From Schmidtea polychroa (taxonomy: Eukaryota): a stretch of DNA of 57,120 bases. Positions within the stretch are counted from its first letter, which is position 1, and each line of letters begins with the position of its first letter. The notes beneath the pieces are model-generated. The model was not told the DNA's origin. It searched no databases and saw nothing but the letters and a program-made list of their open reading frames with translations. The stretch covers positions 14,018,881 through 14,076,000 of the forward strand of contig CM097887.1 of the NCBI GenBank assembly GCA_044892525.1, given 5' to 3'. Below are positions 1 through 57,120 of this stretch, in pieces. The position numbers and the translations under genes were made by a program.

Positions 1-12571: not shown

Positions 12572-15500
12572 CTTGCCATCGCCATGCGTAGCCACATAGA
12601 TTTATTTAGCACAATTCTGTTATTCCATGGATATGATTTGTTGGTGGTGTTGGTTCCAGAATGCGTATGCGTCACTATAAATAAATCTCAAGAAATATTA
12701 TAAAGTAAATGTTTACAAGCAGGCATAATTGTCATATCGCCTGGTGTTTTTGCGAAAGGTAATGGTGGTCGAACCAGTTCCAATAGCCGCCCTAATAGTT
12801 GGAAGGTTGGCTCGATAATGTNNNNNNNNNNNNNNNNNNNNNNNNNNNNNNNNNNNNNNNNNNNNNNNNNNNNNNNNNNNNNNNNNNNNNNNNNNNNNNN
12901 NNNNNNNNNNNNNNNNNNNNNNNNNNNNNNNNNNNNNNNNNNNNNNNNNNNNNNNNNNNNNNNNNNNNNNNNNNNNNNNNNNNNNNNNNNNNNNNNNNNN
13001 NNNNNNNNNNNNNNNGAACATTTCATTCTTTTAAAAATAATAATTCAAATAATATATTTTTAAATTTTAACATTTAGAATTTAATTTAGTAATTTATTAA
13101 TTATTTAATTTAACAAACAACAATCGATGCATACAATATACAAAAAATTATTTAAAAACATTTAAAACACAAGTATTCGCTGCATTCTGCACATTAATTT
13201 TTGGATCCAATCATGGGCGCGCGAAATTTTTATTTTCTGGGGGGGGGCGCAAAATATTTTTAGTAATGTTCTAATGTAGTTTAAATTTACTGTAGCGTAT
13301 TTGTATGGGGAATGAACGGACAAGACACTGTAGTAATGAAGGGCATACTGTAGCAACAAATTTTTTATTATTTTTTTTCATTATTTGACTATTTTCAATA
13401 AATCCAATTGAATATGTTATTAGCAGCAGAATGTGTATATTGCCTAACTAACACACTCTTATTAGTGACTTATATTCAGATTCACGGAACTAATAATTCC
13501 AGATCAAATTGCACCCATTAAAATCAAGCAAAATTACACTTTTTTTATTTACACGTGAGTGTACTTTTCCGGTTTGTATAAAACCCGCAAAAATGACACG
13601 TGAGTGTGATGTCCATATTTTCTGCTTATAGCAATTTGAAAAGATGTATTTTAGCTCGATGACTTTTTTCAAAAATTCATTACTAAAATTAAACATGAAT
13701 ATGCAAATAAGATGTAAATTACGAGTATATGTTAATGATGATTTAACCCTTTCGTGGACAAAAATATTTGTTCCATTTTTATATTAGTTTTGTTTGGAAA
13801 TGGATGCTGGTCGCAGAATATAGATTCCTAATTGATCATTTATTTATAAACTCAAACAATGTAGAAATATTACAATAATGATAAAATTTTATATACAGTA
13901 AAACTCGTTTAAATGAACTTTCAAGGGGGCACGAAAATTATGTTCATTTAGCATGGTGTTCAATTAAGAATTAAAAAAATTAAGAAAAAAATGTTTTAAT
14001 TAATTATTATAAGACAAGAACAAATACATCTATATTTAAAGTTTGAAAAATAAGATATTTTTGTTTGTTTTTAATTTGAAATACTTATCTTATTCTCTAA
14101 ATTGTGAATCATTTCACGTTCATCTTTTGTATCAGCTACATCACATAGAAAATAATATCTTAATATATCCACAACGCGCGAAAACAATACCGCGACCTTG
14201 AAAATCGCGACTTGTGAGCAGAAAGATTACATAACAACAAAATACATACAACTAAAGTACTTACAATCTCAATCATAGTGATTTAACTATTTTAATATAT
14301 TATTATTAATAGTTTTGCTTAAATAATGTTAGGTTTTATTTTGTTTCATTTTATAGTAAATCTTTTTGATGATGTTTTTATACAGTTTGGGGAGAAAAAT
14401 AATTAGTAGATTGGAAAGGTTAAGAAAAACAAGCTAAAACTAAAAAGTTAGGAATTGAAAAAGTAAAAAAATAGAAAAAATGAAAATGAAAGAATAAAAA
14501 TAATTCATTTAATACATTACTGTGACGCGCGGTCATGATCGACGCTATTATTAATAGCTCGCGGTTATGATGGGCGCGGTTATTAAAGTAAACCGTTTTT
14601 TAGTAAGACGTTGAAATTCATCTTCCTCACTTTGCTCATCCGTTTCGTCTGCGATTTCTTTATCTTTTTCAAGGATGGTTTCAACGATTTCCTGGTCAGC
14701 AATGATAGCCGATACAGCAAGCTCTTCGTCGCAATCAACATAATCTTCAAAATTAAAGTTCTTTGGTGTTATATTGTTTGATTGAAGCTGAAAAATTGCA
14801 GACTCAATGGGTTCTATATCGTTATAGTCATTGTTTGATCAAATCCACATTTTTGAAGCAATTTTGTATGATTTAACAATATATATGTGTGTATGTGTTA
14901 AAGTACTATTTTATCATAATTTTCGGTGATGGGAGACCGTCTTCAACGGCTCACGAAAGGGTAAATTTATATTTTTATGAAATTCAATATTTACTAACAC
15001 ATTAGTACTATAATTAGCCTAAAATTAATGATAGAGACAACCAACCACTTATTCTTAGTTTGGTAAAAGTTTGCCACTTTTATTTGATGTTTTTCTAATT
15101 TTCCACATTTTGAAAAACAATCTGTGACAAACTACAATAAATAAATCACAAGTTAAAAATTTTAAAAAACCCTTGACAGTCGGCTTTGAGAACTTTCGGC
15201 GCTTTTATTGAATTTATTGACACAATATATTTTCATTAAAACTATAAAACAAGGAATAAGAAAATACTGAGTATTTAAAAATATTATTATAACTAGGGGC
15301 TCTGCCCCTGTTCGCTTCGCTTCACCAACCCCGTTAGAACGTGGGGTTAATGTTAAAGGTAATATCCAGGGTGTTCTTGGACAGGAGTAAAATTCAGTTA
15401 ATTAATATGTTTACATAACTATGATAAAAGATAATAGCATAAACCGTTTATAAATAATATAGAAAGATAAGTACAAAAGAATAAATACTTCATAAAAAAA

Positions 15501-16551
15501 ATTTTAAAAAAAAATAAATATAAAAAAAAGTAAAATACGGATGGAAGGGACCCTTAGCTTTTTTATGTATAGAGAGATATTATATTTAATAAAACATTGA
15601 CTATGAATCAGTTAATGACCAAAGTCTCCAAATTTATTTACTCTCCATAATAACAAGCTCCTTCCATAATAACATCTCCTTCAGAACTGATATTCAATGA
15701 TAAATTTAACAAAAAATGTAATAAGGCTTATAATATAAAAAAGATAAGTATTTTGACGGGTGACTGTTCCCCATTTATTTAGAGTTAAAGTTTTGGAAAC
15801 ACAAAGACAGAAAATGCATCCATATGCGTAAATGTGAGTGATAATGCTATTTATTGTGAGAATTTCAGTATTATAAATAATGTAATAGAACCGTACAATT
15901 AGACAGGGGTCCCTAGTAACTCAATACTTTATTTCGATGGAATTTGATATAAATTCAAAAATTGTGAAAAACATTACAATTAGAGAAATAGAATTTATAT
16001 CTTTTCTAACTCGATTGGATTTCAGGCACAAACGCAGTCTTTCTACTGCATATTGGAGAGAAGGGGATATTCAACTCCTTTTCCCGGTCTCCCTAATTAC
16101 ACATCTTTATCAATAACAAACAATAAATGTTTCCATTACTTGTCTGAACATTTGCTCTTGCCACATTTCAACCCATTTGTTATGAATTGACCAAATTTTC
16201 GATGGGTGGGATATGTCGGCTGCGTGTAACATGAATTGTATAGTTTTCATTTTATCCACTCTGATTTTATTTTTTTAATACACACTGGGAAATAATATAA
16301 TTTTACTCATTCCCACTAGCCATTTCTGCCTTTATCGTTTTTAAATGGTAAAAATGTTGAGAATGATCACAACTCAGAACACATTCAATAACTGATTTAC
16401 GAAATTCACTATAAATAATAATGATTATAATAATAATAATAATTGTCAATTTTAAGAAATCCCTTTCAATCAATCCAGTACTAAGCTGGAATGTTTAATG
16501 TTTGTTTGCCTATAAAATTCATTATCTGCCGTTTTATTGGATATAAATCTG

Positions 16552-16599
<48 letters not shown>

Positions 16600-19500
16600 T
16601 GCATCACGTGCAATGTATACAAAGAAATATACATTGGAAGTACACTCAAGACCTTGCGCAAAGAATTAAAAAACGTCTAGATCCTGTTGGAAAATCTTCG
16701 GTAAACAGACATCTCCAATAATGTCAACCAAGAAAGGAAAGAAAAAATATTTCAATCAAATATTAGCCAATGGAAACATCCAAAAAAATATGTCAGATAT
16801 AAAGAAGTAATTCTCATCATAAACAAACGGCCAACAATCAACACTAAAGAAGAGATTAATGAAATCATCAATTTGATTTGTTGTTATTGACCTTAAGAAT
16901 AGCTTTTAAAAAAATTAAATTACAAATTAAAAAATAATAATTTAAAATAATATATAAAAATAGATCAAATATACTTTTAAAAAATCATTAGGAATAACAA
17001 TCAAAAGAGAAACATTTTTTAAAAATATTTAAATTGCCTATATAAATAATTATTGGAAACTATGTCTTATAAATATTTTAAGATATTATTTATTAAGAGG
17101 TTTCTATGAGCTAATTATAAAAGCTTTAAAAATTAAAAAAAATTTCTAGGGTTTCGTTTTGAATTTTAGAGGATATTTAGTTGAAAAAATTTTTAAATTT
17201 TAAATTCTTTAGAAAAAGTTTATTATTATTTTTTTTAAGAAAAAGAAAATAAAAGCGAAGATCGGAAAGAATTTTGGAAAAAAGAAGAAACTAAATTCCA
17301 GGAAATTGCCAAGCACTATCTTATAGTCGAATTTTTTTACAAATGTATAAAATACATTATTTGCAGCAAAAGGCTTAAATTATTATTTAATTGTTTTAAA
17401 TCTAATTAATGCTGCTACCAAGAAATTTTATTATTATTATAACTTATATATCTATTATAATAAACCTGTATTCATTCTTATTAAGTGCACGGATGAAATT
17501 GCATTTGGGATTCTGAAGGATTTTGAAAACAGCAGATACGTGATGATTTTCCCTGATTTGGCTATCGTTATAAATCAGTCCTAGTTGATCATTTGTTTTA
17601 ATAAGAAAAGCATTGCTATATCCGGGATCATCATAATCATGAATAACGGCAGAAAATAAAAACACGAAAACTTGGAGATCTGTTATCCAATGCTGAATTT
17701 GATTGTATTTTTGAATATTATCGAAACAATAAAAATGTTAATTTTAAAAATTCTATCAAATTTAGATAATTAATAATTTCAATTTAACATGAATTTCCGG
17801 CACATCCTTTTATAATAATTCAACAAAAAATTAGAATTGCAGTGAGTAGATAGATATGAGCGTTCTAGGCCACTATAAATTATCCAGGCCCTAAGATTTT
17901 TTACAACAAGGAAATGGTAATATTGATTTTGAAGTGCAAATTTAAGCAATAGTAAGGGACCAAATCTTTCTTGTCTTTAATCAGAGCTTTAGAGCAAACA
18001 ACACGCACCTTCAATCTACACTTTTTAAATCTATTACTTTTTCATGCTAAGAATCCCAATGTGAAAGAGCCTTTATTTATTTATATATTTTTTCACTGTT
18101 CCTTTGATTGTAAATTCGCTCTACGACCAACTGACAATTGGTTATTAGTCATTCCTTTTTACGCGTTTCTCTCTTTTAAATAATTCAATTAACCAACATC
18201 AAAACAATTTTATGAGAAATATTTTCCTAAAAGCAAAATAATTAAGTAGCAGACATTCCGCCTATATGCGAACTGACTCTGTATAATTTCGTTTTGATGG
18301 AAACTAATTATTTTAGCTTGTCAATTACCGCTCGTGGTTTTTAAATGGCTCGAGTTTTCCACATACTACGAAATTATTTATCTCTAATTAGTTTGTATTT
18401 GTCAAATATCTTTTCTGGGGACCCCCATTGATTTTATATTATTATATCTGTATTAGTCTGATCTTTGATATCGATACATATCTATTTCTCCCGAATTACG
18501 CCAATTTTTAATTGATTAATCACAGCCACCTTCTAGTGATTTTATGCCGAAAATTCGTGAATATCAAAAAAAACCTTTAATGATTCATAGTCAAATTTTT
18601 AATAAATGCAATGCCAATTGAAAAGAAATCAGATGTGAAAAGTTTTTATAATTTATAACAGTGTTTAACAAACTATTTTTTTTGTGCCCCAAAAATTTAC
18701 AAAAAATTTTTTGGTGACCCCAACTATTAAATTAATTAAAATTTTTTCAAATGAAGAAATTTAGTGTATTTCATTCATCTTAACACACAAACACAACATA
18801 TACACCAAACACCCCTTAGATACGTTTCCTATAATATAAGAAAAAAATCAATAATCTTACAATAGAGAAACATACATACTTACTTTGATTTCACGCTGAT
18901 GTTCTAATTACTAGTACAATGAGATACATCTTACACTATCGAAATCTAAAAGTGATACACCTAATTCCGAAAGTCAACATAGTCTATAATCTAAAAAAAA
19001 TCAATTTATAGTATAGGAGCACACAAACTTACCTGTGTGTAAAAATGTAATGCTTCGAAAGTTAACATATTTATTATAGGAATCGAAAAAGTGACAGAAA
19101 AATAATTGAACATACCAACACAAAACACATAATGAAAAATGCATGCAAATTTATTATAGCGTTTTTTTCCGAAATTATACATTGATTAACATATTGTTAA
19201 CATATTATTATTTTTAATATATTAAAAAATAATGGAGGAAAATTTTTTTTATCTAGAATCGGAAAACTCTACTTTGGTCTGTGGAAAAAGTTGATAAAAC
19301 ATTGTAAAATCTATTTATAAAATATTTTTGAAGTTAATATTTCTTTGGATTTTCAGATATTTCTCTGGAAACGCTACCTTTTTGCCAAGGTGAAGATCTG
19401 GCAATGTAAGATTTATTCATTAGAATACAAAACATTAAATTAAAAAGAAATTAATATTTTCATAGAATTACAGAAAATGACAAAATTCGGCTTAAATTTA

Positions 19501-21479
19501 AAAAACTATTTTATAAAAAAAATAATAAAAAATATCTTTATTTATTTATTGTTAAAAATATATCTAACTTACATTTTATCGAAATAATTCCAAATAAATT
19601 CATAAAATGTCATAAAATTCCGAAAAAACACCTGAAATTTAATTATCAATATTTTATATTATAAATGCTGGCTAAAAGTAATATTTAGGAACTTCAATAA
19701 AATCAAAATTCAAGTCTTCAAAGTTACTTAAAATTAAAAATATTACCTGAAAACGATTTTTCAAAAATGAAGTTAAGTAATCTCTGTCACATAAATCCTC
19801 AACTGGTGTGCACACCAACGTATATTATAGACAATGTTAACTTTCGGAATTAGGTGTAGAAAAATTAAACACTGCACACAAACACAAACACAACACATAC
19901 TAAAAATCACATGCAAAATTTCGATTCATAGAAATGCGCCGCTGAGATACGTTTCTATAATAACTTTATTTTGAGAAGAAAATATGAGAAAAAAAATGAT
20001 CGCTGAAAATGTTTTTAATGTATTTTTTAAAGAAACTATGTTAAATTATCATGAAAATGACGAAATATCATCGTAAGAATTATTTTTGAGTTAGAATTAA
20101 GTTAGAATTTCATTAGAATTTCTAATATTTGTTTTAAAAATATTTTAGAAAATAAATTTTTGGCGATTGATTTAATTATTTAATTATAATTTAAAATATA
20201 TCTGACTTCCAAAATACTTCAAAATAAATTTCATAAAATTCCTAAAAAACCTGAAATTTAATTAAAAATAATTTATAATACAATTGTTGACTAAAAGTAA
20301 TATTTAAGAACTTGAATAATGATCTCATATTTATATATGGATCAAAATTCAAGTCTTGAAATTTACTTAAAATAAAACATCTTACCTGAAAGCCATTTCA
20401 AAATGGCTAAATTAAATTTCTAAAAAATTGACTAAATGATGTGCATGCTAACCACCAATATAGAAAATGTATCTCAGTGGTGTTTGGTGTAGCAAAATAT
20501 GTATATAAACTTTTGATATGTAAAAATATTGAATGGGAAAAAAACATTTTAAAATTTTATTATTTACAATTTATTAAAAAAAACATGACTGTTAAAAAAT
20601 TTTCAGCAAAATTCGGAAAACTTATACAGAAAATAACGAAATAACTTCGTACGATTTATTTTACAAATTATTAAAAATATAATATTTATTTACAATTTCA
20701 GATATTTCTCTTCAAACTTTGTCTTTTTGCTATGTCAACCATTGCAAATATTCAACCAGGTCCTTTTACTTCACGGGGAAAATCGAAAATTTTAATAACT
20801 TAACGTCTAAGTTAGTATGGATGTACCCGTAAAGCGTTAAATGTCATTGCAAATCAAAGTATGGCTGTGGTCATACAGACCTTAATCGAATGTATACGTC
20901 AGACAACGGCATCTATCGGCTTACCCCAATAATATTTTAAAAACTAAATGAAGTTAGCGGTATTATCAACTTTACAAAAGCGATTTCAAAGTATGTGTGA
21001 CGTCACAATCAATCTTTTGTGGTGTTTAAAACCAGTTTGAACACGTGCACGCATGTCATCGCGTATATGTAAGTTGTTGAACACGGTTTTATTTAAAAAA
21101 ACGTATTTTGTTTGGTGTTTTTGTGTTTTATTGACATTGTTTTTATTTTTTGCATACCCTTATTTACGTACTATTTAATAGCGGAAAGCCCGTTGGTAAT
21201 TTTGTGTTGTGGAATTTTTGTGAGTGTATTGATTGTGATTTTATAATATATTGTTTCATATAAAGTTATAAACACCTGAAATAATCATACGATTTTTCAA
21301 TAAAAACTTTTGTTCCTAGTTTTTCTATCATTATATACAGTTTAATTAATGTAAACAGTTTTTTTTATTATAAATGAATAATCTTATTGTTTTTTTTGGA
21401 TTAATAATGTAGTTGTTCTGTTTCGTTAATTATATATTAATTGGTTTTATTTTAATTTTAGATAATACATTCCCTGTGC

Positions 21480-21543
<64 letters not shown>

Positions 21544-24500
21544 TACAATTCCATAAATAACCAATTTGAGTACCCGGGTATTATATTCAGAACTTTACGG
21601 TAAGTTTTAATTTTTTTACCCAATTATTGTGTCGGAAGTCGTCAAACGTAATACATTTTATTTTAAATTTTTATATAAAAATAACTCACTGGGTATAGGT
21701 ATGTACATCATACCAAAACTCACTACCATAGAGGTTAAAGGAGATAGATTTACTTGGTTATTAACTTTCTTTTTTTTAATAAATGATAGTTAAAAATATA
21801 TCTAACTCACTTTAAATCGAAATAAATCAAAAATTCAATGAAAATAATTTAAAAATAAAGATTATAACTAACCATCATTTTATAATTCTGGATGAAGAAA
21901 TGGACTGTCTGTAATACATCAGATGCATGGACACTATTGTAATATGGATGGCTGTTTTGATTGTATCCAATCTCTATATTGTTCAGGAATTCTTCCAAAA
22001 AATCAGATGAAACCTTTAGTAGTTAAAAAACGAATCTTTTTCAAATATTAAATAACTTTGTATTTCCTGAGAATATTGTGATGTAGAAATATATAAACTG
22101 TCATATATTTGAGAGTATGCCCATTACACTTCTTGTCCAGGCTCAGGATATCGAAATCCCACTCATGAATGCTGTTCTAAACACATTACTCAAACAAATA
22201 ATATTAAAGGAAAGTTTGGAAATTTTAATGAGGAGAAATTTATGTCAAATTCAAGTCAAATACAACTTTATGGAATTTCAACGAATAATAAAAATCGCCA
22301 TTCGTACTTCTTTTTCACCATATATTTCGATACTATCACTATCATCATCAAGTTACCTACATTCACGACGGATGAATAACTATACTATATTGATAATATA
22401 TAAACAAATTATAAAATCTATAAATTTTAAATTATAAATAAAAATGTTAAACAATTTTTTTTTTAAATATTTTTAATAATCGACTATATTTAAACTTTTA
22501 AAATTATTTAACATAACAATTATTAATATCCATCAACATACAAAAACTTAATTAAAAACATTCAACACACAAGTATTCACTGCATTCTGCACATTGATTT
22601 TAGGATTAAAAGTTCTTATCAATAATGCTTTACATATCACAGGCTCAAAATAATTATCAAAATTTTTTGATAAGATTTTAAAATCAGGCATTCCTAATTC
22701 TTTCATACAGACTTTATTATGATCCTTAATATTGGACACTCCCTTCGGTCGACAGTGTTCTTGAACTCGAGTACAGAGATGACGGGAAGTCTCTCCAATG
22801 TATGTGGCAATACACCCATTACATGTGAATTGATAAACGAGATCCTAACACAATCCAACCGGCGTTTGAGATTTACTAACAAACATACTACGTACTTCGC
22901 ACGATTTTGAAACAATTCTATAATTCAACTTACTCAGCTGTTTACCAATCTTTCTTTTCAAATCTTTATATCCTTCAAAATACAGCAATACCATCATATA
23001 TTTTGGCTCATCTTGTTTGTTAGTATCAATACTCATATTCACTACATCATTCGACATATCAGTCAATTTACATTCATTCATAAATAAAAAAATTGAAATT
23101 TCAGCAATTATTTTGAAAATAATAAAATTTTTAGTATGCTTTTGAATTTACAAATAACATTCCAAGTTGACTGGATTGGGAATATTTCACGTTTAACTGC
23201 ACTAAATAGACTTTTATTTGATTTTTTATATCATCCTTTGGATCTGGGTCCGTCCTTGAAAATCTGGCTGCGTCTACCAGCACAATTTGTAAAATTGGTT
23301 TTGGTCACTCTAATGAAACAAGAAATTATGTTAAAGCTGAAATTCTTCACTATTATCATAGATGGAGCCAGTGTTATGAAATTAATAAAGCAATAAATGA
23401 TGGGATGGCACATCCACTACAAATAGCATATCGATGGGGATCATTGGCTTCAAATTTCTAAAAAGATGACTATTTGAGAATGGAAGCTCACGTGGTAATT
23501 ATTTGAAAGGATGATATAAATATTTAAAAACGATAAAGCCAACCAGTATCGAGTCAGAAAGAGAATTTTCTTCTGCAGTGTTAGTTTGTAAAAAAAATAA
23601 TGAAGCTTCTTTGGTGACAAAGTTCTGGACAAAGTCATGTCTCTCAGATGCAACTTTTAGCAATAAAGAAACTTATTTATTCATTCTGTATGACATACAT
23701 TCATTTGACCTACATAAAACTGCCATACATTCAATTGACCTACATAAAGCTGCCATACATTCAATTGACCTACATAAAGCTGCCATACATTCAATTGACC
23801 TACATAAAGCTGGCATACATCCAATTGACCTACATAAAGCTGCCATACATTCAATTGACCTACATAAAGCTGGCATACATTCAATTGACCTACATAAAGC
23901 TGGCATACATTCAATTGACCTACATAAAGCTGCCATACATTCAATTGACCTACATAAAGCTGGCATACATCCAATTGACCTACATAAAGCTGGCATACAT
24001 TCAATTGACCTACATAAAGCTGCCATACATTCAATTGACCTACATAAAGCTGGCATACATCCAATTGACCTACATAAAGCTGGCATACATCCAATTGACC
24101 TACATAAAGCTGCCATACATTCAATTGACCTACATAAAGCTGCCATACATTCAATTGACCTACATAAAGCTGGCATACATTCAATTGACCTACATAAAGC
24201 TGCCATACATCCAATTGACCTACATAAAGCTGGCATACATTCAATTGACCTACATAAAGCTGCCATACATTCAATTGACCTACATAAAGCTGGCATACAT
24301 TCAATTGACCTACATAAAGCTGGCATACATCCAATTGACCTACATAAAGCTGCCATACATTCAATTGACCTACATAAAGCTGCCATACATTCAATTGACC
24401 TACATAAAGCTGCCATACATTCAATTGACCTACATAAAGCTGGCATACATCCAATTGACCTACATAAAGCTGGCATACATTCAATTGACCTACATAAAGC

Positions 24501-25647
24501 TGCCATACATTCAATTGACCTACATAAAGCTGGCATACATCCAATTGACCTACATAAAGCTGGTATACATCCAATTGACCTACATAAAGCTGCCATACAT
24601 TCAATTGACCTACATAAAGCTGCCATACATTCAATTGACCTACATAAAGCTGCCATACATTCAATTGACCTACATAAAGCTGGCATACATCCAATTGACC
24701 TACATAAAGCTGGCATACATTCAATTGACCTACATAAAGCTGGCATACATCCAATTGACCTACATAAAGCTGGCATACATCCAATTGACCTACATAAAGC
24801 TGGCATACATCCAATTGACCTACATAAAGCTGGCATACATTCAATTGACCTACATAAAGCTGCCATACATTCAATTGACCTACATAAAGCTGCCATACAT
24901 TCAATTGACCTACATAAAGCTGCCATACATTCAATTGACCTACATAAAGCTGCCATACATTCAATTGACCTACATAAAGCTGCCATACATTCAATTGACC
25001 TACATAATCTGTCATACATTGAACTAACATAAATTTCTTACTGTTAAATAATCAACTAATATTAGAAAAACTGAAAGCATTTTATTATGAGCTATTAAAA
25101 ATCGGAATTTACTTCCATTAATTTCGCTATAGCTGGCGGAATATTCATGGCCGCACTTTCCGTTGACTTTTTAAATATTCTGAATTTCAATTCTTGGTAA
25201 AATAACTAATTATCAATAAGAAGCACTTTTCCACCATCAGCATAGCTAGAATTGCATTAACTACAGCTTTAAATCTAGGTCGTTCAGTTCGCTTTTTAGG
25301 GGCGGCTATGCCAGTAAATGTGCTTGCAAGCCAATCCTTGATTTCTGGGGGCATGTCATCGATTTCGGTGACCTCGTCTTCGTCATTCAAACTATAACGC
25401 ATTTTAATAAAAAATAATTTAATAATCTTAAATAACAAATTTGGGTCGTTTGCAAGTTTCTCCATTGTCCCAGCTATGTCTTCAAGCGCTATCAATAATT
25501 CCTCTTTATCCATATCGACCTTTTTAAGCGAATCCACTAATCCACTTAGCCTTATATCTTTAATTAATTTAACAAAATTCATTCAGCAATATACCTTGTA
25601 CAACAAGTAATATAAACTTTCACCTTACTTGTTTCAGCTTTCGCCAT
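12572..25647 (-). CDS. PDE1: Ca2+/calmodulin-type cyclic nucleotide phosphodiesterase PDE1-like gene with substituted catalytic residues
   Basis: GT-AG exons with consistent phases: 25595-25647, 25437-25550, 25227-25391, 25113-25179, 22057-22176, 21873-22013, 17466-17692, 16307-16408, 16140-16260, 16011-16092, 12717-12821 (5' end in the gap) and 12572-12674. Motifs include KDWLASTF, HEWDFDIL, PYYNSVHASDV, HDYDDPG, ENHH, HAADISHP, QGDREKEL and IIEPTF. The terminal exon is unresolved (candidate acceptor at 12393-12394). Confidence 0.92.
13016..13205 (-). mobile_element. Short PLE 3'-end fragment, same family as 22310-23090
   Basis: 13150-13205 matches 22548-22605 (acacaagtattc.ctgcattctgcacatt). 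Confidence 0.55.
13896..14880 (-). mobile_element. Tigger/pogo-like transposon remnant
   Basis: TA|CAGTAAAACTCG terminus at 13896. Minus-strand 14590-14875 reads IQNCFK.CGF...FEDYVDCDEEL...DQEIVETIL, typical of the pogo C-terminus. Confidence 0.65.
15293..15577 (-). mobile_element. Non-autonomous Helitron (285 bp)
   Basis: On the minus strand: A|TC 5' end, GGGGCAGAGCCCC hairpin and CTAG|T 3' end. Confidence 0.6.
16620..17400 (+). mobile_element. Penelope-like element 3' end with a decayed hammerhead
   Basis: Reads YIGST-[frameshift]-QDLAQRIKKR...SSVNRHLQ*C and ILIINKRPTINTKEE. The decayed motif TTGCCAAGCACTA..TAGTCGAA lies at about 17302-17340. Confidence 0.7.
18800..20720. repeat. AT-rich repeat with internal duplication; family also at about 56710-57050
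   Basis: 19550-19760 resembles 20190-20400. ACACAAACTTACCTGTGTGTA and ACAGAAAATGACAAAATTCGG are shared with 56720-57055. Confidence 0.55.
22310..23090 (-). mobile_element. Penelope-like element 3' part (linker plus GIY-YIG endonuclease) in a PDE1 intron
   Basis: Reads LLYFEG...SQTPVGLC*DLVYQFTCNGCIATYIGETSRHLCTRVQEH...FKIL...KALLIRTFNPKINVQ, with one premature TAG. Confidence 0.85.
23140..23690 (+). mobile_element. hAT transposase C-terminal remnant
   Basis: IKPTSIESEREFSSA matches the hAT PxTSVxSERxFS motif. Confidence 0.55.
23701..25020. repeat. 30-bp minisatellite, 44 units
   Basis: Unit YCAATTGACCTACATAAAGCTGSCATACAT, with nearly all variation at two sites. Confidence 0.98.
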
Positions 25648-26329
25648 CTCATAAAATAATGTTTAACAAGGTTATTGAAATGTGTAAACGATTGAAAATG
25701 TCAAAACTTGTACAGAACTAAAACTAACAGATCTCCATGATTTCAATTCATTATTTCAAATCCGACATTAAAAATGAAATTTCAAATTTGCATCGATGTT
25801 TGCACTATATTAAAACTATTTCTTAAATAATTTTGGAAATTAAAAATAAATTAAAATTGAGGGGCTTATGCAAAATTTGAAATTAATTGAACTCTGTAGC
25901 TTCTCGTTTTCTATATCTAATTTTTAATCTTTTGGCTCGTTTCTCGTGTACGTCAGTAGCAAAATGTAAAACTTGAAGTGATCTATCACTTATTTCACTG
26001 AAATTTGTAATAATAAAACGTGACATCACTAAAATACGTATCTATTTCAATCACTAGTGTGAATATTTATTAAAATTGTTTTTAAGATTTCCGTTTAAAG
26101 TAAAATGCACACTTAGCTTGTCAAGCCCATTTTTTCATACATTAATACCACTTATTCAGTCAGGCTCTCATTATCCTTATCCCAGTCCACTCGCTTTCTA
26201 CTAACATCCATTCAATCATCTTTATAAACAATAATAATAGTGAAATAGTAGGCATTTAATATTTAAAATTTTAAATAAAATGAAATTGTTACTAAAATCA
26301 AATATGAGTAAAATGAACAAATATAAATA

Positions 26330-26760
26330 AAGGATGTCCAGATTCAATTATTTAACGTTTGTTAAGTTATTCTCGTTGGCAGTTGTTGCGTACATCTGTG
26401 GACTTTAACTAGCAACTTTATTGACCGACAATGCTTGACACGTTTGCTCTCCAAATATTCCTTGGCAGTAGAACTGTTAGTTTGTCCGAAATTTTTATGC
26501 ACTTCTCATTGACGGTGTTAGTATGTAGTTAATGGATCTATGTCACACATGTAATATTCTAGATGAACCCCTTACCCTGCTGCAGAAGTCCACTAAAGTC
26601 CATCCAATATGAATCCTTGACTCTCACGGTTTTATTGGTCCAAGTGGCATCCTCTTTTTCTTATAATAATTCAGTCATAATTCTTTTTATTTCAGTTTGC
26701 CTAAATTGGTAAATACGTAATTTAATATTTTTGTCGAAAACGATTATTATGCTATACCTT
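26330..26760 (-). mobile_element. Degenerate Gypsy-type integrase
   Basis: Broken frames read MPLGPIKP...MDFSG and TAKEYLESKRVKHCRS. Confidence 0.5.
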
Positions 26761-27399
26761 TTATGTTCCACAAGAACTTTTCAGGTAACATCGCTTGAAA
26801 TTTATTCTTATTTTAATGTTGTGATTGCGTCATTTTCATTTAAAATATTTCGGAGGGCTATTATTGAATATTTTATATAGCTTTAAACAACGTGAAATAT
26901 TTTCAGTCAAACCAATTTTTTAGCAGAATTTTATTCTTTACAAGATGCCATCATTGAAATTATCAAATTGGCAATCTATACTTAATATTTAACAATTTCT
27001 TAGTCATTTTTCTCAATCATACAAATTTAAAATATTGTTCTATACTTAAGATAACCTTTCATACTGTTAAAAACAATTTACTATATAAAATAATAAGATA
27101 TTCACCGCTATCTAATGAAATGACGTCTTTGAAATTGATTTTATGTGCGTTTTTTGAAATTTTAACAAATAGGGTTGTCAACTCCCACAACCTCGAATCC
27201 GGGAGATTATAAAATTGTGAACAGTATAGCGCTTAAGAAATAATATAACAGGTGTTTTTTCACTTTTTGGTTTACACATGTAAGTGATTTTAACTATAGG
27301 ATGACTATTAAAGGCGAATTTCCTATATTGTTGTAAATGTATTATTTTAAATTGTTTGTTCTTTTTTTTATATGATAGTTCGTGCTGTCTAAGGAATAT

Positions 27400-28046
27400 T
27401 GTAGAGCCCAGCCGAGTCACCAGTAAATAAACTGTCTCGGGACAGCTGGGGTGAATGTATGTATTGCACGTTACAATAAAAAATTTATAATAATAAATGA
27501 ATTAATAAAATATAACTAACTAACGATGTTTTACAAACTTTATTAACGATAAAGAATAAAGACCTTATTAGTGAGAGGATATCTCGTATCACAATCCTGG
27601 TTATTATAATTGCAAATTGTGATGTTGAAACTCGTCTTTGATTCGAGCTTGGTTTATTGAGAACTGTCTTGGATAAAAACGGCACGAGAGCCTTTTGTTT
27701 GCGCCTGGTTGTAGTCGGGTAGAGACAAAATTAACAATACAATATTACTAAATGGAGTAGACGACTTAGATTAACTGCTTAGGAAATTTGATCCAATAAA
27801 TTTTTGATTTGGAAATTAAAGTCTGTAAATTATCCTTTGAGAAATGTCTTTTTCGATTTTTTTTTCGATTAATTTTTTTGTGATTTTACTGTAGCAATAA
27901 TTTACTATTGTAAAATTATCGGTATATAGTTTTTTAAACATTTTGTATCCCAAACGTTAAGGGTGCAGAAATGATAATAAAAACAAAACCTAATCGAGTT
28001 TCAGTTTCAACTCGTAAAAATAATTAAAATGTAACATTCTACTACA
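27400..28046 (+). mobile_element. LTR-like repeat (family of 9343)
   Basis: TGTAG...CTACA ends and collinearity with 9343-9960. TSD imperfect. Confidence 0.5.
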
Positions 28047-29399
28047 ATGACTAATACCATAAAGATTTAAACAAAACAATTATTTTTACATCTTACACTT
28101 TTAATTTTAAAAGTGAAAAAAACCTGACAGTGACAGACTTATAACGTGGGTAAGACGAAAAACATAAAACCGCTCGCCGCGAACAAACAACTTAAACTTC
28201 CGGTGACTGTGAGAAAAAATCAATTTAGAATATTCTAAGAAATTGATTCCCCGTTAACCTGAATAGAATTAATTAAAATTATTTAATAATAAAAACGTAC
28301 TCCATAATAATTTTAGTTCTTTCTACTTTGCATTGGTTTAAATGCTAGCTGAACTTCCAATATGAAAAGATTCAACAATAAGCTTCATTTCTTGTACCAA
28401 TGTAAACTCTTCATGCTTTGTCCCTATTTTTTCCTGTATACCAAGTTGTAATTCGCCTTTATCAGCCATAAAAAAAGCGTTGTTTAGCAATTTCTATTCA
28501 CAGAGTCTTACTACTAGTCAAATATTTTCACTCCTTAATCTACCTGAGTTTTGCAATTAAAGTTTATTCATCTAATTTACTTCTTCAAGCGCTTACTTTA
28601 CTAGTCTCGTCAATTCATTAACATAAAAGGCTATGGAGTTTTTATGACATTATTTTCTACCTAAATGTCCCAGCATTCTATCCTCTAAAACTCGAATTAA
28701 TTCCTCACCCTATCAAATAAGTATATGAAAAATAACCTCCCTACCAGGAATTATTGTTGTTATTTGAATAAATATTGAAAATTGCAGAACTATACCATTT
28801 TTTCTTTTTTTTTAATATTAATAAAATTTAAATATCCTTTTTATGACAAATAAGAAATAGTAAAACAAGCATGATAAGAAATTTAAATTCCACTGAAAAC
28901 CCATACAAGAAATAAGATTTTATTGATATTTTATAGCGCAAAAAGTCACATTGCAAACGAAAGGAAGGAGCATTTACAAAGAGAAATTTTATATTGTGTT
29001 ATTAAAGCTGGATTTAATGGAATGCTTTAAACTGCAGATGTATTCTGGTTAAAATCAATTAAGAATGTGTTTAAAAAAACTGCAATGCAGTGCTTCCAAT
29101 CAGATATTTGTGAACGTACAAGGACAGAACGAATCAGGGTCCCGTCAAATGAACTAATTTCTCAATAGATGTTGTAAGCATGGAATTTATTGGATGAAAA
29201 TCAAATCAGAAAGAGTTTTGAGAAGTGCTTTCTCAATAATTATTCAAATTTATTGATAGCTCAAGACGAATAATTTGGAGTAAAATTTATGAGATTAATT
29301 GAAAATTCAATTAATGGAATGATTCAAAAAATTTCCATGCATGTTTCAATACAATTTTTTTAAAATAGAGGATGAATAAAAATTTGCTTAAGTTCATTT

Positions 29400-29850
29400 A
29401 TTTTTTATAATACCTCAAATAATTCCCCAACCCCTGTATCTTTTGAAAAAATCCTTTACAAAAAATAACGCACCAAGGGGAATTAATTCGAGTTTTAGAG
29501 TATATATAAGAAATATTATCAACGAAGAAACGCTCAATCGAGAGAAACCAACTTTAAACAGGATAAAATCAAAACACAAATCCGGGATCAAGATCACTTT
29601 AATTCTATTATTACAAATAAATTAGATTACTTGTAAATTAAAAATTTTTAGATCTTCTATATTATGAATAAAGCATTAGTAAAACAATTAAGTGATAATT
29701 TAAGCATTTTGCTGCGAATAATGTATTTAATGAAAAAATGCTCGACTACAAGTCATATTGACAAGGACTATCTTTTAGTCAAAAATTTTTTCAATAAATA
29801 CATTATATTATCACTTTATACTAAAGCATTTGTACTTGATGGATAAATTT
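29400..29850 (+). mobile_element. Third PLE 3' end with a hammerhead remnant
   Basis: Reads NSSFRVY..NEETLNREKPTLN (GIY-YIG C-terminus). TTGACAAGGACTATCTTTTAGTCAAAA lies at 29758-29784. Confidence 0.6.
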
Positions 29851-31470
29851 ATAAAGATATTACGCAACTTTATTATCAACGGCCTTTTAAATAAAATAAA
29901 AATCCTATGATTACGAAAGTTTTATTATTCTTCATAAAATTATTTTCATTTGAAGTCTTTTTTTTTCATTTTTCAAATTTAAATAATTCTTGGTTTGCTT
30001 TTAATGAATAAAGTTAACAAAATTGCTAATAAATCAAAATGAAAGTATTGTTTAAATATGCAATGAAACATGTGAAATGTTTTTACCAATATTTTTCATT
30101 TTTAAAATGTTTGACTTTCTTTATGTTCTAACATTTATTCAAATTTACAACAATGCACGACATTTGCTCAGCACTACCTCGTTAGAATTTATTTTTATTC
30201 TGTTCAAAATTTATTAAATACTTTTTCCAGTGTATTCGAAGTTTTTAAGCAGATTGTTGGACAGCTAAACAAAACATTTGTTGCTTTGATTTCCAAAAAC
30301 TATGCAAATTTAGGACCTAAAGAATTGCTGACTTGTCTGTTTGTCATAAGTGTGATTGCTTGCTGCCGACATTCAGCATTCTATATGGGATTGTTAACCT
30401 TTATTGCGATTGCATTGAGTCACTTATCAACTTTGTCGACTTTCACTTTGTTTGGAAATGTTGAAAATATGCAAATCTGAATATATATTTTGGATTATAA
30501 AATGTTATCAACAATGAAATGTTTTGTTTAATGCTCTGTTTTTTAATATTTGACGCCTTTTCAGGTGAGCTCCCGAATTTATTATATTGGGAAATGTCAT
30601 ATTGAATATGAAGTTGAGTAATCATTACATAATGATGATAATATTTGATCGATTGAACTGATGGAGGGCATTTGTCAAGGTTTTGCTGTCATATTAGATA
30701 GTTTGTCTATTTGGTGTACTGCGTTATCATAGCTATATGTTAAAGGCCTTTTCAAAATGAATTATTACACCCGCTTATTGACAATTACACCACCATTAGT
30801 TACCGCGCACCGGTTAGCAACACAGGCCCTCCCTACCCCCTCATTATTTTTCAAGGTCAAGTCGCGATTATTGATTTTTAACTGCAAATTTTTCAAATTA
30901 GAAATTCAAATATTGATTTAAAGTGCGATTATTGATTTTTTACTTAATTATTTTAATAATTTTTACATTATTGTTTTATTCATTGACAAGGCTTACCAAA
31001 GAGGAGTATCACAAAATCACCCCTTCTAGCTTCGAAGTGTAATTGTTTGGCATGTTCAGGTGTCAGTTAATAATCATTTGATAGCCATATTAGGATTGTG
31101 ATGTGACATTCAAAGCTTAAAGTATATAAGGCGCGCGTTTAAAAACCCTTCAAATGATTTGCAGTTGGGTTGTAAGATGTGCTTAGTCCGTTGCGGAAAC
31201 CTGTAAAGCAATTTAACTAGAATAAACAATCAGTCAAATAATTTATTCGAACGTTGCAAGGAATCGAAGAAGATATATTGTACTAAATGGGGTGTCATAT
31301 CAAAGAGTAAGGAGTTTGCTATAGGCATAATTATATGTAATAAAATGTCAAATTTTGGTAGGAGCGTTATCGTTTTTATAACTGTTCTAAAAACCTTGAA
31401 CATGGAATCCAATATTTCATTTCTAATAAGCGAATCACAACCGCTAATGTTATGACAATTATATATAGAA

Positions 31471-31500
31471 CTAGCTGGGGTACCCGGCGTTGCCCGGGGC
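31471..31500 (-). mobile_element. Helitron 3' terminus
   Basis: Minus strand CCGG-GCAACG-CCGG hairpin followed by CTAG|T. Confidence 0.75.
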
Positions 31501-31567
31501 AATATAAATTGTGTTGTAAATTTCCTGTCTTTCAGTAAACTGCACATTATTTTCCAAAAGTATTGGT

Positions 31568-31790
31568 GGGTTACTGATGATCAAATATTTTGCTCTTTAG
31601 TGCTGTTGCCAGCGTAACCCAAGATACAACATTGTTTACCGCTTGATACCCGTTGAATGATCAACGTTGGTACTGTATCAAGAGGGTGAGTGCTCGCAAA
31701 AAGTGAGCGCACTACTTGCACTGTAATTGTCGAGCACTCTACTGGGTTCACGGACTGCCGATAGAAGGCTTGTGTCCGATTTGGCCTGGT
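31568..31790 (-). repeat. Structured repeat family A, copy 1
   Basis: Collinear with 38076-38290 and with 52880-53050 plus 53907-53960. Confidence 0.85.
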
Positions 31791-34139
31791 TCCTTCACCA
31801 GATTGTCTTCCCAATACCATACCCTATTCATCCCCCTTATCTCCCACATACATCATTTTTTCCAATTCATGCACACACGCTCATGTTTCATGTCAACTCT
31901 CTAGTGAAAGTTAATAATTATTTATTAAAACACCACACATAATTCAGGTTTATGTTGGGTTAATTTCCCGTTCAATCAAAATACCAAAAATTAATACTTA
32001 ATTTTAATCCAGGCAATTAAATTAAAGTTGAGTTTAATTATCCATATTTCTTTTCCTTTTAAAAATTAAATTTTCAATTAATAATAGAAATAAAAATTTA
32101 ATCCCAGGTGTTTAAATCACCTATTTATAATTAACATAATTTTGATAATTTGAAATATATTCTTTTTAACAAACCATTTTTTTTATATATTAGTAATATT
32201 TTGCAATGAAAATTTTATCAGTTTTTTTTTTTAATCATTGTTTACTATGTAATGTCAGCTACAGTTAATGAAAATAATTGCGAAGGTATTTGGCACTTAT
32301 TTTTATTATATTTAAAAATTGTTCAGTTTGTGTTAAGTTTGTGAGACGCCTGAAAGATAGTCTAGATGGAGATGAAAGTACAAATATCGAAAATATTGAA
32401 AATAAATTCAAAAAGATGAGCAAAACAAGTAAAGGAAAAGAATAAAGTCTGGTAAGGTATTATAACTGATTACTATAAAATTGTAATTTATTTTTAGTGT
32501 TATTATATTGGAGGATTGGTAACATCTACTGCATATATTGTAAAACATTTGTCTCAGTCTTTGAGTTGGGTTATGCCCGCTGAAAAAGTCTGAAAAACTA
32601 AAAGCAATGGATTCACAAATTTGTGAATTAAAATATGGTATGTTCAGTTAAGATTTTAAATATTAATTCAACTATTTTTCAGACAAACCTATTGATCCTA
32701 CTGGTATTAATCTAAACAAAGCTCGCGTTAAAGATCTCAAAAAATATTAGAAAGCTGGGGTGAAGAATGTAAAGGTTGTACAGAAAAAACTGATTTTATC
32801 CGATTAATAAATGAAAAATGCCCATTTATGATCTTAAAGCAGCCAAGCAAAGAAATAAAGCCGATTTGGAGTTTTTTCTTTTTGAGTTTTTATTCAGGAT
32901 GTTGTAATTAAATAAAATATTAAAATTCTTTTTTACAATGATGTAAATAAATTTGGTAATTGAAATTAATAAATTTAGTTTACTATTGGGTTTTGTCTTT
33001 TGATTTGATTTGAACATAATTTTGTCCATAATTTTTATAAATTATTCTATCTTTATTACTTTAAAGGGGTTGTGTAAATTATTCCACAGGGGTCTTGAGG
33101 GGGAGATTATGGTATTGGTTATTTTCTAAAATCTATATATACATACACACATCCACATATATATACGTATACACATACACCCACACATATATGGATATAA
33201 TTTAAATTAATAATATTGATGTCGTTTTCAGGGGGGGGTGTTACTAAAAATAGATTTTAGTGATTTTCCGTAATTTTATTGGAAGATAGGGCCATTGAAA
33301 CTAAATTTAGAGATAGGGGAATCCCAAAATCAATAATTTGTTTTATAATTTTATTTTTATGAAATAAAGATAATTATTTTAATAATATAATAATAATAAT
33401 GATAATAGTAATAATAATAGTAAGAGTNNNNNNNNNNNNNNNNNNNNNNNNNNNNNNNNNNNNNNNNNNNNNNNNNNNNNNNNNNNNNNNNNNNNNNNNN
33501 NNNNNNNNNNNNNNNNNNNNNNNNNNNNNNNNNNNNNNNNNNNNNNNNNNNNNNNNNNNNNNNNNNNNNNNNNNNNNNNNNNNNNNNNNNNNNNNNNNNN
33601 NNNNNNNNNNNNNNNNNNNNNNNNNNNNNNNNNNNNNNNNNNNNNNNNNNNNNNNNNNNNNNNNNNNNNNNNNNNNNNNNNNNNNNNNNNNNNNNNNNNN
33701 NNNNNNNNNNNNNNNNNNNNNNNNNNNAATAATAATAATGAATGTAAATTTATATTTTTATAGGATTACTACATATGGGGGGGATCATTTACGAAAATTT
33801 ATGGAATTATTTTTTTTGGTTTGAAATATAATTTAACTCTATACGAAGATGATACAATTCAGTATACTTAAGGAATAGTTAATGGCTACATGAGTTGAAG
33901 GGGGGTCATTTATGAAAATTTTCAATTTATATTTTAAAATATAATATAAGTTAAATATATATTAAGATAAGTTAATTTAGTATGCTTAGGTAATGGGTAA
34001 AGACTGTATAATTTTGAGGGGGTCATTCTGGACATGAATCTGGACATTTGTTTCGACCATTACGTAACTTGGGGGGGGGGTATTTATAAAACATTTACAA
34101 CTTATTATAGATTATATTTTTATCGCTAACGCAGTTTAT

Positions 34140-34760
34140 ATTTTATACTTTTATGACCAAATTAAGATTATAATTTATAGTCTTTCAGCTAATATAAGTT
34201 TATAATTTATATTTTTATGAAATTAAATTTATAGTTTATGTTTTTAAAGCTAATATAATTTTATAATTTATACTTTTGAGTTTATAATTTATATTTTATG
34301 AAGTTAAGTTAAATTTATAGTTTATATTTTAAAGCTAATATAATTTTATAATTTATATTTTTATGAAGTCAAATTTATAGTTTATATTTTAGAGCCCATA
34401 TAATTTTATAATTTATACTTTTAAGTTTATAATTTATATTTGGTGAAGTTCAATTTATAGTTTATATTTCCAAAGCTAATATAATTTTATAATTTATATT
34501 TCTATGAAGTTAAGATTATAATTTATACTTTTATAATTAACTTAGAGTTATAATTTATAATTTTTATCGTCAATACAAATTTGTAATTTATAATTTCAAG
34601 AAATTAAATTTATAATTTATACCTTTATAACTAATCATAATTTATATTTTGAAGAAATTAAATCTATAAGTATAATTCACATTTTTATGAAATTGAGATG
34701 ATAATTTATACTTTTATGGGTTTACGATTTGTATTTTTATAGTTAGTTTAGAGTCTATTC
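34140..34760. repeat. Degenerate AT-rich tandem repeat (TTATAATTTATATTTT motif)
   Basis: Visible reiteration of the motif. Confidence 0.75.
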
Positions 34761-35339
34761 AATTTAAAATCCAAGTCTTGCTGATACGCATGTCGAACAC
34801 CTTTATGAATACTATCACTACTAAATCAATCATTTTTTTAAAAAATCTTTACTTTACACTATTACTAGAAAATTTATTTAAGGCATTTATAAATCTAGAT
34901 TCGACAAACGCATAGGTAGAGTTGGGTCTTGATGATATTTAACCGTCTACATTAATTGTGAATTGTAGAGTTGTGATTAATTTAGGTCTGAGATCTACTC
35001 TGTTTATTAACCTTAGTGTATTGTATTGTGATGATTTTGGATGTAGATTTTAACTATGTAAATTATTCATGCATTGAAAGTCGGGAAGAGTGCTTGCTTA
35101 CACGGCCCCACTGTGACCGCTACGACAAGCCCTACTGTTGTGTGGAGTCGAAACATCGCTGTTGACCGATAAATAAATATATGGAGCCATAGCGGAGGGG
35201 TTTTATCGACACAACTCCATGGTAGAACCATGAAGTGGCCGACCTCCGATGACCGAACAAAAAGAAACCAATAATATTGATAAGTGCGTGCCAGGCAGTG
35301 GCCTGCAATTATTGTGAACTGTGTACTCATCGATGATAA

Positions 35340-36120
35340 AGTGCATAGGTGCAGGGTTGGCTGGGATCTCGCTTCAAAATCAATGATAACCGACGATCTC
35401 ACTCAAACCTACATTTCTATAGTTAAAAAGAAATAATGAAAACCAGCTTTCAATAATAATAATTTATAATTCACAATGAAATCGTCCTTACCTACAATCT
35501 CAGAAAAATCAAAACCAAAAATTTGGCATAAGAGTAAAAATATTCATTTGCATTTTTTTCCTTTCTTCCAAAGTGACGAAATGTGTTGGTTTATATAGCC
35601 TCTGTTTGACGTGTAAGTATGCATGCGTGCATTGATGCAGTAAAACAAATTCAGATTATTTTAATTCTCGAACATTCGATTTTTAATTTTTATCGATTTT
35701 GATGGCGATTTTTCAGTAAGAATTTTTGTTTTTATTTTTGTAATTTTATTTTCGAATTATTTTTTATTAAATTTGCCTCCATGATGGATTTCAGCATTTC
35801 CAGAACAGTCCATGCTAAATTCAATCTATTTCTTATTTTTAAATTGTTTTTTATGATTTCTTTTCTAAAATATTTATTTTTTAAACTAAAATATTTATTT
35901 TTTATAAATTTTATTGGGTCGTTTGGCCGTCATGATGGATTTCGCCATTTTTATGAATTGTTCTGGATTTTTATTCAAAATATCGATATAATTTTCTTTA
36001 CGTAAGATTTTATGAAGATTTTCTTTAATTTTCTTTTTTAATTTTTACTAATCGCCTTTATTCGAATTTGTTTTTTGTTGTTTTATGTCTTTCGGTTATA
36101 TTTGAGTAGGTTTTCGTGTA
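35340..36120. repeat. Dispersed repeat (LTR-like); second copy at about 39400-40200
   Basis: Shared GCAGTAAAACAAAT, AAATTTGCCTCCATGAT and CATGATGGATTTCGCC in the same order. Confidence 0.7.
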
Positions 36121-36406
36121 ATACTTCTTGCTCGTGTTTTATTTTATTTTTAATTCAGATGTTTTATTTTTGGGTATATTATCTCTATTATTATTGTTTA
36201 CATGGTGTTTTATATATTTTTATTTAAGTAAACTTAATGCTGGGTATGCGTATTGTGTACTGACACATTTCGTCCCATTCCTAACTTTGGGTCTAGAAAT
36301 CAGTTCTAGCCCAACAGTATTTATTTGGAATATTGTAAATATTTAAAAATTACAAAAGAAAACATAATATTAATACATCTTAAAATGATCCTGTCAACCT
36401 GACATT

Positions 36407-36609
36407 TTAGGAAAGTGCTTTTTGATAGACAATGTTTTTGTTCTCCCTTGTGGTGCAAAGATAAAGAGGATTTTGGCATAACCAACTCTGGAGCAAGCAA
36501 CATAAAGTTGGCCATGTGAAAAATAGGGCTCCTCCAGGTTAATTCCTGCAATTTTCATTGACTATCCCTGTGCTTTGTTGATGGACATGGCAAAAGCAAG
36601 GCGTTTTAT
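36407..36609 (-). mobile_element. Helitron PIF1-helicase C-terminal fragment
   Basis: Reads RLAFAMSINKAQG*S...FSHGQLYVACSRVG, then a frameshift into KNIVYQKAL. Confidence 0.85.
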
Positions 36610-38075
36610 CGGTGTGTAACCTAACTGGTTCGGGGAGGGGGCTGTCAAAAATGAATGAAAATTTTGTTAATTTGTTAAATCGAGATGCCTGAATATAAAA
36701 TTGTATAGGACGAAAAAATTATAACATGAATAATAAAAATTGAGATTTAGGGCGATGAATAGAAATAAAAACTATTAATTAAATATTTGTTAAAATAATA
36801 AATAGAATAAATTAGAAAAATAACATAATTATCCGAAAATAACCGAAAAATAATAAAAATTCAGAGAAAAACGCAAATTTCCCCGCTACCTGAGCTTAAT
36901 TAATAGTTCTGTTGGGGGCTCAATGTATCTATCTGGGCACCCGATCATCGCCTGAAACATTTCTGGTAGGTGCTGTTGATTCAGCATCTACCTTTCATTA
37001 ATGTTGAGAAATTAATTATTAATGTATCTATCTCTGCTTTTCTATTATTTTTAATATTTTATTTGCTGCTTATCGGCATTATTTACGTCGAATTTGAAAT
37101 TTTCAATTTTCTGATCATTAATTTTTTGTTTTAATTAACGTTTCTATTTTTTCTCATTTTCTTGTATTTTAATTGTTGATGTTTATCTTATTTACCCATT
37201 TATATGCCTTAATCAAATTTTTATTATATTTCCCTTCTTTCTTCGTTAATTTTATATATTTCTTGTATTTTCCCCTTCATTTCTTTTCAATTTAAATTTC
37301 TGGCATTCTTCTTAGTTGTCCTTTTTTTCGATTTAACTAAAAAATATATTTGTTTTTCTTTGTGTTTGCCCAATAACAGTAACAACTTGGTCTTGTATTT
37401 CTTCGTCGAAAAAAGTCACCAATTAGCAGAAAATATCATTTTATACAAAGAGTAATATTGATATAAAAACATTAATATAATATTCAACCAACCAGAGAAA
37501 AATGAAATGGAAAAACAAATAATTAAAAAACAATTAGCCAATCAACTCGATTGGAATTTAAAATAAAATTTAAGAAAATTAATTGATCAAAAACGTAGAT
37601 TTGATCAATTCTGATTGGTTGAATCAATTTACAAAATAGTATATAAGCCGAGGCCTCGACAAAACATTTACCACTTTTTAAAATTTAACAAATCTGATAC
37701 TAACAATACCTTTAGTCAATTTACTACAATTTGGAACTAATTTACTATATTTCTTAACTTTGATCATCGGGAAATTTTTACCAATCAATTTTCACGAACG
37801 AGAATTGTCATTTTATTTTATGTAACATTTTCATACTGTTTATATCATTTGTATTAAATTAAATTTTTGCAAAAGAAAGAAACATTTTGTTCTCACTCAA
37901 ATGGAAGAGACATTGAGGTGTTTCTTACTCAATAGAGTGAAATGTAATCAAGCCAGCGGAAGAAGGCTGAAACAGAATCCTTTTAGAGAGTAATGCGATA
38001 CAGTCTGTAGTATTAAATTCAAGCACATAATAGGTGCGATGAATAAATGTATCAAAACCTGCAGTATGAAATGAT

Positions 38076-38450
38076 GGGTTACAGGTAAGCATACATTTTA
38101 CCTCGTCGTGCTGTTTCCAGCATAACCCAGAATACAATAGTGTGTTACCACTTGATACCCATTGAGTGATCAACGTTGGTGATATATCAAGGGTTTGAGT
38201 ACCAGCAAAAAGTGAGCATACCACCGTATACTATAATTGTCAGGTAGTCGCATGAGTTCACGGACTACCGATTGAAGGCATGTGTCCAACTTTCTTTAGG
38301 TCCCTACTTCATAAATTTCATCTCTATGGTGATGATTACTTTACCCCAAGATTTGATTAATTATAGATCAGAGTTATTTATATTTTTGACAATTATCATA
38401 CTATTATACAAAGGTTTATGACACATTGTTCTGGGTCTGAATTGGTTTGA
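38076..38450 (-). repeat. Structured repeat family A, copy 2
   Basis: Collinear with copies 1 and 3; the tail is shared with 53960-54105. Confidence 0.85.
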
Positions 38451-40320
38451 ACTGCATTTTGAGCCGGGTCCGTACGTCTTTTCCATATACATATATACAC
38501 ATACACCCATACACGCACATATACCCATATACACCCCAAATACACATACCATTACATATATAGATACATATACCTGTACATGTATACTTCAAATGTTTAA
38601 AATATGTTTCATCTTTATAAGAATTGAAACAAGCATCTAGAATTCTTGTTGCTGAGTCAAAATTAACTTTTTAGATCGGGAACAAGATTTTTCTTTATTT
38701 GTTTCAGAATTACTCTAATGTTTTATTTGGCTTAATTTTCTTTTGTTTAAATTCATTTCGTTTTATATGTATTTTGAATTATAATATACTGGTGCTGTGA
38801 AATTGTTGGTGTGCACATGTGGGACAAGCTATTTATTTTAAATCTGAATGAAAATTTTTGCATTCAGTTCCAAATTCCCAGAAAGTTGCAGTGTATATTA
38901 GATGATTTTTATGTGAATTTAGGTCAACCCCCAGCCTGCGCAGCCATTGGATCGGGCAGTCATGGTTTCCCGACCACAATATGTTACCGAATTGGCAATT
39001 GATAATAGTTTTCAGTACCTCCTACTTTGTTCATCAAGTCGACTATCTGAGAGCTGTCGTTCTCCGGTGGAACTAAGAAGTGTCATTTTCAATTATATGT
39101 AAGCTATGCCCAATGAGCATTAGATCCAATCGATAACCACTGGGAGGATAGAACAACAACCTTCAAAATTTTCAGTGTATAACCTAGCAATTTTTAGGCA
39201 CTACTAGTCGGAAAACTCACATTAATCATTTGTATAGTACCCCTCAATTAAACAAATGTATTAAGCTAAATGTAAGATTATCTAAGTTAGAACAAAAGGT
39301 AGAATTTAGTAATGAACTATGGTATATTTCCGCAAGTGGAGGCATGGGCCACTCCGGGTTAGTTTATCATTTTACTTCTAGCATTTGCAGGTTGTGGTCC
39401 TCATACTTGAACATAGATGCTGGATTGGTTGGGATCTCGTGTTGAAATTGTCAAGAACGAGGATCTCAATCAATCCTTCTAAGTCATTGAAAAGGAAATC
39501 ATATATACACAGACTAAATCATATATTAACAAACAAAATCTTAGTCTTTCAAAGCTGTTCAAAAATTCAATTCAACAAAATAGCGTAACACAAGTAATTT
39601 GTCTTTAAAAAGAGTGAGTTTCACTTTTGAAGAGTTCCCCTTCGAGTCTTTGACACAAATAGTGCTTTCCACTTTTGGCAAAAAGAGAGTGTTTTGTTAC
39701 TGAAATGCATCGATATATATACCTTATTTTTGGTGTGCGAGTTTGTGTGCATGTATTAGTGCAGTAAAACAAATCGGAATTATTTTAATTCTAGAATTTT
39801 CTATTTTCGATTTTTATTAATTTTCTTGGCGACTTTTTCGCAATAATTTTTATTTTATTTTTCAAAATTTTATTTTATAATTATTTTTTGCCAAATTTGC
39901 CTCCATGATAGATTTTGGGCATTCCCAGAACATTCCATTTTTAACTTAATTTTGAAGTTGTTTTTTTGTATATTTTTCTTAACCATTTTTACTTTTTAAT
40001 ATTTATTTTTATAACTTTTATTAGGTCTTTCCGCGGCCATGATGGATTTCGCCCTTTTTATGGTTTGTTCTGGGTTTTGTAATTAAAATTTGCTGTAATT
40101 TTTTCTAAACAAGTTTCCTATGAGATTTTTATTTAATTCTTTTCTCTTAACATTTAAATAGCCATTACTCGGATTTGTTTTTTGGTTGTTTGTATGTTTT
40201 GACCTATTTATTTTTCAAAAATTGTCTAAGTTTTTTGAGTTGACCTACTTTTTTCAAAAAAAATTTCCTCCCCCGGGGGATATGTGAGTTAGCGGGCCCT
40301 TAACCATCTACTGCATATAT

Positions 40321-40420
40321 TCAATTGACCTACATAAAGCTGCCATACATTCAATCGACCTATATAAACCTCCCCTACCTTCAATTGACCTACATAAAGC
40401 TGCCATACATTCAATTGAGC
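40321..40420. repeat. Three to four units of the same 30-bp minisatellite
   Basis: Two exact TCAATTGACCTACATAAAGCTGCCATACAT units flank one diverged unit. Confidence 0.95.
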
Positions 40421-43400
40421 CACGACTAATAGACAAGCATAGTTCAGTAAATAAGATTCAGTTACCAATTTTATGTTACCAACACATTACAAGCAATTTA
40501 ATTTAGATTGCGATACATAAATGCAGTGCTTTTTTTCTGACGGAACGACATTCCGGCACCTTTTTTAGCTGAATGATTTTAAAAATTTGACATATGTTTT
40601 GGTTTTTGTCATATTTCTATTTCTGACATTTAAAATAGTCAATTACAATCAAATTTTAAGTAGTAGTAGTACTGTAGTCGTACGTCTATGTGTTATTACT
40701 ACTAACTAAAACACGCTCACGGTAAATATACGCCATTAATATACAACGTCATTAAAATCATTTCCTGTCGTCGTTGTTGTATTTGCTAGCTAATTTCAGC
40801 GTAATTTTTTTGCATATAAAGGATAGTACAGATACGTTCCGGCACCTTTTTTCCCAAAAAAAAACACTGTAAAAATGGATTTGGTGAGCGCTTAATAATG
40901 TTAAAATTTCGATTATCACTCATCACCGAACGGTGACATTTCCATATTTTGTTAAAATGTACTTCAAGTGGTAATAAGAACACAGATGACCCAAACAAAT
41001 TCAAAACAGTATTAATACAATATTCTGAGGATCCCCAAAATTGATTATCTAGTAAAATAACTCATTTAAGTATTATCAGTTTTCTCACATTCGATAGGTG
41101 TTATCATCATTACACTTTGATTTTTCGTAGCATCATTATTACCATCACGAAGTCCGAATTCTTGGTGTCCTTCCTTCAACCCTTAATTTAAATTTCGAAA
41201 GACGTTGGGTTACAGAAAAATAATTAAAATGATTTATTTCGAGAGCGAAAATTTAGCGACTGGCCGACAAGTGCTACTAAAAAATTGGACGGACAAATGA
41301 ATTATCATCATTCATTTCATTATTATCTTATTAATTATTATTAATATACAAAAATTAATATGATCTCCATCATTGTTACCTCCACCATTTCGGTAAATAT
41401 TATTATCATTTTTGTTATTACTATGTGTAAGACTAATAGGGGTATCACTGTCCTCATTAGTATTATTTTTATTGATGGGGTTATCACTATCATTCTTATT
41501 CTTATAAAACCACTCCCTATGTCGTTGGTAAGCATAACGATGAATCTACATGTGATCGACTTATACGTCATGACACCTGTCAACAATCCCCGATCCAGAA
41601 GCTCAAACAAAAACAGATGCTGTTGGCCGTCAGGAATGTCAAGTAGCCGGCAAAGAATGCGACAACCCTAGAACAGCTGCATGGCCCTGAAGCTCCACTC
41701 GAGTTAGACTTCGACAATAAGAATAACACACTATTTGACCTAGATGATCTTCCAGCCGATGCCCAAGCGAATACCTTTTGTTATGTATTTTTCCTTTAGT
41801 TTGCATTATAATTTTAATTAGTATCGTCCTTTGTTTCTTTTGTATTGAATATTAATTGTTATCTATTTATTTTAAATATTGACTAGATTCATGCATATGA
41901 TAGAAACTAGTAAGAAATTGGAAGTTTAGTAAACAAGAAATTCCCTTTTATTTATATTATTTAAACTCGAATTTTTAATTTCACCATTAGACAATTTTCA
42001 TTTTCGACGTAAATCCTTCTATCGGCAGTCAAGAACCCGGATAGAGAGCGCAATGAGAAGTAGTCTCAGAAACAGAACTCTTCCACCCATTGGCTCTCGA
42101 AAACCGTGTGAGGCACCAATATGGCCACTACCGTGGGTACATAAGTGGGGAATTGAAATAATCATGGACTCGTTTAAAGGGATATGTTCTCATGTAGACC
42201 ACTGACCCAATATATCTATTGTCATATTTTCCTCCCGAAACGTCAATAATTGTGCTGAATCTCACCTGGCTTATTGAACGTGTCCTTTATTTGTTGAAAA
42301 TCGTCAGGTCAAATGAACTAAATAATTAAATTTTCCCATTATTATTACGATATCGATTGCAAATCCACAAAAAAATCAACTCCTTTTCCTCTCGACGTGT
42401 ACTTGTTATAGAGATAGACCCTAAGTCTCGACATAATGAGAAATAACGACAATTCCACTGAAAAATGAATATATATATATACATACATACATATATTGAA
42501 GAAGCAATAAAATTCTAATTAAATATCTACAAAAAAAAATGTATGAGAAATTGTGAAACTACAAAAATGATCCGTGAAAACTAAATTAACAACAGAAAAA
42601 TTTAATTAAATTTATTTTGACTTCTTCGTTTCACTCTCCGTTGATTTAATTCGAAAAAATAGCGAAATTTTATCGGCAAGACCTCCGAACAATGCAAAGC
42701 TTACGATAGCTTCTATTTTACGAAACGGATTCGAGGCACCAGTGAATATAATCAGGAGTCTAAATGACGATGTCAAGAAAGAAATAGGGAATTTAATAGC
42801 AAATCAATCAACCTGAAATATGTCATTATTAACACGGCTGACATGAACAACAGCTTGGCGGAGAAATAATTCGAGAAAACCCCATTCATCAAGTATGCAC
42901 AAGATATCAGAAAACTCATTTTTGTAACACTAAATTACAACGAAAATATTTTCATTATAAAAAATTGTAGCAAAGCATAATAACAAGCAAGTTCCAGCAT
43001 AAATAGCCTAATGCTTCAAAATGTCTTTGAAAATACTATCGAATAATTTGATTGGTTCACTGCGGTTTTAGAACATTTTGACCTCGGAGTAAACTAAGTG
43101 ACCTCAAATTAAAATACGGTCCCGGTTGCAATGACAACCATCCGGTTGCCACGCTAACAAGTTACATAACTTTCTGGGAGTTTGACATATCAATAACGGG
43201 GACACATTTATCTACGAATTTTATGAATCTTTCTAGTGCGCATTTCTCATGGACTTTTATCTATACCAGTGTTTCCCAACATGTGTTCCACTAGAAAATT
43301 TTAGTGGTCCGATAGAATAACTAAGACTTGAAAATTTATATTTTGAAATTATAATTTTTTCGCATACATTTAAAAAAACAATTGTTTGGTAGCGAAAATT

Positions 43401-43773
43401 AAAAAAAATTAATTTTGCACCTGGGTCGATAGTGGGGACATGTAAGCCAACTGACACAGTGGCTTCTTATTGATTGAATAAAAACATGACTCATTCGACG
43501 CGTCATGATGCAGCGGACATTTTAATATGAGACATGGATATGCGATGAGTCGTTGTTGAGATATAACAAAGACAGTGAGACATTGAAAAACATTTTTGCG
43601 CGCGTTATTTTTGCCTGGTTAAAAGAATTTTTTAATGATCAAAAAAAACTATATTTTCGAAGTATTTTTCATAATTTTTTTTTCAAATAATTCATCTGAT
43701 CGAACAAGTCATGCTTTATGAAAACTAACAAGGCCATGCTTCTATGTTACTTTCGATATATTAGTATGAGGTA

Positions 43774-44382
43774 CAGTGGCGTAACAAGGACTTGGCATTG
43801 GAGCAGTTGCCAAGAGCGCCGGTTCAAAAACGCGCCGCAAGGGAGCCACTAAATCTCTAATTTTTAAACTTTTTATTTAAATGTATATTTCAATTTTATC
43901 TTTGATAACAAAAAAGCTAATAATTAATTATATTTAAATATATTTCATTTAAATCATTATAATATTTTTATTATGTTTGTTGCCGTTGTGGGGCTTCTTA
44001 TCATACAAATGTGATTATGATTTTATTAGCAACACGGCATTCTACCGGAACCGGGAGGGAAAAAACAACAAAACTGCACAGTCTGCACTTGTTGAAAAGT
44101 TGTAGTGTTTCGCAAGAGATTTAGGAATGTTATTAATATTTGATTTTTAGTAACTGAAATCAATTAATAAATTCTTAATAATAATGAGTAATTAATTAAA
44201 ATAAATATATTCCTTAAAAGTTAGATATGGGTCGGAAGAATAAATTTATGATAAATAAAATAAGAAAACTTCAATTATTTTTATCTAACAATTGAAAAAA
44301 TCGCAAAGCTAAAATTTGACAATTTGTGAAGGGCGCCAAAAATAAATTAGCCAAGGGCGTCGAAAACCCAGTTACGCCTCTG
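43774..44382. mobile_element. hAT-type MITE
   Basis: TIR CAGTGGCGTAAC/GTTACGCCTCTG; TSD-like ATGAGGTA/ATGAATTA (6 of 8 match). Confidence 0.7.
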
Positions 44383-44419
44383 ATGAATTAAATTAAATAA
44401 AAGAGGAAATTCTTTGATG

Positions 44420-45182
44420 TGTTGGGGTTCAGCAAAAGAGGTAAAAAAATGAGTTGAAAAATCAATAAAAACATCAAATTCACAGTTATAATTGAAAGTA
44501 CAAAATATTAATTAAAAATGAATATTTTCCGAGGGAAACTAGTATGGGAAAATGTCGAACAATGAAGCGAGTTCAAATATAATAAAATAAAATCAACGGG
44601 GGATCCATAGAAGTAATTACGAAAAACTAAAATTAATTAAAAATTAATTAGCTAAAGGTTAACCCAAGCAATGTGAGAGAACATGAATGGGAAGCAATTA
44701 AATCAGCGGACAAATAATGAAAAAGGGCAAGCCATCAAAAGAGACGAGCAAATTCCTCAAAGTAATTAGAACGATAAGAGGAAGCCCGGGGGAAATTGAT
44801 CCGAAATAATTTGACAAGGTAGAATAAAATTACGAAATGGTTATAAAAGTGACCGGCATGTAAACAGAATTGCCAATAGGTCGAAGAAACGTAATCGAAT
44901 AATTTAGCGAGTAAACAAAGAAAACTTTGAACTTAGTGATAACTGAATATTTTCGAATCCAGCGTACCATAAAGGGACATCTCCCGCTGGAAGATTAATC
45001 CCTGCATAAGGTTTACATTGGTATTGAAAACTGCAGGGCAAAAAGAGTTATTTGTGGTTGTGTCAATAAAGAGTAATTGTATTAGTCTTGAACAAAGATT
45101 TTTGTGTTTGGTTGTTTAACTTAATTTCAAAAGGACACCATGGAGTCAGACCGTGATACTGACTTGCACAAAATAACCAACA
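44420..45182 (+). mobile_element. Solo LTR (family of 53051-53902)
   Basis: TGTTGG...CCAACA ends and full-length collinearity with the 53k copy. No TSD. Confidence 0.75.
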
Positions 45183-45189
45183 ACTATCT

Positions 45190-45360
45190 TGAAGTTCCGA
45201 ATCCTACAATTAGCATTGAAAAATTCAGAACTTTGAAAAATAATTTATTAAATTGGAAAAATTGTGTTGGTTTATATATCGATGGGGCAGCAAAATTTAA
45301 AAAGTAGGCGAAGTTGAAATGACATTTACGCACTGTTTTATATACCGAAAGTATTTAGCT
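45190..45360 (+). mobile_element. hAT transposase fragment
   Basis: Reads LNWKNCVGLYIDGAA and FTHCFIYRKYLA. Confidence 0.6.
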
Positions 45361-46424
45361 CCAACAAATATAGATAGCAGAATTGGCAAATAATCTAAAC
45401 GCAACTAAGACTAATGCCAAAAAACGAATGTGAGTCCGCCGAGTAAGGCACATATAGAATAGAATAATTGAGAGAGAAGATAGTACTATCCGATTAATTA
45501 AACTTTAGTCAAAAACGACACTTACTGTTATCCGTTTTCTATATTATAATAAACAGAATAACAAATCTCATCCATCAATGCGAACTTAAAATAAATATAT
45601 TTTTAATTATTTAAATTTAATTTATAATTTATCCTTTATCGTCAATAGCAATTTGCTTTAAATTTCGAAAAAAAACTTTTTGTTAATTTGTAATTTCACC
45701 ATTTGACAATTTTCATTTTCGACGTAAATCCTTCTATCGGCAGTCATTTAAGTCATTTTTATTAATTTTGGTGGTGATTCGGTGCCCGATTGGCCCAATC
45801 GCATTAAATCCGGTCCTGGATAGAATCGCTTCTATTTTGATTTATATCATTTATTACTTTGTTCTTCAATTATAATTCTTCGATGATATATTAATTATTT
45901 TTATATAATATATTAAGAAATATTTCTGCCATATTCAAAATTGCTAAATTTATTGATTATTTACAAATTTATGGAATTCTACTAATTTATCGAGCTGTCA
46001 AGTTTATTTCACAAATTTATAGATTTTTAATTTTATCGAATTTTTAATTTATTGATTTTATGAATTTATTGAGTTTCTCGGTTTATTTATTTTGATTAAT
46101 TTAAATTAAATCAAACGCAATCAATAAAAATATTTCTACACCATATTTCGAAAAATCAAAAATATGTGGAATTTAATGATGACTCGTACGGATGATTAAA
46201 ATCTCTAATCTGCTTCACCATTGACCTTTTCATATTCTCCTTTTCCTGATTATCGATCGATGTATCCAATAAATCTTAATCAATAGTCGAATAAAAAGTA
46301 ATATTTTATTGATTTTTTATTTATTGGAATATTTACAATAATCTGATCAAATCAATTATAATTAATGATTATATTGAATGGGAGAGCGAACAGTTTATAT
46401 TTATGAAATTAATAGATAATGAAA

Positions 46425-46625
46425 TTTTACACAATTTTCCTGATGCCATTTTTAGAGAAAAATATTTTCCTATTTATAAATAAAGATTGCAATTATAATT
46501 GAAGCCGATGGGATTATAATGGCACGATATAGACTATTTGGGAGCAAGGTGGAGGACAGCTGATGTTTCAATCCAGCATAACAGCGAATATCTCAACCAA
46601 TTTGATATATATTGTGTTGTCAATA
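46425..46625 (-). pseudogene. Decayed TRIC exon-2-like copy C
   Basis: VEIFAVMLD*NISCP...IVY aligns with VGLFHASIVWYLIHYCP..IVY (W>TGA). 47 bp are identical to 48721-48767. Confidence 0.55.
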
Positions 46626-46907
46626 AATAATAGAAAGATCAATAAAATTATTATTAAAAATATTTAAATCAATGAAAATATTAACATGGATAAAACCTTA
46701 CTAGAAATTGACGATGACATTAATATGAAATATATAACATAATTTCTATCATAAATATAAAGGATAAGAAACATCATTTAAAAAAGGAAGCAAAATTTGA
46801 TCTTATTCCATCTTATTCACTTATATTTTATCCGTATCAAGCAGTTAACAGTTTCAATTGACTAAGTCATTAACATTAATAATTTCATTTATAAATATAC
46901 AATTTAT

Positions 46908-48101
46908 GGTAAAAGCCCGATATAGCGTCGGTAATTATTTACATCAAAATATACCACAAAAAAGTGACAGTACACCCAAACAAGCTTTATTCACATCAAA
47001 ATACACTCAAACGGATAGTTATCCATAAGCGTAATTAAGAAGTTTGGAAACAAGTCTGTGCGTCGAAATTGGTTACGATACGCAAATTCTTGCAGATATG
47101 ACGGAAACAACGCGCGACTTGTTCCAAATTGTCTTTTTAACTTCCTCTTCGCCCTCATCCACATGTTCTCGATGTTCTGAGTATGCACTTCGGAGTCATT
47201 AGGATCGACGAAGTTACGTTGGTGCACAACAGCGGAATGCTCATATATTCCATGTCTGATTTGATCTATATTTGCATATGCAGCCCACCCATCAGACATT
47301 ATATGTGTCCCTGGCAAAATGTGAGCTTCTATACAGGCTTGCAACGTCCCTGCCCGCCTGTCTTGCACTTCCAACAGGAAGCACCGGCCACTTTCTCGTT
47401 CAATTCCTCCGAAAACCCAGTGGCCATCACGCCACTGGCCACGGTGATATTTCCTGTGAAAATATTTTGTTTCATCTATTTCCACAATTATAGATTGTCC
47501 ATTGACGTCTATTCCACCAATTTCGGGCGCACTGCGTTCCAGCCATGTTGCACACTCTTCGCGCATGTAGTTGCACCAATCAATTACTAGGTTTTTGGCA
47601 ACATCAGCCTCGTGCTGCATCTGCATCTGCGGCATATCATACGACCAGCAATAAACGAGGACAACAATTTGTTGTAATGATAATTGACTGCGTGCAAAGA
47701 AGGATTTGTTTCGCACCGATACACGGTAACCACAACGGTCGCATGCCCATCTCCTACCGTCAATTCCCTGCTGGTACCGATTCATGTGCACGGTTGATTG
47801 CAAATTCCGCATTTCACAGAGTTGCGAACCAAGCTTCGGCGGGCACACCACTGTAATGCCGAATCAGGTTGTTGTAAGTGTGGTGAAAGCGTCGACAATC
47901 GCCACACCTCATTTAACATATCGTTTTTACTCATTATTTCATTACGAGGCACTATTATTGTGGATGCTCGTGGTCTTCCGGCCATTTTGCATTAAATTTA
48001 ATTTAATAAAAATTAAATCCATATGAAATCCATATGCAGTAGCTATCTTTTGTGGTATATTTTGATGTAAATAATTACCGACGCTATATCGGGCTTTTAC
48101 C
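46908..48101 (-). mobile_element. Merlin (IS1595/ISXO2-like) DNA transposon, full length
   Basis: Perfect 54-bp TIRs (46908-46961 and 48048-48101) starting GGTAAAAGCC. Perfect 8-bp TSD CAATTTAT (46900-46907 and 48102-48109). Confidence 0.97.
46991..47985 (-). pseudogene. Merlin DDE transposase split by one frameshift (about 331 aa if repaired)
   Basis: ORF 47985-47782 (...KCGICNQPCT*) overlaps ATG 47785 (MNRYQQGIDGRRWACDRC). The catalytic motifs VEIDET, MSDGWAAY and HTQNIENMW are intact. Confidence 0.9.
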
Positions 48102-48358
48102 CAATTTATTACTCTTTTCGTTATGAAATCATGCATAGGTAGGTTTCTCTACATATTTTCTTTTCTAGAACAAATATCGCTTTATGCTATCCTGAAAGCT
48201 TGCCCTTTCAAAGCTCAGTTCTGATAACAATTACAAACCTTTACCACCTGCAGTAAAAAAACCTCGACGAATTTATTATTAACATTTCTACCGTGCTCTT
48301 TGGGAAATTTCTCAATGGAGCCTTATCATATCCAGTACCAATAATATATAACACTTAC

Positions 48359-48800
48359 TGGGATGGAAACATCATTTCATTTTTCATCAAACTTCCACTT
48401 TTAAGGAATAATTCAACAATTACAGTTGCTTGATTTGTTGATGAACCTGAGAAAGTAATGCATTTCTAATTGTTATGAAATAATAATAATAATAATAATC
48501 GTTTAGACAACATCAATTATTATCATAGCCAATAATTTATTTTTCTCTCTTCAAATAATCTCTTTCAAATTTTGACAATTTTCCTGATCACTAGCGAGAG
48601 CCTGGCTTGAAAGCTTTTGTTAGACAAAAACACGGAAAATAATTTCCCATTGATATATAAAGATTATAATTATAACTGAAACCGATGGGATGATAATGCT
48701 ATGATTTACACAGTTTGGCAGCAAGGTGGAGGACAGCTGATGTTTCAATCCAGCATAACAGCGAATATTTCAACCAATTTTATATATAATGTGTTGTCAA
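48359..48800 (-). pseudogene. TRIC paralog copy B: decayed exon 2 plus an intact-looking exon 3 (48359-48446)
   Basis: Exon 3b is CAG|GSSTNQ...NEMMFPS|GTAAGT, 88 nt, with the same phases as exon 3 of the intact gene. Confidence 0.6.
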
Positions 48801-49639
48801 TAAATATTTTTTATTAATAGAAATCAATAAAATAATTATTAAAGAATATTTACATGGATAATTACTTTCGTTTTATCTACTTATTAAAATAAGCATGGCC
48901 GACGCAGGGGGGAATACAAATGATATATCAGTTCATCAATTGGGCAAATAATTATGGAAATGTAAGAATTATTAGAGATATAATTATATAATTATAATTC
49001 CTTTCAATCAATTATAGTTTATAAATCAGCAAAAGGAAATTCGGAGTGTCAAAGCTTGGACAAAAACTGATGATGATTGAAATAAGAATTGTAAAATATA
49101 AAATAGTTATTATTCGACAAAAGGATATTTTGTAGGAAGATGAGTAAGTTTAAATATATATAAAACTCAGAGAAAATTCATCTAAAAGGAATAAAAGAAA
49201 GCGATGAATCAATTGGTAAAAACTGGTTTCCATAGGAGAAATAAAGGAATAATACAAATTGGGAATCCATATTCTATTTTATATTTAACATTTCTATATT
49301 ATCGCATGTTAAACTGATATCATTGGCTCGCATATTTGAATCATCATCCAATTGTATATTGCTCCGTTGGCATAATGTTCCATGTGTGGTGTGTTTCTAT
49401 GCATTCATAATTACATCATCGCCATGCCATATTGACATTCAAATTATGCGTTGCGCAATAAATGATTCAATAATAAATCATCGACATTTTGTCCGAAAAT
49501 ATTTGAAAAAATGATGCCTCAGCTTACATATTAAATTAATTGTGCAACTGAATTTATTAATTAATCGATTGCATTAGTATTGTGTTTTGGAATTAATGAT
49601 TGTAATAATCCCACTTTGGTGTGTAATAAATAATGGGAA

Positions 49640-50125
49640 ATTAATTAATCAAATATTAATAAAAATTAATTAATGGAAATAATAAATTTAAAAAAAAACT
49701 ATTAAAATAAAAGAAATTTCAGTTTTAAATATTTTAAATGAATTTAATTATTTGATTAATTAAAATTAATTAATTAATCAAATATCAATAAAAATTAATT
49801 AATGGAAATAAAAATAATAAACTAATAAAATAAAAGAATTTTTAATTAATTAATTAAATATTAATGAAAATTAATTAATGGAAATAAAAATAATAAATTT
49901 AAAAAAAATAATCAAATAAAAGAAATTTCAATTTTAAATATTTTAAATGAATTTAATTATTTGATAAATTAAAAAAAATTTTAACGAATAATCAAATTAA
50001 TTAATTAATTGAAATAAGAAATAAATAATTACTAATAAAATAAAAGAATTTTCAATTATGCAAATTTTTATTAATTAAAATTAATTAATTAATCAAATAT
50101 AAATAAAAATTAATTAATGGAAATA
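49640..50125. repeat. AT-rich degenerate tandem repeat
   Basis: Reiterated AAAATTAATTAATGGAAATAA and ATAAAAGAA blocks. Confidence 0.7.
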
Positions 50126-50281
50126 AATGGCGTAGAGAAAGGGCGTGATAAACACGAGAAAGGGATATAATACCGGGAATTGCTCAAGGATAATGATATA
50201 ATGCATAAACGAACCGCATGCAATAGAACAATGCGTAAGGCATAAAATGAATAATTGCACAACTAGCCAGCAATTACTTAC

Positions 50282-50964
50282 TATGAGGGTGCCAGCAATT
50301 CATTGTTGGCCTTATTTACACCGTTTATGATTACTGAAGCGATGCCAATTATCCAATTTGTTCCTGAACCTTATCAATATTGATATTATTTATCTATATT
50401 CCATCATTTGTATGCGTAATTTATCCAGATATATCAATAAACCCATATCTCACCTTTCATCGTTCCTGCAACGATCCACACTAAATACGAGCCAGGAAAT
50501 CGGTATATTGCTTCATCAATGCCAGAAAATATATTTTTGCATCTCTGCAATTCTTTCATTAAGCATATGATTGTGAAAATCGGCAGAAAATTGCACAATT
50601 TATAAACGATATCTCCAGGACAGTAATGAATTAAATACCAGACAATTGAGGCATGAAATAAACCAACTGGATTCTGTAGAATCAATACCAAAGAATCACC
50701 GTACAAGAAATTAATAATAATAGACCCAGCAAAAGATAAAATCATAGTCAATACATAATTCGCCAGTGGATGCAATTTAATGAAAGACAGATTATCTTAA
50801 TTTGAAAAATATATTTTAAACAACATATATCACCATTACTCACCTTTCCTGAAAGTATCTTTCGTCAGCAAAGATACGAGAATGAAATTGCTTATATTGA
50901 AATATGGATGCATATTTAAAGAATATAAATAATGTGACAAATTATTAATCATATTTTGAAACAT
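50282..50964 (-). CDS. TMEM38: TRIC (trimeric intracellular cation) channel, exons 1-3
   Basis: Exons 50844-50964, 50454-50795 and 50282-50369 are GT-AG and phase-consistent. Motifs MHPYF, HPLA..M..FAG, WYL..YCP, MKE..R..I..G, KGSG and NE.L.PS. The 3' exon is unresolved (possible frameshifted exon at about 49020-49190). Confidence 0.88.
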
Positions 50965-52879
50965 TTTTGAAAGCAGCCGCTAGATATATTTAAAAACAAA
51001 AGTTAATATTTAAAAATATAAAGCTGATAAAACCTTTTTGAAATATTGAAACGAAAAGTTCTATAAGTTAATTACAATTTAAGGATTAAAACAAGCTTTC
51101 AATATTAAATTCTTAGAAATTAAATATTAACTCTAACAATTATTACCTTGCATTTTTCAAGGAAAATGAAATTTTTAATAATTTTAATAATTTTTGAGCT
51201 TAAGTTTTTTATTAGGGAAAAACCTTACAATTTTATGTAAATTACAATTTAGGAATTAAGAAGACTATAATTCAAAGTTTGAATATATTACATCAACTGT
51301 TCCCAATCTGTGGTACGTGAATATTGAGCTATCGGTATACAATAAGTGATAAATTGATAATGAAAACAATATTTTTTTTCTATATAGATCACAATAATAA
51401 AACTGGAAACCTTTTTTTAAAAATTAAAAACATTTATTGTGGTCTAGTCGTAATTTTGCTCGACAGAATTTTTAAGGGTTTTGGATTATGTCAATCTAAT
51501 TTTATTCGATTAGGTTACTATTTGTCAGCCCATTCTGCTACCTGCAACGTTTTCATTACCGATGTTTCAGTTGACTTGGTTTGCTTTGCTTTTTGTCTGC
51601 TGTCGTTGTATTAATAATTTTAGACTCGTCAGTTGGCAAATGGTGACCAAAGATCATGTTTGCCTTTCTCGATGTAAACCCGCATTAAGCCTCGACTTTG
51701 TTCGTTGATTAGTCTTCGCTGAACCTTACTTTCTGTAATGTAGTCGGAAGAGTTGCTTCCAGAGCTCATTCATCTGCTGGTGTTGAAATACGTGTCTCTA
51801 ACCTCACCTAGATTGGTATGTGTCATGTGTAAGTGAGCTTTCAACTTCGAGATTTCAATCTTATCAGAGGTGATATTTTAGCTTTTTTATGAGTTTTTGG
51901 ACTGAATTTATGGATTATATTTATTCAGAAGAGAAGAGTTGTGATTATGATTAGTTGTAGATTATGAACCCAAACAAACTATTTAATAAGAATTATAGAA
52001 CTTTATAATATTGTTGGGGTTCGACGGGAAAGGAACAAAAACAAGGTGAAAATCAATAAAAACGAGAACTCATAAATTTCACTGGACATTATTTATTATC
52101 ATTTATGTGTCTTGCTTCTAAATGCCTACTATAGATCTTTGACTTGATGTCGGATTAACATGGCTATCCTTATGATTATTATACCAAGCGTTTATTATGC
52201 GATTTGGATAGTAATCTCCGTACAATTTGATTTGTTGCTCTGTTTCACTTTCCAATTACTATTCAGCAAGTATTTTGTCGTACCTTCAGCTGTCGAGATT
52301 TTTCCGCCTATGGGATTTATCTGGTCCATATCAGTGCTATTGTTTTCTCAGTAACATTAATCTGCAAATATTCCTTGTAAAAGTCTGCAATGCGTAATAT
52401 TCTCATCATTTTGGAATATATATATAGCTATTCAGTAACTTTTGGAAGCTCTATTTCCCTTTTTAAATATATAATTTAAGAATTTATCCACTGTGCTTAT
52501 CTTTTAGAAGATTTTCATTGGGGATTATGATATTTGGGAATTTAATAATTTATTGAAAATAGTCCATCTTTCTGGTGGAAACTGTTTTTACATTTAATAA
52601 TTATTAAAATACTGTTACCTAAGTCCGTATATATTTATAGGTATGAGGTAGGATAGATTGCTGAAAACTTGGTGGATATTGTCTGTGAGTAGATTAGATA
52701 CTAAGATATTTTGTATTATATTATTTTCTTTTAAATTTAGTTATTGTGTTTACAGAATTGAGGTTAAATTATAGTTGATAGCATCGTTTAAGAAATGTTG
52801 TGATCCTCGATCGACTTAGCATTTTTTAATTTTCTTTAATAACTTTGTTAACAGCTGATCACATCGCCTTCCTGGTGGT

Positions 52880-57120: not shown

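What the first reader, a model, noticed from the sequence alone, without database searches (positions are those of the whole stretch)
16011..22013. Intact PDE1 gene with a dead-looking active site (candidate pseudo-phosphodiesterase)
Seen: all visible exons are frame-consistent with canonical splice sites and no stops. Yet NPYHN is HPYYN, HDxxH is HDYDD, TD is CD and EFF is EQM, while the metal ligands (xxH, HD, AD), ENHH and the invariant substrate Gln (EIQ) remain. Established (PDE4 numbering): H160 is the general acid and H204 lines the Mg site. Inference: a cyclic-nucleotide and calmodulin-binding non-hydrolytic sensor or sink, or a dominant-negative dimer partner. Class I pseudo-PDEs are rarely described.
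Basis: partly seen in the sequence, partly recalled or inferred. Interest (0 to 1): 0.72.

Follow-up and report, generated by a model that had tools for sequence, protein, structure and literature searches.

The report
Divergent PDE1 gene lacking catalytic residues
This is an intact but fast-evolving extra copy of a calmodulin-type cyclic-nucleotide phosphodiesterase gene that has replaced the residues needed to cut cAMP/cGMP while keeping its fold and metal site, so it is probably a non-cutting or altered relative of the enzyme; whether it is expressed is not shown.

Summary
A minus-strand PDE1-type gene has at least 9 exons (window 25582 down to 12688). The finding's span covers exons 4-8 only. 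Exons 1-8 splice through GT-AG introns into a 405-aa open frame, 36-40% identical to PDE1 proteins (E about 1e-96).

It carries the PDE1 N-terminal domain (PF08499) and the catalytic domain (PF00233).

- **Changed:** HPYYN, HDYDD, SCDHS and EQMF are all present. I also found L>R before ENHH, M>H in TDMS, D>S in CDR and L/I>W.
- **Kept:** the four metal ligands, ENHH and the substrate Gln.

Both members of the His160-Glu339 proton-relay pair are replaced (Y, Q).

The genome has four other PDE1 genes, all canonical. All 17 other HDxxH sites I read keep the second His.

In a tree the gene sits inside PDE1, beside the paralogue at C2:167.9 Mb, on a branch about 4.6 times the median length.

The intact frame, coding-type base composition and 38 of 49 invariant residues kept argue against a long-dead pseudogene.

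The first codons of exon 9 lie in an N run.

Verdict: a plausible class I pseudo-PDE or re-tooled PDE; moderate interest.

The parts
25227..25582 (-). Exon 1. ATG at 25582 follows an in-frame TGA. Encodes the N-terminal regulatory region with the PDE1-specific PDEase_I_N domain (..PPEIKDWLASTF..RPRFKAVVNAILAMLMVE). Ends in phase 2 at donor GTGCTT.
   Evidence: (PF08499 E=3.2e-15)
25392..25436 (-). Possible extra 45-nt in-frame intron inside exon 1 (GTTATTT...GTTATAG). It coincides with a 14-15 aa insertion relative to other PDE1s. The frame stays open either way.
   Evidence: inference
22308..22379 (-). Exon 2 (YSSVVNVGNLMMIVIVSKYMVKK). Aligns without gaps to the YRRMSS..PPNV..FLK segment of PDE1. 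Its introns lie at the same places as in the C3:55.2M paralogue.
22057..22171 (-). Exon 3 (IHEWDFDILSLDKKCNGHTLKYM..RKYK).
21873..22013 (-). Exon 4 (VSSDFLEEFL..GYNQNSHPYYNSVHASDVLQTVHFFIQNYKMM). Tyr at 21939-21941 replaces the proton-donor His (PDE4D His160). The Zn ligand His is kept at 21927-21929.
17466..17692 (-). Exon 5 ([47 protein letters not shown]..NEY). HD is kept at 17636-17641. Asp at 17627-17629 replaces His204. Arg at 17552-17554 replaces the Leu before ENHH.
   Evidence: (PF00233 E=1e-23)
16307..16408 (-). Exon 6 (SEFRKSVIECVLSCDHSQHFYHLKTIKAEMASGN). Cys at 16369-16371 replaces Thr271. His at 16363-16365 replaces Met273.
16140..16260 (-). Exon 7 (EVDKMKTIQFMLHAADISHPSKIWSIHNKWVEMWQEQMFRQ). 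The Zn ligand Asp is kept. Gln at 16152-16154 replaces Glu339, Met at 16149-16151 replaces Phe340, and Trp at 16161-16163 replaces the Ile336 equivalent.
16011..16092 (-). Exon 8 (GDREKELNIPFSPICSRKTAFVPEIQS). The invariant Gln is kept at 16015-16017. Ser at 16045-16047 replaces the Asp of CDR. It ends in phase 1 at the same intron position (after SQIG) as all four paralogues.
12822..13015 (.). N run. It hides the acceptor and about six first codons of the last exon (the GFIDF segment with the clamp Phe).
12688..12821 (-). Visible part of the last exon (IIEPTFQLLGRLLELVRPPLPFAKTPGDMTIMPACKHLLYNIS, stop TGA at 12688-12690). The tail ends about 10 residues earlier than in the paralogues.

Best explanation
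This is a protein-coding, lineage-specific duplicate of a PDE1 (Ca2+/calmodulin-type, class I) phosphodiesterase gene. It most likely arose from the lineage of the paralogue at C2:167.9 Mb.

It has evolved several times faster than its relatives. Along the way it gave up the canonical hydrolytic machinery:
- the proton donor His160 and its relay partner Glu339 became Tyr and Gln;
- His204 became Asp;
- Thr271 became Cys;
- neighbouring pocket residues were also altered.

It kept the fold, the four Zn/Mg ligands, ENHH, the purine-reading Gln and the N-terminal PDE1 regulatory domain.

The most likely product is a catalytically dead or strongly impaired PDE1-like protein. It would act by binding a ligand, a metal, calmodulin or a PDE1 partner rather than by turnover.

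Shown: the gene structure, the substitutions, the uniqueness in this genome and the signs of past selection. Inferred: loss of activity and any binding role.
For: - **Gene model:** nine exons, all GT-AG, giving a 405-aa open frame for exons 1-8 plus an open last exon.
- **Family:** PF08499 and PF00233 match single exons. The spliced product is 36-40% identical to PDE1 proteins over aa 10-404, E about 1e-96.
- **Intron positions:** shared with the multi-exon paralogues.
- **Tree:** inside PDE1, beside the C2:167.9M paralogue (support 83/90). Its end branch is 2.26 against a median of 0.49.
- **Invariant columns:** 11 of 49 columns invariant in 23 other PDE1s are changed, against 0-6 for any other sequence. 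These include H160Y, H204D, T271C and E339Q. The other 38 are kept.
- **Mechanism:** a review gives His160 as proton donor to O3' and Glu339 as its relay.
- **Other copies in this genome:** all four other PDE1 genes are canonical. All 17 other HDxxH sites I read keep the His.
- **Neutral drift:** drift large enough to change about 20% of residues leaves no stop in only 0.1% of simulations.
- **Base composition:** exon GC is 35.8%, with 43/26/37 by codon position. That matches the active paralogues. Introns are 27.3%.
- **Age of the changes:** several changed codons need 2-3 base steps, so the changes are old.
- **Second witness:** an independent fragment also reads HDYDD.
Against: - The only hint is that two runs guessed to be RNA hold 0.23 and 0.18 of the sampled words, where 0.25 would be exonic.
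- No orthologue with these residues appeared among 1.8 billion representatives, so conservation across species is untested.
- The very long branch and shortened C-terminus also fit relaxed constraint.
- The start of the last exon is hidden by Ns.
- Tyr can donate a proton in some enzymes, so loss of activity is not proven.
- Pocket changes make nucleotide binding itself uncertain.
Confidence: 0.5

Rival explanations
1. It is still a working hydrolase with a re-tooled active site. The intact bimetal centre does the chemistry. Tyr206 (with Gln374) or a metal-bound water protonates the leaving group. Asp250 and Arg275 re-shape the second metal site. The substrate may no longer be cAMP or cGMP.
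For: All four metal ligands, ENHH and the substrate Gln are kept. The changes look coordinated rather than random. His/Glu became Tyr/Gln. H204>D sits beside L229>R, giving opposite charges. M273>H adds a possible ligand. Strong past selection on the frame is evident.
Against: His160 and Glu339 are described as the acid-base pair of the cycle. The second His of HDxxH is kept in every other PDE site I read in this genome and in all 149 other database hits scanned. Mutagenesis showing that the PDE4/PDE5 equivalents of these residues are needed is from my memory and was not checked here.
Confidence: 0.2
2. It is a gene on its way out: a duplicate released from selection, recently silenced or never usefully expressed, and not yet hit by a stop or frameshift.
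For: - It has the longest branch of the true PDE1s.
- It loses conserved residues in both the catalytic and the pocket positions.
- Its C-terminal tail is shorter.
- No orthologue or spliced product appears in any protein collection.
- Four canonical paralogues make it dispensable.
- Its large introns are filled with repeats.
Against: - About 448 visible codons and eight GT-AG intron pairs are intact in a 27% GC setting where stops arise easily.
- P(no stop) is about 0.001 for the drift needed to change 20% of residues.
- 78% of invariant residues are kept against about 38% overall identity.
- The codon-position GC pattern equals that of the active paralogues.
- Multi-step codon changes show that the active-site changes are old, yet the frame survived.
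Confidence: 0.27
3. It is an assembly or sequencing artefact, or a chimera of PDE1 and PDE4 pieces.
For: Exon 5 scores higher against human PDE4 chains (72 bits) than against PDE1B (61 bits). An N run abuts the last exon.
Against: The odd residues are spread over four exons and many need 2-3 base changes. An independent fragment repeats HDYDD. The genome holds no closer PDE4-type donor for exon 5; its best own-genome matches are PDE1 paralogues at 43%. Intron positions and both flanking domains are PDE1-type.
Confidence: 0.03

Closest known systems
Canonical PDE1 (Ca2+/calmodulin-dependent phosphodiesterase; human PDE1B structures 1TAZ, 4NPV, 5B25; active Schistosoma mansoni SmPDE1, PMC7430754)
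   Same: It has the PDEase_I_N regulatory domain and the PDEase_I catalytic domain. It groups with PDE1 in the tree and shares intron positions with the genome's own PDE1 genes. The metal ligands, ENHH, QGD and the substrate Gln are kept.
   Different: It is only 36-43% identical. Changes are YHN>YYN, HDxEH>HDYDD, TDMS>CDHS, EEFF>EQMF, CDR>CSR and LENHH>RENHH. The tail is shorter. Its branch is 4.6 times the median.
The genome's four other PDE1 paralogues (C3:55.2M, C2:167.9M, C2:109.6M, C4:53.6M)
   Same: They share the family and the intron after SQIG. The multi-exon pair shares nearly all intron positions with this gene.
   Different: All four keep NPYH(N/S), HD(Y/F)EH, TDMS, EEFF and CDR. 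Two of them have lost most introns, with a single 418-437 aa exon.
PDE4 catalytic domain (PDE4D2 numbering used for the mechanism)
   Same: Same fold. Exon 5 even shares the PDE4-like D-PG-SN-FLI-TN pattern.
   Different: There are no UCR domains. The N-terminal domain and the phylogeny are PDE1. The His160-Glu339 pair that PDE4 uses is missing.
Degenerate bacterial cyclic-dinucleotide phosphodiesterase domains used as sensors (a c-di-AMP 'pseudo-phosphodiesterase' in PMC13700151; degenerate EAL and HD-GYP proteins, from memory)
   Same: The concept is the same: a phosphodiesterase fold that keeps binding features but loses catalytic residues.
   Different: The folds, substrates and kingdoms are unrelated. 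My paper searches found no eukaryotic class I example.

Membership tests
PDE1 (class I Ca2+/calmodulin-type phosphodiesterase) | N-terminal PDEase_I_N domain (PF08499) | tested here: met
   E=3.2e-15, 56 bits against a cut-off of 27.: 57.6 bits in the genome scan.
PDE1 (class I Ca2+/calmodulin-type phosphodiesterase) | PDEase_I catalytic domain (PF00233) along the whole domain | tested here: met
   exons 4-7 match profile positions 1-24, 26-99, 99-131 and 144-184.: full-length alignment to PDE1 proteins.
PDE1 (class I Ca2+/calmodulin-type phosphodiesterase) | Groups with PDE1 sequences in a tree and shares their gene structure | tested here: met
   inside the PDE1 clade, beside the C2:167.9M paralogue at 83/90 support. 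The long branch makes the exact place unsure.: shared intron positions.
PDE1 (class I Ca2+/calmodulin-type phosphodiesterase) | Class I signature HD[LIVMFY]xHx[AG]xx[NQ]x[LIVMFY] (PROSITE pattern, recalled from memory) | tested here: not met
   The sequence reads [12 protein letters not shown], with Asp where the second His should be.
PDE1 (class I Ca2+/calmodulin-type phosphodiesterase) | Four metal ligands (His164, His200, Asp201, Asp318 in PDE4D numbering) | tested here: met
   VHASDV, IHD and HAADISHP are present.
PDE1 (class I Ca2+/calmodulin-type phosphodiesterase) | Acid-base pair His160 / Glu339 | tested here: not met
   Tyr206 and Gln374 stand there. Their role is taken from PMC12839185.
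PDE1 (class I Ca2+/calmodulin-type phosphodiesterase) | Ca2+/calmodulin binding and cAMP/cGMP hydrolysis | not testable with these tools
   This needs protein work. Several basic residues of the AIRAGIFVERIYRR helix are replaced (AILAMLMVENYSS).
Pseudoenzyme (catalytically dead homologue kept for another role) | Clear homology to an active enzyme family, with loss of residues needed for catalysis | tested here: met
Pseudoenzyme (catalytically dead homologue kept for another role) | Gene expressed | tested here: inconclusive
There is only a word-share hint in two runs guessed to be RNA. No spliced product was found in the protein collections.
Pseudoenzyme (catalytically dead homologue kept for another role) | Kept by purifying selection | tested here: inconclusive
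   The support is indirect: the intact frame against a drift simulation, coding GC pattern, and 38/49 invariants kept. No orthologue was available for dN/dS.
Pseudoenzyme (catalytically dead homologue kept for another role) | No enzymatic activity | not testable with these tools
   This needs an assay.

The most novel reading that the evidence does not exclude
This would be the first animal class I pseudo-phosphodiesterase: a PDE1-derived protein, kept by selection, that no longer hydrolyses cAMP or cGMP. It would use its intact bimetal/Gln pocket and N-terminal regulatory domain to sense or buffer cyclic nucleotide or Ca2+/calmodulin, or to modulate canonical PDE1 partners, in a planarian-type animal with an expanded PDE1 family.
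Probability: 0.3. Interest if true: 0.6.

Novelty: new variant of a known kind. Interest (0 to 1): 0.42.

Why it matters
Class I phosphodiesterases are major drug targets. Their catalytic histidines are treated as invariant.

A naturally occurring, selectively retained PDE1 copy with the His160-Glu339 relay, His204 and Thr271 replaced would be a natural experiment on the mechanism. It would also be a candidate for a non-catalytic role of the PDE fold in cyclic-nucleotide or Ca2+ signalling.

The gene sits in a genome with five PDE1-type genes, where the flatworm Schistosoma mansoni has one (PMC7430754). It therefore also bears on how duplicated signalling enzymes diverge.

If it proves untranscribed, it is only a slowly dying duplicate.

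Tried and rejected
- **Reads.** I left out loci L006 and L026, which contain them.
- **Transcripts and orthologues.** The all-library search with exon 5 found only P0001, an 81-aa UniParc fragment that reads on into intron. Word-index searches with exon 5 and exon 1 found P0001 only and nothing. The look-up of encoding contigs had no record for P0001. Its cluster has one member. These blanks say little, because full-length spliced products are outside the length limits and planarian data may be missing.
- **Degenerate sites among hits.** I scanned the 150 best hits for other degenerate HDxxH or YHN sites and found none. P0140 lacks that segment altogether, which I take to be a gene-model skip.
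- **Literature.** I found no paper on a eukaryotic class I pseudo-PDE or on planarian PDE1.
- **Exon 5 as a PDE4 gene conversion.** Rejected, because the genome holds no closer donor.
- **Alternative splice choices for exon 2/3.** A 13-nt micro-exon was rejected in favour of the 72-nt exon. The longer exon aligns without gaps to the YRRMSS..FLK segment and matches the paralogues' intron positions.
- **Structure and complex prediction.** Not run. The spliced protein has no reference, and I did not type it.
- **dN/dS against paralogues.** Not attempted, because divergence is saturated at about 40% identity.
Full report
**What is there**

The window is AT-rich (24-35% GC). It lies on a 144.6-Mb scaffold of a 781-Mb genome with four very large scaffolds. 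That would fit a planarian such as Schmidtea mediterranea, but this is my inference and was not tested.

On the minus strand I built a gene model by reading stop-free segments. I then aligned a full-length PDE1 protein to the window with tblastn and checked every junction.

The exons are 25582-25227, 22379-22308, 22171-22057, 22013-21873, 17692-17466, 16408-16307, 16260-16140 and 16092-16011. All have AG acceptors and GT donors and compatible phases. They give one 405-aa open frame.

The last exon begins inside the N run 12822-13015. It is visible from 12821 (IIEPTFQLLG...) to a TGA at 12688-12690. I did not fill the Ns.

A 45-nt stretch inside exon 1 (25392-25436) has the same GTTATTT...TATAG ends as the gene's other short introns. 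It matches an insertion relative to other PDE1s, so it may be a further intron. The frame is open either way.

The finding's span covers exons 4-8 only.

**Family**

Exon 1 carries the PDE1-specific PDEase_I_N domain (PF08499, E=3.2e-15). Exons 4-7 match successive parts of PDEase_I (PF00233, best E=1e-23).

The spliced product aligns over residues 10-404 to PDE1 proteins at 36-40% identity, E about 1e-96.

**The odd residues**

The residues kept are the His of HASDV, HD, ENHH, the Asp of HAADISHP and the Gln of EIQS.

In an alignment with 23 other PDE1 sequences, 49 columns are invariant. This gene changes 11 of them, while any other sequence changes 0-6. It changes a further 11 of 26 near-invariant columns.

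| Class | Changes |
|---|---|
| Invariant columns | N203H, H206Y, H250D, T253Y, S263D, V274I, T317C, E374Q, L392I, D394S, F152L |
| Near-invariant columns (selected) | L275R before ENHH, M319H, F375M, T251P, T254S, H258L |

In PDE4D numbering the key changes are these:

| PDE4D residue | Residue here |
|---|---|
| His160 | Tyr |
| His204 | Asp |
| Leu229 | Arg |
| Thr271 | Cys |
| Met273 | His |
| Ile336 equivalent | Trp |
| Glu339 | Gln |
| Phe340 | Met |

A recent review describes His160 as the proton donor to the leaving O3' and Glu339 as the residue that relays protons to and from it (PMC12839185). Both members of that pair are therefore replaced here. Glu339 is replaced by its isosteric amide.

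The clamp Phe (Phe372) lies in the N run and cannot be judged.

**Context in the genome**

The genome has five PDEase_I_N matches.
- Two (C4:53.60 Mb and C2:109.64 Mb) are nearly intron-less, with 437- and 418-aa single exons and canonical NPYHN, HD(F/Y)EH, ATDMS and EEFF.
- Two (C3:55.2 Mb and C2:167.9 Mb) are multi-exon and also canonical.

All four have an intron right after SQIG, as this gene does after EIQS. The multi-exon pair shares nearly every other intron position with this gene, which has lost one intron inside exon 5.

All 17 other HDxxH sites that I could read among the genome's PDE loci keep the second His. So do all 149 other database hits scanned.

**Origin and rate**

A maximum-likelihood tree of 29 rows (LG+C20+F+G4) puts the gene inside PDE1, beside the C2:167.9 Mb paralogue (support 83/90). 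Its end branch is 2.26 changes per column against a median of 0.49. The program warns that the place of such a long row is unsure.

**Live gene or wreck?**

No stop occurs in about 448 visible codons, and all eight visible intron pairs are GT-AG.

I simulated neutral drift on a paralogue's reading frame with the local intron base composition. Drift that changes 20% of residues leaves the frame stop-free in 0.1% of runs. Drift that changes 11% does so in 2.5% of runs. Indels and splice-site loss were ignored, which makes the test lenient.

The gene keeps 78% of invariant residues against about 38% overall identity.

Exon GC is 35.8%, with 43/26/37% at codon positions 1/2/3. That is almost the same as in the two canonical single-exon paralogues. 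Introns are 27.3%.

Several altered codons need two or three base steps: Thr>Cys, Met>His, Phe>Met, Asp>Ser and Leu>Arg. The active-site remodelling is therefore old, and the frame survived it.

Together this argues that the protein was kept by selection after it lost the canonical catalytic residues. It does not exclude recent silencing.

**Independent witnesses and expression**

The all-library search with exon 5 found one near-identical entry, P0001. It is 81 aa, matches 74 of 75 residues, and comes from UniParc through MetaClust. It keeps HDYDD and reads on into an intron that differs from ours. I take it to be a gene call on another assembly or haplotype.

The next hits are ordinary PDE4 and PDE1 proteins at 46-52% identity. 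Word-index searches with exon 5 and exon 1 added nothing.

The look-up of sequencing runs listed no run on record as RNA. Two runs guessed to be RNA hold 0.23 and 0.18 of the sampled words of 16011-17700, where 0.25 of the words are purely exonic. Sibling runs of the same studies hold almost none. This is compatible with a spliced, condition-specific transcript, but it is only a hint.

I worked beside them afterwards.

**Mechanism**

| Reading | Odds |
|---|---|
| PDE1-like protein with an intact fold and bimetal centre that cannot run the normal acid-base cycle. It would be dead or very slow as a cNMP hydrolase and act through binding. | about 0.5 |
| Re-tooled hydrolase. Tyr/Gln, Asp250/Arg275 and His319 look like coordinated changes, perhaps for another substrate. 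| about 0.2 |
| Dying duplicate | about 0.27 |
| Artefact | about 0.03 |

Whether it binds nucleotide or calmodulin is open. Pocket residues and some basic residues of the calmodulin-binding helix are changed.

**Comparison and novelty**

It is a PDE1 by domains, tree and gene structure. It fails the class I HDxxH signature and lacks the His160/Glu339 pair.

I found no paper on a eukaryotic class I pseudo-PDE or on planarian PDE1. The nearest concept in the papers found is a bacterial c-di-AMP pseudo-phosphodiesterase.

Schistosoma mansoni has one active PDE1, which was shown to be active by yeast complementation (PMC7430754). That assay would suit this gene.

I rate it a new variant of a known kind and of moderate interest. 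The main gaps are expression and conservation across species.

Noticed in passing
window 23694-25020: A minisatellite of 44 copies of a 30-nt unit (96% matches) lies inside the first long intron of the PDE1-like gene. It is open in several frames on both strands, so it shows up as long spurious ORFs.
   Followed up: partly
window 22551-22844 (minus strand): An ORF fragment has a weak GIY-YIG match (PF01541, E=0.0023; YQFTCNGCIATYIGETSRH...). It looks like the endonuclease end of a Penelope-like retroelement, and it sits in the same intron.
   Followed up: partly
G000:C4:53.60 Mb (L007 775-2088) and G000:C2:109.64 Mb (L008 1162-2418): Two canonical PDE1 paralogues carry almost the whole protein, up to SQIG, in one exon of 437 or 418 aa. 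The other PDE1 genes have many introns. This suggests massive intron loss or a retrocopy origin followed by duplication.
   Followed up: partly
window 17466-17692 (exon 5): This exon scores higher against human PDE4 chains (72 bits) than against PDE1B (61 bits). The pattern D-PG-SN-FLI-TN matches PDE4 rather than PDE1, yet the genome holds no closer PDE4 donor. Whether this is convergence or chance is unexplained.
   Followed up: partly
window 11431-11691 and 16755-16883 (minus strand): Two copies of the same repeat-derived ORF fragment (QQIK.MISLISSLVLI.G.LFMMRI...) occur, one in an intron of the gene and one downstream of it. They are probably one transposon family.
   Followed up: no
window 14554-14838 (minus strand): A 95-aa acidic ORF fragment (..DEELAVSAIIADQEIVETILEKDKEIADETDEQSEEDEF..) lies in the last intron. 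It has no Pfam match and may be the tail of a transposase.
   Followed up: partly
window 16553-16600 and 21487-21545: Microsatellites lie in the introns: a run of ATT/TTA repeats, and an (AT)n(GT)n run.
   Followed up: no
window 25392-25436: A candidate 45-nt in-frame intron lies inside exon 1. Its ends are the same as those of the gene's other 43-46 nt introns. If retained, it would encode a hydrophobic-basic stretch (LLFKIIKLFFIKMRY).
   Followed up: partly
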